The notes beneath the pieces are model-generated. The model made no database searches, was not told the DNA's origin, and worked only from the letters and a program-made list of their open reading frames with translations. DNA of 64,000 nt from contig CAKOTA010000005.1 in assembly GCA_934119965.1 (NCBI GenBank), positions 12,939 to 76,938 of the forward strand, given 5' to 3'. Position numbers and translations under genes: made by a program. This document shows, piece by piece, positions 1-64,000 of this stretch. Source of the DNA: an uncultured Bacilli bacterium. Its GTDB lineage: Bacteria > Bacillota_I > Bacilli_A > RF39 > UBA660. Numbering within the stretch: position 1 is the first letter of the stretch; each line of letters begins with the position of its first letter.

Positions 1-969
1 AAACATTTATCTTTATTGTTCCATTTTTTTCAATTGATTCTACACTATTTTTAATTAAATTAACTAGAACTTGTTTCAATCTATTATAGTCTGCTTCAAT
101 ATATAATTCATCTATATCAGTACAAATAAACTCGATATTTTTACTTTTTAAAATCATACTAAAATTATTTTTTATGTCTTCTAAAAGAAATCCTAAATCC
201 ATTTCTTCTTTTTCTATTTTAATTTTTGTTATGCTTAAGAAATCTTCTAATAGCATTAAAACTCTATTTATTTCTTCTCTTATTATTGGAATATATTTAT
301 TTGAATGTTCAATATTATTAACATCATACATATCTAAATAACCCTTTACTACTGCAATTGGATTTTTAATTTCATGAGTTATTTTAAATAATGAGTCTTT
401 TGATTCTTTATCCTCTTCGAAATTTTGTAATGATCTATACAATGAACAGATAGATTCTGTATTTTTGAATAAACTAATTAAAAATTTTGTTATTATATAA
501 GATACAAGAATTACAATTCCTAAAATTACAATGTTATTTTTATTAATGTACATACTATAAAATATCAAACTTCTTAAAATTAGTGAAATACTAATAAAAT
601 CAATCTTTTTATCTTCTATTATATTCAAAATATAAACTAAATAACTTAATATTAAAAAGATTAAATTAATATCAAATCGATTATTATAGTAATATAATAA
701 CAATATTAAAATTGTAATTATACTAAATTTTCTTTTTTTTATACAGGCTATTACAAATGGAATATCAAATAAAATTAATGGTATATCTTCATAAACTGTG
801 TAACCATATTTTAATGATAAATACACTGATGATATTAAAGCTACATCCAAAATCAATTCATTTCTTTTTTTATTAAATGTTTTTGTAAAAAACAAATAAA
901 CTATATAACATAAAATTGGAAATACAATTAGTGAAACATCTAAAACAATTATTTCAAATAAATTCAATT
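1..969 (-). CDS. Sensor histidine kinase, partial (C-terminal catalytic part lies beyond window start)
   Basis: The reverse-strand ORF is open to position 1, so it is not in the ORF track. Translation gives a polytopic N-terminal membrane domain followed by the HisKA phospho-acceptor motif H-E-I-K-N-P-I. A TTG start lies near 969. Confidence 0.6.
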
Positions 970-1040
970 TATCACCTTCCGACAAAATTATACAATTTAT
1001 TTATGTCATTTTTTGTCGAAAAAAAGCATTTTTAAATGCT

Positions 1041-1355
1041 TTATTTTAATTCATCTATGTATTTTTTTAATTGTTTTGCTTCTTCGCCAATTATAATTTT
1101 TAATTGATTATCAATTTCAACTATACCTTGAGCTCCCATTTTTTGAATTCCTTCTTTATTTACTATTTCAACATTCTTTAGAGTTACAATAAATCTTGAT
1201 TTAGAAAACTCATATTCTAAGATATTATCTTTTCCTCCCAAGTAAGTAACTAATTTATTAACATCCATTTTAAAATCTTTTTTCTTTGACTTTATAATTG
1301 CAAATGCTATTAAAAGTGCAACCACAATTATTATTAAATATTGTATATATTCCAT
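1041..1355 (-). CDS. Membrane-anchored PTS EIIB-like domain protein (degenerate active site)
   Basis: An N-terminal TM helix is followed by a glucose-type PTS EIIB fold signature (LVTYLGGKDNI...KMGAQGIVEIDNQLKIIIGEEAKQL). The phosphorylatable Cys of the CxTRLR motif is replaced (FSKSRF). Confidence 0.45.
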   Translation of the reverse strand: MEYIQYLIIIVVALLIAFAIIKSKKKDFKMDVNKLVTYLGGKDNILEYEFSKSRFIVTLKNVEIVNKEGIQKMGAQGIVEIDNQLKIIIGEEAKQLKKYIDELK

Positions 1356-1467
1356 ATTATCACCTAGTAATAATAATACTATAAATTAACAGATATTGCA
1401 AGTTTAAAAAAAATATCATCATATGTCGTTTTTGTTGAAATGATATATGATTTATTATAATATTTAA

Positions 1468-2595
1468 ATGGTGAATAATATGAATAAAAAAATTATGTCT
1501 AATTATAATAAACAATTATATGTTTTTTTAAGTTTGTTTATTATTATAAGTTTAGTTTCAATATATAGTGCTGAAACTATTTTAAGTTATAATAATCATT
1601 TTTTCATTAAACAAATTATCTGGTATTCTCTAGGAATTGTTTTAATTTTTTTATTAACCAAAATAGATAATAAAATTATATATAAGTATTCTATTTATTT
1701 ATATATTCTTGGCAATATCTTATTATTACTACTTTTATTTTTTGGAAATGAAGTTAATAATGCTAGGTGTTGGTTTATGATTCCATATATTGGTTCTTTC
1801 CAGCCTAGTGAATTTATGAAAATAATTTTAATCATTGTTCTTTCTAAAACAACAAGTGAATTCAATCAAAAGTATAACTCACCTACTATTAAAGAAGAAT
1901 TTATTTTTTTACTTAAAATATTAGGGATAGTTGCTATTCCTAGCATTTTGACTTTCTTGGAACCGGATACAGGTGTAGTTTTAATTTATGCTTTAATCAC
2001 TATTTTCATTTTATTTATATCTGGTATTAGAATTAGATGGTTTGTATTACTTTTTTCAGCTATTATTTTATCTATAGGTATTATCTTAGGAATTTATTTC
2101 TTAAATAAAGACTTATTTATTAAAATATTAGGAACTGATTTTTTCTTAAGAGTTGATCGTCTATTAGATTGGTCAAATAAATCAGGATATCAATTAGAAA
2201 ATGGTTTAATTGCTATTGGATCTGGAGGACTACTAGGACATGGTTTTAATCATACTCCAATATATTTTCCCGAACCACAAACCGATTTTATATTTGCTGT
2301 TTTTTCTAGTAATTTTGGATTTATTGGTTCATTAATTTTATTAATATTAATCCTATTTTTTGACTTGAATTTAATCAATCTAGCTAAAAGCAGTAATTTA
2401 ATTAATAAATATATAATTGCTGGAATACTGGGTATGTTAGTATATCAACAATTTCAAAATATCGGAATGACTTTAGGAATTATACCTATAACAGGAATTA
2501 CTCTGCCTTTTATCAGTTATGGTGGATCTAGTTTACTTAGTTATATGATTATTGTCGCACTTACTTTAAATATAAGTAAAGAAAAAATAAGCTAA
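1468..2595 (+). CDS. SEDS family peptidoglycan glycosyltransferase (FtsW/RodA/SpoVE)
   Basis: The protein is 375 aa and polytopic. SEDS motifs are present: PSEFMKI, GSGGLLGHGF, TDFIFA and PFISYGGSS. Confidence 0.85.
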   Translation: MVNNMNKKIMSNYNKQLYVFLSLFIIISLVSIYSAETILSYNNHFFIKQIIWYSLGIVLIFLLTKIDNKIIYKYSIYLYILGNILLLLLLFFGNEVNNARCWFMIPYIGSFQPSEFMKIILIIVLSKTTSEFNQKYNSPTIKEEFIFLLKILGIVAIPSILTFLEPDTGVVLIYALITIFILFISGIRIRWFVLLFSAIILSIGIILGIYFLNKDLFIKILGTDFFLRVDRLLDWSNKSGYQLENGLIAIGSGGLLGHGFNHTPIYFPEPQTDFIFAVFSSNFGFIGSLILLILILFFDLNLINLAKSSNLINKYIIAGILGMLVYQQFQNIGMTLGIIPITGITLPFISYGGSSLLSYMIIVALTLNISKEKIS

Positions 2596-2598
2596 CGC

Positions 2599-2964
2599 TT
2601 ATTCACAATCTCCAAAATTAAAATCATCATATTGACCATAAGCATCAACAGTAATTGATACTTTTTGATTCAAATCAATTGTTCCTCCTGTTTCAACATC
2701 AGTTAATGGTGTTTTTAAATAATTGGCATTTACTAATTCTTGTAATTTTATACAATAAGTATTTCCAGCTATTTTAGGATAACTTTCAACATTTTCATTC
2801 AAATATAAATCGGTTGCAGAATAAATCATATTTTTCATTGTATTACTTAGTTCTTCTTTTTTATTATTCACTTGATTTAACAAATTAGGAAGTATTATTA
2901 GCGTCATAAGAGCTAGTATTCCTATTACTGCTATCATTTCCATAAGTGTAAATCCTTTTTTCAT
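2599..2964 (-). CDS. Prepilin-type N-terminal cleavage/methylation domain protein (ComGC-like pseudopilin)
   Basis: The N-terminus MKKGFTLMEMIAVIGILAL matches the class III signal peptide motif G-F-T-L-x-E. Total length is 121 aa. Confidence 0.55.
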   Translation of the reverse strand: MKKGFTLMEMIAVIGILALMTLIILPNLLNQVNNKKEELSNTMKNMIYSATDLYLNENVESYPKIAGNTYCIKLQELVNANYLKTPLTDVETGGTIDLNQKVSITVDAYGQYDDFNFGDCE

Positions 2965-3009
2965 ATCATCACCTATTATAATTATAACTTTTTAATTAAA
3001 AAAAAGCAA

Positions 3010-3195
3010 CTATTTGCTTTCTTCCTTAGTTACTACTTCTTTGTTTTTATAAGTTCCACATTCTTTACAAACTCTATGTGGTTTTTTTGTTGCACCACAT
3101 TTTGGACAAGTTGTAGTAGCATTTTCACTTATTTTGTAATGAGTTCTTCTCATTCTACCTCTAGTTTTAGATACTTTTCTAAATGGTACTGCCAT
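3010..3195 (-). CDS. rpmF: 50S ribosomal protein L32
   Basis: The N-terminus is [19 protein letters not shown] and two CxxC pairs are present, consistent with L32. Confidence 0.9.
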
Positions 3196-3211
3196 ATTAA
3201 CACCTCTCTTT

Positions 3212-3697
3212 TCATTTTAATAAATCTTTTAATTTTTCTAGTTCTGGATTTGTTGAAGTTTCTTCATATTTATCAATCAACTTCCAACCATCCCCTTCCA
3301 GTTTAATGTTTTCATTTTTTTCATTAACTATACGAATGGGAATTTCCATTAATATATTTTCCCATATTATTGGAAAAATATCAATAGTAAATTCGGTTTT
3401 TTTTGAAGTTTCGCCAATTTCTTCCAATAATTCATCAATATTTCCGGCTATTTCAGTATTAAAGTGATAATTTGTTCTTTCTAATGTAATTGAGTCAGGT
3501 AAAATCATATCACCTTCAACATTAACATTTAGTTCATAATCATTATCACCAATTTCTGAAATACTACCCTTTACTGTTACATTGTTTAATTCAATTATAT
3601 TTGTTTTTTCTAACAATTCTTCACTAATTTCTAATTTTTCATCTATTTCAATACTGAATACATTTTGATTTTTGAGTTTTGTTATATCTATTATCAT
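3212..3697 (-). CDS. YceD/DUF177 family protein
   Basis: A 161-aa acidic protein sits immediately upstream of rpmF, which is the conserved yceD-rpmF arrangement. Confidence 0.7.
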
Positions 3698-3883
3698 TTA
3701 GTGCCTCCTATATCTAATTGTATCATTTTCTACTTTTTCTTGTTCATAACTATTTTTTACAAAAAATTGACCAAAAAATTTAATAAATTGTTCATCTTTT
3801 AAAAAATCATATTTACATTTTCTATGAATCTCATTTGTTGAATTATATGAGACTATTTTCAATTTAGATAGTGATATTTCCAT
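3698..3883 (-). CDS. Hypothetical small protein
   Basis: A 61-aa ORF abuts yceD with no recognizable motif. Confidence 0.25.
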   Translation of the reverse strand: MEISLSKLKIVSYNSTNEIHRKCKYDFLKDEQFIKFFGQFFVKNSYEQEKVENDTIRYRRH

Positions 3884-3962
3884 AATTACACCTACTCTTA
3901 CATTTTAGCACACTTTCCTATATTTTTCAATTGAAATGTGCTAAAATATAGATGGTGATAGT

Positions 3963-5114
3963 ATGAAGAGTGTTGGAATAATTTGTGAGTATAATCCTTT
4001 TCATAATGGTCATTTATATCATTTAAATAAAGTTAAAGAAATGTTTCCTGATTATACTATAATTTTGGTAATGAGTGGAAATTTTACTGAACGTGGTGAT
4101 ATGAGTATCATTAATAAGTGGGATAAAACCGATATTGCTTTGCATTATGGTGTTGATTTAGTTATTGAATTACCTTTTGTTTTTGCTAGTCAAAGCGCTG
4201 ATATATTTGCTAGAGGAAGCATTCAAATTTTAAATAGTTTAAATGTTGATTATTTAGTTTTTGGTAGTGAATCAAATGATTTAAGTAAGTTAATAGAAAT
4301 GGCTAAAATTCAATTAGATAATAAAAAATATAATTCATTAGTTAAAGATTATATGAGTGAAGGAATTAATTATCCAACTGCCCTATCCAAAGCATTATAT
4401 GATTTAACAGGAAAAAAAATTATTAAACCAAACGATATACTAGGTGTTACATATATACGAGAAATATTAAAATTAAACAGTAAAATTAAGCCTATTACGA
4501 TTAAACGAAATGATAATTACAATTGCACAGAATTAGAAGATTTTATGAGTAGTGCAACAAGTATTAGATATGCTTTAAAAAACAATTCTGATGTGTCTAA
4601 ACAAGTCCCTGAATATGTTTTACCATTCTTAAATAAATTGCATTTCATTGATGATTATTTTGGAATTTTAAAATATAATATTTTAAATAATATGGATTCT
4701 TTAGATAAATTTCAAACTGTTGATGAAGGTATTGACAACAGAATTAAGAAATACATAATCAATTCTAAAAGTTTAGATGAATTAATTTTAAAAATTAAAA
4801 CCAAAAGATATACTTATAATAAATTAAATAGAATGTTTACGCATATATTGTGTAACTTTACCAAAGAAGAAGCTAGTCTATTCAAAGATATAGAATATAT
4901 AAGAGTTTTAGGGTTCAGTAATAATGGTAGACTATATCTAAATAATATTAAAAAAGATGTCGATATACCTATAATTACAAATTTTTCTAGCATTAAAAGT
5001 AAAATGTTAGATGTAGAATTCAGAACTACATGTGTTTATGCTTGTTTATTAGAAGAAAAAGAAAAAATTAATCTAATTGAAAGTGAATATAAAAATTCAC
5101 CAATAATGAGATAA
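3963..5114 (+). CDS. tmcAL: tRNA(Met) cytidine acetate ligase TmcAL (YlbM/UPF0348 nucleotidyltransferase)
   Basis: The N-terminal HxGH-like nucleotidyltransferase signature CEYNPFHNGHLYHL and the overall YlbM-like sequence support TmcAL. An 8-bp inverted repeat TTAGCACA/TGTGCTAA overlaps the upstream extended -10. Confidence 0.8.
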   Translation: MKSVGIICEYNPFHNGHLYHLNKVKEMFPDYTIILVMSGNFTERGDMSIINKWDKTDIALHYGVDLVIELPFVFASQSADIFARGSIQILNSLNVDYLVFGSESNDLSKLIEMAKIQLDNKKYNSLVKDYMSEGINYPTALSKALYDLTGKKIIKPNDILGVTYIREILKLNSKIKPITIKRNDNYNCTELEDFMSSATSIRYALKNNSDVSKQVPEYVLPFLNKLHFIDDYFGILKYNILNNMDSLDKFQTVDEGIDNRIKKYIINSKSLDELILKIKTKRYTYNKLNRMFTHILCNFTKEEASLFKDIEYIRVLGFSNNGRLYLNNIKKDVDIPIITNFSSIKSKMLDVEFRTTCVYACLLEEKEKINLIESEYKNSPIMR

Positions 5115-5137
5115 AAAAAATAACTGAAAAGTTATTT

Positions 5138-6910
5138 TTAATTTTTTCTAATGAACCAAGTTTTTTTGATATCACAACTATCACTTGATGGTTGTGGGTT
5201 TGGTAAATCAAATTTTACTAATACAGGTACCTTAAAAGCTGTTCCAAATGCTATACAATTTCCTGGTTGTAATATTCTTAATTTTTTAACTACATCATTT
5301 GTAATATTAGGTACCATTAATTTAATATATTCAACATCTGTTGGATGTAACATTTTAAATATTAAGAAATTACTACATTGTGATAGTGCTGTTTCTGATA
5401 ATTCAGAAGGTCGTTGAGAAATTAATCCTAATAAAACTCCATATTTTCTTCCTTCTTTTGTTATTCGTTCAAATATATTGTAACCTAATAGATATTTATC
5501 ATTGTCATTTTGGACATATCTATGTGCTTCTTCTAATACTATATGAAATGGTAAACTAGCTCTATTTTTCATATTTTTAGCATAATCAAATAATAGTTTT
5601 GAATATATCTTTGTTATATTTTTGGCTAATCTATCATCTATATAATTGATATTAAAATTAATTATTTGAGCTTTTCCACCTGTTGGTGCTGTTAACAATT
5701 GTTTTATATATGAATCTCTATCAATATATTCAGGATAATCAAAATATACATTATTATCGCTATTAACTAATGAATGAAGTCTTACCCTTAAAACATTTGT
5801 ATCATCATATGTCTTTTCACTTTTTAATGTTCCCTCAGATATTAACGCAAAATCAAAGGCATCTTGTAAATCTTTCAAAGTAAATTTAAAACTTCCGTCA
5901 GGTAAAGACATTTCATATCCTTCTGCTAAATATTTTTCCATAAATGTCATTACCAATTCCATATCTCTCATTTTTCCTGAGGCGTCTATTAATAAACATT
6001 GTTTAATTGGTCGGCTATAACCTGGTTGATATATTATTGTTTCTAGATTAAGCTCAGATGTTTTATATGAGGACAATACTGATATTATTTGATCTCTTAT
6101 TTGTGAAGATGGTCTGCCACTAGATAATATATCAATAATGGCTCTAGCTATAATATCATTTTTAATTTTTATTACTTCTGATTCTTCCCTCGCAAATATA
6201 TTTACTAGTTTTAGGGCTTTTTCTATTATAGGCAATTGTGAATGATTTTCTACACCTAATAATAGAGCTATATCGTCTACACCTAATAACCATAAGGGAA
6301 TTCTAAGTAATTCACTATCAGTTATGCCTGTTTGTGTAGTATATTTTTTGAAATTTATTTGCGGTACTATTTTATTTAAATTACTAAATGCTGTATGATA
6401 TTCTCCATAGGCGTCAAATATAAATATACTGGCTTTATATGGAATAGCATTTCTTTTAGCAAATAGATTTTGAAATATTCTTGCTACACTACAAGATTTA
6501 CCACTTCCAGTAGAACCAAATATAGCAAAATGCGAATCAAAGAAAGAATCTATATCTACAGCAATATCAATATCTTTATATATTGGACTTTTACCAATAT
6601 ATAAATGACTTGCTTCATCATAATTTTCAACACTTATGATTTTTGAAACATCAGATGGATCTATTAATGTTACTTTAGAGGCAAATGATGGTCTTCTAAT
6701 AACACCAAATACAAATTCATTGTTTATTAGTTCTCCTAATAGATTTATATGCGCAATGCCATCATTTAAATCAGTGATTTCACCTACTATTTTACCGTCT
6801 GGATCATCTAATATAACATGTAAACTTATTAAATTTTTACTTTTTAGTATATCTTCTTTTACTTGAACATAAACAATATTTTCTTCAATTCCTATTACCT
6901 TACCTATCAT
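5138..6910 (-). CDS. HerA/FtsK-superfamily ATPase (HAS-barrel + DUF87-like P-loop)
   Basis: The N-terminal HAS-barrel-like beta region (MIGKVIGIEENIVYV...) is followed by Walker A FGSTGSGKS and a Walker B/DExx-like HIVLEEAHRY. The likely true start is the ATG at 6910 with RBS AGGAGTGATATT, downstream of the track start at 7003. Confidence 0.65.
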   Translation of the reverse strand: MIGKVIGIEENIVYVQVKEDILKSKNLISLHVILDDPDGKIVGEITDLNDGIAHINLLGELINNEFVFGVIRRPSFASKVTLIDPSDVSKIISVENYDEASHLYIGKSPIYKDIDIAVDIDSFFDSHFAIFGSTGSGKSCSVARIFQNLFAKRNAIPYKASIFIFDAYGEYHTAFSNLNKIVPQINFKKYTTQTGITDSELLRIPLWLLGVDDIALLLGVENHSQLPIIEKALKLVNIFAREESEVIKIKNDIIARAIIDILSSGRPSSQIRDQIISVLSSYKTSELNLETIIYQPGYSRPIKQCLLIDASGKMRDMELVMTFMEKYLAEGYEMSLPDGSFKFTLKDLQDAFDFALISEGTLKSEKTYDDTNVLRVRLHSLVNSDNNVYFDYPEYIDRDSYIKQLLTAPTGGKAQIINFNINYIDDRLAKNITKIYSKLLFDYAKNMKNRASLPFHIVLEEAHRYVQNDNDKYLLGYNIFERITKEGRKYGVLLGLISQRPSELSETALSQCSNFLIFKMLHPTDVEYIKLMVPNITNDVVKKLRILQPGNCIAFGTAFKVPVLVKFDLPNPQPSSDSCDIKKTWFIRKN

Positions 6911-6980
6911 AATATCACTCCTATTATTGTTATTATACCTTTTTTTAGATAAAAAAAAAAGTATTTTAGAAAAATACTTC

Positions 6981-7229
6981 TTATTTTCTTTTAATCTTTT
7001 CAATTTTATTTTTTAAATATGTATTTAATACTGGTCTAAATATTATCAATAACAATGTTCCTAGTATAATAAATGTCAACATTTCAATAATATAATTATC
7101 TATTAATATTGATAATATTAAAGATACCGCAGCACTTATTGCATACCATATTGTAGCAATATTACTAGTCATAAATTCACCAATTAACAATAAAATAATT
7201 GTTATTATCCATATATACATATACATCAC
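6981..7229 (-). CDS. Small two-TM membrane protein
   Basis: An 82-aa hydrophobic ORF lies directly upstream of the HerA-like gene on the same strand. Confidence 0.4.
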   Translation of the reverse strand: MMYMYIWIITIILLLIGEFMTSNIATIWYAISAAVSLILSILIDNYIIEMLTFIILGTLLLIIFRPVLNTYLKNKIEKIKRK

Positions 7230-7285
7230 CTATCTCGATTATACTATTTTTTTTAACAGAAAAAAAGATTTTTCACAAATCTTTT

Positions 7286-8590
7286 TTATTTAGTTTTAGA
7301 AACTTCTGGTTCTTCCAAATTCATTTGACTCGAAATTTGGAAATTTCTACCAAGTTCTCTAGTCATTGTAGCTAATGTAACTTTATAATCTTCTATTTTA
7401 GATTCATAATTTGCTATTCTACCATCTTTTTCAGCTATAGAAGTATTTAATTCTTGAATATTTTTATCACGAGTTGAAATTTCTTGATTTTTTCTTTCTA
7501 TTTCTTCTTTTAATGCCTTAATTTCTGCATCTTTTGAATCAATTGTTCTATTTTTTTCTTCTACAGTATTTAAAGATTGTTCATAGTGTGCCTTATATTG
7601 ATCTCTGTCTTTTTCTACTATTGCCTTTTCATCTAATACTCTTTGAGTATTATTGTTAGCATTATTAATTGCCTCTTTTGACACAGCAGTTATTTCCTCT
7701 ACTTGTCTATTAGCATATTTTTCTGTTTCAACCATAATTTTACTTACAATTGTTCCAAATTCTTTGCTAAAGTTTTCTGTATATTCATTTTGAATATTAG
7801 TTATACTATTTTTATAATCGTTTTGAATATTCATCATAACTTCTTCTTCAGGATCTTTTTGTTCAACTAAAGTAACTGGCTCTTCTTGAACTGGTGTTTC
7901 GGCTTTAGTTTCTACTGGTTCTTCTGGAATTTCTACTGGTTTTAATTCTTCGGTAGTATAATTATTGTCATAATTATCTGATTCTAATTCCTCTTTTGTT
8001 GCTTCTTCGATAGCTTGTTCGTAATCAATTGGTTTGATTTCTTCTTCACTTTCTACTGGTAATTCACTAGTTTCATTTGATTCCATTGGTAATTCAACGT
8101 CTGGTAATTCTTTTTCTTCCTCAGAATCAGCATCTTTAGGTATACTTGAATCATATTCATTTTCTTCTTGTTCAACATCATTTAATTCTTCTCTTGAATA
8201 TTTTTCTGACATAGCATCTTCTAGTTTTGAATTAACCTTTTCTTGTTGTTCTTTCAAAACATCTAAACCGCCTTGCATTTCAGATGCTAGAGAAAGAGAT
8301 TCATATGGAGTTAGAACTTCTTCTTTTCTATCATATTCGTCATTGATTTTTTTAACTGCTTTTTCTATAGTAATATTTTCGTTATTTAAAAATGCAATAT
8401 ACCCGTCTAAAGTTTCATCACTTAGTTTTTCTAAATCACGATTAGATTTAAAGATAATTATGTTTTTTATATATCTAAAGAATGTTTTAATTTTTGTAAT
8501 TAATGATGTTTTACCTTTACTTTTTCTGCTATCTTCTACTACATATGAACTATTATTTAAAGAAGATATTTTTATTTTTCCCATATTCAT
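7286..8590 (-). CDS. Hypothetical protein with acidic low-complexity linker and C-terminal coiled coil
   Basis: The 434-aa protein has a long E/D/P-rich central region and heptad-like C-terminal repeats. It follows the DUF1292 gene. Confidence 0.45.
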   Translation of the reverse strand: MNMGKIKISSLNNSSYVVEDSRKSKGKTSLITKIKTFFRYIKNIIIFKSNRDLEKLSDETLDGYIAFLNNENITIEKAVKKINDEYDRKEEVLTPYESLSLASEMQGGLDVLKEQQEKVNSKLEDAMSEKYSREELNDVEQEENEYDSSIPKDADSEEEKELPDVELPMESNETSELPVESEEEIKPIDYEQAIEEATKEELESDNYDNNYTTEELKPVEIPEEPVETKAETPVQEEPVTLVEQKDPEEEVMMNIQNDYKNSITNIQNEYTENFSKEFGTIVSKIMVETEKYANRQVEEITAVSKEAINNANNNTQRVLDEKAIVEKDRDQYKAHYEQSLNTVEEKNRTIDSKDAEIKALKEEIERKNQEISTRDKNIQELNTSIAEKDGRIANYESKIEDYKVTLATMTRELGRNFQISSQMNLEEPEVSKTK

Positions 8591-8596
8591 TTTGAA

Positions 8597-8863
8597 TTAC
8601 TCCTTCCAATCAACGACAATTTTTTTCATAATATTTTTAATCATTGTCCATTCTTCTTCTGTATCTATATTTTTAAATGTTGGTTGTTCACTTGATTCAT
8701 CAACTACTGAAGAATAAAGTGCTATCATACCAGTTTCGTCAGTTTCATTAAAAGTATATATTACATATTTTTTACCAGTCTCCTCAGATTCAAAGCATAA
8801 TACTACTTCTGCTTCTCTTTCTACACCATTTTTATCTGTAGTTTTTATTATTTCTTTATTCAT
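8597..8863 (-). CDS. DUF1292 (YrzB-like) family protein
   Basis: The 88-aa acidic protein has a VEREAEVVLCFESEETGKKYVIYT pattern typical of DUF1292. A consensus promoter (TTGATA-17-TATAAT) lies upstream at ~8895-8925. Confidence 0.6.
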   Translation of the reverse strand: MNKEIIKTTDKNGVEREAEVVLCFESEETGKKYVIYTFNETDETGMIALYSSVVDESSEQPTFKNIDTEEEWTMIKNIMKKIVVDWKE

Positions 8864-8949
8864 ACTTTCCTCCTATGGTTATTTTACTATTACAATTATA
8901 GCATAGTGTAAAGTGAATATCAACTAATTTTTGACAAAAAAAAGAGTTT

Positions 8950-9324
8950 TTAACTCTTATTACATTCATTACAAATTCCATCTATTTCTATTTTATGGTT
9001 TAGTATTTTAAACCCCTTCTCTTCAATATTTTCTATTGGACATATTTCTATTTCTTCTTTCTTATGGCATTTGATACATTTAATATAATGAATATGATTT
9101 TCCTTTATCCGAAAATATATCTCATCATTATAATTTAGGTTTTTTTCAATTACATTTTTTTCTAGTAATAATTCAATTATTCGATACATTGTTGAATTAT
9201 CTATTTTTATTTTATTTGAAATATTTTTTATTGTGGCATTATCATCTAATTCATTAATTAAATTTAATACTTCTAATCTTTGCTTTGTTACTTTTAAGTT
9301 ATTTTTTCTTAACAGTTCTTCCAT
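8950..9324 (-). CDS. Fur-family metalloregulator (Zur/PerR-like)
   Basis: The N-terminal winged helix (KVTKQRLEVLNLI) and C-terminal CxxC...CxxC structural Zn site are Fur-family features. The gene overlaps the upstream transporter-like gene by 1 nt. Confidence 0.8.
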   Translation of the reverse strand: MEELLRKNNLKVTKQRLEVLNLINELDDNATIKNISNKIKIDNSTMYRIIELLLEKNVIEKNLNYNDEIYFRIKENHIHYIKCIKCHKKEEIEICPIENIEEKGFKILNHKIEIDGICNECNKS

Positions 9325-10202
9325 TATATTACTCCTATTAGGTCAATTATGATGCCGCTTATTACCCCTATTCCATATACTGTGGATAATATTTCAAAGT
9401 TTTCTTTAATATCTTTATTTGTCTTGAATAGTATTAATATAGCTACACCACTTCCAGTTAATAGTCCTGCCATACACGAACCAAATGATATTGTATTATT
9501 TAAATATAATTCGGTTATGGCAACACTTGCACCACAATTAGGTATAAGTCCAATTAAACTTGATATAAATGAACTAAATATATTGTTTTTTAAAAATAAT
9601 TTTTCTATTGTTTCTTCACCAAGATATTCAAATCCTAAGTTTAATAAAAATGATATTATTATTATAAATATTGTTATATTTAATGTGTGTTTTAAAGCTG
9701 ATAAAAATATACTATGTTCACAATGACAATGATCGTGTTCACATAATTCTTTTATTTCTATTTTTTCTTTTTTTCTTAATAATAGATCAATTATAAACCC
9801 ACTAAACATTCCTATAAATACTTTTATTAGTAATATTTTTATAATTATTCCTATTTCTACATTATTACTTAGCATTATTGGAAGCATTTCATCACTTGTT
9901 GATAAATATACTGATATAAGTGTTCCTAGTGTAACTATTCTAGTAACATATAGATTTGTAATTGCTGCTCCAAAACCACATTGAGGAAATATTCCTAATA
10001 AACTACCAAACAGTGGTCCAAGTTTACCAGACGATGTTATTATTTTTTTATTATTTATTTTATGCTCAATTATTTCTATTAATATAAATGTTATTAATAA
10101 AAATGGCACTAATTTTAAACTGTCTATTAATGTATCTAATATTATTTCTTTCATTTTTATTTCCTTTCTAAATGCAAATTTATTGCATTTAGTATAACAC
10201 AT
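9324..10202 (-). CDS. Polytopic membrane protein with internal twofold repeat and His/Cys-rich loop (putative metal ion transporter)
   Basis: Two repeats carry P(Q/N)CGxxxAITxLY motifs. The central loop reads CEHDHCHCEH. The gene is co-operonic with the Fur-family regulator. Confidence 0.45.
   Translation of the reverse strand: MCYTKCNKFAFRKEIKMKEIILDTLIDSLKLVPFLLITFILIEIIEHKINNKKIITSSGKLGPLFGSLLGIFPQCGFGAAITNLYVTRIVTLGTLISVYLSTSDEMLPIMLSNNVEIGIIIKILLIKVFIGMFSGFIIDLLLRKKEKIEIKELCEHDHCHCEHSIFLSALKHTLNITIFIIIISFLLNLGFEYLGEETIEKLFLKNNIFSSFISSLIGLIPNCGASVAITELYLNNTISFGSCMAGLLTGSGVAILILFKTNKDIKENFEILSTVYGIGVISGIIIDLIGVI
10166..10186. promoter_or_regulatory. Palindromic operator candidate (Fur/Zur-box-like) overlapping the -10/TSS of the transporter-Fur operon
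   Basis: The sequence AAATGCAAAT-TT-ATTGCATTT is a 9-1/2-9 inverted repeat. It sits immediately downstream of a TATACT -10 and upstream of RBS AAAGGAAAT and the ATG at 10202. Confidence 0.4.
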
Positions 10203-10274
10203 ATATTTTTTTTAGACAATATTTTGGGTTTACTTTGAATATTAATAATGTTATAATTTTTTTCAGGTGATATT

Positions 10275-10646
10275 ATGCAATCTACACACTACTTTCTAAC
10301 ATTTGGTGTTAACGAAGGTTTTTCTAAAAATAATACGGAAGCTAATAAATTAGAGATTGGCGAAAAGATTAAAGAGTTGACTGATGAAGTTGAGAATGAA
10401 ACTGGTATTTATGTGTCTGGTGTTTTAATCAAAAATTCGGCTTTATATAAGAATGAATGGGATTGCCCATATGGTGGTGAGGTTACTTTCACTTATATGG
10501 GTGACCGAAATAATAATTTTTGCCATGATGATAAAGCGTATAGAGAAGCTGTCGTAATGCTTGCGACTAAGATTAAGAAAGAATTTAAACAGGAAGAAAT
10601 AATTGTTTCTTTTACACATTCTGATCTAGTTTATATTGATGATTAA
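10275..10646 (+). CDS. Hypothetical protein
   Basis: A 123-aa ORF is followed by an intrinsic terminator hairpin GAAACT-TTTAG-AGTTTC plus a T-run at ~10647-10675. Confidence 0.4.
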   Translation: MQSTHYFLTFGVNEGFSKNNTEANKLEIGEKIKELTDEVENETGIYVSGVLIKNSALYKNEWDCPYGGEVTFTYMGDRNNNFCHDDKAYREAVVMLATKIKKEFKQEEIIVSFTHSDLVYIDD

Positions 10647-10741
10647 GAAACTTTTAGAGTTTCTTTTTTATTTGTTATAAAGCAATTAATCATCATAAAA
10701 ATTTCTTAATAAATTATAGTGAGAAGGAATAAAACGATGTA

Positions 10742-12083
10742 ATGTATGAATATACTGATCAAAAAAAATTAGGTACTAATGATACTATATATGTTACTTC
10801 TTCTTATACCTCTAATGTCACCCTAAAAAATATAAAGGTTAATGGTTATAATTATTATGGAATTATTTATGTTCCTGAGGCAAGTGCCTATAAGAATACA
10901 GTTATCGAATATAATAATGTTACTTATAATGGCCCACAAATGAGCTTTAATCCTGTGGGAACTACTAGATTTATAGATTGTATTATTAATTATTCAAGAT
11001 AGTTATGCAAGTGGTAACGAGGTTGCAGAATGCAATAAAATTGAAATTGGTGGACATTCTACTATTACTCATAGTTCAACTGGTAATTCCTCTTTTTGGT
11101 TTCGTAATGATAATCCTTCTTTTACTATTTTAAAAGATGCTTCTTTTTCTGTTACTATATATAATGGACTTACATATGGAAATTATGGAACCAGGCAAAC
11201 TCTAATTGATGAGAATGCAAGTTTTTCTATCAAGCAAACTAATCGAAATGGTTCATATTCAACTTGGTATAGTTATGGTACTATTACTTTAAATAAAAAT
11301 TCCTCATTAGTTATAATAAATAATTACGAAAATATTAGTTCTAATAATTATAATATTTATTTTCAAGGTAAACGGTCTGGTCTTATTTTTAATGGTCCTC
11401 GTAATGTTTTCCTTTATAATAGTAACGCTAATATAATTAATACGACTGATGTTATTCCTTTTTCTTTTTCATTCTCAAGATTAAATTTATTTGATAAAGC
11501 AGTTAATTATTCAGATAATATTTCAAAGGATAGTCTTCCTACTTATTCTTGGTATAAAAGTGTTGATTTATCTAGTGTAAGTGGTACTTTTAATGGAACG
11601 ACAACAACTATTACTAATAATAATTATACTGAGGAAAAATTAAAGATTTTACCGAGTTTAAGTAATTTTATTTTTTCTAATAAAAAGTCTTTATCTATAG
11701 GAAATCTGTTGCTTCATATCAATTCTTTAACCGATTCTGACACTATTATGAAGGGAATAACTACTCCTAAGGCATCTATTTTAATTGAATATAATGATGT
11801 AAGTGTTGTAGTTGTTGCTGCTGATGATGGAAATTTTAGTTATACTTATAATGATACTTTACCAATTGGAACTAACATAAATTTTACTGTTAAAATGTAT
11901 GAAAGTTTAATTTATACTAGTAAAGAAATTCAAATTGTATATACTGGTGAAAATAATGGCGGTAGTGTTAAAATAACTAATATTTCTTGGAGTGAAGATA
12001 AAGGAATTCTTTTAAAGTTAAATAATCCGTTAGAAAATAATACCAAATATAGTGCAGAGATTACTTGGATTTTAGAAGAATAA
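10742..12083 (+). pseudogene. Frameshifted ORF encoding an Asn/Ser/Thr/Tyr-rich repeat (beta-helix/adhesin-like) protein fragment
   Basis: Frame 2 (10742-11002) stops at TAG 11000-11002. Frame 0 is continuously open from 10977 to the TAA at 12083 and contains the track ORF at 11709-12083. The frame switch lies between ~10977 and 10999. There is no signal peptide. Confidence 0.5.
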
Positions 12084-12085
12084 AA

Positions 12086-12113
12086 ATCACTTAATTTAAA
12101 GTGATTTTTTACA
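12086..12113. terminator. Bidirectional intrinsic terminator between convergent genes
   Basis: The hairpin AAAATCACTT-AATTT-AAGTGATTTTTT is flanked by an A-run on one side and a T-run on the other. Confidence 0.5.
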
Positions 12114-12855
12114 TTATTCCATATTCTCTAACAAATTTTATTTTATGTTTTTGTTTATTTTTTGCTTCAGTGGCTTGATTTAATGTTTCGATGTTTTTAC
12201 CAATATATTCGTTTAAATATTTTTTAAAGTAATATAAAAATTCTTTTATATTAGTATCTTTTTCAATATACATTTCATTTAATGTTTTATTTTTTTCAAC
12301 AAATTCATTAAAGTATGAATCTACTAAAAATAATTTTATTCCTATATTAAAGTTATATCTATTTTGTTTAAGAAGTTCATTATAGTTTAAGTCTGAATAA
12401 CAATATTCAGCTGTATCAATTATTTCTATTTTTCTGTTTCCATACATTGTATTATATAGTACATCATATGTTAAGATTCCATAGTCACTTATTATTTTAA
12501 TATCTTCTTCTACTTTTTCTACTGCTTGTATAAAATTATCTAGTTTTATTTTTAAAGGATTTATTTTATCTATCGTTTGTCCTTTTACAAGTGGACAAAT
12601 ATATCCTATTACTTTGTTATCTAATAACACTGCTTCTTCTATAAATATGTATGTTTTATTTTTACAATTTTTAAATTGCAATAATTCTTTTTCTTCTATT
12701 TCATAGTAATATTCATCATATTCAAAAACATCGTGAAATATTTTAACTACTTTTGACATTTTTGGATCATAATACGCTGTTCCTTGGGAACCGTCACCTA
12801 TTATCTTAAGTTTATTTATATAATTTATAAATTCTTGTTTATTTTTTACTTCCAT
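12109..12855 (-). CDS. Protein-kinase-like fold protein (atypical kinase)
   Basis: A glycine-loop-like IGDGSQGTAY, a VVKIF (VAIK-like) lysine and a YDVLYNTMYG...IIDTAEY catalytic/DFG-like region indicate a kinase-like fold. The gene overlaps the upstream gene by 10 nt. Confidence 0.5.
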   Translation of the reverse strand: MEVKNKQEFINYINKLKIIGDGSQGTAYYDPKMSKVVKIFHDVFEYDEYYYEIEEKELLQFKNCKNKTYIFIEEAVLLDNKVIGYICPLVKGQTIDKINPLKIKLDNFIQAVEKVEEDIKIISDYGILTYDVLYNTMYGNRKIEIIDTAEYCYSDLNYNELLKQNRYNFNIGIKLFLVDSYFNEFVEKNKTLNEMYIEKDTNIKEFLYYFKKYLNEYIGKNIETLNQATEAKNKQKHKIKFVREYGIM

Positions 12856-13826
12856 AATATTTTATTCCTTATTGATTGATTTTCTTTTATCTTTTGCAAC
12901 ACAAATTCATTGGCTTCATTTAATTCATTTAAATTATATTTTGTTTTTTTAGATAGTTTTTTTAGAGATATATTTTTAATGTAGTATTGTTCTAATACAT
13001 AGTTAACTATATCACTATTATCTTGAAATAATTTTTTTAATTCTGCTAATACCATTATTCTCCAATAATATTTTCTGTCTGGCGATAATTTATAATATTC
13101 TTCTGTTAATAAGTCATTTAATAATAACTCATATTGTAGTGGAGCTAAGACTGCTACAATTTTTTCTTTCGGAACTCTATTATAATAAATTACTTCTTTA
13201 TCTGATATTGAATAATTGAAACCACTATAATATACACTAGTTGGCGTTTTATCGGAATTAATCATAAATTCTTTATTTTCATTTATTTTTTCTCTGGAAC
13301 TTAGATCAAATGCAATTAAAACATTATCGTTGATTTGATCAAAAATTTTATTTATTTTACTTTCAACAACAACTACATTATTCTTTTCTTGTTCTTTATA
13401 ATAATGTTTTGTTTTTTCTAAATCTGTAGAAAAAGAAATCCAAGAATAATCCTTACCACTTCCGTTAGTAATATGGGCATTTTTGGTTGAAAGAATATCA
13501 TTAAATTGTCTTAATGCTTTTATATCATTAGTGGATATTAATTTTTTTAATATATTATCTATTTGTTCTTGATTTATATTTGCTTTATCTATTATTTCGG
13601 GAATATGAAGATTAATCACAAAGTTATTTCTTATTTCACGATATATTGAATTTAATTCTTGATTAGTCATTTGTGAAAGCGGATTATTTTTTTTGTGAAA
13701 ATTTGAATATAATAACAATTCATAGTCAGAGTATATTATTTCATCAATTATGGATTTTGCTATTAAACCATTTTTAGTTGGATCTATTTTTTCATCTAAT
13801 TCATTAATTGCTCTATAAATATACAT
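12846..13826 (-). CDS. Hypothetical protein (partner of the kinase-like gene)
   Basis: The 326-aa ORF is driven by a consensus promoter TTGCAT-17-TATAAT and RBS AAGGGGGAAG at 13827-13870. Confidence 0.45.
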   Translation of the reverse strand: MYIYRAINELDEKIDPTKNGLIAKSIIDEIIYSDYELLLYSNFHKKNNPLSQMTNQELNSIYREIRNNFVINLHIPEIIDKANINQEQIDNILKKLISTNDIKALRQFNDILSTKNAHITNGSGKDYSWISFSTDLEKTKHYYKEQEKNNVVVVESKINKIFDQINDNVLIAFDLSSREKINENKEFMINSDKTPTSVYYSGFNYSISDKEVIYYNRVPKEKIVAVLAPLQYELLLNDLLTEEYYKLSPDRKYYWRIMVLAELKKLFQDNSDIVNYVLEQYYIKNISLKKLSKKTKYNLNELNEANEFVLQKIKENQSIRNKILWK

Positions 13827-14153
13827 ATAATCTTCCCCCTTTATTGGCTTGATATTATATACCTTATTTTTCAGAAATGCAAGTTGAAATAAAAATTTTA
13901 ATCTTCTGTTTTAAAGGTGTCTTCTTTTCTTCATTATTCGATAAAAAATAATTTGCTGAAAAACGATGGGCCTTACTTTATCAAAATATCCTATATGTGA
14001 AAATAAAACATTTTTGTAAAATTTTTTCTTATTTGTTCCCATTTCTTTAGAATGCAACTCATCACTCCTGCAATTTTTCAAAGTCGTCTTTTATTATTAA
14101 AATAACTTTTTTATCAATTCAAATATTACTTTTATAATTCAAAGTATATTTTT

Positions 14154-15665
14154 CTATTCTGTAGTTATTTTATATTCACCACTTTGAATTATTTCATTAT
14201 TATTTGCAAATTCATCAAAGGAAATGTCATAACAATTATTTTTATTATTATCACACAATTGGTATATAGTTTCGTATTTATTAATCCAATTACCATATCC
14301 TTCACTATCATTATATTCACAATACCATTGGTTTCTATCTATTTTTTTAGTACAATTATGCTCCCCACAAATAAAATATTTATTTTCATATAAAGTTGTA
14401 TCTACAGGAGTTTCTCCCTCATCTAAAATTATATGAGTTGGAATAGCATTTGGTTTTAATAAATTAATATCAATTAATTTGAATCCATATATATCACATC
14501 TTATCTTAGTATTATATTCAATATCAGCTGTAGTTTGGGGAATTACTACTGTAGAATACTTAACATCATTAATATATATATATCCAATAGGATTAGTAAT
14601 AACAACTAATTCATTATCAACACCAACTTTTATATTAAACTTTTTCAAAACTCTTGCAATTTTACTCAATTTAGGTGTTATTTCAGTATTCCATACTCTA
14701 GCAATAGTCATTTTATCAGTCATACTTTTTGATTCTTCATCAGTATAGGAATGGATAGTAAAGTCTTTCTTTATATTACACTCCAATTCTTCGTTATTCA
14801 TATTACATTCATAAACAATACCATAATCTTCATCTTTTTTTAATTCTTCCCAAAGATTAACATAATAATTATCATTACTATTTTTTATTTGTTCATTATT
14901 TTTAATATTAGATAACAGATTACTTTTAGTACTACTATCTATATACTCAATAGAAATATAATCTTTTTTCTTAATTTCAACCTTATCGGTAGTTTTTATT
15001 TTAACACCATTAGATGTATCATATCCCTTTTCTTTAGATAGTTTATATAGATTATTAACACTTTCATCAATAGTTTTACCTTTAACATCTATTTCATTAT
15101 AAATCTCAATACAATCATCATTTAAACAGGCAACATCATTAACTTTGCCATTTTTAATAGTTAATACAAATGATGGATTAATTTCTATAAATACATAACT
15201 GATTTTTTCTTTTTCAATGTTGCTAATATTATCTTTAAATTTATTTATTTTTATATTAGTTATAAAATTATTAATAAAATATTTAACAAATAATAGTAGA
15301 ACAATAACTAATAATATTTTTCTAAATATATGTTTTTTCTTCTTAAATTCTATAACTACAAATCCATATTTATTTATATCATCATTATTGTAATTTTCTA
15401 TTAAACTATTATAATCAAAATTTTCTTTTTTCTTAAATCCTAACTCTTTTTTTTCTACATTTTTAGATAATTCATCTAAATTAGAGTAAAATCTAATGGC
15501 ATTTACTTTTTTATTAAATCTATCTACCTTTGCTTGAAGAGTTATTTTACTATTATTCTTCATTTTTTTAAAATCTTCATTATTATTTAAACGAATTAGG
15601 ATGGTTTGCTTACCTGATTTAATTTTTCTAAATTCTGTTTTTGAAACATTTATTTTACAGTTCAT
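14154..15665 (-). CDS. ASCH-domain N-terminus fused to a single-pass membrane protein with large Cys-containing ectodomain
   Basis: The N-terminal ~100 aa (ISVSKTEFRKIKSGKQTILIRL...) has an ASCH-like pattern, followed by a TM helix (ILLVIVLLLFVKYFI) and a ~370-aa extracytoplasmic region. Confidence 0.45.
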   Translation of the reverse strand: MNCKINVSKTEFRKIKSGKQTILIRLNNNEDFKKMKNNSKITLQAKVDRFNKKVNAIRFYSNLDELSKNVEKKELGFKKKENFDYNSLIENYNNDDINKYGFVVIEFKKKKHIFRKILLVIVLLLFVKYFINNFITNIKINKFKDNISNIEKEKISYVFIEINPSFVLTIKNGKVNDVACLNDDCIEIYNEIDVKGKTIDESVNNLYKLSKEKGYDTSNGVKIKTTDKVEIKKKDYISIEYIDSSTKSNLLSNIKNNEQIKNSNDNYYVNLWEELKKDEDYGIVYECNMNNEELECNIKKDFTIHSYTDEESKSMTDKMTIARVWNTEITPKLSKIARVLKKFNIKVGVDNELVVITNPIGYIYINDVKYSTVVIPQTTADIEYNTKIRCDIYGFKLIDINLLKPNAIPTHIILDEGETPVDTTLYENKYFICGEHNCTKKIDRNQWYCEYNDSEGYGNWINKYETIYQLCDNNKNNCYDISFDEFANNNEIIQSGEYKITTE

Positions 15666-15763
15666 TATATCAACCTCTCATATTTTAATGGCTTATTATA
15701 TTTAATGCATTCTTTATACCATTCTTTTTCAGACATTTTAACACCTTCACTAAAAATATTTTA

Positions 15764-16549
15764 TCATATTTTTCTTTTTTTGAATATATTTAATCTTTCA
15801 CAAAAGCGTTCTATTTGTGGCAAAAAAGAATTTACAATAATTACTATTCCTAATATCAACACACGTGTTGTATACTTAAATTCTATAACTATTGATTGAT
15901 TTTGTGAATATTGTGAAATTATTTTCTCAACACCAACAAACGATATCAATATAAATACGTTTAATAAAGTCTGCATTATTTTATAAATTAATTCAAAATT
16001 TTTATTATTTTCATTTATATTTTTCTTATATCCATTATGTATAGTCGTTAGTACAAAGAATAAATATGACCCAATTAATCCTATAGTTAAATCATTATTT
16101 TTTCTAATAAAAACTAGTAATGTAAAAAATAGCAAATTCAAAATAAAATTATCTCGAATAAATTTTATTAATTCATCTAAAAAAGTTTTTATACAAATTT
16201 TAAATTTCAAACATCTAGTACTAAAGTAGTTGATAAATATTATTAATGCAAAAAATATACTAAAATATAATATATTTAAAAATACTATTTTTATATCATT
16301 TTCATTGGATGTTACTTCCCATAAAACAATATCTACCAAGTAAACTATAATAAAAATCTTAACTATTTCAATTAGAACTCTAGAAATATATTTTAAATCA
16401 TTCTTTAGTTTATCATCTTTACCTTTATCAATTATAAGATTAATCAAAATTGATAATGTTATTGGAAAACCGAACAATAGAATAAAATAAATAATGTATA
16501 ACATCAAACACACTCCTTTACATAAACATAAGTAACTGCAACGGTACAA
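15764..16549 (-). CDS. Polytopic membrane protein, hypothetical
   Basis: The ORF has about 8 predicted TM segments. The likely true start is MLYIIYF at ~16504 with RBS AAGGAG. It is co-directional and immediately downstream of the small Cys/His peptide gene. Confidence 0.45.
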   Translation of the reverse strand: MYRCSYLCLCKGVCLMLYIIYFILLFGFPITLSILINLIIDKGKDDKLKNDLKYISRVLIEIVKIFIIVYLVDIVLWEVTSNENDIKIVFLNILYFSIFFALIIFINYFSTRCLKFKICIKTFLDELIKFIRDNFILNLLFFTLLVFIRKNNDLTIGLIGSYLFFVLTTIHNGYKKNINENNKNFELIYKIMQTLLNVFILISFVGVEKIISQYSQNQSIVIEFKYTTRVLILGIVIIVNSFLPQIERFCERLNIFKKRKI

Positions 16550-16617
16550 GTACAGGTTGGACTTAATGTTCCATCTTTACAGATTTATCTTCCCGAACTA
16601 CTGCAACCACTAACTCC

Positions 16618-16710
16618 TCAATGGTGAGAACAACACCCTCTTGCTGCTTCGATTTTCAAAGGTGAAAACAACATAACACATATTAAAACTAAGAATATCT
16701 TTTTCTTCAT
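16618..16710 (-). CDS. 30-aa secreted Cys/His peptide precursor (signal peptide + RGCCSHH)
   Basis: This ORF is not in the track because it is under 60 aa. The product is MKKKIFLVLICVMLFSPLKIEAARGCCSHH with RBS GAGGTAGGTG 5 nt upstream and a TTGACA-17-TATGAT promoter upstream. The conserved leader hairpin precedes it. Confidence 0.35.
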   Translation of the reverse strand: MKKKIFLVLICVMLFSPLKIEAARGCCSHH

Positions 16711-16729
16711 ATTAACACCTACCTCTAAC

Positions 16730-16778
16730 AAAAAAACGCCAATACAAAATCTATTAATCATAGACCTGTACTAGCGTC
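16730..16778 (-). promoter_or_regulatory. Conserved 5' leader hairpin + U-tract (attenuator/terminator-like), copy A
   Basis: On the minus strand the sequence reads GACGCUAGUACAGG-UCUAU-GAUUA-AUAGA-UUUUGUAUUGGCGU-U7 and sits directly 5' of the RBS. It shares CGCCAATACAAAA and CCTGTACTAGCG blocks with the copy at 20066-20114. Confidence 0.45.
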
Positions 16779-17384
16779 ATCGTTCATTAATTGTCTATAT
16801 TATATATCAAAATACAAAATTAAACAAATATTTTATTCAAAATTTCTATTTAACATCATAAATTACAATTATTTTCTTGACAAAACTATTAGTTTTTTAA
16901 CTTTTTTCAGCAGTTTTGTCAAATGTTTTATTTCATCACATATTTTTTTAGTTATCTAATAATGCTAGACAACTAAAACCATAGTTATAAAATATACTCT
17001 AAGTTGGTGACGAATCGTCAACGACTCAATTTTTGCAGGTAAAAAAATGAAACTCACTGAACATTTTTTCAAAAAAGATTTATCATAATATTAAATAAGT
17101 ATATTATTTTTCAATCAGCTATAAATTGTTCTCGATTAATTTCTTAATTTTATGTGCACAAAATTGTAACAAAAAATATTTAATAGACTTCAAATCCTTT
17201 AATACAAACAAAAACGAGAGCTTTTGCTCTCTTCAGGGGGAAATATTATTATCAGTTCGTAACAATTTAATAATTTGTTAAAGTCTTATAAAATAAGGCT
17301 TTTTATTTTATCAAAATTTACTAAATTTTATAAAAATAACTTTATTTTTGCGGTTTAGTATCTAGTTTTGGTATCTGGAATTAT

Positions 17385-17696
17385 TTATACATTAGTTTCA
17401 ACATTTTCTTCTTCAAAATCATTAATTCCTGTGACAATCTTTTCAATAACCTCAATTATATTACTGTATACAGCATTTGAAAGTTTATCATCGTCACCAA
17501 ATGAAGCATCTTTATCTATCTTAATATTATCTCCTTTTTCAAAATTTGAAAACAACGCATCATATAATTTTTTTCCATCAACACTTAATGTGCTTTTAGA
17601 AATTTCAAATATTTCTTCTGTCCCATTGTTAATTGTATATTTATCACTTTTATTATACATCGTATATGTTTTTGTCATATCTTTTCCACCTTTCAT
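17385..17696 (-). CDS. Small acidic protein, partner of PHP-ATPase (overlaps its 3' end by 44 nt)
   Basis: The 103-aa ORF is overlapped by the 797-aa gene on the same strand. A hairpin GAGAGC-AAAA-GCTCTC plus T-run terminator follows at ~17215-17240. Confidence 0.4.
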   Translation of the reverse strand: MKGGKDMTKTYTMYNKSDKYTINNGTEEIFEISKSTLSVDGKKLYDALFSNFEKGDNIKIDKDASFGDDDKLSNAVYSNIIEVIEKIVTGINDFEEENVETNV

Positions 17697-20046
17697 TAAT
17701 AGAATCTATTCCACCTTCTATGTTATCAGCAACAATTTTTAAAATATCATAATCCTTATCACAATATTCCAGTGCTCCATTTTGAATATATATTTTATCA
17801 TTTTCATCTTTTCCTATAAAAATAACATTATCAACATCTAAATTAACAATAAATTGGGGATTATGTGTAATTATAATGACCTGTCTATTTTTACTCATAT
17901 CATAAAAATCTCCAAGTATATTTTTCTTTATAGATGGTTGTGATACATCATCTTCAGGTTGATCAATTATATATATTCTATTATCATCAGTTTGATTAGA
18001 TATTAAATCAAAATAAATTTTAGAATTAAAACCTGATGATAATTCCTTTGTTACATCTTTATCACTAGCATCATTTATTGCTTTATCAATTAAAAAATAA
18101 TTATCTATTTCTTTATCTAATTCATTTTTTAGATTTATTAATTTATCATTATAAGAAATGTCTTTATTCCTATTACTAAATCTATCTGGGATAGTACTTG
18201 AATCAATTGAATTTATATCTTTTACACTTTTTCCTAAAACATTATTAATTAAAGTTAGTAAATTGGCGTTTGATACCTCTTTAGTTTTAGTCTTTGCAAC
18301 AAATCTGTATTTTCCAACCTTATTAGATGTTGTCGGTACTTTTTCCTCTTTTATATTAGGTTCATATTTAACTTTATTCCTGTTCTTATAATAGTAATTT
18401 ACAATATTTTCTGAAAAAGAATCCTTATTACTTTCATAATTTGCTATTTTTTCTGTTTCATCTGTTTTAGTCTTCTTTAGTACTTTATCTTTACTTGTGA
18501 ATTCATCATTAATAATATTTATTTTAGAAATTTCAAATAAATTTTGTTTAATTTTATTATTATATTTTGAAATTAATTTAATATTAGAATTTATACTATC
18601 ATTAATATATTTTTCATCTTCTTTATCAAAAAAATCATTTTCCTGTATTTTATCCAATAAAGAATTAATTGATTCAAAATATTCAACTATTTTACCTATT
18701 TTTTTTATTTTTGAATTAATACTAGTAATAGTTGCTTGAGTTACATTTTTAAAATTTAAAGATTTTGAAGTAGCCTCAATAACACATATATCAAAATTTG
18801 TTATTTTATTAAATGCATTACTTTTTTCTTCTTTATTTTTTAATATTGAAATATAATTTTCAATTTCAGATTTATAAATTTCAATATACTTGCTTACTAG
18901 TGGTTCTGCAGGGAAAAATCCATTTAAGAATTCATCACTGTCAAAAGTTTTATTTTCAAACATTTTTCTAATAGAACCTTGCCCATTGAATTTAGAAATA
19001 TTTGATTCAGGTATGGATGAGTTAATTTTAATTTTATTGTTTATTAAATATTCATCATAACTATCTTTAATTTTTTGGTCATTAAGGTAATTATAATTAG
19101 TTAACTTGTGAATAAGTAAAGATTTACCTATCGAATTATCTCCAATTATAACATTAATACCTTTAGAAAGCTTTATATCATATTTATTGTTGTCTATTTC
19201 AATATTAATACTATCTAAATATTTATCAGTAGTAGAATAAAAATTATTAACATAATTAATTCTTTTTGTATTTGTTACTGCCATTGCCAAACCTCTAAAT
19301 GTTGGTAAACATTTTAAATAAGTAAATGAAAAGTCATCATTTTCTTCTGGATATTTAGACCAATCATGACAATCAGAACCTGTTACGAATCTTAAAGTAA
19401 CATCTTTATACTTTTCTTTATTCTTTTCAATATAATTTTTATTAAATATTTCATTTCTTTTTCTCTTGAATTCAAACGATTCAAAATAATCCATGAAAAC
19501 TAATTCATCAAATTTTTCTTTTCCTAAACTCATTACATCGTGACTTCTTGTCTCTTTACTTGATAAGGTCTCTTTTTGATGTGCTATCATTACAACATTT
19601 AAATCTATATTTTTTAAAATATTAAGATATTTATTTTCAGAAAATGAATTTAATTCAATATCGTCATAAAATGGTTTATTGTTTTTTATATCAAATATTT
19701 CATTTTGTATTTTTTTTATTTTTTCTTCATCTTTATCATCAAAAATTGTAATTACATGTAAAACTTTTTTATCATATGTTACTGAAAATTCAACTGCAGG
19801 AAACACTTTTTTAATACTACCTTTGTTTTCTTCTTGCTTTAACTTATTATATATATTGAAATCAAAGTTATCGTGGTCTGAAATAGAACACATATTTATT
19901 TCTCTTTGATTTAGTTTTTCTATTAATAAATCTATATTATCTAAAGTAGATAAATCTACACAATCATCACTTTCTTTGTGTTTAGATGCAATAGAATGAA
20001 TATGAAAATCAACTTTATTCCCTGTTTCAATAATTTTTTCTATCAT
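17653..20046 (-). CDS. PHP-domain phosphoesterase fused to ABC/SMC-like (AAA_21/OLD-type) ATPase
   Basis: N-terminal PHP motifs are present (VDFHIHS, SISDHDNFD, AVEFSV, LHVITIF). The central Walker A is GDNSIGKSLL. The C-terminal Walker B/D-loop is IYIIDQPEDD and the H-loop is IIITHNPQF. Confidence 0.65.
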   Translation of the reverse strand: MIEKIIETGNKVDFHIHSIASKHKESDDCVDLSTLDNIDLLIEKLNQREINMCSISDHDNFDFNIYNKLKQEENKGSIKKVFPAVEFSVTYDKKVLHVITIFDDKDEEKIKKIQNEIFDIKNNKPFYDDIELNSFSENKYLNILKNIDLNVVMIAHQKETLSSKETRSHDVMSLGKEKFDELVFMDYFESFEFKRKRNEIFNKNYIEKNKEKYKDVTLRFVTGSDCHDWSKYPEENDDFSFTYLKCLPTFRGLAMAVTNTKRINYVNNFYSTTDKYLDSINIEIDNNKYDIKLSKGINVIIGDNSIGKSLLIHKLTNYNYLNDQKIKDSYDEYLINNKIKINSSIPESNISKFNGQGSIRKMFENKTFDSDEFLNGFFPAEPLVSKYIEIYKSEIENYISILKNKEEKSNAFNKITNFDICVIEATSKSLNFKNVTQATITSINSKIKKIGKIVEYFESINSLLDKIQENDFFDKEDEKYINDSINSNIKLISKYNNKIKQNLFEISKINIINDEFTSKDKVLKKTKTDETEKIANYESNKDSFSENIVNYYYKNRNKVKYEPNIKEEKVPTTSNKVGKYRFVAKTKTKEVSNANLLTLINNVLGKSVKDINSIDSSTIPDRFSNRNKDISYNDKLINLKNELDKEIDNYFLIDKAINDASDKDVTKELSSGFNSKIYFDLISNQTDDNRIYIIDQPEDDVSQPSIKKNILGDFYDMSKNRQVIIITHNPQFIVNLDVDNVIFIGKDENDKIYIQNGALEYCDKDYDILKIVADNIEGGIDSINERWKRYDKNIYDV

Positions 20047-20065
20047 TAATTACCACCTCACTACT

Positions 20066-20114
20066 AAAAAGCGCCAATACAAAAACTTATAAAATATAAG
20101 CCTGTACTAGCGCT
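20066..20114 (-). promoter_or_regulatory. Conserved 5' leader hairpin + U-tract, copy B (upstream of PHP-ATPase gene)
   Basis: On the minus strand the sequence reads AGCGCUAGUACAGG-CUUAUA-UUU-UAUAAG-UUUUUGUAUUGGCGCU-U5, followed by RBS GAGGTGG and the ATG at 20046. The outer stem is identical to copy A and the apical stem differs with compensatory changes. Confidence 0.45.
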
Positions 20115-20228
20115 TCCTTTTTATATATATTATTATAGCATAAATTCTGTTAATTTTATTATAAAATGACACTATGACGCATTGTTTGCGAGTACCCCAC
20201 TCATATTTTTGGTGTCATTGTGTCACTC

Positions 20229-20930
20229 TTAGCAGTTTTGATATTTAAATATTATTATTTTATGGTTTATTCTATTCTTTTTTATCTTATTTGCTATTTC
20301 TGGACCATATATTACTTCAAAACTTTTCTTAGCTTCATTATAAGAATTAAAATTAAAATATGTATCTATTTGTTTATCAACAGTAAAGCCATTGGATAAA
20401 ATCCAATTATTATAATCTCTAGTTCTACTATCTTTATTTCTATTTCTTATTTCTTCAAACTCACTATTTTCATCATTTTCAATTAATATGATTGTTCCAT
20501 TAGATTTTAATAATCGTTTTAACTCACTTAAACATTTATTTCTTTCAGTTATATCTATAATTGTACCTAATACCCACGAACAAACTATTAAATCTACTTT
20601 ATCACTTTCTAAATTGATTTTAGATAAATTAGAACATATAAATTCTGAAGTATCTTTTTTTGATTTTACTTTTGCTTTTTCTAGTTGTTTATCTGATAAA
20701 TCTATTCCAATATATTTTTTTGAATATTCCTCTAATATATTTAAAAACTTACCAGTTCCACATCCAGCATCTAAAACAATTTTATCTTTACATATATGTT
20801 CTAAATAAGAACCAACTTTATTTTCTCCATCTTCAGCAATACTAAAGATTTCATAATAATCATTATTTTCATAATATGCTTTAGAATCTTTTAAGAGATT
20901 TTTGGTATCCATTTTCTTCACCCTTTTCAT
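20229..20930 (-). CDS. Class I SAM-dependent methyltransferase
   Basis: Motif I reads VLDAGCGTGKF. The 233-aa gene is the last in the overlapping operon. Confidence 0.75.
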   Translation of the reverse strand: MKRVKKMDTKNLLKDSKAYYENNDYYEIFSIAEDGENKVGSYLEHICKDKIVLDAGCGTGKFLNILEEYSKKYIGIDLSDKQLEKAKVKSKKDTSEFICSNLSKINLESDKVDLIVCSWVLGTIIDITERNKCLSELKRLLKSNGTIILIENDENSEFEEIRNRNKDSRTRDYNNWILSNGFTVDKQIDTYFNFNSYNEAKKSFEVIYGPEIANKIKKNRINHKIIIFKYQNC

Positions 20931-21963
20931 ACATTTTAGTTTCAGGAAAAATCATATCAACCATATATTTAGCAATATTTTGTGATTTACCTATTGCAGG
21001 TCTGAAATGCATATGCACTCCAGGTACTGTGTTGATTTCAATTATTCTATAACTATCATCATTTTGTAATTTTTCTATTGAATTGGTCATATAATCAATT
21101 CCTACATATGGAAGTCCAGGAAATGCATCTAAAACTCTCATACCAATATCAATAACACTAGGATGTGCTCTATCAGTATAATCTTCACATATTCCTCCCA
21201 TAGCAACATTAGAATTTGGTCTTAAATATACTTTTTCTCCTAAAGTTGGAATAGTATCCATACTTATACCATTTGCTTTAATATATTTATACATTTCTTC
21301 ATCTACAAGTATTTCACATAAAGCATTTGTTCTTGGATTCATTCTACGATAATTTTCTATTGAAATTAATTCTTTTATAGAATGTTCCCCATCTCCATAT
21401 ACATGAGCAGGATCTCTATGAAGTACTGCATAATCTCCATTCTTTGTAACAAACACTCTATATTCTTTTGCATTAAAATATTCTTCTATTAGCACTTTAG
21501 TTTGTAATCCCCTATTTTGAGTTATCTTATCTATTGCTTTTAACAAATCGTTTTCAGAAGTTATATTTGTATAAACATCATAACCATGAGAACCAAAAAC
21601 AGGTTTTAAAACAACAGGGCAATCAAATACATTAAATGCTTTTAAAATATAGTCAGAGTCAGTTATATTGAATACTTCTCCCATAGGAACACTAATACCA
21701 TTATTTTGTAAAATATGTTTTGTTATTCCTTTATCTCCAGCAAGTATTGAAACATTATATGGCATTATTGATGAATCTCTATCATAGATTAATTCCTCAT
21801 GACCATTATAAGATGCTTTTATTAATTCTAAACTCTCATCTAATACTTCAACACTTATACCTCTTTTTAACATTTCATATATCAATATTTTTTGATTAGA
21901 ATGTAAATTTTTATAAATGTTTTCCATTTTACCATCTACTTTCGCCTGAATCGTGGCTTTCAC
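20881..21963 (-). CDS. ATP-grasp family ligase
   Basis: The 360-aa protein has an ATP-grasp fold pattern (VVLKPVFGSHGYDV..., EYRVFV, IEINTVPG). It overlaps the methyltransferase gene by 50 nt and the ESR-repeat gene by 35 nt. Confidence 0.7.
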   Translation of the reverse strand: MKATIQAKVDGKMENIYKNLHSNQKILIYEMLKRGISVEVLDESLELIKASYNGHEELIYDRDSSIMPYNVSILAGDKGITKHILQNNGISVPMGEVFNITDSDYILKAFNVFDCPVVLKPVFGSHGYDVYTNITSENDLLKAIDKITQNRGLQTKVLIEEYFNAKEYRVFVTKNGDYAVLHRDPAHVYGDGEHSIKELISIENYRRMNPRTNALCEILVDEEMYKYIKANGISMDTIPTLGEKVYLRPNSNVAMGGICEDYTDRAHPSVIDIGMRVLDAFPGLPYVGIDYMTNSIEKLQNDDSYRIIEINTVPGVHMHFRPAIGKSQNIAKYMVDMIFPETKMYEKGEENGYQKSLKRF

Positions 21964-22456
21964 TTGAACTACTATACGAAGTATAACTAGAACGAGTAGA
22001 ATCTTTTTTAGGTTTTGCAGGTTTTCTAACTAGTTTTTTTACACTACCTATAAGATCATCTAATTCATCATTAGATTGTTCTAACATTCTTAATTGTTTT
22101 TCTTCTTCTGATTCTCTTTTTGCTTCATCTCTTAATCTTTTTAATTCTTCAATTTTTTGTCTTCTTTGTTCTAAAGCTTGATTAATTCTAGGATTATTAG
22201 ATGTAATAGTAGGCATTTCTCTTTCTAACTTTTCTATTAAAGAATCAATATCATCCAAATTATTATATCTAGAATTATTTACTTGACCTCTAATATCACA
22301 TCTGCTTTCACTATCATTTCTACTTTCATTAGAAAAATTATTACTTGAATAACTACATCTACTTTCTCCAGTATCTCTACTTTCACTTGGTCTAGATACA
22401 TATGATGGAGTATATCTACTTCCTCTACTTTCACTATTATTTCTACTTTCTGACAT
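21929..22456 (-). CDS. ESR-repeat protein (Ser/Arg-rich termini, central coiled coil), candidate modification substrate
   Basis: The 175-aa protein carries seven ESR tripeptides (SESR/GESR/NESR) clustered at both termini and ends in ...SESHDSGESRW. The central segment is a charged helix. It lies 1 nt after the DUF3419 gene and overlaps the ATP-grasp gene. Confidence 0.5.
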   Translation of the reverse strand: MSESRNNSESRGSRYTPSYVSRPSESRDTGESRCSYSSNNFSNESRNDSESRCDIRGQVNNSRYNNLDDIDSLIEKLEREMPTITSNNPRINQALEQRRQKIEELKRLRDEAKRESEEEKQLRMLEQSNDELDDLIGSVKKLVRKPAKPKKDSTRSSYTSYSSSSESHDSGESRW

Positions 22457-22457
22457 T

Positions 22458-23306
22458 TTATTTTCCTCCTCTTTTTAAAATTAAAACACCATCTTTTTTA
22501 TCCTGCGAACTTCCTTCTAAAGCACTCTTAAATTCTACTTGTTGGAAGTTAAAAAATATCTCTTTTACTTTTCTTAAATCATCTATTTCTGTTCTAGGAT
22601 TAGAATTTCCTATATCGTATAAATAAGCAAAATATATTATATCTATTTTTTTTTGAAATTCAATTAATAAATCTCTATATTTTTTTAATATATCACAACT
22701 ATACATTAAACTTAAATAATCAGATATATTCGATAAAAACATATAATCGAAATGTTCATCTACTTTTAAATCTTTTAAACTTGTATTTATATAAGTAATA
22801 TTTGCATCCTTTATTTGTTGTTTTAATAAATTATACTTACTTTTTTCTAAATATAAATTTTGCCACAATTTGCTATTAGGATTAAAATATTTTGTATTAA
22901 ATAAAGAAGAGTTTCTTAATTCAATACCATTATTATCAAATTTAGATAATTGCTCTAACCAAAACATTTTACTTTCATCAGACATATCTAAACTTGAGAT
23001 AATACTATAATCTAAATTCATATTACTTTCAAACAAAAGTAAATTTATAAAATCTTCATAAGATAAATTTTTTAGAGCACTAATTTTTAGATCCATATAT
23101 GGTTTTGTTAATGGATTAATATCAAACGTTGTTATCTCAGCTGCTCCCTGTAATATTACATTTAATATATGGTCCGTTGAACCTGTTACTGTAATAACTT
23201 TTTTACCAGTTAAATTCAAATATTTCATATATCCAGCAATATTTTCAGAAGTAAAAGGATATATACTATTAAATCTTCCCATAACATTTTCCTTTACTTT
23301 TTGCAT
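22458..23306 (-). CDS. DUF3419 family protein (BtaA-like SAM-dependent 3-amino-3-carboxypropyl transferase fold)
   Basis: The 282-aa protein has the pattern VITVTGSTDHILNVILQGAAEITTFDINPLTKPYMDLKISALKNLSYEDF, which resembles the DUF3419 ITSAGxNxLDYL...AVDLNPxQ..LLELK signature. Confidence 0.5.
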   Translation of the reverse strand: MQKVKENVMGRFNSIYPFTSENIAGYMKYLNLTGKKVITVTGSTDHILNVILQGAAEITTFDINPLTKPYMDLKISALKNLSYEDFINLLLFESNMNLDYSIISSLDMSDESKMFWLEQLSKFDNNGIELRNSSLFNTKYFNPNSKLWQNLYLEKSKYNLLKQQIKDANITYINTSLKDLKVDEHFDYMFLSNISDYLSLMYSCDILKKYRDLLIEFQKKIDIIYFAYLYDIGNSNPRTEIDDLRKVKEIFFNFQQVEFKSALEGSSQDKKDGVLILKRGGK

Positions 23307-24738
23307 CTAAAAATCTTACTAAAACTTTATCTCTTTTAATTTCTTCTAAAGAATTATCTCTTAATGATTTAGTTGTGATACAAGTCTTATCACTTTCTAA
23401 TACCCAAGGGCATGGACTTACATTACCAAAATTATTTATATATATAAATTTATCTCCTGCAGGACATCTATGAACAAAATTAGGTTGTTTACCAAAATTG
23501 TAATTAACTATTATTTGTCCATTATATTTTTCTCTTAATTCATCAATTTGAGAAATTAATACTTCGTTTGGTACTGTCTTAACTAATGTTCTATCTTGTC
23601 CAGAAACTGGTTCCATTATTGAAAAGATTATTTCATCAGCTTGTAAACCTACTGAATCCAAAATCAAACTTTCTAAATCGTATTGATTATTTGAATGTAT
23701 AACAGAACCTATTCTTACTTTATTAACTGATTTTCTTAATGCTTCTAAACCTCTTATAGTTCTTTCATAAGTATTATTTCCTCTTACTGATTCATGTTCC
23801 AATTTATCTCCATCTAAACTAACATGTATCATTTTTAACTTTAATTGATTTAATAACTCTACTTTTTCAGGAGTTATTAAAGATGCATTAGTAGATATAT
23901 CAGTAATCAATCTTTCACTTGCATATTTTAAGATTTCTAAAATATCTTTTCTAATAAGTGGTTCTCCACCAGTTATCTTTAAATGTTTGAAATTATGTAA
24001 AACTAATTCATCTATAATATGATAACATTCTTCAGTAGTTAATTCCCCATCAATTTTTTTATTATTACAAGAAAATATACAATAAGAACAATTATAATTA
24101 CATTGATGTGTAATTTCCCAAATTGCCTTACCTTCATTATTTGGTAAAGTAAATTTACATTCCATACTATTTAAAAATTCATTAATTTTGTTTATATCAT
24201 AACCATTATCAGTATTAATTATTAAAAAGTTGTCTGAAAGATATTCTTCTAAATTATCTATTCTTTGTAGTTCAAATCTTTTTAATATATCCTCTTTGGA
24301 TAAATCACTTTCAATTAATCTCTCTAATCTTGTTTTATCAGAAGCAGTAACATAAATTATTTTATCAAACTTATCTCTTAGGTCATCATTAAGTATTAAT
24401 GCCCAATCAACAATTATTGTTTTATTATCAAAACAATCTAAATAATTAAATAAATATTTATACAATACCCCTTTATATTTTTCCATATATTCTTCATTAC
24501 TATAAATATATTTATTTAAAATTAAAGAATTTATTTCATCATATTCTTTTAATTCAGGAATTACATTTTTTAACTCTAAAATATATGAAGCATTTTTATA
24601 TAAACTTCTTCTAAAAATATCTACATCTACATAAATGTAATCAGGACTATATTTTAAAATATCCTCTGATATAGTTGTTTTTCCTGATGACATTCCACCT
24701 GTTATTCCTATTAATCTATTCATACCAACACATCCCAT
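23269..24738 (-). CDS. P-loop nucleoside/nucleotide kinase-like domain fused to radical SAM enzyme with SPASM/twitch-like C-terminus
   Basis: The N-terminal P-loop is GITGGMSSGKTT. The radical SAM cluster motif is CNYNCSYC and the GGEPL motif follows. Additional C-terminal Cys residues (HRCPAGD...SPCPW...CI) are present. Confidence 0.7.
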   Translation of the reverse strand: MGCVGMNRLIGITGGMSSGKTTISEDILKYSPDYIYVDVDIFRRSLYKNASYILELKNVIPELKEYDEINSLILNKYIYSNEEYMEKYKGVLYKYLFNYLDCFDNKTIIVDWALILNDDLRDKFDKIIYVTASDKTRLERLIESDLSKEDILKRFELQRIDNLEEYLSDNFLIINTDNGYDINKINEFLNSMECKFTLPNNEGKAIWEITHQCNYNCSYCIFSCNNKKIDGELTTEECYHIIDELVLHNFKHLKITGGEPLIRKDILEILKYASERLITDISTNASLITPEKVELLNQLKLKMIHVSLDGDKLEHESVRGNNTYERTIRGLEALRKSVNKVRIGSVIHSNNQYDLESLILDSVGLQADEIIFSIMEPVSGQDRTLVKTVPNEVLISQIDELREKYNGQIIVNYNFGKQPNFVHRCPAGDKFIYINNFGNVSPCPWVLESDKTCITTKSLRDNSLEEIKRDKVLVRFLDAKSKGKCYGKI

Positions 24739-26059
24739 ACTTTATTGGAGTAAATGCTGCTATTTTAGTATTCTTATCAGCATTCTCATATATATTCCAA
24801 TCTATATCATTTGAAACCATATTATAATTTTCTTTTTCTAATTCTTTTATAAGTTTATTTATTTCATTAGTTAAATCATTATTTTCTATATTAGGTTTAT
24901 TACTATGAATATATTGTGTTTTATTTACTACTTCTTTATTCTCGTTATATATTGGTGTACCAACACGATATGCTAAATAATGAAGTCTTAATTCGTGAGG
25001 CATTATTGATAAAATTAATTCTTTTGTTTTTATAATATCTTCTTTAGTTGATGATGGATAATCCAAAATAAAACTTGTTCTTATTCTATAACCAATTTTC
25101 TTTGTTTCTTCTATTACTTGTTTTATATAATTAATATCCATATCTTTATTCATTAATTTTAATAATCTTTCACTACCTGTTTCAATACCATAATGAACCC
25201 ATCTAAATCCAACTTTATACATATATTCTAAAAGTTCTTTATCATAACATTTAATACTACATAATGCCCCAAATAAACATTTGATATTTCTTTTTTCAAT
25301 TTCTTTACAAATTTCTATCATTCGTTCTTTATTGACAGTTGCATTATCATCTAAAAAGATTATTTTCTTTGTATTATATTTTTCTATTAACATTTCTATT
25401 TCATTTACAACATCTGTAACATTTCTTCCATTCCACTTACCAAAATAATATGGTGTAGTACAAAATTTACAAGTTCCAACACAACCTCTTGAAGTAATAA
25501 TAGTTCTTGTATCCATATATTTAGTAATATCTAATAAATCTCTATTAGGAATTGGTAACTTATTAAAATCATTTGTTAATATTTTCTTTTCAGTAAAGTA
25601 TATATCTTCTTTATTTTTTATAACTAAATTAGGAATACTTTTTAATTTATCTATATTATTAATATTTTCTATTACATCAGTAATAATTTCGTCTGCTATT
25701 CCTCTAATAACAACATCTATACCATTATCTAAAAATTTTTGATAAAAGTGAGTAGATGTTTTTCCTATCATTATGAATTTAGTAGGTTTATTTGTATTAT
25801 GAATTGTTTCAAATATATTTTGTATTGTTTCAGTAGTATGTAATGGTAATTGATAATCATAGACAAAAACAACTATATTTTCATCAGATAAATATTCATT
25901 AATATTATTATTCATTCTATTAACATCCATATCAATTACTTTTACTCTATCAAATTTTTTATTTATAATTGTTGCTATTTGTAATACATCTAATGGTTCA
26001 GCTAAAATAGACCTATTTGTAAATGGTTTATTTGCTGGATTAACTACTAAAACATTCAT
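24716..26059 (-). CDS. B12-binding domain radical SAM enzyme (class B rSAM)
   Basis: An N-terminal cobalamin-binding Rossmann-like region is followed by the radical SAM motif CVGTCKFC. The 447-aa gene is first in the operon and has an extended -10 TGCTATAAT upstream at ~26085-26110. Confidence 0.75.
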   Translation of the reverse strand: MNVLVVNPANKPFTNRSILAEPLDVLQIATIINKKFDRVKVIDMDVNRMNNNINEYLSDENIVVFVYDYQLPLHTTETIQNIFETIHNTNKPTKFIMIGKTSTHFYQKFLDNGIDVVIRGIADEIITDVIENINNIDKLKSIPNLVIKNKEDIYFTEKKILTNDFNKLPIPNRDLLDITKYMDTRTIITSRGCVGTCKFCTTPYYFGKWNGRNVTDVVNEIEMLIEKYNTKKIIFLDDNATVNKERMIEICKEIEKRNIKCLFGALCSIKCYDKELLEYMYKVGFRWVHYGIETGSERLLKLMNKDMDINYIKQVIEETKKIGYRIRTSFILDYPSSTKEDIIKTKELILSIMPHELRLHYLAYRVGTPIYNENKEVVNKTQYIHSNKPNIENNDLTNEINKLIKELEKENYNMVSNDIDWNIYENADKNTKIAAFTPIKYGMCWYE

Positions 26060-26198
26060 AATAAATCCCCCCTTAAAAGTTGGTTTCTATTATAGCACAA
26101 AATTCATTAAATAGCTATTCTTTTCTTGTTTTTATAAAAAAATACTATGATATAACTTATTTACCATTATTAGCAATAACATATCATAGTATTAATTT

Positions 26199-26498
26199 TT
26201 AATTTTTCTTAGGCAGTTTATCATAATCATACTTTTCCATAATTGGATTGAGTAAGTCATTTGCTTTTGTTAATTCTTCTACTGCTTGTTCTAGTGTATA
26301 TTCACTTTTACCTTCTTTAAGTAATTTTAAATGTTCTGTAACTTCAAATATTATAAATCCTACTTCTCTTGCTTTTTCTATTTTATTAAAATCAAATTGT
26401 AATAAATCAGTTTCTGATTCTTTATATTGTTCAATTAAGTCTTTTAAATCTTTACTGGATTTATTTGCATATTTATCTTTAGAAAAATAGAAAAGCAT
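26199..26498 (-). CDS. Hypothetical protein
   Basis: The 99-aa ORF is followed by a long hairpin terminator (ATACTATGATAT ... ATATCATAGTAT plus T7) at 26141-26195. GGTATCTA direct repeats lie upstream at 26596-26650. Confidence 0.4.
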   Translation of the reverse strand: MLFYFSKDKYANKSSKDLKDLIEQYKESETDLLQFDFNKIEKAREVGFIIFEVTEHLKLLKEGKSEYTLEQAVEELTKANDLLNPIMEKYDYDKLPKKN

Positions 26499-26677
26499 TT
26501 CTTCATTTTTTACTATTAATTATACTTTAATTCTATCATTTTTCAAAAAAATTGTCCACTTTACAATATTAAAATATAAGTTTATCAAAAAAATACCATA
26601 TTATTGGTATCTAAATATAATATTTAATATCTAGTGTGGTATCTAGATAAATCAAAAATAGTTAAAAATTCCTTATA

Positions 26678-26776
26678 AATAAAAGTATTCCCCTCTTTCG
26701 AGGGGAATTTCAGGGGGTTTTGGTTGCGCACTCTCATCTGTTGAATCGTAAGAGTGCTACGTGATATTATCACGCT
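26678..26776 (-). ncRNA. Candidate ~100-nt small RNA with consensus sigma-A promoter and intrinsic terminator
   Basis: On the minus strand, TTGACT-17-TATAAT sits at 26783-26811. Two internal hairpins follow (CGTGATA/TATCACG and GCACTCT/AGAGTGC), then the terminator UUCCCCUC-GAAA-GAGGGGAA plus a U-run. The unit lies directly downstream of the recG stop. Confidence 0.4.
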
Positions 26777-26822
26777 AGTATAATTATAGAGTATAATCTC
26801 TAAAAAGTCAAGTTGATATTCG

Positions 26823-28796
26823 TTAGTTCAAATCAATAGAATCTTCTAATAACCTAATTAAATTACTGTCTTTATTTTTTTCTAAATATTCCATCGCATC
26901 CTCTTTAGCTTTAAGCAAAATATTATAATCTTTTTTTATATCTGCTATCTTAAATACCATATCTCCACTTTGTCTTAATCCAAACAAATCTCCAGATCCT
27001 CTAAGTAAAAAATCTTCTTCGCTAACTTTAAAACCATCATTAGTTTTAGTTAAAACATTTAATCTTTCAGTTTCTCTATTACTAATTAGAATACAATATG
27101 ATTGTAAATTATTACGGCCCACTCTACCTCTTAATTGATGTAAGGCTGATAATCCAAATCTAAAAGCATCAAAAATAACAATCATTGTAGCATTTTTAAC
27201 ATCTATTCCTACTTCAATAACTGTAGTACTTATTAATATATTAATTTTATTATCTTTAAAATCATTCATTATTTTTTCTTTTTCGGCATTATCCATCTTA
27301 CCATGTAAAACACCTATTTTATATAATTTACCAAACGCTTTATTCATTTTTGTTTCTAATTCATAAACATTTTCTAAATCCGATTTATCACTTTCTTCAA
27401 TTAATGGAGCAATAACATACACTTGATGATTATTTGATAATTCATTATACATATCATTTAATACATCTTTTATTTCTTTTTCCTTTTTTAATTTTGTTAT
27501 TATTTCTTTTTTACCACTTGGTAATGTCCTAATGCTAGATACATCCATATCACCATATAATGTAATAGCATAAGTCCTTGGAATTGGGGTTGCACTCATA
27601 TACAAAATATCAGGAGTAATTCCTTTATTTTTCAAATTACTTCTTTGATTAACACCAAAACGATGTTGCTCATCAGTTATAACTAAACCTAAATTTTTAT
27701 ATTTAACATTATCACTAATTAAAGCATGAGTGCCAATTATAAAATCTATTTCACCATTTTCTAATTTAGAATACAATTCTTTTTTTTCTTTTGCTTTTAA
27801 TTTACCCGTCAATAAACCTACATTTATATTATAATTTCTAAATAACTCTTTTATATTTTCATAATGTTGAATAGCTAAAATTTCAGTGGGTGCCATTAAA
27901 GCAGATTGATAGCCGCTTAAATAATTAATATACATACTTATAATTGCTACTATTGTTTTACCGCTTCCAACATCACCCTGTAATAATCTATTCATTCGAT
28001 ATTTACTATTTAAATCTTTATATATATCCTCTACAGCTTTTAATTGATCAGTAGTTAAATCAAAACTTAAATTATCAATAAATTCAGAAACATCTTTATA
28101 ATCAACATTTCTAGTAAGTCCTATTTTATTTTTATTATTTTTTAAATAATTCATTTTTAACATAAACAAAAATAGTTCTTCATATTTAAATCTTGTTCTT
28201 GCTTTTTTTAATTCTAATAAATTATTAGGATGATGTAATATACTAATAGATTTGTTTTTATCTTCAAATTTATATTTTTCTTTTAAATAGTCAGGTATAT
28301 AATCAATAATACTATAATTTGTTTCTAAAGCTTGATCAATATATAATGATATATTTTTGCCACTTATACCATATGTAGAATGATATATTGGTTCTATTTT
28401 TTCTTTTAAGATTCTTCCAAATCTTATTTCTGATGTGACGATTGTGTTATGTTTTTTATCATACTTACCTATCACGGTAATACTTGTTCCAATTTTTAGG
28501 TTGGATTTTAAAAATCCTCTATTAAATATAATTATGTTAAATAAATTTGAACCACTATTTAATTTAAAACTCATTTTATCCATTTTTCGATTAAAGTGAA
28601 AAACATTAGGTACAGTTTCTACTACGCCATCCATTATTATTTTATCATTATCATTTAATTCTTCTATATTACTTCTTTTAATTACTTCATATCGAAATGG
28701 ATAAAAATTAACTAGGTCTTCAACTTTATTAATACCAAGTTTATTTAATAAATTTATTTTCTTAGGTCCAATTCCTTTGAGTGTACTAAGTTCCAA
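26823..28796 (-). CDS. recG: ATP-dependent DNA helicase RecG
   Basis: The protein has a LKGIGPK wedge/N-terminus, Walker A LQGDVGSGKT, DEQHRFGV, and RGRVGR. The likely start is the TTG at 28796 with RBS AAGGTGGTG. The track ORF extends to 28874 with an implausible hydrophobic N-terminus. Confidence 0.85.
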   Translation of the reverse strand: MELSTLKGIGPKKINLLNKLGINKVEDLVNFYPFRYEVIKRSNIEELNDNDKIIMDGVVETVPNVFHFNRKMDKMSFKLNSGSNLFNIIIFNRGFLKSNLKIGTSITVIGKYDKKHNTIVTSEIRFGRILKEKIEPIYHSTYGISGKNISLYIDQALETNYSIIDYIPDYLKEKYKFEDKNKSISILHHPNNLLELKKARTRFKYEELFLFMLKMNYLKNNKNKIGLTRNVDYKDVSEFIDNLSFDLTTDQLKAVEDIYKDLNSKYRMNRLLQGDVGSGKTIVAIISMYINYLSGYQSALMAPTEILAIQHYENIKELFRNYNINVGLLTGKLKAKEKKELYSKLENGEIDFIIGTHALISDNVKYKNLGLVITDEQHRFGVNQRSNLKNKGITPDILYMSATPIPRTYAITLYGDMDVSSIRTLPSGKKEIITKLKKEKEIKDVLNDMYNELSNNHQVYVIAPLIEESDKSDLENVYELETKMNKAFGKLYKIGVLHGKMDNAEKEKIMNDFKDNKINILISTTVIEVGIDVKNATMIVIFDAFRFGLSALHQLRGRVGRNNLQSYCILISNRETERLNVLTKTNDGFKVSEEDFLLRGSGDLFGLRQSGDMVFKIADIKKDYNILLKAKEDAMEYLEKNKDSNLIRLLEDSIDLN

Positions 28797-28928
28797 TATA
28801 TCACCACCTTGTAAAAAAATTATACAAAACATTTGTTCGTTTGTCAATCTAAAAACTTGGGAAATTAAAAACATAATTTCGTTTTTGTTAAATTTTTACA
28901 ATTTTTTAAAATTTCCCAAAAAAAAGAC

Positions 28929-29060
28929 TTGACTTTGCAAGCTTTTTCGGTTAGTATATAAGGCACCAGTTCGGAAAACGAATTGGTGCTAGTATCACAC
29001 TAGCCAACCCCTTTTTATTCTTTTATGAAACTGTCTCAGGGGGCAGTTTCTATTTTTTTA
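28929..29060 (+). ncRNA. Candidate small RNA (promoter TTGACT-17-TAGTAT, two hairpins, intrinsic terminator)
   Basis: The -35 is at 28929-28934 and the -10 at 28952-28957. The transcript from ~28964 contains GCACCAGUUCG-GAAAA-CGAAUUGGUGC and the terminator GAAACUG-UCUCAGGGGGC-CAGUUUC plus U8 at 29027-29060. There is no downstream ORF on this strand. Confidence 0.35.
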
Positions 29061-29117
29061 TTCTCTTATGAACTGACCCAGTCATATGCCTTATTTACTA
29101 TAACGAGTATATCATAG

Positions 29118-29150
29118 AAAAAAGAATACTAAAATATGTATTCTTTTTAT
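29118..29150. terminator. Bidirectional terminator downstream of rubrerythrin
   Basis: The hairpin AGAATAC-ATATTTTA-GTATTCT is flanked by A5 and T6. Confidence 0.5.
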
Positions 29151-29179
29151 TTTGTCAAATTTGACACAACTTTACAAGA

Positions 29180-29716
29180 TTAATAATTATTAGCTTTTTC
29201 TTCAAAGTAGCTTTGTGGATGATTACATACTGGACATACTTCTGGGGCTTTTTCACCAAAATGAATATGACCACAATTTCTGCAAATCCACATTTTTGGT
29301 TGTTCTTTTATAAATACTTTTCCTGATTCAATATTATCTAATAATTGTCTATATCTTTCTTCGTGTTCTTTTTCTATTTTACCTACTTCTGTAAATAGAT
29401 ATGCTATATCATCAAATCCTTCTTCTTTAGCTGTTTTAGCAAATCCTTCATACATATCTGTCCATTCATAGTTTTCCCCGTTAGCAGCATCTAACAAGTT
29501 AGCTTTTGTATCAGGCATTCCATTATGTAATAGTTTAAACCATATTTTTGCGTGTTCTTTCTCATTGTTTGCTGTTTCTTCAAAAATAGCAGCTATTTGT
29601 TCATAACCATCTTTTTTAGCTTTGCTTGCATAATAAGTATATTTATTACGAGCTTGTGATTCTCCTGCAAATGCAGTCATTAAGTTTTGTTCTGTTTTTG
29701 TTCCTTTTAATTCCAT
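29180..29716 (-). CDS. Rubrerythrin
   Basis: Ferritin-like diiron motifs (E...EKEH x2) are followed by a C-terminal rubredoxin-like CRNCGH...CPVCNHP. Confidence 0.85.
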
Positions 29717-29773
29717 ATTTTACCTCCTAAATATTGTCATTTAATTATATTTTATATATCTTTAATTGTCAAT

Positions 29774-30949
29774 CTATTTCACAATTATTTTTTTATTTTT
29801 TACTTCAATGCTTACTCTTTGTACCATTGCAAGTGATATCATAAGAGCTAGTGTAAATGAACCACCATATGATAGAAATGGTAATGGTACACCCGTTAAT
29901 GGCATCATTGCAAATAAACCACCTAAGTTGACTATTATATGAATTCCAATATAAGATCCTACACCATAACAAATGTATCTTCCTCTTACTGTATTTGCTC
30001 TACCAGCCAATTTAAATATTCGATATAGTAATACAATATATAAAATAAATATTATAGTACATACTATTAATCCATATTCTTCAGCAACAATTGCAAATAC
30101 ACTATCGGTATGTGATTCTGGTAAATATGATACTTGTTTACTGTTTCCAATTCCTAATCCAAGTATACCACCAGAATTTATTGCTATAAATCCATTACAT
30201 ATTTGATAGCCACCTTCTTCATACCTGCTACAAGGATTGGTAAATGTTAGCCTACTTTTTTGGGCTTCACTTAGTAATGTACCTTTGGTTGATAGTAGTC
30301 CTACCATAGCCACTAAAACTACTATTATGGCAAATATTATTGATTGATATTTTTCTTTTTTTCTAATCGGTCCTAACAAATACATTATTCCAAATATAGC
30401 CGTTATAATTATAGCTGTTCCTAAATCCTTTTGTAGTAAAACTATTCCGATATATAGTGTAGCTGGTATCAAGATTATTCCTAACAATGAAAAGATTAAT
30501 TTTGATTCAACATTTTTATTGTTTAATTTTTTATAAAATTTATCAAATAATATTGCTGTGACCATTACAAGGACTGGTTTTGCAAATTCACTAGGTTGAA
30601 TACTCATAGGTCCTACTTTAATCCAGTTTTTTGAACCTTGATGGGTTGTTCCAAACAAATATAAATATACTAATAATCCTAATATTGTTAAATATGATAG
30701 TATGCTTATTTTGGAATATTTTTTAGTTGGTATTCTAAGTATAAATAGTGTTATGAATACTCCTAATATTATTGATATCAATTGTTTATTAAAGTATTCG
30801 TATAATGATTGGTTATATCTTATAACTACAGCTTGACTTGATGCATTTACTATATTTAATAAACCAAACACAAATAAAATAATTGATATTATTAAAATAC
30901 CTTTATCCATATCCCTTATTAGTTTTTTCATACTATCACCTATTATCAT
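29774..30949 (-). CDS. SEDS family peptidoglycan glycosyltransferase (second FtsW/RodA/SpoVE paralog)
   Basis: The 391-aa polytopic protein has the SEDS motifs PSEFAKP, NSGGILGLGIG, TDSVFA and PFLSYGGS. Confidence 0.85.
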   Translation of the reverse strand: MIIGDSMKKLIRDMDKGILIISIILFVFGLLNIVNASSQAVVIRYNQSLYEYFNKQLISIILGVFITLFILRIPTKKYSKISILSYLTILGLLVYLYLFGTTHQGSKNWIKVGPMSIQPSEFAKPVLVMVTAILFDKFYKKLNNKNVESKLIFSLLGIILIPATLYIGIVLLQKDLGTAIIITAIFGIMYLLGPIRKKEKYQSIIFAIIVVLVAMVGLLSTKGTLLSEAQKSRLTFTNPCSRYEEGGYQICNGFIAINSGGILGLGIGNSKQVSYLPESHTDSVFAIVAEEYGLIVCTIIFILYIVLLYRIFKLAGRANTVRGRYICYGVGSYIGIHIIVNLGGLFAMMPLTGVPLPFLSYGGSFTLALMISLAMVQRVSIEVKNKKIIVK

Positions 30950-31076
30950 AATAATACCACAATATCAAAATATCTACAATGAACTTAACTAAATTTAATC
31001 AAAATATAGACTAATTTATTAACTAATTATATTTAATTTAATAAAATATATTGAGAATAGATAGGAGGGGAACTTT

Positions 31077-31241
31077 ATGTATTATTATGGTGGATACCAA
31101 GGATATGGAAATAGTTGTGGTCAATGTGGTGGATATCCTTCTTATGGAGGATATGGAACAGGATACGGAGCAGCTATTATATTAGTTCTATTCATTTTAT
31201 TAGTTATAATTATTGGTGCTAGAAGTTGGGGAAATAATTAA
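31077..31241 (+). CDS. YjcZ-like small sporulation protein (Gly/Tyr-rich + C-terminal TM)
   Basis: This 54-aa ORF is missing from the track. The product is MYYYGGYQGYGNSCGQCGGYPSYGGYGTGYGAAIILVLFILLVIIIGARSWGNN with RBS AGGAGGGG. A terminator AACTCTATC-AATTAA-GATAGAGTT plus T8 follows. Confidence 0.5.
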   Translation: MYYYGGYQGYGNSCGQCGGYPSYGGYGTGYGAAIILVLFILLVIIIGARSWGNN

Positions 31242-31315
31242 TGTATTTAACTCTATCAATTAAGATAGAGTTTTTTTTAATTTTATGTTATAATATATGC
31301 GAATGAGGTGATTGT

Positions 31316-31864
31316 ATGTTTAAGAAGTTAGATATTTTAGATGATACTCATAAGGTATTAAGACAAGTGAGTAAGGAAGTATCTTTCCCACTTTCTAGCG
31401 AAGATAAACAAACTATTGATGATATTATTAAACATCTTACCTATAGCCAAATTGAAAAATATGAAAAACAATACGATTTAAGACCTGGCATGGGGCTTGC
31501 TTTTGTTCAATTAGGTATTTTAAAAAGAATTATTGTTATTGTTGATGAATATGAAAAAGGTAAATTTGATAACTATGTTGTTATTAATCCTAAAATAGTC
31601 AGTAATTCTGTTGAAATGGTTGCTGCTGATGCTGGTGAAGGTTGTTTAAGTGTTAATAGAGAAATTGAAGGTCATGTACCAAGATATGCAAGAGTTACAG
31701 TTGAAGGTTATGATATTGATGGTAATAAAATAAGTATTAGAGCCAGAGAAGAATTATCAATTGCTTTCCAACATGAGATTGATCACTTAAATGGTATTTT
31801 ATTCTATGATAGAATTGATAAGAATAAACCATTTTATACAGAGGATGAAATTAGATTATTATAG
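31316..31864 (+). CDS. def: Peptide deformylase
   Basis: The conserved motifs GMGLAFVQLG, EGCLSV and HEIDHLNG are all present. Confidence 0.9.
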   Translation: MFKKLDILDDTHKVLRQVSKEVSFPLSSEDKQTIDDIIKHLTYSQIEKYEKQYDLRPGMGLAFVQLGILKRIIVIVDEYEKGKFDNYVVINPKIVSNSVEMVAADAGEGCLSVNREIEGHVPRYARVTVEGYDIDGNKISIRAREELSIAFQHEIDHLNGILFYDRIDKNKPFYTEDEIRLL

Positions 31865-31872
31865 GAGGATAC

Positions 31873-31956
31873 ATGAAGAAATATATAATTAAATTAGTTT
31901 TACTAATATTACTAGCTTGTATTTGTTCAATTCTTATTTATTATAGTTTTAATTAA
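31873..31956 (+). CDS. 27-aa hydrophobic peptide with lipobox-like LLAC, co-transcribed after def
   Basis: The product is MKKYIIKLVLLILLACICSILIYYSFN. RBS AGGAGG lies 6 nt upstream and a bidirectional terminator (AGTAGAG-TTTAAG-CTCTACT) follows. Confidence 0.25.
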   Translation: MKKYIIKLVLLILLACICSILIYYSFN

Positions 31957-31981
31957 AAAAAGTAGAGTTTAAGCTCTACTT

Positions 31982-32419
31982 TTATTCTGCATCTAATTCT
32001 TCTTCATCTAAGATTGCTAAATCATCGATGTCATCATCATCGTCATCAATTATTTCTGCATCATCATCATATAATTCTTCTGATTCTTCATTTTCGATTG
32101 GTTCTTCTTCTGTTTCTTCATCTAATTCTTCAATATCATCGTCATCTTCTTCATCTAGTTCTATTTTTATTGAATGATTGTCTCTTATATCCCATTCATT
32201 GTTTTCTAATAAAACAAATCTTTTATCTAATGTTAAAGATGTATAATAGTCTCCTATTTTATCAGCATATTCACTATCAGTGTATTCTAATAAATTACAG
32301 ATTTCTCTAAATAAATTAGCTGTATTCATTGTTTTTTTTGTTTCTTTTAATAATTTATATGTCAAATCAGTATAAGATAGTAATTCTAATTCTTCTTTAC
32401 TCATTTCACTTAAATTCAT
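31982..32419 (-). CDS. rpoE: DNA-directed RNA polymerase subunit delta
   Basis: An N-terminal HARE-HTH-like region (EELELLSYTDLTYKLL...) and a highly acidic D/E-rich C-terminal tail identify the delta subunit. Confidence 0.8.
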   Translation of the reverse strand: MNLSEMSKEELELLSYTDLTYKLLKETKKTMNTANLFREICNLLEYTDSEYADKIGDYYTSLTLDKRFVLLENNEWDIRDNHSIKIELDEEDDDDIEELDEETEEEPIENEESEELYDDDAEIIDDDDDDIDDLAILDEEELDAE

Positions 32420-32444
32420 AATATTTCCTCCTAAATATATTTTT

Positions 32445-34142
32445 TTACATAATTGTAGGTATATCTATTGCAATTAAAGATAACATTTCTTTTAATATAT
32501 TATTAGTTAAACTAATTATATATAACCAATCGTTTTTATTTTCTTCATTATCACAATTTGCAATATGATTGTTTTGATAGAAGTTGTTAGCAGATACTGC
32601 TAGATTATAAATATAGTCGGCTATATAACTTGGCATTCTTTCATTAAATGCTTTATTTATAGCTTCATCAAATTCTAATATTTTTAATCTTAATTTTCTA
32701 TCTACAACATTATATATATTATTTGATAAATTGTAAATAGTTTTTTCATTATTTATTATTTTATTAAATCTTAAATATGTATATAGGATATATGGTCCTG
32801 TTTTACCAACTACTTGAGAAAATTTTAAGACATCAAATATATAGTCTTTGTCTCTCCCATTTTGTAGATCAGCAAATTTAATTATGGCATTTACTATTTT
32901 GTCTATATCAGAATCTTTCATCTCTTTATTTGTTTCTTTTAAACTCAAGAAAGTTTCTTTTACTAAGTTAAATAGTTCCCCTAATTTAGGAGCATTACCA
33001 GCTCTTGTTTTAAATGGTTTACCATCAGTACCATTTATTGTACCATTATAAGCATGTTCTAAAGAGTTGTATGGAATAATATCTGCTAAATCACTTACTC
33101 TAAATACTTGTTCAAAATGTAAGTTTTGTCTAAAGTCTGTTACATATATTATATGGTCTGGATTAAATTTTTGTTTTCTTTCTAAGATGGTTGCTAAATC
33201 AGTTGAATCATAAACATAGGCACCATTACTTTTTTTAAACATCATAGGTGGCATAGGTTTATTATCAGTTTCTTTTTTTACATTAACTACTAATGCTCCT
33301 TCACTTAATTCCAATAAATTTTTCTCTTTTAATATTTTTTCGGTGTCAGGTAAATATTTATAGGCATCACTTTCGCCTTCCCATAAATCAAAACTTACTC
33401 CTAAATAATTACAAATTGACTTAGCGTCTTCTATTGATACTTCAAGTATTTTATCCCATATTATTTTGTATTCTTTATTACCTTCTTGTAATTCTTTAGT
33501 TATGGTAGCACATTTTTCTTTTATTTCTTCATTTTCTTTACATAGTCCACTTATTTCTGGATATATTTTATTTAAGTAATCTATTGTTATTTCTTCAGTT
33601 TTTATGTTGTCTCTTTTTATTCCATAAATTACTTGACCCATTTGTAATCCATAATCTCCTAAATGAACATCTGCTATTACATTATGTCCTTTATATTTTA
33701 TGATTCTTTTAATAGATTCTCCTATTATTGTAGGTCTTAAATGTCCTATATGTAATGGTTTAGCAATGTTATATCCACCATAATCTATTACGAATGTTTC
33801 TTGTTTGTCTGGTTCATTCAATCCAAATTTAGGACTGTTATTCATTTTTGTTAGTATTTCATTTATAAATTTATTACTTAGTGTTATATTAATGAATCCT
33901 GGTTTACAAAATTCTACTTTATCAAAATATTTACTAAAGTTTTCAATTTTGTTTATTTTTTCTACTATTTTTTCACCTATTTCAATTGGATTTGTATGAT
34001 TTTCTTTAGCTATTTTAAAGATATCATCGCATTGATAATCGCATAAGTCTGGTTTATTTGATTTTTTTATTGTTATTTGGTTATTATAACCTAACTCTTT
34101 AAATTGCTCTCCTATAATACTTTCTAATATATTTGTAACCAT
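32445..34142 (-). CDS. argS: Arginine--tRNA ligase
   Basis: The class I HIGH motif PLHIGHLRPTIIG, a length of 565 aa and a C-terminal ...IPTIM are consistent with ArgS. Confidence 0.9.
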   Translation of the reverse strand: MVTNILESIIGEQFKELGYNNQITIKKSNKPDLCDYQCDDIFKIAKENHTNPIEIGEKIVEKINKIENFSKYFDKVEFCKPGFINITLSNKFINEILTKMNNSPKFGLNEPDKQETFVIDYGGYNIAKPLHIGHLRPTIIGESIKRIIKYKGHNVIADVHLGDYGLQMGQVIYGIKRDNIKTEEITIDYLNKIYPEISGLCKENEEIKEKCATITKELQEGNKEYKIIWDKILEVSIEDAKSICNYLGVSFDLWEGESDAYKYLPDTEKILKEKNLLELSEGALVVNVKKETDNKPMPPMMFKKSNGAYVYDSTDLATILERKQKFNPDHIIYVTDFRQNLHFEQVFRVSDLADIIPYNSLEHAYNGTINGTDGKPFKTRAGNAPKLGELFNLVKETFLSLKETNKEMKDSDIDKIVNAIIKFADLQNGRDKDYIFDVLKFSQVVGKTGPYILYTYLRFNKIINNEKTIYNLSNNIYNVVDRKLRLKILEFDEAINKAFNERMPSYIADYIYNLAVSANNFYQNNHIANCDNEENKNDWLYIISLTNNILKEMLSLIAIDIPTIM

Positions 34143-34489
34143 TAAATCACCTCGTATTCTACTTCATATATATATTTTTCATTATTTAATAGATATTCTA
34201 TATTTATTCTACTATTTTCTAATGTTTTTGTTATTATTTTTAATTCTAATTCAATTCTTCCTTCTTTTATATCAATATATCCTTTTTCTTCTAATATATG
34301 TAAGTTAATTTCATAATCGTCATTTTTTCTTGTTATTATTAAATTTTCTTTATCTATTGTTGTTGTTATTCCATTATCACTATATATTATTTTATTGTTA
34401 TTAAGTATTCCTAAACAATTATTATTTAGATTTTGGCTAGAATTTTTTAAATTATATTTTATTTTAATTTTACTCATAATATCACTCAT
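34142..34489 (-). CDS. DUF1934 (YwiB-like) protein
   Basis: The 115-aa gene lies immediately upstream of argS, overlapping by 1 nt. This is the conserved position of ywiB-like genes. Confidence 0.45.
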   Translation of the reverse strand: MSDIMSKIKIKYNLKNSSQNLNNNCLGILNNNKIIYSDNGITTTIDKENLIITRKNDDYEINLHILEEKGYIDIKEGRIELELKIITKTLENSRINIEYLLNNEKYIYEVEYEVI

Positions 34490-34572
34490 TACGCTTGTAA
34501 TTATACCATATATTTTATATTGTTCAATATTTTTTCATAAATTTATGTAAAAAAAAGAGATTAATTAATCTC

Positions 34573-34839
34573 TTAGTTTAATGCATCTTTTAATTTAGAT
34601 CCTGCTTTAATTGTAACAGCAGTTCTTGCAGCAACTGGAACAGTAGCACCAGTTTTTGGATTACGAGCAGTTGTAGCTTCTTTATGTTTAGCTGTAAAAG
34701 TAACGAATCCAGTTAAAGTAACTTTACCATTTTCTTTTAATAATTTTGCTACTCCATTTGTCATAGCATCCATAGCTCTTTTAGCGTCTGCTTTTGTTAA
34801 TCCTGTTTCTTCAGCAATATAATTTACTAATTCTTGCAT
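34573..34839 (-). CDS. hup: DNA-binding protein HU
   Basis: The product reads MQELVNYIAEETGLTKADAKRAMDAM...GFVTFTAKHKEATTARNPKTGATV. The true start is the ATG at 34839 with RBS AGGAGG. The track ORF is 5'-extended. Confidence 0.9.
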   Translation of the reverse strand: MQELVNYIAEETGLTKADAKRAMDAMTNGVAKLLKENGKVTLTGFVTFTAKHKEATTARNPKTGATVPVAARTAVTIKAGSKLKDALN

Positions 34840-34993
34840 AAATAACCTCCTATAATTATTGTTTAAGCACATATCTTGCTTACACTCTAAGAATACCATT
34901 TTTAAGTATTAAAATCAATACTTTTTAATAAAAAACTACTATTTTTATTAAAATATATGTTGATATTTTTCATATAATTAAACAGGTGATTAT

Positions 34994-36151
34994 ATGAAAA
35001 AAATATTTATTATATTTGTTTTACTTTTAATTACAGGCTGCTCTAACAAACTGGAATATATAGATACTATTGTAATTGAAAATGATGATCTTTTAGTTAA
35101 TATTAATTATCCAGTAACAGGAACAGAATTAGATTTAAATATCAAAAAAGATGTAAAGAATATATATAATAAATATAAATATCTGAATGGTGAGTTAAAT
35201 ATTGATTATTTATACTACAAGGTTGATAATTTTATTTCAGTTGCTCTATTTATATATGTTAATGGTGATAATATAAATAAAAATTATGTAAAAACTTATT
35301 TCTATAATAACAAAATAAATAACATTGAAAGTTTTGTTGATATAAATAAATTAAATAGGATATTAATAAATAAAATCAAAAATACTAGTTTAAATATAGA
35401 TATAGCAAATAACTATGAATTTAGTTTTGATGATACAAATTTATATGTATATTTTAATTATGATAATAATTATGAAACTATTGATATTCCATTGGCTAAT
35501 TTAAATATATTTTTTGAAAAAGAGAAAAAGGTTATTAATGAAATAATCTTACCTAACAATGACATTAATTATAGTGAAAAAGTAATTGCTCTTACTTTTG
35601 ATGATGGTCCAAGTAAGTATACTGATGATCTAATAGAGTATTTACATCAAAATGATTGTAAAGCAACGTTTTTCATTCTAGGTAATAAAGTAAGTAATTA
35701 TCAAGATACTCTAAATAAAAGTATTAGTTATGGCAATGAAATTGGAAATCATTCATATAATCACAAATGGTTAATCAAACTTAAAAAGGAAGAAATGATT
35801 AATCAAATAGAAAAAACTCAAAACCTTATTTACGAGTATACAGGTTATATTCCTACATTGATTAGACCTACTTATGGATCTGTTAATTCAACTTTAAAAA
35901 ATAGTACTAATTTAAAAATTGTATTATGGAATGTTGATACTTTAGATTGGAAATATAAAAGTGTTGACAAGATTGTAGCCAGGGCCACTAAAAATTTAAA
36001 ATCTGGTAATATCATTTTAATGCATGATATTTATAAAAGAACTTATGATGCTGTTAAGAAAATTGTTCCTATTTTAAAGGAAAATGGTTATAAATGTGTT
36101 ACCATAAGTGAATTGAAAGAAATTAATGATATGAGAAATTTATATGAATAA
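34994..36151 (+). CDS. Lipoprotein with C-terminal NodB-type polysaccharide deacetylase domain
   Basis: The lipobox signal is MKKIFIIFVLLLITGCS. NodB motifs are present: ALTFDDGPS, IGNHSYNH, LIRPTYGS and LMHD. Confidence 0.75.
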   Translation: MKKIFIIFVLLLITGCSNKLEYIDTIVIENDDLLVNINYPVTGTELDLNIKKDVKNIYNKYKYLNGELNIDYLYYKVDNFISVALFIYVNGDNINKNYVKTYFYNNKINNIESFVDINKLNRILINKIKNTSLNIDIANNYEFSFDDTNLYVYFNYDNNYETIDIPLANLNIFFEKEKKVINEIILPNNDINYSEKVIALTFDDGPSKYTDDLIEYLHQNDCKATFFILGNKVSNYQDTLNKSISYGNEIGNHSYNHKWLIKLKKEEMINQIEKTQNLIYEYTGYIPTLIRPTYGSVNSTLKNSTNLKIVLWNVDTLDWKYKSVDKIVARATKNLKSGNIILMHDIYKRTYDAVKKIVPILKENGYKCVTISELKEINDMRNLYE

Positions 36152-36518
36152 TAAAGAAAAAAAATTATTAGAACAGCAAATGATAACTACTATTATATAT
36201 TTACTTACATTATTTGTTTCACTTTCTCTTACATATAATGATATTTTAAATTTAGATGATAAATATATTTATAATGATGAACTTGCCGAAAAAATAGGTA
36301 TCACTAATAGAACTATTGTTTTAGTTCTTACTCTGTCATATTTATATATTAATTATCAAAATAGAGAAATAGCAAAATCAAAGAAAAAAGACTTGAAATT
36401 TTCAAATCTTCAATTAACAGCTAGTTCTTTATCTACTATTGCTGCTATTATCGTTCTATATGTTGTTATAAGTAGTGGTAAATACACTGTTATAAGTGCG
36501 GGAAATCCTAATTTATAA
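36144..36518 (+). CDS. Small membrane protein, hypothetical
   Basis: The 124-aa ORF has 3 TM segments and overlaps the deacetylase stop. Confidence 0.35.
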   Translation: MNNKEKKLLEQQMITTIIYLLTLFVSLSLTYNDILNLDDKYIYNDELAEKIGITNRTIVLVLTLSYLYINYQNREIAKSKKKDLKFSNLQLTASSLSTIAAIIVLYVVISSGKYTVISAGNPNL

Positions 36519-36553
36519 TTTAAAAAAAGACAGAATCTTCTGCCCATTTTTAA

Positions 36554-36760
36554 TTATTTTGATTGGTAGTTAGAACCACTTAATTGTTGTTCAGCCATAC
36601 GAACTAATCTTTTTGTGATTTCTCCACCTACAGAACCGTTAGCTCTACTTGTAGCATCTGGACCCATTGTAACACCTAATTCAGTAGCTATTTCATATTT
36701 CATTTTGTCGATAGCTTGTTTAGCACCAGGTGCAACCATTTTATTGTATTTGTTATTCAT
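36554..36760 (-). CDS. Alpha/beta-type small acid-soluble spore protein (SASP)
   Basis: The product is [40 protein letters not shown]. The true start is the ATG at 36760 with RBS AGGAGGTG. A sigma-G-like promoter (GTATT-17-CATCATA) lies upstream. Confidence 0.85.
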
Positions 36761-36830
36761 TGTACTCACCTCCTGTACATTAATATGATGTACGGATGTG
36801 ACAAATAAATACATTTTTTTAATTGGTAAT

Positions 36831-38009
36831 TTATAGCAATTCGCTATAATTTTTTTTATCCAATTCTGTTATTACTTCTATATTATTAATACATTCATCG
36901 ATTAAAGTTTCATAATCGAAGTTTGTTTCATATAATAAACATTTGTCTAATTCTGGATTAATTACTGGATGTTTTGGTAGAAATATTGTACAACAATCTT
37001 CATATGGTAAAATACTTGTTTCATATGTATTTATTTTATTTGCTATATCAATTATTTCTAATTTATCCATACAAGCAACTGGTCTAATTACTGGTAAATT
37101 AGTTACATTATTTATAACTATCATACTTGATAATGTTTGTGAAGCTACTTGTCCAATAGATTCACCATTAATTATTATTTTTAAGTTATTTTTTATACAT
37201 AATTTATGAGCTATACGATACATCATTCTTCGCATTATGGTAATAATATAATTATCAGGTACATTTTTATATATTGCTTCTTGTAATTTTGTAAAAGGTA
37301 CAACATTTACTTTTATATTACCTGAATATTCATTAATAATGCGCGCTAATTCAATTACTTTATTTTTAGCTTCAACACTAGTATGTGGAGGAGATTCAAA
37401 ATATAAACATTCTAAATCAACGCCTCTTTTTAATGATAAGTATCCAGCAACTGGTGAATCTATTCCACCACTTAACATTAGTAAACCTTTACCTTGAACG
37501 CCAACAGGATAACCACCAATTCCCTTGATTTCATCTAAGTAAATAAATGTTCCTTCCATTCTAATTTCAATATGAATATTAATGTCTGGATTATGAACAT
37601 CAACTTTTAGATTTGTATTTTTTAAAACGAATCCACCTATTACATTATTAAAATCCATACTACTTATTTCAAATCTTTTGTCAGCTCTTTTAGTAATTAC
37701 TTTAAATGTTTTATTAGATTCATTTTTTATTAATTCTAATACTTTGGATTTTATTTCATCAGTATTATTATTTACTTTATGTGCGACTACTATACCATGT
37801 ATTCCAAATACTTTTTTCAATTTATTTACGACTTGATTTAAGTCTTCATTGGAACATTCAATATACATTCTTACTCGATCTTTTGTTATTTTTATATCAA
37901 AATCTTTTAAGATTTTTTTAATATTGTTATCTAATATTTGAATGAATAACTTTCTATTTGCTTTTTTTGTTGTTAATTCTCCATATTTAATCATTATCAA
38001 TTTATTCAT
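36831..38009 (-). CDS. thiI: tRNA 4-thiouridine synthase ThiI
   Basis: A THUMP-like N-terminus and the PP-loop [16 protein letters not shown] are present. Confidence 0.85.
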
Positions 38010-38124
38010 AAAATCACCTGTTAAAATTATACATTAATTAGTTTTTTAAATCAATAAAAAAGCATTTGATTAATATTCAAATGTTCTTTTAATATCAATA
38101 CGATATCCACTTTTATATTTTTCT

Positions 38125-39027
38125 CTATCTTCCTAATTTTAAACCAAGTTGAATACCATCTTCAATAGTTTCTTTAGAAATAGGAATTCTATTTTTATGA
38201 TTTATTAAAATATTGGGATCTTTTTCTTCTATTTTCTTATAATATGTTATTCGCCTAAATTCATTTTCTAGTAAATGAATATAAGAACTAAAATCAATTG
38301 AAATCAGTTCCCTAGCAGCTATAAGATGCATTCTTTTTAATGTATTTTCAATCGTATGAGGTTCTTCATCATATTCTTTTTCTAAAATGAAATCTCCACC
38401 TCCGATTTTACAGGCTGCTAATCCTAAATTTTCATCTTGATTGTATAACATAACTAAATTAGCTATCATCGCTTTACAAATTGTATATGTATCTTCAGTA
38501 TTATATAAATCAAATCTATAACTTGGATTAGGTACATAAGCTCCATAACCTAGTTCAGAAGAAGCAATACATCTTGCTTGATAAATATATGGTGTTAAAA
38601 AAGCTTCTCTATATCCATTAGAAAAATAATTCGTTGGACATACTATCAAATCAGGATTTCTTTTTGCAAGCATATTCAAATTTTCGTATTCTTTTTTTAC
38701 AGTGCCAAATTCAACATTTGGTTGTCCTACCAATAAAGTTCTTTTGTAGCCAAGTTCATCAATGACATATACCAATTCTGTATCACCATAATTAATAAAA
38801 TTTATATTAAAAACATCATTGAATTCTTTAGGATGGTTTACTACAACCCAGTTTAAAAATTCTTCTGTTTTTAAAAATTCCTCTCCACGATTTTGATGTT
38901 CACCAATATTATGGTAAATATAGCCATTATCTGGAATACCTAATTTTTCTTGTTCATCTATTTCTAAATTTAGATAATTACGTAGTAGATTTTCAATAAG
39001 TTCTTTTTTATTCGAATAATTTTCCAT
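38125..39027 (-). CDS. Hypothetical protein
   Basis: A 300-aa ORF with no confident motif. Confidence 0.35.
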   Translation of the reverse strand: MENYSNKKELIENLLRNYLNLEIDEQEKLGIPDNGYIYHNIGEHQNRGEEFLKTEEFLNWVVVNHPKEFNDVFNINFINYGDTELVYVIDELGYKRTLLVGQPNVEFGTVKKEYENLNMLAKRNPDLIVCPTNYFSNGYREAFLTPYIYQARCIASSELGYGAYVPNPSYRFDLYNTEDTYTICKAMIANLVMLYNQDENLGLAACKIGGGDFILEKEYDEEPHTIENTLKRMHLIAARELISIDFSSYIHLLENEFRRITYYKKIEEKDPNILINHKNRIPISKETIEDGIQLGLKLGR

Positions 39028-39187
39028 ACTAAATCTCCGTTTCTAGTGTAAATTTGAGAATACTATGTACAAATTTTCTAAATCGTCATAATTCATTTTA
39101 GAAATTGATGACTATTATAACACATTTATTAGTATAATAAAACTCGAACCTTAAATAAATTTTAAAAGTCCGAGTTTTTTATCAATA

Positions 39188-39273
39188 TGGTACCGGCCAA
39201 GGGACTTGAACCCTCACGATATTGCTACCAATGGATTTTGAATCCATCGCGTCTACCATTCCGCCAGACCGGT
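39188..39273 (-). tRNA. tRNA-Leu (anticodon CAA), type II with long variable arm
   Basis: The minus-strand sequence is ACCGGTCTGGCGGAATGGTAGACGCGATGGATTCAAAATCCATTGGTAGCAATATCGTGAGGGTTCAAGTCCCTTGGCCGGTACCA. A 7-bp acceptor stem, the CAA anticodon in a 7-nt loop, a long variable stem-loop, the T-loop GGTTCAAGTCC and an encoded CCA end are all visible. Confidence 0.85.
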
Positions 39274-39301
39274 ATATAAAGATTATAGCACATAACTATA
39301 A

Positions 39302-39856
39302 TTAATTCAATTCTTTATATTTAGATTCAAACAAATCTTTTTCAGTATCTTCTACTTCTGTTTCTTCTATTTTAGGTAAATCTTCAATACTTTTTAATCC
39401 AAAATAATCTAAAAAATTTTCTGTAACATTATATAATATTGGTCGACCTGGTTTATCAGATCTTCCAACATCTTTTATTAAATTTTTAAGTAATAATTTT
39501 CTTACTAAATGACTACTATTAATTCCTCTTATTTCATCAATTTCTATTCTTGTAACTGGTCCATTATAAGCTATGATTGCTAAAGTTTCTAAAGCCGCAT
39601 TACTTAATAATGAATTTGCTTCTTCATCAACTAATTTTTCGTAATATTTTTTATGTTCAGGTTTAGTGGTTAATTTTATTCTTTTACCAAACAACTCAAC
39701 ATTTAATCCTCTTTCACTACTACTATAATTATCTATAAGTTCTCTGATTAATTCTTTTAATTCTTCATCAGTTATTTCAAGAATATTTTTTATAGTTTCT
39801 AATTCTATTCCTTCATCACCGGATATAAATAGTAAACCCTCTAAAACTGCTATCAT
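39302..39856 (-). CDS. scpB: Segregation and condensation protein B
   Basis: The 184-aa protein starts with the ScpB signature MIAVLEGLLFISGDEGIEL. It overlaps the scpA stop by 4 nt. Confidence 0.85.
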   Translation of the reverse strand: MIAVLEGLLFISGDEGIELETIKNILEITDEELKELIRELIDNYSSSERGLNVELFGKRIKLTTKPEHKKYYEKLVDEEANSLLSNAALETLAIIAYNGPVTRIEIDEIRGINSSHLVRKLLLKNLIKDVGRSDKPGRPILYNVTENFLDYFGLKSIEDLPKIEETEVEDTEKDLFESKYKELN

Positions 39857-40587
39857 TCTTCACCTCTTAATGAAAGAATTATTTTACTAAAATTATTATC
39901 TTGTGTTATTTTTAATTCTTGTCTTTTAGCAAGTGTTAAAATTGATAAAAATGTTACAACAATATAATCTTTGTTAACTTCTTCAAATAATTCTTCAAAT
40001 TCTATTTTTTTCTTTTGTTTTAAAATATTTCTAATTTCAGTACTTCTTTCACCTACGGAATATTCTTTTTTTGTAATCTTTGTATTTAAAGGTTGCTCCA
40101 ATTTCTTTCTTTCTAGGAACTTATTAAAGGCATTCATTAAATCTTCAATACCAATATCGCCTAAGTCAATATTTTCTTCTACTATTTTAAAATGACTTAA
40201 ATCGCTTGGATCTTTACTAAACACTTGTTTTCTATCCATTTCTAGTTGTTTGAATTCCGGTAATTTCTCTTTATATTGTTTATATTCAATTAACCTTCTA
40301 ATTAATTTTTCTCTTGGATCTTCTTCATATTCATCTTCTTCTATTTCTTGTTTTGGCAATAATATAGAAGATTTCATTTCAATAAGTTCAGCTGCCATTA
40401 TTAAATATTCGCTAGCAATATCTAAATCTAATTTTTCCATTTCATTTATGTAATCTAAATATTGTTTAGTTATTTCTTCAATGCTTATATCACAAATATT
40501 AATATCTGATTTTTTTATTAAATGAAGTAATAAATCCATTGGACCTTCAAATTCATTAATCATTATTTTATAATCCATAAGTTTCAC
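39853..40587 (-). CDS. scpA: Segregation and condensation protein A
   Basis: The 244-aa protein has a kleisin-like N-terminus MINEFEGPMDLLLHLI. Confidence 0.85.
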   Translation of the reverse strand: MKLMDYKIMINEFEGPMDLLLHLIKKSDINICDISIEEITKQYLDYINEMEKLDLDIASEYLIMAAELIEMKSSILLPKQEIEEDEYEEDPREKLIRRLIEYKQYKEKLPEFKQLEMDRKQVFSKDPSDLSHFKIVEENIDLGDIGIEDLMNAFNKFLERKKLEQPLNTKITKKEYSVGERSTEIRNILKQKKKIEFEELFEEVNKDYIVVTFLSILTLAKRQELKITQDNNFSKIILSLRGEE

Positions 40588-40686
40588 ATCCTTAATAATT
40601 ATAACATAATTTTTATTTTTTTTACATATTCATTTTCTTTTATATCGTTAAATTTCTTATTATTTTAATTATATGTTATAATCTAT

Positions 40687-41001
40687 TTGGTGAATGAAAT
40701 GAAAAAATTTAATATGATAGATGAAGAATTTATTTGTGAAAATTGTGGTAAAAATGTTCCAAAATCTAATTATACAGCTAGAGACCATTGTCCTCATTGC
40801 TTATATTCTAAACACGTAGATATTAATCCTGGTGATAGATTGAATGATTGTCTTGGATTATTGGAACCAATTGGGATTGAAAAATTTAAAAATACATATA
40901 AAATTATATACAAATGTGAAAAGTGTAAAAAATTACATAAAAACATTATGGCTAATGACGATAATATGGATTTAATAATTAATTTATCAATAAAAAAATA
41001 G
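40687..41001 (+). CDS. RNHCP-domain zinc-ribbon protein
   Basis: Motifs FICENCGK and RDHCPHCLYSKHVD are present, with further CxxC pairs. Confidence 0.5.
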   Translation: MVNEMKKFNMIDEEFICENCGKNVPKSNYTARDHCPHCLYSKHVDINPGDRLNDCLGLLEPIGIEKFKNTYKIIYKCEKCKKLHKNIMANDDNMDLIINLSIKK

Positions 41002-41015
41002 GCTTTGCCTATTTT

Positions 41016-41381
41016 TTATAATGCTATAAGTGGTATTAATATAATTATTATTAATAAAAATAATCCTAACATTAATACTTTCATTAATGATTTATTTCCC
41101 TTCAAATCAACTTTAATGTCTTTAGGATCTATTTGTTCTGGCTCTTCCTCTTCTTTATTTAAATTTACTTTAGCACTTGGATTTTCATTAATTTCTGTAT
41201 CTATCTTTTTATCTTCAATTTTTCGATTATTAACTATATCATCATAGGTTTCAACAGGTGCTTCTTCATACATTGGTTCTAATGGAACTGGTTTAACTTC
41301 TTGTTTTGCTTTTTCCATTTCTTCCTTTATATTTGAAAAATCTAATTCTTCTGTATATCCGTTTTCTAAATTATTGTTCAT
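41016..41381 (-). CDS. C-terminally membrane-anchored acidic protein, hypothetical
   Basis: The 121-aa ORF has RBS GGGAGGAAAGT. It lies directly downstream of ezrA and has a C-terminal TM segment. Confidence 0.4.
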   Translation of the reverse strand: MNNNLENGYTEELDFSNIKEEMEKAKQEVKPVPLEPMYEEAPVETYDDIVNNRKIEDKKIDTEINENPSAKVNLNKEEEEPEQIDPKDIKVDLKGNKSLMKVLMLGLFLLIIIILIPLIAL

Positions 41382-41393
41382 ACTTTCCTCCCT

Positions 41394-43121
41394 TTAATTT
41401 CCTTTAGAATATAAATTTAATAATTTATCATATATTCCAGGTTCTACTTTATTTAGTGAATTAATTGTTATTTCTAATGATTTTTGATATTCTCCATTAT
41501 AAAATAGCTTCTCAGAATAAGTTAAATACTTGTCTAATTCTTCTTCACTACTTCTATATCTATTTCCATAGACTATAGCCATTTCAGCAAACATAGCAGT
41601 TCTCATCATTTCTTTTGTTGTTTTAAATAATTTAAGAACTAAATCACGAGCAGTATCCACTCTTGTATTTAAAACATCAATTGTTATTGGTTTCTTATCC
41701 AATTCTTTAATAATTTCTTTAATGGCAGTTTGAGCTTCACTTAATTCAACAAAATAAGTTTTAGGAATAACTGGTAAGTTATATTCTCTAATTTTATTTT
41801 TAGAATCATGAAGAATAATTTTAATTTCCTCCAATTGTTGTCTTGCTCTTATTTCATCATCTTTCATACTACCAATAGAATTTAATACCATATCTACTCT
41901 TTCCTCAGAATTTGCTAACTTAAGTGATAAATTTTCTATTTCTTTAGTTAGTTTAGAATAAGCAAATGTGTTATTTCCAGTATGATCATTTAATACTTTA
42001 TAATCATTATTTAAATTTTCAACATCAATTCTTACTTGTTCTAATATATCTATTTCTTCTGGTTTTAAATTATAAACAGCTTTTATTTCATCTAATTGGT
42101 TAAATAATTCTGTCATCAAACGATTATTTTTCTTAAGTTTTTTCTCAAATACAATACTTGTTTCTTCATATGTTTTTTTGTCAACTTTTTCTTTTTCAAA
42201 ATCTGTAAATACTGAATCAAAATAATCAGATAATACTTTCAATTCAAATAAGCTATCTTCTAAGTTTAACACATTAGCTCTATCTTTGATATCGTCAATT
42301 TTTTTATTTGCTTCATCTATATTATACTCAATATTTAAATAATCTAACGGATATCCTTCTTCTGTCATCTGATCATATTCTTCTTTTATATCAGATATTT
42401 TTTTAGGTAATACTGTATTAACCATTAAATAGATACTTGGTAATTCTTCAAGTACAATTTCCATATGTTTTAACATTTCATCAATTGATTTTACAACATT
42501 TGGAACTTCTGTATATTCATTATTTTCCATTAAAGTTTCAAAGCTCTCAAATCTTGTAGCAATATTCTCAAATTGTAAATCTATTGGTTCACTATATTCG
42601 CCAAACTCTGATTTTGTTTCTTTATACTTATCATATAAATCACGATATTTTCCTTTTAAACTAGTAATTATTGCTCTATTTCTTTCTTCACTTGTTGTTA
42701 TTTCTTTTATTTCATTAAGCAAGAATTCACTATTAGTTCTTACTTTATATATTTCCATTTCAAGTTTAGCAATTTTATAAATTGTATCTTTATAATCTTG
42801 TTGTGATAGTGAGTAATTAGCATCCAATAACATATCAGTTATTTTAGGAATTTGATTAGTTCTAATTACATCTAATCTATCTTTCCATTTATTATACATT
42901 GTTTCTAATTTTTCGTTTTTAACTAATGATTCTACTTTAGTAAGTTCTGGAATTATTGGTGAACTATCAATTTTATTTTTTTCGATTTCAAGATTTGATA
43001 ATTGTTTTTTAATTTTTGCTGTTTTTTTCTTTTGAAGTAATATTAATACTGTTACTATTAATATTAAAGCTAAAATCATCAAGGATATAATTGATATTAT
43101 AATTGTATCCACTAGAACCAC
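41394..43121 (-). CDS. ezrA: Septation ring formation regulator EzrA
   Basis: A single N-terminal TM helix is followed by ~550 aa of coiled-coil repeats. The total length is 575 aa. Confidence 0.8.
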   Translation of the reverse strand: MVLVDTIIISIISLMILALILIVTVLILLQKKKTAKIKKQLSNLEIEKNKIDSSPIIPELTKVESLVKNEKLETMYNKWKDRLDVIRTNQIPKITDMLLDANYSLSQQDYKDTIYKIAKLEMEIYKVRTNSEFLLNEIKEITTSEERNRAIITSLKGKYRDLYDKYKETKSEFGEYSEPIDLQFENIATRFESFETLMENNEYTEVPNVVKSIDEMLKHMEIVLEELPSIYLMVNTVLPKKISDIKEEYDQMTEEGYPLDYLNIEYNIDEANKKIDDIKDRANVLNLEDSLFELKVLSDYFDSVFTDFEKEKVDKKTYEETSIVFEKKLKKNNRLMTELFNQLDEIKAVYNLKPEEIDILEQVRIDVENLNNDYKVLNDHTGNNTFAYSKLTKEIENLSLKLANSEERVDMVLNSIGSMKDDEIRARQQLEEIKIILHDSKNKIREYNLPVIPKTYFVELSEAQTAIKEIIKELDKKPITIDVLNTRVDTARDLVLKLFKTTKEMMRTAMFAEMAIVYGNRYRSSEEELDKYLTYSEKLFYNGEYQKSLEITINSLNKVEPGIYDKLLNLYSKGN

Positions 43122-43264
43122 CTCGTTATTATAATTTTACCACAAATTGTGTTTTTTTTACATATTTTTTATTCTTATTATATAGTTATTGTATCATATT
43201 TTATTTTTTTTGTACATTTTAATTTAAAATTTCATATAATTATGTAGTTAACGCTTGACTTATA

Positions 43265-43444
43265 AGGGGAAAATATATATAATTATAGGTGCTTAAAACG
43301 TTGGCAGCGTTATTTTGAAAATTGTAATGTGTTTATTACCCTGTGGGTTATTGTGTAGCTTTAGCTGCAAAGTGAAGATATTAAAATAAACACCCTACAG
43401 TTTGGCAAGATAACCTTTATGTTTAGGCAGAAAGGAGAGATTTT
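43265..43444 (+). promoter_or_regulatory. rpsD promoter and structured 5' leader (candidate S4 autoregulatory element)
   Basis: The promoter TTGACT-17-TATAAT sits at ~43256-43290. The ~150-nt leader has local stems (AACG..CGTT, ACCC-TGT-GGGT) and a long-range pairing GTGTTTATT/AATAAACAC before RBS AAAGGAGAG. Confidence 0.35.
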
Positions 43445-44044
43445 ATGTCAAGATATACTGGTTCTACTTATAGAAAATCACGTAGACTTGGTTTTTCTGT
43501 TTTAGAAAACGGAAAAGAATTAGCAAGAAGACCATATGCACCTGGTCAACACGGATCTGATCGTAAAAAGGTTTCTGATTATGGTGTTCAATTACAAGAA
43601 AAACAAAAAGTTAGATTTATGTATGGTCTAAATGAAAAACAATTTAGAAAAATATTTGATGAAGCTGGTAAGATGAAAGGTGTTCATGGTGAAAACTTCT
43701 TAAGATTACTAGAAAGTCGTCTAGATAACTTAGTTTATCGTATCGGTTTTTCTACTACAAGAAAAGGTGCTAGACAACTTGTTAACCACGGACATATTAC
43801 TGTAAATGGTAAAAAAGTTGATATTCCTTCTTACAGAGTTAAACCTGGTGATGTAATCAGTGTTAAAGATTCTGATAAAGAATTAGCAATTATTAAATCT
43901 TCATTAGAAGCTACTCATAACAGAGTTGAATATGTTACTTATGATGATAAAAAAATGGTTGCTACTTATGTTAGATATCCTGAAAGAAGCGAATTAAATG
44001 CTGATATCAATGAATCATTAATTGTTGAATTCTACAACAGATAA
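43445..44044 (+). CDS. rpsD: 30S ribosomal protein S4
   Basis: The N-terminus is [19 protein letters not shown]. An S4 domain is present and the length is 199 aa. Confidence 0.9.
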
Positions 44045-44077
44045 TGTTAAAAAGATAAGTTTGAAACTTATCTTTTT

Positions 44078-46198
44078 TTAATCTATTTCTATTCTCAATG
44101 TGTTAATGCCCATCTCGAACAATTTATTAGAATCAAGTTCTATTTTTTCATAATTTTTAATATGAATTAAATTATCTCTTTTAATTAATTTAAATTCTTT
44201 ATTATTTATATCTTTTAAATAACCACTATTAGTATTATATTTTTTTAATATATCATATTTTGTAATCATTATCTCTGGATAACTAGATATAATAACTTCT
44301 AAATTAGGATTTTGATTATACCTCTTTTTATAATTATCGATTAATAATTTGATATCATCATATTTCATTTCATATGATAAAGTAACTCTTTTAACTCCTA
44401 AACTATTTAAAAAAGCAACACCATACGAATTAACTATATTTAAAGAAAAATCAGATACTCCTTTATTTAAGTAGACACTACCTATTTCACTATTTAAATA
44501 ATTACCACTAGGAATATCTTTAATCACCCTAGGTAATTTATAAATAATTTCATCATTAATTAACTCTTTATTTTCTGTATAAATATATTTATAATCTTTA
44601 ATATTCAATTTTTCTTTATCATTGATTAAATATGAAAAACCTGGCTTTTCTATATATTCAGTAGTATTAATATAATAATCTTTTTTCAAATAATTAGTTT
44701 TATATATTCTTTTTTTATTTAGTTCTAATACAGCATTTCTTCTTAGATCATTTAAATCAGAAATTCTAACAAATATATTTTCATCTCTTTTAATATCAAA
44801 TTCATCTATTGTGTAAACAGTATCACCTAACTTATTTATTTGTTTCATTATATCTTCATTTTTCATATTAATTTTATTAGATTTTTGAACTAATTCACCA
44901 AATACTTCTATTTTATTTATCCCATCATTAAATATAAGTTTTAATGGTTTATCTATATATAATTCAATAAAACAATTAATTTTCACTTTTCTTAAATTTA
45001 ATTTAATCTTATTATCAATCTCATTCAACTGCTTTATATCCGTTGTCTTCAAAACAACATCATTTACTTTAACATCATAATTATTATCTAACTCTATTAT
45101 TTCATTTTGTAAAGCACTACTTACTAATTTACCTTTTTTGTACATTTTATTGACAATTCCGCCATCTTCAGTTTTACCAATAAATCTAATTCCATCACCT
45201 TGATTTAAATTATCGGTTAATTTTATTTTGATTTTTTTGCCAACTGAGGTAACAGAACCAATCTTAATTCCCATATGATTAGGTCTAAATTCATTAGTAA
45301 AATCATTATTGTTTTCATTAAAAATAAATCCTTTAGTAAATTCACGATTAAATATTTTTTTCATTTCTTTTATATCATTATCGGTTATTCTTGTTTCTTT
45401 GTATTTTAAATAATTATCTATTGCTTTACGATATAAACTAGTAATTAAATAAACATATTCTGGTCTTTTCATTCGGCCTTCTATTTTTAAACTATCTACT
45501 CCTATATCAATAAGCTTACCAATATTTAAAATAGTATTTAAATCTTTAGTACTTAATAAATATTTATCTTTATTCAATTTATGATCACTATATAAATCAT
45601 ATTTCATTCTACAAGGTTGACTACAAGTTCCTCTATTACCACTTCTACCAGTTAAAAAATAACTCATTAAACATTCACCAGAATAACTTATACATAAGGC
45701 CCCATGAATAAATATTTCTAGCTCAATATTGGTATTTTTTTTAATATTACTAATTGTATCAATATCTGTTTCCCTAGCTAAAACTACTCTTTTTATTCCC
45801 ATATCAGTTGCGAATTTAACACCTTCTAAGTTATGAATATGCATTTGTGTAGAAGCGTGTATTTCTAAATTAGGATATGTTTTTCTAACTAAATCCATCA
45901 TCCCTAAATCTTGAATTATAATAGCATCAACATTATTTTTATGAAGAAAATCAATATAATTCATAAATTCACTTATCTCTTTATCGTAAACTAAAGTATT
46001 AACTGTTACATATACTTTTACACCATATAAATGGGCATATTTAATTGCTTCAATTATTTCTTCTTCATTAAAGTTTCCGGCGTAACTTCTAGCTCCAAAC
46101 ATAGTACCACCAATGTATACTGCATCACATCCAGCTTGAATAGCAGCAATTAAACATTCCATATTACCAGCTGGCGCTAACAACTCAGGTTTCTTCAT
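44078..46198 (-). CDS. Peptidase U32 family protein (collagenase-like, long form)
   Basis: The N-terminus MKKPELLAPAGNMECLIAAIQAGCDAVYIGG and the motif EGRMKRPEY are U32 signatures. The length is 706 aa. Confidence 0.8.
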   Translation of the reverse strand: MKKPELLAPAGNMECLIAAIQAGCDAVYIGGTMFGARSYAGNFNEEEIIEAIKYAHLYGVKVYVTVNTLVYDKEISEFMNYIDFLHKNNVDAIIIQDLGMMDLVRKTYPNLEIHASTQMHIHNLEGVKFATDMGIKRVVLARETDIDTISNIKKNTNIELEIFIHGALCISYSGECLMSYFLTGRSGNRGTCSQPCRMKYDLYSDHKLNKDKYLLSTKDLNTILNIGKLIDIGVDSLKIEGRMKRPEYVYLITSLYRKAIDNYLKYKETRITDNDIKEMKKIFNREFTKGFIFNENNNDFTNEFRPNHMGIKIGSVTSVGKKIKIKLTDNLNQGDGIRFIGKTEDGGIVNKMYKKGKLVSSALQNEIIELDNNYDVKVNDVVLKTTDIKQLNEIDNKIKLNLRKVKINCFIELYIDKPLKLIFNDGINKIEVFGELVQKSNKINMKNEDIMKQINKLGDTVYTIDEFDIKRDENIFVRISDLNDLRRNAVLELNKKRIYKTNYLKKDYYINTTEYIEKPGFSYLINDKEKLNIKDYKYIYTENKELINDEIIYKLPRVIKDIPSGNYLNSEIGSVYLNKGVSDFSLNIVNSYGVAFLNSLGVKRVTLSYEMKYDDIKLLIDNYKKRYNQNPNLEVIISSYPEIMITKYDILKKYNTNSGYLKDINNKEFKLIKRDNLIHIKNYEKIELDSNKLFEMGINTLRIEID

Positions 46199-46222
46199 AA
46201 AATCACCAATATTATCTTATCA

Positions 46223-47029
46223 TTATTCTTCTAAATGTTCAACGATATTAGTAATTGTAAATCCCTTATTTTTTATATATTTAATTATTATATCTAAATT
46301 ATCGATTAAATTATTACTTACTTTATAACTAATTAAACTTCCACTATCTAAAATTTTTTTTGTTTCATATAGATAGTTATTATCAATAGTGTTTACTAAT
46401 ATAGTATTCATTTTTTCTTTAGAGCAATTTTTTAAAAATTCTTTATTCTTATCTGATACAAAACAATAATTTTTTTGTTTTAGAACATCTTTTATAACTG
46501 AATTCAAATGTTTATTTTTATCTCTAATTATAAAATTATGATTTTTTTGCGCTAAAGATAGTAATAAATCACCATTTTTTTCAAGCCAAACATTGTTAAT
46601 TGCAAAAGTCACTTTTATTTCATTATTATCAATTATTTTTTTGATTTCTTCTATATCAGTATTACCATCTAATACAAATATTAAACTAACCATATTTTTA
46701 GTTTTATTACCACTTATTATATATTTATCATAATTATTTTTTAATGATCCTTTATTATCAATTTTTTCATATACTAATAGTTTTTCATTATAAACGCCAT
46801 TTTGTTTCATTTTTCTATAGCTTTCATTTATATTAATCTTTTTTTCCAAAATACCAGGTATGATTGTATCTTTATCAATCTTACTATCTAATGCCGGAAT
46901 ATTATTTTGTTCTTTTATTTTAATCATTATTTCATCATATTCTCTAACAACCATTACTGTTTTTTCAGTATAAACAAAACTTATTATCACTAGTCCAATT
47001 ATTCCTATGGCATTAAAGACTTTCTTCAT
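46223..47029 (-). CDS. Hypothetical secreted/membrane-anchored protein
   Basis: The 268-aa protein has an N-terminal signal/anchor. There is a weak resemblance to a degenerate polysaccharide-deacetylase-like fold (VTFAINNVWL), which is not convincing. Confidence 0.35.
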   Translation of the reverse strand: MKKVFNAIGIIGLVIISFVYTEKTVMVVREYDEIMIKIKEQNNIPALDSKIDKDTIIPGILEKKININESYRKMKQNGVYNEKLLVYEKIDNKGSLKNNYDKYIISGNKTKNMVSLIFVLDGNTDIEEIKKIIDNNEIKVTFAINNVWLEKNGDLLLSLAQKNHNFIIRDKNKHLNSVIKDVLKQKNYCFVSDKNKEFLKNCSKEKMNTILVNTIDNNYLYETKKILDSGSLISYKVSNNLIDNLDIIIKYIKNKGFTITNIVEHLEE

Positions 47030-47046
47030 TGTATCACCTAATCAAA

Positions 47047-47093
47047 TATATGAAAAAAAATAGTTAATTAAAACTATTTTAAATCATAATTTA
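47047..47093. repeat. 47-bp direct repeat copy 1 (duplicate of aminopeptidase 3' end + bidirectional terminator)
   Basis: This sequence is identical to 47490-47536. It contains the hairpin AATAGTT-AATTAA-AACTATT flanked by A8 and a T-rich tract. Confidence 0.7.
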
Positions 47094-47139
47094 TATCTTT
47101 AATTTTTATACAATTAAATTTATAAAATAAATTAATTAA

Positions 47140-47151
47140 GAACATATGTTC
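47140..47151 (+). promoter_or_regulatory. Cheo-box (Firmicute LexA operator) GAACATATGTTC within promoter of toxin-like peptide gene
   Basis: The sequence is a perfect GAAC-N4-GTTC palindrome (AGAACATATGTTCT). It lies immediately upstream of the extended -10 TGGTATAAT at 47152-47160. Confidence 0.55.
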
Positions 47152-47214
47152 TGGTATAATTAACTTAGGAATATTTTAACAGTTGAGTGCTCGCCTCCGA
47201 AAGGAGGTGGTGAA

Positions 47215-47289
47215 ATGACTAAGAAAGATTTTTTAATCTTTGCTCTAATCATTATCATCATTCTACTTATACTTCTATTATTCAAGTGA
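47215..47289 (+). CDS. 24-aa hydrophobic type-I-toxin-like peptide
   Basis: The product is MTKKDFLIFALIIIIILLILLLFK. Its SD GGAGG is sequestered in the hairpin CCUCC-GAAA-GGAGG at 47196-47209, and the ATG lies 6 nt after it. The 5' AGTTGAGTGC is complementary to the 3' flank AGCACTCAAT. Confidence 0.5.
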   Translation: MTKKDFLIFALIIIIILLILLLFK

Positions 47290-47300
47290 TAATGAATTAT

Positions 47301-47406
47301 AAAAAAAAGCACTCAATCTAACAAGATTAAGTGCGTAACCAATTGGCAAGTACTCAACTTTGCGATGTTAAGTATTCCTTTTTTATATTATGCAAGTTTC
47401 CTTGAT
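47301..47406 (-). ncRNA. Convergent antisense small RNA (candidate antitoxin) overlapping the peptide mRNA 3' region
   Basis: The minus-strand promoter is TTGTCA (47436-47441), a 17-nt spacer and TACTAT (47413-47418). The intrinsic terminator GCACUUAAUCU-UGUU-AGAUUGAGUGC plus U8 ends at ~47301, 12 nt after the peptide stop. Confidence 0.4.
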
Positions 47407-47489
47407 ATATCCATAGTAACACAAAAAATATTTTTTGACAAGTTTTCTATTTTGATGATATCAATATAATACCTACTTTAAGAAATTAT

Positions 47490-47536
47490 TATATGAAAAA
47501 AAATAGTTAATTAAAACTATTTTAAATCATAATTTA
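47490..47536. repeat. 47-bp direct repeat copy 2 (native aminopeptidase stop + terminator)
   Basis: This copy is identical to 47047-47093. It contains the TAG stop of the aminopeptidase gene at 47517-47519. Confidence 0.7.
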
Positions 47537-48650
47537 GATGCAATAATTCGGGTAATACAAATTTTCCATCTTTTCTAATCAATGTATGATCAAAGTATAT
47601 TTCTCCTCCACCATATTCTTCTCTTTGAATTAAAACTAAATCCCAATGAATTCCTGAATCATTACCATTATAAGCATCTTTATAAGCCTGACCTGGTGTA
47701 AAATGAATACTTCCTATTATTTTTTCATCATATAGTATATCACCCATTGGATTTCTAATTAATGGATTTAATCCAAATGAAAATTCTCCTACATATCTAG
47801 CTCCTTCATCAGTATTAAATATCTTATTAAGTTCTTCATTATTTTCGTCACATTTTGCTTCAATTATTTTTCCATCTTTAAATAGTAAAGAAACTTTATG
47901 ATAAATATTACCATTATAAGGACTAGGCGTATTATAAGTTATTAAACCATTAACAGATTCCCTAACAGGCGCTGTATAAATTTCACCATCAGGTAGATTA
48001 GCCTCACCAACACAAGGAATAACAGGAATATCTTTAATACTAAATTCAATATCCGTATTTGGACCAGTTATTCTTACAATATCTGTTTGTTCCATTAATT
48101 TTTTTAATGGAGCAATATCATTACTCATTTTTTCATAGTCAAATATCATAACATCTAAAGCATAGTTTTTATATGTATCAGTTGTCATTTTAGCTTTATA
48201 AGCATCAACATTGCTTGGATAATTTAGTAATACCCATTTTCTCTCATTTATTCTTATATAATCACTTTCTTTTGTTGTTAGTGCAATATTTTTTAAAGTG
48301 TTTTCATCAATATTTTTTTTACTATAATCATTAGTTGTATATCTAATATTGATAAAAATATCATAATTATTTACATCATCTAATCCATGTTGTTTTATTT
48401 CTTGATATCTATTTTCACTAGCAGTTTCTAATAAATAACTATTTATACTTTCATCATTTATTCTTACAAAAGGAATTCCTTTATTTAAAGTAATATAGTA
48501 AATTAATCTTTTAATAAAGAAACCATCATTTACATATGTATTTATTAATACTCTTTCATTAACATTCACTTTTACTGAATAATTAACTATTTTTTTAGCT
48601 AATTCATCTAATTTTGATTCCATTTTCTCACTCTTTTCTTTTTTTATCAT
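47517..48650 (-). CDS. Aminopeptidase, M29 (AmpS/PepS) family
   Basis: The 377-aa protein has an N-terminus LAKKIVNYSVKVNVNERVLI typical of the thermophilic-aminopeptidase family. Confidence 0.7.
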   Translation of the reverse strand: MIKKEKSEKMESKLDELAKKIVNYSVKVNVNERVLINTYVNDGFFIKRLIYYITLNKGIPFVRINDESINSYLLETASENRYQEIKQHGLDDVNNYDIFINIRYTTNDYSKKNIDENTLKNIALTTKESDYIRINERKWVLLNYPSNVDAYKAKMTTDTYKNYALDVMIFDYEKMSNDIAPLKKLMEQTDIVRITGPNTDIEFSIKDIPVIPCVGEANLPDGEIYTAPVRESVNGLITYNTPSPYNGNIYHKVSLLFKDGKIIEAKCDENNEELNKIFNTDEGARYVGEFSFGLNPLIRNPMGDILYDEKIIGSIHFTPGQAYKDAYNGNDSGIHWDLVLIQREEYGGGEIYFDHTLIRKDGKFVLPELLHLNYDLK

Positions 48651-48675
48651 AATATATTATGAAAGGGGATTTATT

Positions 48676-48864
48676 ATGTACAGATATTATCCAAATATGC
48701 CTATAAGAAATAATGATAGATTTGTTGGTGGTTTCTTAGGTCCATTTGTTTTAGGTGGTATTACTGGTGGTTTATTAGCGCCTGCTTTCTATAATGGCCC
48801 TGCATATAGACCTTGTTATGGTCCATATTGTTCTTATCCATACTACGGTCCATATTATAGATAA
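48676..48864 (+). CDS. Gly/Tyr/Pro-rich small protein (spore-coat-like low-complexity peptide)
   Basis: The 62-aa product has YGPY repeats (CYGPYCSYPYYGPYYR) and a glycine-zipper-like GGFLGPFVLGGITGG. Confidence 0.35.
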   Translation: MYRYYPNMPIRNNDRFVGGFLGPFVLGGITGGLLAPAFYNGPAYRPCYGPYCSYPYYGPYYR

Positions 48865-48885
48865 AACGTATCAACCAGATACGTT

Positions 48886-49428
48886 TTAATATTCATACAT
48901 TCCATTAATCTTCATTCTATCAGTTTCGCTTAAATCATCCATTTTCCATTCATTATCAACTTTAGTTAAGTATATATTTAATGTATATTTAACTTTATCA
49001 GTTGATTTTTTTAATTGTTCTAAACGATAACTAGTAAATAATGATTCATCATATTCATTTTTATCATTGTTGAATTCTTCTTTATGTTCATTTAAATAAG
49101 TTTCCGCATCTTTTAGTGTTTTAGAATAATCTTTGACTTCTATTTCAACTGTTACGGTTGCTGTATCACCATCTACTATTTCATCTTTTATTTCATATTT
49201 TAAGTCTTGATAATGTTTTTTCATTAAGTCTACATATTCTTTTCTTTGTGTGGAATTGAATAATTCTTCTTCATTAGCGACATCATTTAATTGTTTTACA
49301 ACGCTATCATCTAATGATTGGTAGTTGGCAAAAAACATTTCTACTTTTTTGGTTGGTGTATTCATCATTTTACCACCACAACCTACTAATAAGAATGGTA
49401 TAAATAACATCATAACAAATTTTTTCAT
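48886..49428 (-). CDS. Lipoprotein, hypothetical
   Basis: The signal with lipobox is MKKFVMMLFIPFLLVGCGG. The length is 180 aa. Confidence 0.5.
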   Translation of the reverse strand: MKKFVMMLFIPFLLVGCGGKMMNTPTKKVEMFFANYQSLDDSVVKQLNDVANEEELFNSTQRKEYVDLMKKHYQDLKYEIKDEIVDGDTATVTVEIEVKDYSKTLKDAETYLNEHKEEFNNDKNEYDESLFTSYRLEQLKKSTDKVKYTLNIYLTKVDNEWKMDDLSETDRMKINGMYEY

Positions 49429-49468
49429 ATTTTCCTCCTCATTAGTATTTTGTTTTGTTTATTTTTTT

Positions 49469-50092
49469 TTATACATTTTTTATATTAACAAAATCATTTA
49501 TTTTATTAATTATATTTTTATTTTCTATTTTTTTATTTAATTCTTTTATTATTTCTTCGATTGAATCATTTTTCTTATCAAAACATTCATAATATAAATA
49601 TTTTAATTTTTCAGGATTATTTTCATTTAAAATATTTTTTAGAACTTTTTTAGCTGTACTAATTTGTTCTAATTCTTTTCTTGTTTTAAATTCTTCTTTT
49701 TCTTTTGAGCCAATTATTTTAAATGGAATATCAACTTCTTTCATATGTAAACTCATATTTGTTACTTCAAATTCTTCATCTAATAATAATTTACTATATG
49801 TTGTCCTTTTTCCAATATTTATTCCTATTACTTCAGTACTATCAGTAAACAAACAAGCATAATCAATATGTCTATTTTTTCTTGATGTAAATTCTTCTGT
49901 TTTATTATATATTTTTTCTAGAAAAGTTTCTTCAAATATTATTTTATTTGTCTTTAATTGTTTCATTTTTTTTGAGTCAATTTTAAATATTGGAATTTTT
50001 TTAATATGTTTTATATTATCCGTTTTATTCCAATCATAAAATTCATAAATATTTTCATTAAAATTTAATAATAAATCATAAATGTAGTTCAT
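49469..50092 (-). CDS. Hypothetical protein
   Basis: A 207-aa ORF with no motif recognized. Confidence 0.35.
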   Translation of the reverse strand: MNYIYDLLLNFNENIYEFYDWNKTDNIKHIKKIPIFKIDSKKMKQLKTNKIIFEETFLEKIYNKTEEFTSRKNRHIDYACLFTDSTEVIGINIGKRTTYSKLLLDEEFEVTNMSLHMKEVDIPFKIIGSKEKEEFKTRKELEQISTAKKVLKNILNENNPEKLKYLYYECFDKKNDSIEEIIKELNKKIENKNIINKINDFVNIKNV

Positions 50093-50306
50093 AGTTTCCT
50101 CCTGGTAAATAAATTGAAAGAAAAATTAATGTTAAGCCTAACAAGGTATATAAACATTCAATTCTTCTAAATATAAAATTTACATATTCAAAAAAATTAT
50201 ACCCTATTGCTATCAAATTTAAATAACTTATTACATATATTAATCCTATTATAGTTAATGCATATCCTAACAAAAAAATAAATATTCGTGCAAGCATAAG
50301 CACCAC
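50076..50306 (-). CDS. Small membrane protein, hypothetical
   Basis: The 76-aa ORF has 2 TM segments and overlaps the downstream gene by 17 nt. Confidence 0.3.
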   Translation of the reverse strand: MVLMLARIFIFLLGYALTIIGLIYVISYLNLIAIGYNFFEYVNFIFRRIECLYTLLGLTLIFLSIYLPGGNYELHL

Positions 50307-50382
50307 CTATTTAATTTTATTTAAATATTTTATTTTTATTTATTTTTTTTTAGTTTTATTATATAATTAGATAGGTGATGAT

Positions 50383-51189
50383 ATGTTATTATTAAAGTAT
50401 ATTTTATTAGGATTTATTCAAGGAGTTACGGAGGCTTTACCTATATCTTCAAGTGGACACCTACTTATTTTTAAAACTTTACTAAATGTTGATGTTGATT
50501 TTGATACATTAGCAATTATTACTAATGCTGGTAGTTTACTTGCTGTAGTAATTATATTCTGGAAAGATATTATAGAATTAATAAATAGTTTCTTCAAATA
50601 TTTAAAAACTAAAGATTCTAAATATAAAACAGATTATAATTATTGTTGGTTAATTGTTTTAGGATGTATTCCAGCTGGTATTATCGGATTATTAGTAAAA
50701 AAATTTAATATATTTTCGTTACTAGAAAATAATGTCAAAATTGTTGGATTATCTTTATTAATTACTGCTTTGATGCTATTTATTATTAAAGATTTTAAAG
50801 GTAGAAAAGATAAAGAAGATATGAAAGTTAAAGATGCTTTAACTGTTGGTTTATTTCAAGTATTAGGAGTTTTTCCTGGTATTAGTAGAAGTGGTTCAAC
50901 AATAGTTGGTGGTATGGCTACTGGGTTAAAAAGAGATACTGCTTTTAAGTATTCATTTATGTTATATATTCCAATTAGTTTAGCAGCTACAGTAGTTGAA
51001 CTAAAAGATTTATTATCTGTTAGTATTAGTTCTACATTATGGATATATTATATTGTAGCAACTATTATTGCTTTCATCTTTACAGCTATATGTATTAAAT
51101 GGTTTAGAAAAATTGTTAACGAAGGTAAATTAAGTGGATTTGTTTATTATTGTTTAATCGTTGGATTATTAGTGATTATATTTTTATAA
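50383..51189 (+). CDS. uppP: Undecaprenyl-diphosphate phosphatase
   Basis: BacA signatures are present: GFIQGVTEALPISSSGHL and PGISRSGSTI. Confidence 0.9.
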   Translation: MLLLKYILLGFIQGVTEALPISSSGHLLIFKTLLNVDVDFDTLAIITNAGSLLAVVIIFWKDIIELINSFFKYLKTKDSKYKTDYNYCWLIVLGCIPAGIIGLLVKKFNIFSLLENNVKIVGLSLLITALMLFIIKDFKGRKDKEDMKVKDALTVGLFQVLGVFPGISRSGSTIVGGMATGLKRDTAFKYSFMLYIPISLAATVVELKDLLSVSISSTLWIYYIVATIIAFIFTAICIKWFRKIVNEGKLSGFVYYCLIVGLLVIIFL

Positions 51190-51242
51190 GTAGAGAAATC
51201 TACTTTTTTTATAAAATAAAAGAATGAATTTTTATCATTCTT

Positions 51243-51917
51243 TTATTTACTTAAATATTTTTGAAATTCTAAATTCATTCCTTCAACTACTTGTCGTTCA
51301 TCATAATTAATTGATTCAAGATAATTATTAAAATCATTTTTAAAATCAGGATTATTAGAAGCATTAACAATTTCCTCTAATAGTGGTATTATTGAACACA
51401 AATCTATTCTCTTTCTTCCATTTGGTTTAAAATCTTGAAGTGTTACATTTTTTACTTGTTCATAAAAGCTTTTATTATCTTTTATATAATCATCCTTACT
51501 ACATTTATATACATTAGTTGGAGAACAGATTTTATAATAGACATCTTTTTCAAATCTTAATAGTAATGTTGGATCATAAACATAATTATCAATTTCAATC
51601 CATCCGTGACCAGCATCTTCTTTACCATAAAGCAATTCTAATTCTTTATTATTGCCTCTGACTAATAAAGCATCATCAAAGCATAAAAACATATAAAGAC
51701 TTCTATCAAAACATCGTCCTGGAGTAATAATTGGTCTTAAATATTTAATATGCATAGAAACTGGGATACAAGAAATATATGTATGAGACATTTTTTCATA
51801 TAGTTGTTTATCAAATGGGACAATACTACCATTTAATAATCCTTGTTTAATCAATAAATCCCTCTTATTAAAATAGTATAATTTTTTTAAATTATCGAAC
51901 ATATTACTCAACTCCAA
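51243..51917 (-). CDS. Transglutaminase-like/cysteine-peptidase-fold protein (putative)
   Basis: A Cys (GRCFDRSLY) and a downstream His motif (AGHGWIEIDNYVYDP) are arranged like a transglutaminase-like catalytic core. Confidence 0.35.
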   Translation of the reverse strand: MELSNMFDNLKKLYYFNKRDLLIKQGLLNGSIVPFDKQLYEKMSHTYISCIPVSMHIKYLRPIITPGRCFDRSLYMFLCFDDALLVRGNNKELELLYGKEDAGHGWIEIDNYVYDPTLLLRFEKDVYYKICSPTNVYKCSKDDYIKDNKSFYEQVKNVTLQDFKPNGRKRIDLCSIIPLLEEIVNASNNPDFKNDFNNYLESINYDERQVVEGMNLEFQKYLSK

Positions 51918-52033
51918 TTCATCTATTAAAATATTAAATTTTTATTGTCCTATATACTATCATAAAAATTGATTTTGCGCAAATTATAGTTTATTCTAAA
52001 CTTTGACAAAAAAAGAACTGGAAAATCCAATTC

Positions 52034-52447
52034 TTACATAATATCATCCATTTCACCATTAATAATTTTAGCTGCCTTTTCATCATCAAGTTTTAGATCC
52101 TTTAAATCTTCGGCTCCTTCAACTCTTATTTTTTTTCTTTGAAAACCATATATATCTATCTTAGCCATCGCATTTTTTAAATCAACATATTCATCATATA
52201 TTTTTTTAAAATCTATCAATGATTGTTCATATTTTAATTCAATTTCTTTTATCTTTGTTTTATATTCTTCACTATTCTTTTTTAGTTTAGCTTTTTTTAA
52301 ATTTTTTAAATCTTCTTTATATATTTCTTCTGCATTATCTGCTTCAATTTTATCTTCTAATTCAATGACTTGATTTTTTAAACTATCATATTCAGCTATT
52401 TTTGAATCATACTTTTCAATCAAAACTTGTTTAACTTGTTCTAACAT
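52034..52447 (-). CDS. Coiled-coil protein downstream of ftsEX, hypothetical
   Basis: The 137-aa product is helical and charged. RBS AAGGAGGGT is present. Confidence 0.4.
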   Translation of the reverse strand: MLEQVKQVLIEKYDSKIAEYDSLKNQVIELEDKIEADNAEEIYKEDLKNLKKAKLKKNSEEYKTKIKEIELKYEQSLIDFKKIYDEYVDLKNAMAKIDIYGFQRKKIRVEGAEDLKDLKLDDEKAAKIINGEMDDIM

Positions 52448-52456
52448 ATACCCTCC

Positions 52457-53377
52457 TTATATCTTTAAATATTTTTTAACTGCTCTTAAACTTCCTATCA
52501 TACCAACTACTATACCAATGATAATTAATAAACCTGAAACCATATAGACAAATGGTGTTGGTTCTATTAATTTAATAAATGGTGAGAATAATTGACCATT
52601 AAATTCTTCATATAAAGTTGCATAAGCATAAACTGTTAATAATACTGGTATTATTGAACCAAACAATCCTAAAAAGAATCCTTCAAATATAAATGGTATT
52701 TTAATATTTATATTTGATGCCCCAACTAATCTCATAATTTCAATTTCTCTTTTTCTTGAATAAATTGTAATTTTTATTGTATTAGCAATTAAGAAAGCAG
52801 TAACAATGATTAAAGCAACAACCATACCAATTGAAATATTTTTAACAATATCAAATACGGAAATTAATTGTTCAACCATTCCCTCTCCATATTTAACAAC
52901 ATTTACTTTATCTAGTTTTCCTATTTTCTTAGCTGTATCTCCAATTTTTTCAATATCTTTTACTTTTACTGTATAAGTATCTTGTAATGGATTTTCTTCT
53001 GGAGTCCAGTTTTGCATAATGTTTTTAAATACTTCTGATGATTCCATCATTTCTTCAGATATTTTTGTTTTTGATTCAAATGTTACAGATTCAATATTGT
53101 CTAATTTTTTTATTTCTGACAATATCTTTTCTCTTCCAGCATCATCGATATCTACATCCAGAAAAGCAACTATTGTAACATCTTTTTCAACTAAAGTAGT
53201 AAAATTATTAACATTGTATGAAAGAATTATTGAAATAGCAACTACAATTAAAGTAATCGTAATACAAGAAATAGACGCTAAAGAAAGTGAAAAATTTCTA
53301 AATACTCCTTTAAAGGAATCTCTTATGCTTCTATTTATTATTCTTAATGCTCTCATGATTATAAGTTCCTTTCTCAA
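52457..53377 (-). CDS. ftsX: Cell division ABC transporter permease FtsX
   Basis: Four TM helices and a large extracellular loop give the FtsX topology. It overlaps ftsE by 47 nt. Confidence 0.85.
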   Translation of the reverse strand: MRKELIIMRALRIINRSIRDSFKGVFRNFSLSLASISCITITLIVVAISIILSYNVNNFTTLVEKDVTIVAFLDVDIDDAGREKILSEIKKLDNIESVTFESKTKISEEMMESSEVFKNIMQNWTPEENPLQDTYTVKVKDIEKIGDTAKKIGKLDKVNVVKYGEGMVEQLISVFDIVKNISIGMVVALIIVTAFLIANTIKITIYSRKREIEIMRLVGASNINIKIPFIFEGFFLGLFGSIIPVLLTVYAYATLYEEFNGQLFSPFIKLIEPTPFVYMVSGLLIIIGIVVGMIGSLRAVKKYLKI

Positions 53378-54038
53378 AATCTCTTAATATTCTTCCACTA
53401 TCTAATAAAATTGTTCTTTTCTTTAATTTATTTACTATTTCAGTATCGTGAGTTACCATTATTATAGTTGTACCCATTTTATTAATTTCTTCTAATACTT
53501 TCATAATTTCCATACTTGTTACTTCATCTAAGTTTCCTGTTGGTTCGTCACAAATTAATAACTTTGGTCCATTTACAATTGAACGGGCGATTGCTACCCT
53601 TTGTTGTTCTCCACCTGATAATTGATGGGGATAATTATTTGCTTTATGTTTTAATCCAACTAAATCCAAGGCTTTTAATACTTTAGGATAAATTTCAGAT
53701 TTAGGTTGACCTAAAACTTCCAAAGCAAAAGCTACATTTTCATATACTGTTGATTTGGAAAGTAACTTGTAATCTTGGAAAACAACTCCTATTTTTCTTC
53801 TTAATTTATAAACTTTGCTATTTTTAAGTTTTCCTACATCTAAACCACCAATATTTATTTTACCACTAGTTGGTTTTTCTTCACGATACATCATTTTTAT
53901 TAATGTTGATTTACCACAACCAGTAGATCCAATTATAAATACAAAATCGCCTTTTTCAATATTTAAGCTCATATCATATATAGCTGTTACGCCAGTTTTA
54001 TATGTTTTTTTTACATTTCTTATTTCTATCAAATTCAT
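53331..54038 (-). CDS. ftsE: Cell division ATP-binding protein FtsE
   Basis: Walker A GSTGCGKST, the ABC signature LSGGEQQR and Walker B LLICDEPTGNLD are present. Confidence 0.9.
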   Translation of the reverse strand: MNLIEIRNVKKTYKTGVTAIYDMSLNIEKGDFVFIIGSTGCGKSTLIKMMYREEKPTSGKINIGGLDVGKLKNSKVYKLRRKIGVVFQDYKLLSKSTVYENVAFALEVLGQPKSEIYPKVLKALDLVGLKHKANNYPHQLSGGEQQRVAIARSIVNGPKLLICDEPTGNLDEVTSMEIMKVLEEINKMGTTIIMVTHDTEIVNKLKKRTILLDSGRILRDFEKGTYNHESIKNNK

Positions 54039-54039
54039 A

Positions 54040-54948
54040 TTATCGCCTCAAACTTCCTCCAGACACTTCATAAGCGTCTGTTACTAAGAAAAATGCTTTA
54101 GGATCTATTCCTAAGATTCCTTCTTTAGCTAAAAAATAATCTTTTGTTGGTATAATACACATTATTACTTTTTGATGATTACCAGTATAACCACCACGAC
54201 CATCTAATACCGTAACCCCTTGACTTAAATGTTCCATTATAAATTTTTTAACTGATGTTTCGTGTTCAGTAACAATATAAAATGCTTTACATTGAGATAT
54301 TCCTAATATTACTTTATCAGCCATTAAACTTATTATATATAATACTATTACAGCATACATTACATTTTCCCAAGCATAAACATTATTATTTAGAAAAAAT
54401 CCTGCGGCTAAAACTATAATACCATCAGACATCAACATTGATTTTCCAATAGATACTTTTCCATATTTCGCAATTATTTGATTTATTATGTCAGTACCAC
54501 CTGTTGAAAACCCAGATTTAAAATTAGTTCCTGATCCTAATCCTGCAATTACGGCTCCAAATACAACTATTAAAATCATATTATCAATATTAAAATTAAT
54601 ATATTCACCCAAATTAGCAGTTAATTTAATACATAATGGATACATTATTGAACCAGCAATTGATCCTTTTGTTTTTTCCCAGCCTAATGTAAAATAACTC
54701 AATATTAATAATAACATTGAAACTATGAATACAAATAGTGAGGTATCTATTCCAAATAGTTTATTAACAACAATAGCAATACCTGATACACCACCATAGA
54801 CAATACTACGAGGTAAGAAAAATACATTGAAGGCAATTGAAACTAATAAACACCCAATAAATAGTGTAAAGTATCTTTTAATTTTATTTTTATTATATAT
54901 TTTTTCAATTATTTCATCTAATTTTTCTTTTTTCTTAAAAATACTCAT
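54040..54948 (-). CDS. YitT family membrane protein (DUF161 + DUF2179)
   Basis: A polytopic N-terminal domain and a C-terminal DUF2179-like region are present. The length is 302 aa. Confidence 0.65.
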   Translation of the reverse strand: MSIFKKKEKLDEIIEKIYNKNKIKRYFTLFIGCLLVSIAFNVFFLPRSIVYGGVSGIAIVVNKLFGIDTSLFVFIVSMLLLILSYFTLGWEKTKGSIAGSIMYPLCIKLTANLGEYINFNIDNMILIVVFGAVIAGLGSGTNFKSGFSTGGTDIINQIIAKYGKVSIGKSMLMSDGIIVLAAGFFLNNNVYAWENVMYAVIVLYIISLMADKVILGISQCKAFYIVTEHETSVKKFIMEHLSQGVTVLDGRGGYTGNHQKVIMCIIPTKDYFLAKEGILGIDPKAFFLVTDAYEVSGGSLRR

Positions 54949-56049
54949 TTTGTTTTTCCTTTCAAATTATCATTTATAAATTTATCAATTTCTCCATCTA
55001 ATACTTTTACAACATTAGTTTCTTCAGTATTTGTTCTATGGTCTTTTACTAATGAATATGGATGCATTACATAGCTCCTGATTTGTGATCCAAAATTAAT
55101 ATCTGATAAATTACCTTTTATATCCATTAGTTCTTTATTTCTTTTTTCTAATTCTAAGTTATATAGTTTATTTTTTAGTACTTCCATAGCTGTTTCTTTG
55201 TTTTGAATTTGACTTCTTTCATTTTGACAAGTAACTACTATTTTAGTAGGTAAATGGGTTATTCTAACTGCCGAATCAGTTGTATTTACTCCTTGTCCAC
55301 CTTTACCACTACTTCTATATACATCTATTCTTAAATCTGCTTCATTTATTTCTATATCAATATTTTCTTTTTCAAATAATGGTGTTACATCAACTGAAGC
55401 AAATGAAGTATGTCTTCTTGAGTTAGAATCAAATGGTGATATTCTAACTAGTCTATGAACTCCTTTTTCATTTTTTAAATATCCATAAGCATTAATTCCT
55501 TTTACTATCAATGTTATACTCTTTATTCCAGCTTCATCACCATATTCGCAATCAATGACATCTACTTTATATTTCTTTTTATTACACCATCTGTCATACA
55601 TTCTATATAACATATTTACCCAGTCGCAAGCTTCTGTTCCGCCAGCCCCAGAATGTAGTTCTAAAACAGCATCTAACTTATCATATGGTCCATTTAATAA
55701 TATTTCAATTTCTAGATCTTGAATAGTTTCATTTATTTCATTAACATCATTTTCAATTAATGATTTTAATTCATCATCATTAGAATCTTTTAATTCTTTT
55801 ATTATTTCAAAATTATCATTGATTTTTTGTTTTAAAGTTTCAACTTTTTCTACTTTATTTTTTAAATCGTTCAATTCATTTATTATTTTTTCGCTTAATC
55901 TTTTATCATTCCAAAAATTAGGTTCATTCATTTTTTCTTCTAATTCTTTTATTCTAATTTTTTTCTTGTCTGGTTCAAAGAGCCCTCCATAATTCTTCAA
56001 TTCTATTAGAATAATTCAAATATGTGTTATAAAGTTCATTTAATTCCAT
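54945..56049 (-). CDS. prfB: Peptide chain release factor 2 (requires programmed +1 frameshift)
   Basis: The SPF motif (RISPFDSNSRRHTSF) and GGQ motif (GKGGQGVNTTDSAVRITH) are present. Frame 0 runs from the ATG at 56049 (RBS AGGAGG) as MELNELYNTYLNYSNRIEELWRAL then meets TGA. The +1 frame continues as FEPDKKK, matching the track ORF. Confidence 0.85.
55985..55990 (-). other. prfB +1 programmed frameshift site CTT TGA A with upstream internal SD GGAGGG
   Basis: The minus-strand sequence is TGG AGG GCT CTT TGA ACC. This is the classic RF2 autoregulatory shift site, with an SD-like element 3 nt upstream of the CUU. Confidence 0.8.
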
Positions 56050-56212
56050 TTTATAACCTCCTACTCTTATTAATTATAACATTTTATAGATAAAAAAAAA
56101 AGAATTTTTATGATAAAAATTCTTACTATAAATATATTTATTAAATAAATTTTATTATTATTCGACAAATTATAATATTTACTTTTTTATATTGATGTGT
56201 TATTATGTATAT

Positions 56213-56317
56213 AGATGAGTTATCGCTCATATAATAAAAGGGAACATTCATTATGAATGTCTACCTATATTTGGTGAGACATTTAAGTCATCGACTTAAG
56301 TGTCATTTTTTTATTAC
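56213..56317 (+). ncRNA. Candidate small RNA (copy 1), antisense to the 3' end of a toxin-like ORF
   Basis: The -35 TTTACT is at 56178-56183 and the -10 TATTAT at 56201-56206. The terminator GACAUUUAAGUC-AUC-GACUUAAGUGUC plus U7 sits at 56277-56317. Confidence 0.4.
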
Positions 56318-56395
56318 TAAAACCAATATTATTAGTTGTAATAAAATAAAGGAGAAAGAAGAAAGTATTTTTAAATAAAACTCTCTTTTTTTCAT
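56303..56395 (-). CDS. 30-aa hydrophobic type-I-toxin-like peptide (present only in copy 1)
   Basis: The product is MKKREFYLKILSSFSFILLQLIILVLVIKK. RBS GGAGG lies 7 nt upstream of the ATG at 56395. The stop overlaps the plus-strand sRNA terminator. In copy 2 the RBS and ATG are replaced (…AATATTAAAAGAAGAG…). Confidence 0.4.
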   Translation of the reverse strand: MKKREFYLKILSSFSFILLQLIILVLVIKK

Positions 56396-56493
56396 CTTTA
56401 AACCTCCTTTCTTTTTTTAGATAAGAGGTAGACACCCATTAAATGTTCCATTTTATATTTTATAATATTTAAAACAAAAAGTAATTATTTTTC

Positions 56494-56745
56494 GTTCGAC
56501 AAAATTAGACATAGTTATAATATTTACTTTTTTTTATTGGTGTGTTACTATGTATATAGATGAGTTATTGCTCATATAATAAAAAAGGAACATTCATTAT
56601 GAATGTCTACCAAAATTTGACTAGACATTTAAGTCATCGACTTAAGTGTCATTTTTTTATTACTAAAACTAATATTATTAGCTGTAATAAAATAAAGGAG
56701 AAAGAAAAAAGTATTTTTAAATAAAACTCTCTTTTCTCTTCTTTT
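56494..56745. repeat. Tandem duplication unit, copy 2
   Basis: This is a direct repeat of 56161-56400 with a ~10-nt insertion near its start and substitutions that remove the minus-strand RBS/ATG. Confidence 0.6.
56558..56657 (+). ncRNA. Candidate small RNA (copy 2)
   Basis: The -35 TTTACT is at 56523-56528, the -10 TACTAT at 56546-56551, and the same terminator hairpin plus T7 ends at ~56657. Confidence 0.35.
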
Positions 56746-56822
56746 AATATTCTTTTTCGATTAAGAAATAGTGTTTTATAGCAAAAAAAGAATCTATTAT
56801 TTTTATTATATTGCTTATAATT

Positions 56823-57260
56823 TTATATTTTTTTTCTTAAGATAGTTGTAAAATTTAAAAAATTATTATTTTTATACAAATTTATTGCATTTTGATTTTT
56901 ATCAAATGCTTGCACATCAATAAATTTTACATTTCGAGATTTTAGCTCTAATTCCATCTTTTTTAGAAGTTCAGTAGCTATTCCTTGTTTTCGGTATTCT
57001 TTATTAACATATAAGAAATTAATTTTTGCGATATTATTTATATTAATATCTCTCTTGATAATGCTTGAATATATAAACCCACATATCATATTGTTTTTTT
57101 CAAATACAAAAATGATAATATTTTCATCCAAACCGTATGATAAACTTTTAAATTTGAATTTTTTATTATAATTTTCATCATACTTTGCCTCTTCAAAAAG
57201 AAATTTTTTAAATAAATAATCAAGTTCAATAAAATCTCTATTCTCTGCTTTTCTTATCAT
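56823..57260 (-). CDS. GNAT family N-acetyltransferase
   Basis: The acetyl-CoA binding motif RKQGIATELLKKME is present. The length is 145 aa. Confidence 0.75.
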   Translation of the reverse strand: MIRKAENRDFIELDYLFKKFLFEEAKYDENYNKKFKFKSLSYGLDENIIIFVFEKNNMICGFIYSSIIKRDININNIAKINFLYVNKEYRKQGIATELLKKMELELKSRNVKFIDVQAFDKNQNAINLYKNNNFLNFTTILRKKI

Positions 57261-57303
57261 ATTTTAGTTTCTCTTTTTTATTACTTTATAATATATTCAA
57301 ATT

Positions 57304-57579
57304 TTATTCTTTTTCTAAAATAAAATATTTACAATCATAAGCACAATTATTTCTTAAATAATCTTTTCTTTTTTCAAAATCATTTATTTCTTTATATAGT
57401 TTATTTTCTTTCTTACAAAAACCCTTTAGTCTTAATTTGCCATAGGCCCAATCACCTAATACATAATCATAATCATAAAAATAATCAGTTAATTTATTTT
57501 CTACTTCTTCTTGATCAAATCCATCCTTATAATTTGTAATTAAGTTATATTTAATATCATTTATTACAACCATTTTCAT
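57304..57579 (-). CDS. yutD: YutD-like protein (DUF1027)
   Basis: The product VVINDIKYNLITNYKDGFDQEE...YDYVLGDWAYGKLRLKGF resembles B. subtilis YutD. The true start is the ATG at 57579 with RBS AGGTGAT. Confidence 0.6.
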   Translation of the reverse strand: MKMVVINDIKYNLITNYKDGFDQEEVENKLTDYFYDYDYVLGDWAYGKLRLKGFCKKENKLYKEINDFEKRKDYLRNNCAYDCKYFILEKE

Positions 57580-57610
57580 TATATCACCTATTAAAATTAT
57601 AACATATTTT

Positions 57611-58324
57611 TTAACTTGAAGAAAGTGTATATGGGTTAAAATAGTATCCTGGAACTGTTCCATTTATAATTTTTATTGATATTGGCACTACTGTTTCTAC
57701 TTGAATTTGTTTTGTATCAAATGGTAGTATTACTTGTTCTTCAGCTATTATTTTTACCCCTAATTCAATTACAGCATTATTAATTCCATACTCTTTTATA
57801 TCTGTTACTATATCGGTTGTTATATCACCAATTAAACTCAATTTGACTGGTATTTTGGGTCCTAAATTAGCAAGCAATCCATTATTAAATATAATTCCTG
57901 ATGGTACTTGATAAATAATGCCACTCTTCAATTTTTCTGAATTAACATTAATATTTTCATTATCGGATAACCCAATATCTCCTAATTCACCCTTCTCTAA
58001 TTTTCTTAAATATTCTTTAACATTTATACTAACTTCTTTTAAAATATTATTAATCTCATATGTATTATAATTTGTTTCTTTTCCATCAGTTATAAATAAA
58101 TTATCACTTTTAAATTTTTCACCTAACTCATTATCAATAGCATTTCCGATTACTAAAACTGCTATTTTTTTTGCCTGTTTTTCAGCATAATTCATTATAA
58201 TTGGAGTTAACTTTTTTCCTATAAAATTAAACACTACAAATAATGTAATTATAATCATTACAATTAATAAAATTATAACATTGTGATTTTTGTTTTTTTT
58301 CTTTTTTAGTTTTATCTTTCTCAT
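57611..58324 (-). CDS. Sporulation protein YunB-like
   Basis: An N-terminal TM anchor is followed by a ~200-aa domain with a YunB-like pattern (AEKQAKKIAVLVIGNAIDNEL...). The length is 237 aa. Confidence 0.45.
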   Translation of the reverse strand: MRKIKLKKKKNKNHNVIILLIVMIIITLFVVFNFIGKKLTPIIMNYAEKQAKKIAVLVIGNAIDNELGEKFKSDNLFITDGKETNYNTYEINNILKEVSINVKEYLRKLEKGELGDIGLSDNENINVNSEKLKSGIIYQVPSGIIFNNGLLANLGPKIPVKLSLIGDITTDIVTDIKEYGINNAVIELGVKIIAEEQVILPFDTKQIQVETVVPISIKIINGTVPGYYFNPYTLSSS

Positions 58325-58362
58325 AATTAATTATATAATAAAAAACAGAATAAAATTCTGTT

Positions 58363-58911
58363 TTAAACAAATAAATATTTGCCTCTTTTAACTTCTTGTT
58401 CATTGTACTTATCTACTATTACAATTTCATTTTTTATTAATGACTGTTGAACATCGATAATTCTTTGATTTTTTGAACCTCTATATGGGGCTTCATAAGT
58501 TTTTTCTTCTAGAACAAACTTACCATCAATTAGGACATCAATATTTTTTAATAATTCAATTATGACTGGTTTCGTTCTCCCAAGTGTCTTTAATTGGTCA
58601 AATGTAAAACCTGTATATGTCCATACATTTAAGCCTATCTTTTTAGCAAACTTAGCTATTTCTAAACAAGCGTCTGGTTGCATAAATGGGTCGCCTCCTG
58701 ACAAGGTTATACCATCTTGGAATTTTAAGTTCATCAATTCCTTTTTTATATCCTCAATATCTATCAAGGCACCACCATTAAAATCGTGAGTTTCTGGATT
58801 ATGACATCCTTTACAATTATGACTACAACCTTGGGTCCAAATTACAGTTCTTATTCCTTCACCATCTACAACACTATCATATTGAAGTGGAGCAGCTAAT
58901 CTAATTTTCAT
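58363..58911 (-). CDS. nrdG: Anaerobic ribonucleoside-triphosphate reductase activating protein
   Basis: The radical SAM motif is GCSHNCKGCHNPETH and the length is 182 aa. Its ATG overlaps by 1 nt (TAATG) the stop of the upstream glycyl-radical ORF. Confidence 0.85.
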   Translation of the reverse strand: MKIRLAAPLQYDSVVDGEGIRTVIWTQGCSHNCKGCHNPETHDFNGGALIDIEDIKKELMNLKFQDGITLSGGDPFMQPDACLEIAKFAKKIGLNVWTYTGFTFDQLKTLGRTKPVIIELLKNIDVLIDGKFVLEEKTYEAPYRGSKNQRIIDVQQSLIKNEIVIVDKYNEQEVKRGKYLFV

Positions 58912-59084
58912 TAGCTAGCCTTCTTTTCAACAGAATATTCATTTAGGTCTTTTAAACTATGTTTAACTCTATCTCTTTCTTCAGCTCTTTTAGCATTATT
59001 AAATCTTTTTACATCTCCTGCTAAATAACCTGTTACTCTTCTAATTCTTTCGAATCCTACATTTTCACCTACTACTTTTTCCAT
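58911..59084 (-). CDS. Stand-alone NrdD C-terminal glycyl-radical segment (57 aa)
   Basis: This ORF is not in the track. The product is MEKVVGENVGFERIRRVTGYLAGDVKRFNNAKRAEERDRVKHSLKDLNEYSVEKKAS and carries the RVxGY glycyl radical motif. Its own SD AGGAGG lies 7 nt upstream of the ATG, which is 10 nt after the nrdD TAG and in a different frame. Confidence 0.55.
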   Translation of the reverse strand: MEKVVGENVGFERIRRVTGYLAGDVKRFNNAKRAEERDRVKHSLKDLNEYSVEKKAS

Positions 59085-59094
59085 ATATTGCCTC

Positions 59095-61377
59095 CTACTT
59101 ATCTAATAATATACCTTCAAATTCTCTTCTTCCACATTTTGGACATACATCTTTAATAATTCCAACATATCCACAAACAGGATCTCTATCTACTGGGTGG
59201 TTAATTGCTCCATAACCAATTCCAGATTCTTTCATTAATCTTATTACTTTTTCGAATGCTTCAACATTTTGAGTTAAATCTCCGTCCATTTCAATATAAC
59301 TAATATGTCCAGCATTAGTTAAAGCATGGAATGGAGCTTCTTTTTTAATTTTATTTACTATTGAAGTATTGTAATAAACCGGTACATGGAATGAATTTGT
59401 ATAATAATCTCTATCAGTTACACCTTTAATTTTTCCATATATTGCTTTATCAATATTAACAAATCTACCTGATAAACCTTCAGCTGGAGTTGCTAAACAA
59501 GTAAAATTCAAATTGTATTTTTCACTATATTCATCACATTTATCACGCATAAATTTAATGATTTTAATTCCTAGTTTTTCAGCCTCATCACTTTCTCCGT
59601 GATGTTCACCGATTAGAGCTTTTAATGTTTCAGCTAAACCAATAAATCCAATTGATAGTGTACCATGTTTAAGTACTCTTCTAATTCTATCATTTGGTTT
59701 TAATGTTTCCCCATCATTCCATACTCCTTCTCCTAATAAGAATGGAAAATTATAAACTTTTTTACTACATTGAATTTCAAATCTTTCTAATAATTGGTCT
59801 TTAACTAATTCCATTGTTTCTTCTAATTCATTAAAGAAACCTTTCATATCAGCTTTATCTCTTTCTTTTAAACAAATACCATGTTTAATACCAATTCTTG
59901 GTAAGTTAATTGAAGTGAATGATAAATTTCCTCTTCCTGTTACTATTTGATTTTGTTTATCAGTAACATCTCCAATAACTCTTGTACGACATCCCATATA
60001 AGATATTTCTGTATTATAATCATCTGGTTTATAGTAAATTATGTTGTGTGGAGCATCTATAAAAGAGAAATTTGGAAATAATCTTTTAGCAGATACTTTA
60101 CAAGCTAATTTAAATAAATCATAATTTGGATCTCCGGGATTATAGTTTATTCCTTCTTTTACTTTAAATATAGATACTGGGAATATTGGAGTTTCTCCCA
60201 TTCCTAGTCCAGCATCTGTTACTTTTAAGAAATTATCTATTACCATTCTCCCTTCTTTTGAAGTACAAGTACCAAAGTTAATTGATGAGAAAGGTACTTG
60301 GGCACCAGCACGGGAATGCATTGTATTTAAATTATGAATAAATGCTTCCATTGCTTGATATGTCATTCGATCAGTTTTTTGTAATGCTTTTTCATAAGAT
60401 AAATCGAATATTCTTTTTACTTCTTTTGATTCTTTATAAAATGGTGCGAATAATTCTATATCTAATTCAATTGTATCAAGTTTATCTATTTCTTTTATTA
60501 CTCTATCAAAGTTTACAAATGAAATGAAATCACTATATTCTAATAAATCATATAATTGTTGTTTAAATTGTTTTTTAAATGTTTTTACAACTCCTGGTGC
60601 CATATAATAATCAAATGCTGGAATTGATTGACCACCATGTTGATCATTTTGATTTGCTTGAATTGCAATGGCTGCAAGTGCTGAATACGACATTATATCA
60701 TTTGGTTCTCTTAGGTGTCCATGACCTGTATCAAATCCACCTTTAAATAATTTTTCTAGATTTATTTGACAACAAGTTGTTGTTCCCATTGGTAGAAAGT
60801 CCATATCGTGAATATGAATTTCACCGCTATCGTGTGCTTCAGCAAATTTTGGTTTCATTAAATATGCTTTAGCAAATTCTTTTGATACAGTTGAACCATA
60901 TTGTAACATTGTTCCCATAGCTGTATCTCCATCGATATTAGCATTTTCTCTTTTAGCGTCTTCTTCATTAGCTGATTTAAGTCCTAAAGATTCTATTGAT
61001 TTTAAAAATTTATGAGTTTTCTTTTCTCCGAAGAATAATTCTCTTGAAGAATTTCTTCTTTCTCTATATTCGGAAAAAGATTTATATACATCGTTGTATC
61101 CTTTTTTTTCTAATTCCTCTTCAATTAAATCTTGAATTTGTTCAATTTTAATTTTTGTTTCATTTTTGAAATCTTTTTCGATTCTGTTCATTACAGATTG
61201 ATATACTTTTTGAATATCTTTCTCATTATATACCTTTGTTTCTCCATCATCATCTGTATCATTTACGATACTATCAAAGCCTTTTTTTATGGCAATTGCT
61301 ATTTTTGATCCATCAAAATCTACTTTTTTGCCATTTCTTTTTTCTACTTTTAATGTAGCTAATAATTCTTCAACCAT
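59095..61377 (-). CDS. nrdD: Anaerobic ribonucleoside-triphosphate reductase (class III), body lacking glycyl-radical tail
   Basis: An N-terminal ATP-cone (KVDFDGSKIAIAIKKG) and the large catalytic barrel are present. The C-terminal Zn ribbon CGYVGIIKDVCPKCG is present. The ORF ends 12 aa after CPKC without the RVxGY motif. Confidence 0.85.
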   Translation of the reverse strand: MVEELLATLKVEKRNGKKVDFDGSKIAIAIKKGFDSIVNDTDDDGETKVYNEKDIQKVYQSVMNRIEKDFKNETKIKIEQIQDLIEEELEKKGYNDVYKSFSEYRERRNSSRELFFGEKKTHKFLKSIESLGLKSANEEDAKRENANIDGDTAMGTMLQYGSTVSKEFAKAYLMKPKFAEAHDSGEIHIHDMDFLPMGTTTCCQINLEKLFKGGFDTGHGHLREPNDIMSYSALAAIAIQANQNDQHGGQSIPAFDYYMAPGVVKTFKKQFKQQLYDLLEYSDFISFVNFDRVIKEIDKLDTIELDIELFAPFYKESKEVKRIFDLSYEKALQKTDRMTYQAMEAFIHNLNTMHSRAGAQVPFSSINFGTCTSKEGRMVIDNFLKVTDAGLGMGETPIFPVSIFKVKEGINYNPGDPNYDLFKLACKVSAKRLFPNFSFIDAPHNIIYYKPDDYNTEISYMGCRTRVIGDVTDKQNQIVTGRGNLSFTSINLPRIGIKHGICLKERDKADMKGFFNELEETMELVKDQLLERFEIQCSKKVYNFPFLLGEGVWNDGETLKPNDRIRRVLKHGTLSIGFIGLAETLKALIGEHHGESDEAEKLGIKIIKFMRDKCDEYSEKYNLNFTCLATPAEGLSGRFVNIDKAIYGKIKGVTDRDYYTNSFHVPVYYNTSIVNKIKKEAPFHALTNAGHISYIEMDGDLTQNVEAFEKVIRLMKESGIGYGAINHPVDRDPVCGYVGIIKDVCPKCGRREFEGILLDK

Positions 61378-61757
61378 ATTCTGTACCTCACTTTATTGTT
61401 ACCTAAATTGTAGTTCATATTTGAGTGACTGTCAATACATTTTTGTAAAAAAAACTGAATTTATGTTCGTGTATGTCATTTTGCCCTTATTTTTCAATAA
61501 TTTTTGTTTTTCAAAAGTTTACATTTTTATTTTTTTAATTTTTTCTATTTTTTAGTTTTTATTTTTTTTATAAATTATTGCTATTTTTCTTTATTTTATA
61601 AAGGCTTGTCCAATTTTACTATTTTTATACAAAAAAATATTTTTTTATATTTTTCCGTATTTTTTTATTTTCCTATTTTTATTTTTCATCTTTTTTTGTT
61701 TTTTATGTTGTTGCCCAACTAGAGATAAATCATATAATATTCTAGGAGGATGCCATA

Positions 61758-62000
61758 ATGAATTTTAGTGATAATTTTTTTAAAAGAGTTGAGAAAAAAA
61801 CTAATGTTGGAAAGGATACAATTCTTTCTTTAGCAACTAAACTTCAACAAAATAATTTAAAGGATGAGAAGACTTTAAGAGAGGTAATTCAAGAACTAGG
61901 AAAAATGACTGGTAAAGTTGTTGATAAAGAGAAAGAGGACAAAATTATAAGTGCTGTCCAAAATGATAAAGTTCCAAAAGATATTGATAAATTAATATAA
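61758..62000 (+). CDS. spoVIF: Stage VI sporulation protein F-like (SpoVIF/YjcC family)
   Basis: The product is MNFSDNFFKRVEKKTNVGKDTILSLATKLQQNNLKDEKTLREVIQEL, which matches the FFKxIEKKTGV...LQNANFKDE pattern of SpoVIF. It lies immediately upstream of spoIVA. Confidence 0.55.
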   Translation: MNFSDNFFKRVEKKTNVGKDTILSLATKLQQNNLKDEKTLREVIQELGKMTGKVVDKEKEDKIISAVQNDKVPKDIDKLI

Positions 62001-62077
62001 GCTTTTAACTTATATTTTTTTTGAATATATTTATTTTTTAATACATATAGTTTATTGATACAGAAAGTAGGGATTAA

Positions 62078-63553
62078 ATGGATAAATTAGAAATAGTTAA
62101 AAGTATTGCTGCAAGGTCAAATGGAGATTTATATCTTGGGATAGTTGGTGCTGTCAGAACTGGAAAGTCAACTTTTATCAAAAAAACTATTGAAACTTTA
62201 GTGGTTCCTAATATAGAAGATGAATATGAAAAGAAAAGAACTTTAGATGAAATTCCTCAAAGTTCTGCTGGTAGAACGATTATGACTACAGAACCTAAGT
62301 TTATACCGAGCAATGCTGCTAAAATTAAAATTGATGATTTTGAAACTAATATTAGATTAGTTGATTGTGTTGGTTATGTTATTAAGGATGCTAAAGGATA
62401 CGAGGATGAAAATGGTCCTCGAATGGTTAAATGTCCTTGGTATGATGAAGAAATACCTTTTATAGAAGCGGCTGAAATTGGTACTGAAAAAGTTATTAGA
62501 GACCACTCTTCTATTGGTATTGTTATAACTACTGATGGTTCTTTTGGTGAAATAAGCAGAAGTAGCTATATTGAAGCTGAGGAGAAAGTTGTTTCTGAAT
62601 TAAAGGAAATAGGTAAACCTTTTATAGTAGTTTTAAATTCAAGTCACCCAATGCTTCCTGAAACAGAAAGATTAGCTGAAAAATTAAGAGAAGACTATAA
62701 TGTTCCAGTTTTACCAATGAGTGTTGAGAATATGACTGAAAGAGATATTTATTCTGTTTTAAGAGAAGCTTTATATGAATTTCCAGTTGTCGAGGTAAAA
62801 GTTAGTATGCCAGAATGGATTGCTTGTTTATCACCTAGTAACTGGTTAAAAAAAGAATATATTTCTAAGATTAGGGAAAGCGTTGTTGAAATTGATAAAT
62901 TAAGAGATATTAATACTATAACTACTCATTTTGAGAATTCAGAATATATCAGTAAAGCATATTTATCAGATGTTGATACTTCAACTGGAGTTGTTACTAT
63001 GAGTTTAGAAGCACCTGACGAATTATATAGTAAAGTTTTAAAAGAATTCATTGATATTGATATCAATAATAAAGTAGAGGTTCTTAAATTATTCCAAGAT
63101 TATAGTGAATCTAAACAAGAGTATGATCAAGTTAAAGATGCTATTAAGATGGTTAAACAAACTGGATATGGTATTGCCTCTCCAACTTTAATGGATATGA
63201 AATTAGATACGCCAGAGATAATTAAACAAGGTAGCCGATATGGTATAAAACTAAAAGCAGTTGCTCCTTCTATTCATATGATTAGAGTCGATGTTGAGTC
63301 TACTTTTGAACCAATTATCGGATCTGAGTTACAAAGTAAGGAATTAATTGATTATTTAATGAAGGATTATGATACAAATCCATCTAATATTTGGAAAAGT
63401 GAGATTTTTGGAAGAAGTTTAGACATCATTGTTAAGGAAGGAATTCAAGCAAAATTATCACTTATGCCTGATAATATAAGGTTTAAACTTAACCAAACTT
63501 TAACTAAATTAGTTAATAAGGGTTCTAACAATTTATTTGCAGTTGTACTATAA
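62078..63553 (+). CDS. spoIVA: Stage IV sporulation protein A
   Basis: The product begins MDKLEIVKSIAARSNGDLYLGIVGAVRTGKSTFIKK, carries a Walker A and is 491 aa long, which is canonical for SpoIVA. Confidence 0.9.
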   Translation: MDKLEIVKSIAARSNGDLYLGIVGAVRTGKSTFIKKTIETLVVPNIEDEYEKKRTLDEIPQSSAGRTIMTTEPKFIPSNAAKIKIDDFETNIRLVDCVGYVIKDAKGYEDENGPRMVKCPWYDEEIPFIEAAEIGTEKVIRDHSSIGIVITTDGSFGEISRSSYIEAEEKVVSELKEIGKPFIVVLNSSHPMLPETERLAEKLREDYNVPVLPMSVENMTERDIYSVLREALYEFPVVEVKVSMPEWIACLSPSNWLKKEYISKIRESVVEIDKLRDINTITTHFENSEYISKAYLSDVDTSTGVVTMSLEAPDELYSKVLKEFIDIDINNKVEVLKLFQDYSESKQEYDQVKDAIKMVKQTGYGIASPTLMDMKLDTPEIIKQGSRYGIKLKAVAPSIHMIRVDVESTFEPIIGSELQSKELIDYLMKDYDTNPSNIWKSEIFGRSLDIIVKEGIQAKLSLMPDNIRFKLNQTLTKLVNKGSNNLFAVVL

Positions 63554-63580
63554 AAAACCACTTTAGTGGTTTTTTTCTTT
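63554..63580. terminator. Bidirectional intrinsic terminator
   Basis: The hairpin AAAAAACCACT-TTA-GTGGTTTTTTTC sits between convergent spoIVA and the downstream minus-strand gene. Confidence 0.55.
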
Positions 63581-64000
63581 TAATAGGCTGATTATATTAA
63601 TTGATATTTTGGGATTTAAATCAGTTACTTTTTTAAATGATTTGATGTTTTCTTCTAAGAAGTATTTTAGTTTACGATGTTTATAGGGATATTCACTATT
63701 ATTTATTTTTTCTAAAACTATTTTAATTTCACTATCCAATTTTTTAATTTCATTTATTATTTGTTTACCATCAACATTTTTATTTCGTTCATATATTAAA
63801 GAGTACTCATCGATGTTCATATTTATATATTCTTTAAATGCTGCATTGTTTCGTTTAATATTATCTTTATTCTTTTTTTCTAGTTGTTCTAATTCCAATT
63901 CTTCGTCTTTAATTTTATTTTCTAGATATTCTATTTCATTTATTAGTTCGTTTAGTTTATTAATTCTTTTTATGTTTGTTTTTTTGGATATTTGATTTAA
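63563..64000 (-). CDS. Coiled-coil protein, partial (N-terminus beyond window end)
   Basis: The minus-strand frame is open from 64000 down to the stop at 63563. The track ORF (TTG start at 63898) is only the C-terminal part. The product is rich in E/K/L/N heptads. Confidence 0.4.
   Translation of the reverse strand, partial: LNQISKKTNIKRINKLNELINEIEYLENKIKDEELELEQLEKKNKDNIKRNNAAFKEYINMNIDEYSLIYERNKNVDGKQIINEIKKLDSEIKIVLEKINNSEYPYKHRKLKYFLEENIKSFKKVTDLNPKISINIISLLKEKNH

Follow-up and report, generated by a model that had tools for sequence, protein, structure and literature searches.

A probable type I toxin-antitoxin-like module of an undescribed family upstream of prfB in an uncultured bacterium

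In the type I toxin-antitoxin (TA) families of Gram-positive bacteria, the antisense RNA overlaps the mRNA from the 3' side (PMC8594479, PMC6562991). The RNAs of the Bacillus subtilis pairs bsrE/SR5, bsrG/SR4, txpA/RatA and yonT/SR6 pair at their 3' ends, with an overlap reaching the end of the ORF (PMC6562991, PMC8594479). RNase III cleaves the long perfect duplex of these 3'-overlap systems, whose toxin mRNAs have a partly sequestered SD sequence (PMC6562991, PMC8594479). Exchange of toxin ORFs within conserved regulatory flanks has also been reported for the B. subtilis systems (PMC6562991/PMC8594479). RNA I of the par locus has a stem-loop (5'-SL) over the SD and a helix (5'-UH) that hides its extreme 5' end, and a PXXXG motif in the transmembrane helix and a charged C-terminal tail are features of its peptide (PMC7472228).

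The reviews consulted list type I TA systems in Proteobacteria and Firmicutes only, plus Tenericutes in one review. Such systems are hard to find by homology. In the Gram-negative systems hok/Sok (plasmid R1) and aapA1/IsoA1 (Helicobacter pylori) the antisense RNA lies within the 5' part of the mRNA, to which it binds, and successive anti-SDs, one of them inside the ORF, prevent translation. A full-length mRNA locked by a long-distance 5'-3' interaction has been described for these systems (PMC6733600, PMC8594479). Regulation of the hok/Sok type also includes activation by 3' processing.

The locus reported here is located upstream of prfB in a 64,000-nucleotide stretch of DNA from an uncultured Bacilli bacterium, which is referred to in its entirety as the window. 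It comprises two related units, copy 1 and copy 2, and probably represents a chromosomal type I TA-like module of an undescribed family.

Two related units and their predicted sRNA genes

The two units share 90.5% identity across 253 nt (E 2.7e-95 in blastn). As delimited by blastn, copy 1 (approximately 56162-56410) carries a predicted sRNA on the plus strand and a peptide ORF on the minus strand, and copy 2 (approximately 56496-56756) carries a predicted sRNA on the plus strand. A preliminary description of this DNA had proposed units of about 330 bp with about 90% identity; the identity was borne out, but the period has to be corrected to about 346 nt because the copies are spaced by 345-346 nt. 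The stretch common to both units measures about 250 nt; each copy is followed by roughly 95 nt without relationship to the counterpart. In the 47 nt spanning the terminator and the stop codon there are no differences between the copies.

An independent assembly (L025) matched positions 56425-57700 (99.7%) in one block that takes in the 5'UTR of copy 1, copy 2, GNAT145 and yutD; the tandem arrangement is therefore not an assembly artefact. Nine of ten contigs retrieved via yutD stop inside copy 2. In practical terms, the repeat breaks short-read assemblies at the yutD-prfB locus. The prfB-side border of the inserted region is formed by what, judged by sequence, is the ancestral yutD terminator (56090..56125, minus strand; hairpin and T10). 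This element is kept in the module-less relative L003 and adjoins the prfB promoter (TGTTATAAT near 56070) on its upstream side.

The sRNA promoter of copy 1 (56178..56206, plus strand) consists of a -35 element TTTACT, a 17-nt spacer and a TG-extended -10 element TATTAT, and its position is the same as that of the family consensus TTGACA-17-TATTAT. The predicted antitoxin sRNA (56213..56312, plus strand; about 100-107 nt, with ends derived from promoter and terminator) comprises hairpin H1 (56215-56230), an A-rich linker, hairpin H2 (56239-56266) and a terminator (56278-56304) followed by T7. In copy 2, a promoter read from the sequence and aligned with that of copy 1 (TTTACT-17-TACTAT; 56523..56551, plus strand) precedes a predicted sRNA (56558..56658, plus strand), a putative orphan antitoxin that retains a complete H1, H2 and terminator (56624-56650, with T7). 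Thus, the promoter, two hairpins and U7 terminator that had been described for each unit were all recovered in place.

Both terminators have a 12-bp stem followed by T7, and two such elements were found as compared to 0.0 expected from shuffled sequences. The folds composed of H1, H2 and terminator had z scores of -4.35 (copy 1) and -4.42 (copy 2), and none of 200 shuffles was equally stable. H2 and the terminator are kept in 39 homologous sequences, the terminator part being invariant by construction since the family was gathered with a pattern that lies inside it. H1 occurs in about 33 of 38 sequences and has at least 7 stem sequence variants, some of which include G-U pairs that are possible on the plus strand only. 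On visual inspection, a third hairpin (H3) seemed plausible in the segment that separates H2 from the terminator; it was dropped because its prediction was inconsistent. Plus-strand ORFs of 41 and 54 aa were rejected as genes; they read through the terminator, and no coding signal was detected in that frame. Searches of Rfam 15 at E up to 10 in positions 55000-58000 yielded no antitoxin family, only chance matches to plastid psbA and miRNA; at gathering score, one tRNA and no antitoxin family were found in the whole window.

The peptide gene and the predicted fold of its mRNA

The putative toxin gene of copy 1 (56303..56395, minus strand) encodes a peptide of 30 aa, MKKREFYLKILSSFSFILLQLIILVLVIKK, with a basic N-terminus, a single hydrophobic helix and Lys-Lys at the C-terminus. 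The ORF and its SD GGAGG (56403-56407) are present as first described. Its stop codon TGA (56303-56305) shares the last two bases of the sRNA terminator stem. The counterpart in copy 2 (56649..56738, minus strand) is a pseudogene in which codons 4-30 and the stop are kept, with two synonymous changes and one non-synonymous change relative to copy 1. Its start codon, SD, 5'UTR and promoter are all replaced, which agrees with the earlier claim on SD and start (GGAGG is changed to AGAAT, ATG to GAA), and its nhmmer match is limited to model positions 10-236.

Across the family, an ORF of 30 or 31 codons behind a GGAGG-type SD was found in 32 distinct coding sequences, all of them open and specifying 30 different peptides, and the SD-to-start geometry was invariant. 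The pN/pS ratio of the toxin frame, calculated from short, AT-rich and related sequences, was 0.48 and thus the lowest of all six frames (0.63-1.69 in the other five); variability at the three codon positions was 0.34, 0.21 and 0.43. Conservation of the peptide ORF, on which the preliminary description had made its proposal depend, is hence documented by a coding sequence kept in 32 distinct versions at this ratio.

When 11 distinct peptides (one in two lengths) were compared with Pfam-A and NCBIfam (hmmscan, E up to 10), only insignificant matches resembling transmembrane (TM) segments were obtained. A phmmer search against 1.84 billion representatives revealed no relatives of the peptide, a result that says little either way because gene callers rarely report ORFs of 30 aa. 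No match was obtained by exact look-up of the peptide, by tblastn against plasmids or by full-text search for peptide strings, or when the DNA of phages, plasmids and viral contigs was searched for the module. A weak blastn match in L007 was rejected as a homologue; it corresponds to the TM segment of YunB.

From its sequence, the toxin promoter of copy 1 is predicted at 56457..56485 on the minus strand (-10 TAAAAT, 56462-56457; -35 ATTACT, 56485-56480). It is weak with a poor -35 element, the family consensus being TTGATT-17-TATATT. As judged by promoter spacing, the mRNA would start at 56449 with GGAACAUUU, a 5' end sequence that is conserved in the family. Its 5'UTR (56396..56449, minus strand) contains an H2-like segment followed by an anti-SD, ACCUC, which pairs with the SD GGAGG in the minimum free energy (MFE) structure. 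A second candidate anti-SD, CUCCU, is located within the toxin ORF.

The predicted 3' end of the toxin mRNA (56234..56266, minus strand) consists of the complement of sRNA H2 followed by a U-run. Since the complement of H2 together with the conserved U-run resembles a terminator of the mRNA's own, the predicted overlap of the two transcripts reaches H2. The convergent 3' overlap had previously been placed at the stop codon inside the sRNA terminator; the stop does lie there, but the overlap is predicted to be more extensive (about 75 nt including H2). With 7-8 bp and 2 G-C pairs, this putative mRNA terminator is weak; the terminator scan did not flag it, and the mRNA may extend to the yutD terminator.

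The segment 56234..56266 also forms the 3' arm of a predicted panhandle whose partner arm is located at 56425-56449, the ORF being bracketed by an inverted repeat (82% over 33 nt). An MFE panhandle was predicted for all 24 folded mRNAs, with 19-28 base pairs linking the first 30 nt to the 3' end; the stem-loop over the SD was likewise predicted in all 24. In alignment A3, 98.5% of the panhandle cells were paired, a value matched by none of 500 shuffles (31-45% in slid controls), and double changes occurred at 8 of 25 pairs; when subfamily B was added, they occurred at 15 of 26 pairs. These compensatory changes support the modelled 5'-3' panhandle helix of the toxin mRNA; most of them are contributed by a small number of diverged sequences, namely module 3, subfamily B and L045. 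Gene conversion between the arms of the inverted repeat, i.e. the toxin 5'UTR and sRNA H2, could mimic such RNA covariation.

Family members, distribution and history of the locus

A search with the spurious 54-aa plus-strand ORF overlapping copy 2 led to P0001 and contig L030. One exact-pattern metagenome scan yielded 44 further loci, to which L030, L002 and L025 are added. The family comprises dozens of members and is far larger than the prfB locus. The carriers are metagenome contigs of very low G+C content, and those found so far belong to uncultured organisms with 19-31% G+C that are relatives of Candidatus Faecisoma (Mycoplasmatota according to NCBI); there are no cultured representatives of the host lineage among the genomes found. 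The modules are situated in chromosomal intergenic regions between housekeeping genes, not on plasmids or phages. All 31 intact toxins that could be assessed are accompanied by H2 and the terminator. In about 12 units the sRNA is kept and the toxin is lost or broken, and units consisting of the toxin only were not seen.

A third, divergent module is located in the window at 47139-47444. Its sRNA gene (47301..47441, minus strand; nhmmer 58 bits, E 1.3e-16) has a promoter TTGTCA-17-TACTAT (47441-47413), H1 formed by CAAG-GAAA-CTTG, H2, and a terminator (47334-47309) followed by T8. On the plus strand, the 5' part of the toxin mRNA (47168..47289), with its 5' end predicted at 47168, contains the SD GGAGG (47203-47207), which is enclosed by a hairpin CGCCUCC-GAAA-GGAGGUG, and an ORF of 24 aa (47215-47289), MTKKDFLIFALIIIIILLILLLFK. 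In the MFE structure 26 of the first 30 nt of this mRNA are paired with the 3' end.

The region upstream of prfB was also compared among relatives, as had been proposed in the preliminary description. In the close relatives L003 and L004 (prfB identity 95% and 79%, respectively) no module is present between yutD and prfB. In the 210-nt core, identity between copy 1 and copy 2 amounts to 93.3%; the corresponding values are 93.9% for a copy at another locus (L032) and 89-92.5% for another strain (L002). Given that copies 1 and 2 are as close to L032 and L002 as to each other, and that L003 and L004 are devoid of the module, they are not recent in-situ duplicates, and the local duplication initially proposed has to be abandoned. 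Its absence from L003 and L004, the different arrangement in L002 and L044 and the location at another locus in L032 support the view, drawn from sequence comparison, that the module would be accessory.

In L002, a 1.68-kb insertion without tRNA separates the toxin from its 5'UTR and promoter, and the gene immediately preceding the toxin ORF, in the same orientation, is a different GNAT gene. Comparison of the window with L044 suggests that toxin ORFs may have been exchanged between conserved regulatory flanks. Long flanking direct repeats (47 nt and 38 nt) were present at two modules; as a general signature of insertion they were discarded, being found at only 2-3 of 25 modules.

Interpretation and relationship to known type I systems

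According to one alternative, which we regard as unlikely, the peptide is a non-toxic small membrane protein, such as a regulatory or accessory subunit, that is merely tuned by the convergent sRNA, and no TA system exists. The anatomy and the conservation data suit an antisense-regulated membrane protein equally well, and so does the location between chromosomal housekeeping genes. Four features argue against it: (i) the multiple and tandem copies and their presence or absence between close strains; (ii) the asymmetric decay, with common sRNA-only remnants and no toxin-only units; (iii) the seemingly double sequestration of the SD in a panhandle-locked mRNA; (iv) the insertion in L002 that parts the toxin from its 5'UTR and promoter. 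Such features are characteristic of type I toxins, and a harmless accessory protein would not readily account for them.

A second alternative concerns copy 2, whose sRNA may have been co-opted for antisense regulation of the upstream GNAT145 mRNA (56823-57260, minus strand) at its 3' end. GNAT145, which has the same orientation as the toxin remnant, ends 67 nt before homology to that remnant sets in, no minus-strand terminator was found between this gene and the copy-2 unit, and the promoter, hairpins and terminator of sRNA 2 are intact; L002 likewise has a GNAT gene, albeit a different one, next to the toxin ORF. As the argument is one of position and other orphan units have unrelated neighbours, we consider this role rather improbable. 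It is compatible with sRNA 2 being an orphan antitoxin.

That the units are non-functional repetitive intergenic elements (MITE-like or decayed mobile DNA) with an incidental ORF and hairpins is very improbable: the 33-nt inverted repeat around the ORF, the copies at many loci and the direct repeats of 47 and 38 nt at two modules would fit, but every one of the 32 distinct ORF versions is open, codon-position bias is present and the SD-to-start geometry invariant, the two conserved promoters are located beyond the inverted repeat, flanking direct repeats do not exceed chance in most copies, and no transposase is associated.

The probable reading is a type I TA module with a convergent 3' antisense RNA, as initially proposed; it is backed by the conserved peptide-coding sequence and the conserved promoter, H2 and terminator of the sRNA. 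The anatomy, the conservation of coding frame and RNA structure, the panhandle covariation and the asymmetry of orphans were computed; we infer the transcript ends, the involvement of RNase III, toxicity and the order of folding events. On the minus strand, the weak promoter would give rise to an mRNA of about 215 nt for the 30-residue peptide, and on the plus strand the stronger, TG-extended promoter to the convergent sRNA of about 100 nt. The 3' ends of both transcripts would overlap by about 75 nt comprising the last toxin codons and stop, the sRNA terminator and H2. The mRNA would be born inert with its SD held in the local anti-SD hairpin, and pairing of its first 28 or so nt with its last 35 or so nt in the panhandle would conceal the 5' end. 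The sRNA would pair with the mRNA in its 3' region, the complementary loops of the terminator or of H2 being the likely starting points, and the resulting long perfect duplex would be cleaved by RNase III and the toxin mRNA removed, as in the TxpA/RatA, BsrG/SR4 and BsrE/SR5 pairs of B. subtilis. If the sRNA were lost, the stable mRNA would be translated and the peptide would damage the membrane.

Copy 2 had been described as fitting an orphan antitoxin or a decaying duplicate, and the common occurrence of sRNA-only orphans without toxin-only counterparts speaks in favor of an orphan antitoxin. As judged by sequence, sRNA 2 could counteract toxin 1 in trans, because it differs from sRNA 1 at few positions only across the overlap region of about 78 nt.

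The locus opens a family dozens strong in contigs of very low G+C content, whose natural variation is enough to define peptide, sRNA and mRNA fold by comparison alone. A new toxin family and a new antitoxin RNA family would be contributed to Pfam, Rfam and T1TAdb. With about 340 nt, the module offers a compact model of a 3'-binding antisense RNA facing a 5'-3' locked toxin mRNA, and the many orphan antitoxin genes form a natural data set on the decay of TA modules.

Among the known systems, no peptide similarity (Pfam-A, NCBIfam) or Rfam antitoxin match was found to TxpA/BsrG, BsrE/BsrH, YonT, SprA1 (PepA1) or SprG. With Fst/RNAII of Enterococcus faecalis and its relatives the module shares convergent promoters and transcription, a toxin of about 30 aa, a stem-loop sequestering the SD, and chromosomal copies in core genomes (PMC7472228). 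The SD stem-loop and the helix over the extreme 5' end that it has in common with par constitute a functional analogy, not evidence of homology. Membership in the Fst/RNAII (par) family is most unlikely: no match was found in Pfam or NCBIfam at E up to 10 or in Rfam, and none of the 30 peptides contains Pro or Gly, hence no PXXXG motif; an acidic C-terminal tail is lacking as well. Instead of a shared bidirectional terminator as the sole overlap there are two separate ones and a predicted overlap of about 75 nt; the T-run of the terminator at 56278-56304 is on the plus strand only, its minus-strand stem has a C-A mismatch, and a separate minus-strand hairpin with U-run (the complement of H2) lies beyond it. 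The sRNA is longer than that of par (about 100 nt vs about 40 nt). An Fst- or SprA1-like contact between the 5' domain of the sRNA and the initiation region of the toxin, with complementarity of the direct-repeat (DRa/DRb) kind outside the overlap, found no support, as duplex energies did not surpass those of shuffles (mean z -0.37) and the best sites were inconsistent across 19 modules.

Similar in layout are bsrE/SR5, bsrG/SR4, txpA/RatA and yonT/SR6, which likewise consist of a gene for a small hydrophobic peptide and a convergent sRNA with its own promoter. As in the TxpA/BsrG, BsrE/BsrH and YonT organisation, the stop and last toxin codons lie under the sRNA terminator and U-tract (PMC8594479), and the putative exchange of toxin ORFs between the window and L044 has its parallel in B. 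subtilis. In contrast to the systems there, the sRNA measures about 100 nt and the predicted overlap about 75 nt instead of 100-140 bp, the 5' end of the mRNA is predicted to pair with the 3' segment targeted by the sRNA, and uncultured organisms with a very low G+C content, rather than Bacillus prophages, are the hosts.

The predicted panhandle of 25-26 bp and the second candidate anti-SD inside the ORF are reminiscent of hok/Sok and aapA1/IsoA1. Unlike in those systems, the sRNA is complementary to the 3' end of the mRNA, the 3' partner of the panhandle, and not to the 5' leader. The sRNA, whose H2 is paralogous in sequence to the 5' end of the mRNA, would therefore compete with that end for one 3' segment. 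As a tentative synthesis, to which we give somewhat less than even credence, the module may found a type I TA family so far confined to uncultured Faecisoma relatives with 19-31% G+C, in which toxin ORFs are swapped between conserved flanks and sRNA-only orphans serve as anti-addiction elements. In such a family a 3'-overlap layout of the Gram-positive kind would be joined to a 5'-3' lock like that of hok, and binding of an antitoxin whose H2 rivals the mRNA 5' end for the same 3' segment would both recruit RNase III and open the panhandle.

Two related units upstream of prfB

The window has a G+C content of 24% and carries prfB on the minus strand (54945-56049), with GGAGGG preceding a programmed +1 frameshift site, CTT TGA (55975-56049 / 54945-56000). 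Given this site, UGA is a stop codon in the organism, although its nearest named relative, Candidatus Faecisoma, is assigned to Mycoplasmatota. The stretch from prfB to a YutD-like gene (yutD; 57304-57663, minus strand) contains the acetyltransferase gene GNAT145 (56823-57260, minus strand) and two units, copy 1 (about 56162-56410) and copy 2 (about 56496-56756), which are 90.5% identical over 253 nt and spaced 345-346 nt apart. Each copy has, on its plus strand, a promoter with a TG extension (copy 1, TTTACT-17-TATTAT; copy 2, TTTACT-17-TACTAT), hairpins H1 and H2, and a 12-bp terminator followed by T7. A terminator scan found both terminators against 0.0 expected from shuffled sequences, and the fold z-scores of the predicted antitoxin RNAs (sRNAs) were -4.35 (copy 1) and -4.42 (copy 2). 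On the minus strand, copy 1 encodes a putative toxin, MKKREFYLKILSSFSFILLQLIILVLVIKK (56303-56395), behind a GGAGG Shine-Dalgarno (SD) sequence (56403-56407), and the TGA of this ORF overlaps the end of the sRNA terminator stem. Copy 2 has other bases in place of SD and ATG, while its reading frame is uninterrupted over codons 4-30. These particulars, including the stop codon inside the terminator and the lost start of copy 2, agree with the preliminary description apart from the period of about 346 nt, given there as ~330 nt.

Plus-strand ORFs of 41 and 54 aa (56253-56378 and 56560-56724) run through the terminator and are spurious; ORFs of this kind are reported by gene callers, as in the case of the protein match P0001 in contig L030. 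The gene immediately upstream of the copy-2 toxin remnant is GNAT145, which shares its strand and is not separated from it by a terminator (56739-57260), so that the copy-2 sRNA would be complementary to the GNAT145 mRNA at its 3' end. The equivalent position in two strains holds two different GNAT genes.

A family of modules with a coding signal and one-sided decay

An exact look-up and searches with phmmer, Pfam, NCBIfam and tblastn yielded no match for the 30-aa peptide. Entry to the family was gained by a search with the spurious 54-aa ORF, which led to P0001 and the 537-nt contig L030. This contig harbors a module that has diverged but is built alike: a toxin (MKKREYNIKLLRYISLILLLLTLLVLVIKK) with 19 of 30 residues identical, an sRNA promoter TTGACA-17-TATTCT, and H1 and H2 stems kept with changed bases. 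A metagenome scan with a 24-nt pattern spanning the terminator (TTAAGTCNNNGACTTAAGTGTCAT) found 44 loci, all with 19-31% G+C. With an nhmmer profile of the unit, tandem arrays were detected in L030, L047 and L053, three module copies in L048, and a subfamily B whose toxins have 24-27 aa. The array in the 1.5-kb contig L047 (311-1478) consists of three modules from both subfamilies (31-, 27- and 30-aa toxins). The family consensus was absent from plasmid, phage and viral collections; judged from sequence alone, the genes beside family modules are presumably housekeeping genes, such as rpsB, obg, pyk, dut and that for RNase J.

Among 49 units examined, 32 distinct coding sequences preceded by a GGAGG-type SD had an uninterrupted frame of 30/31 codons, and these specify 30 different peptides, from all of which Pro and Gly are absent. 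In the toxin frame pN/pS was 0.48, compared with 0.63-1.69 in the other five frames, and variability was lowest at the second and highest at the third codon position. The C-terminal Lys-Lys codons (AAAAAA; 56306-56311 in the window) are the complement of the sRNA terminator U-tract (56306-56312), and hence peptide end and antitoxin terminator constrain each other.

On the sRNA side, the consensus promoter is TTGACA-17-TATTAT, and H2 and terminator are nearly invariant, for the terminator partly by construction as the search pattern sits in it. H1 is not part of the predicted overlap. About 33 of 38 sequences contain it, and at least seven versions of its stem occur, among them ATGAG/CTCAT, ATGAAG/CTTCAT, GCAAG/CTTGC, GTAAG/CTTAC, TCAAG/CTTGA and GCAAAAG/CTTTTGC; several include G-U pairs that exist on the plus strand only. 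A conserved A-run just upstream of H2 yields a U-run after the H2 complement on the minus strand. Together they look like the toxin mRNA's own terminator, in which case the two transcripts would overlap by about 75 nt; the stem is weak and was not flagged by the terminator scan. The sRNA 5' domain showed no conserved complementarity to the toxin initiation region (mean z -0.37).

Decay was one-sided. About 12 units have kept the sRNA while the toxin is truncated or broken (window copy 2, L025, L033, L037, L039, L049, L053, L057, L064, L067, L071 and L072), and one unit each in L048 and L051 has lost parts of both genes. An intact toxin without H2 and terminator was seen in none of the 31 assessable cases; such toxin-only units were within reach of the scan, whose pattern includes both the stop codon and the terminator. 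An asymmetry of this kind would be expected if the two genes were toxin and antitoxin. The type I reading of the preliminary description is thus supported by the family-wide coding signal, the conserved sRNA parts and the asymmetric decay, and the element is best described as a putative type I toxin-antitoxin-like module of an undescribed family plus a predicted orphan antitoxin copy. Antisense control of a toxic membrane peptide is, as a general mechanism, quite probable.

Variation of the locus and a third module

In relatives retrieved through prfB, the region upstream of this gene contains the module or lacks it, and its arrangement differs by strain. In L003 and L004 (95% and 79% prfB identity) the module is absent, and 175 nt and about 75 nt, respectively, separate prfB from yutD immediately upstream. 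The window retains the ancestral yutD terminator as the hairpin with T10 at 56090-56125. A single unit with intact toxin is present in L002 (99% prfB identity), and in it a 1.68-kb insert (1910-3600) parts toxin SD and ORF from 5'UTR and promoter, the latter now adjoining yutD. The insert has CCTTTC on both sides and contains a 198-aa GNAT gene different from GNAT145, a G+C-rich patch and a 67-aa ORF, whereas a tRNA is absent. Co-transcription of the toxin with this GNAT gene is possible. L044 has the same yutD and an intact module whose sRNA, 5'UTR and toxin promoter are nearly those of copy 1, while the toxin ORF (MKIKTFIIKVLNLIAINLLLLSLLIVIIKK) is very different (2318-2660 versus window 56178-56510), as if it had been swapped between conserved regulatory flanks. 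In L032, a 94% identical module is flanked by unrelated genes.

The window's yutD and GNAT145 are present in ten contigs from other samples (L001, L021-L029). Nine of these short-read contigs stop inside or just before copy 2 (ends at window 56671-56895), where the repeat breaks assemblies. The tenth, L025, is continuous from the copy-1 5'UTR to yutD with 99.7% identity, and the tandem arrangement is therefore real. The preliminary description had regarded the pair as a tandem duplication. Over the core 210 nt, however, copies 1 and 2 are 93.3% identical, either is 93.9% identical to L032, and identities to L002 are 89.2 and 92.5%, with the differences forming a mosaic. As the copies are no closer to each other than to those of L032 or L002, a recent in-place duplication is discarded. 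The module is accessory, and the yutD-prfB intergenic region is a recombination-prone hot spot.

Module 3, a subfamily B member identified with nhmmer (47139-47444), lies 9 kb from copies 1 and 2 between a 268-aa and a 377-aa ORF, in opposite orientation (sRNA on the minus strand; toxin ORF 47215-47289 on the plus strand). It encodes a 24-aa toxin, MTKKDFLIFALIIIIILLILLLFK, with an extended -10 promoter (TGGTATAAT) and an SD within a perfect CGCCUCC-GAAA-GGAGGUG hairpin. A perfect 47-nt direct repeat (47047-47093 and 47490-47536), comprising the last codons and terminator of the 377-aa gene, brackets the module and resembles the mark left by a recent insertion. The flanking repeat in L031 is 38 nt long, and most modules have none.

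Predicted toxin mRNA fold and known systems

The sRNA H2 region recurs in inverted form (82% identity over 33 nt) at the predicted 5' end of the toxin mRNA, GGAACAUUU...GUGUCUACC, which is thereby complementary to the 3' end of the same mRNA. The resulting panhandle was the predicted minimum-energy structure of all 24 mRNAs folded, including module 3 and subfamily B sequences that differ at many panhandle positions; 19-28 of the first 30 nt paired with the last 50, and an anti-SD/SD hairpin was stacked beside the helix. RNAalifold recovered the same helix with 25-26 bp. In family alignment A3, 98.5% of cells were paired, with double-sided changes in 8 of 25 pairs; none of 500 shuffles scored as high, and slid partner columns gave 31-45% pairing. 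After addition of three sequences (two of subfamily B, one main-type from L048), double changes occurred in 15 of 26 pairs. Concerted evolution of the inverted-repeat arms in DNA could mimic such RNA covariation. In A3, RNAalifold also paired the SD with a conserved CUCCU-type stretch in the ORF (columns 50-54 with 123-127; window about 56403-56407 with about 56340-56344), while on the larger alignment A4 the predicted partner was a neighboring U-rich stretch that pairs by G-U. The CUCCU-type stretch could be a second anti-SD, a metastable alternative to that in the 5'UTR. We regard the panhandle-competition model specifically as possible rather than probable.

Rfam 15, Pfam-A and NCBIfam gave no match to the sRNA or the peptides, nor did a full-text literature search for the peptide strings. 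Membership in Fst/par was rejected on the PXXXG motif, the bidirectional terminator, the DRa/DRb repeats and profile matches (PMC7472228). Par RNA I nevertheless offers a likeness, as the predicted SD stem-loop and the 5'-end-hiding helix resemble its 5'-SL and 5'-UH, respectively (PMC7472228). The predicted full-length 5'-3' lock of the toxin mRNA is reminiscent of hok and aapA1, in which, however, the antisense RNA targets the 5' part of the mRNA. The module layout is that of Gram-positive type I families, where the antisense RNA lies on the 3' side and overlaps the end of the ORF (PMC8594479). Closest in mechanism are bsrE/SR5, bsrG/SR4 and txpA/RatA of B. subtilis, in which RNase III cuts the 3'-3' duplexes and the SD is partly sequestered (PMC6562991).
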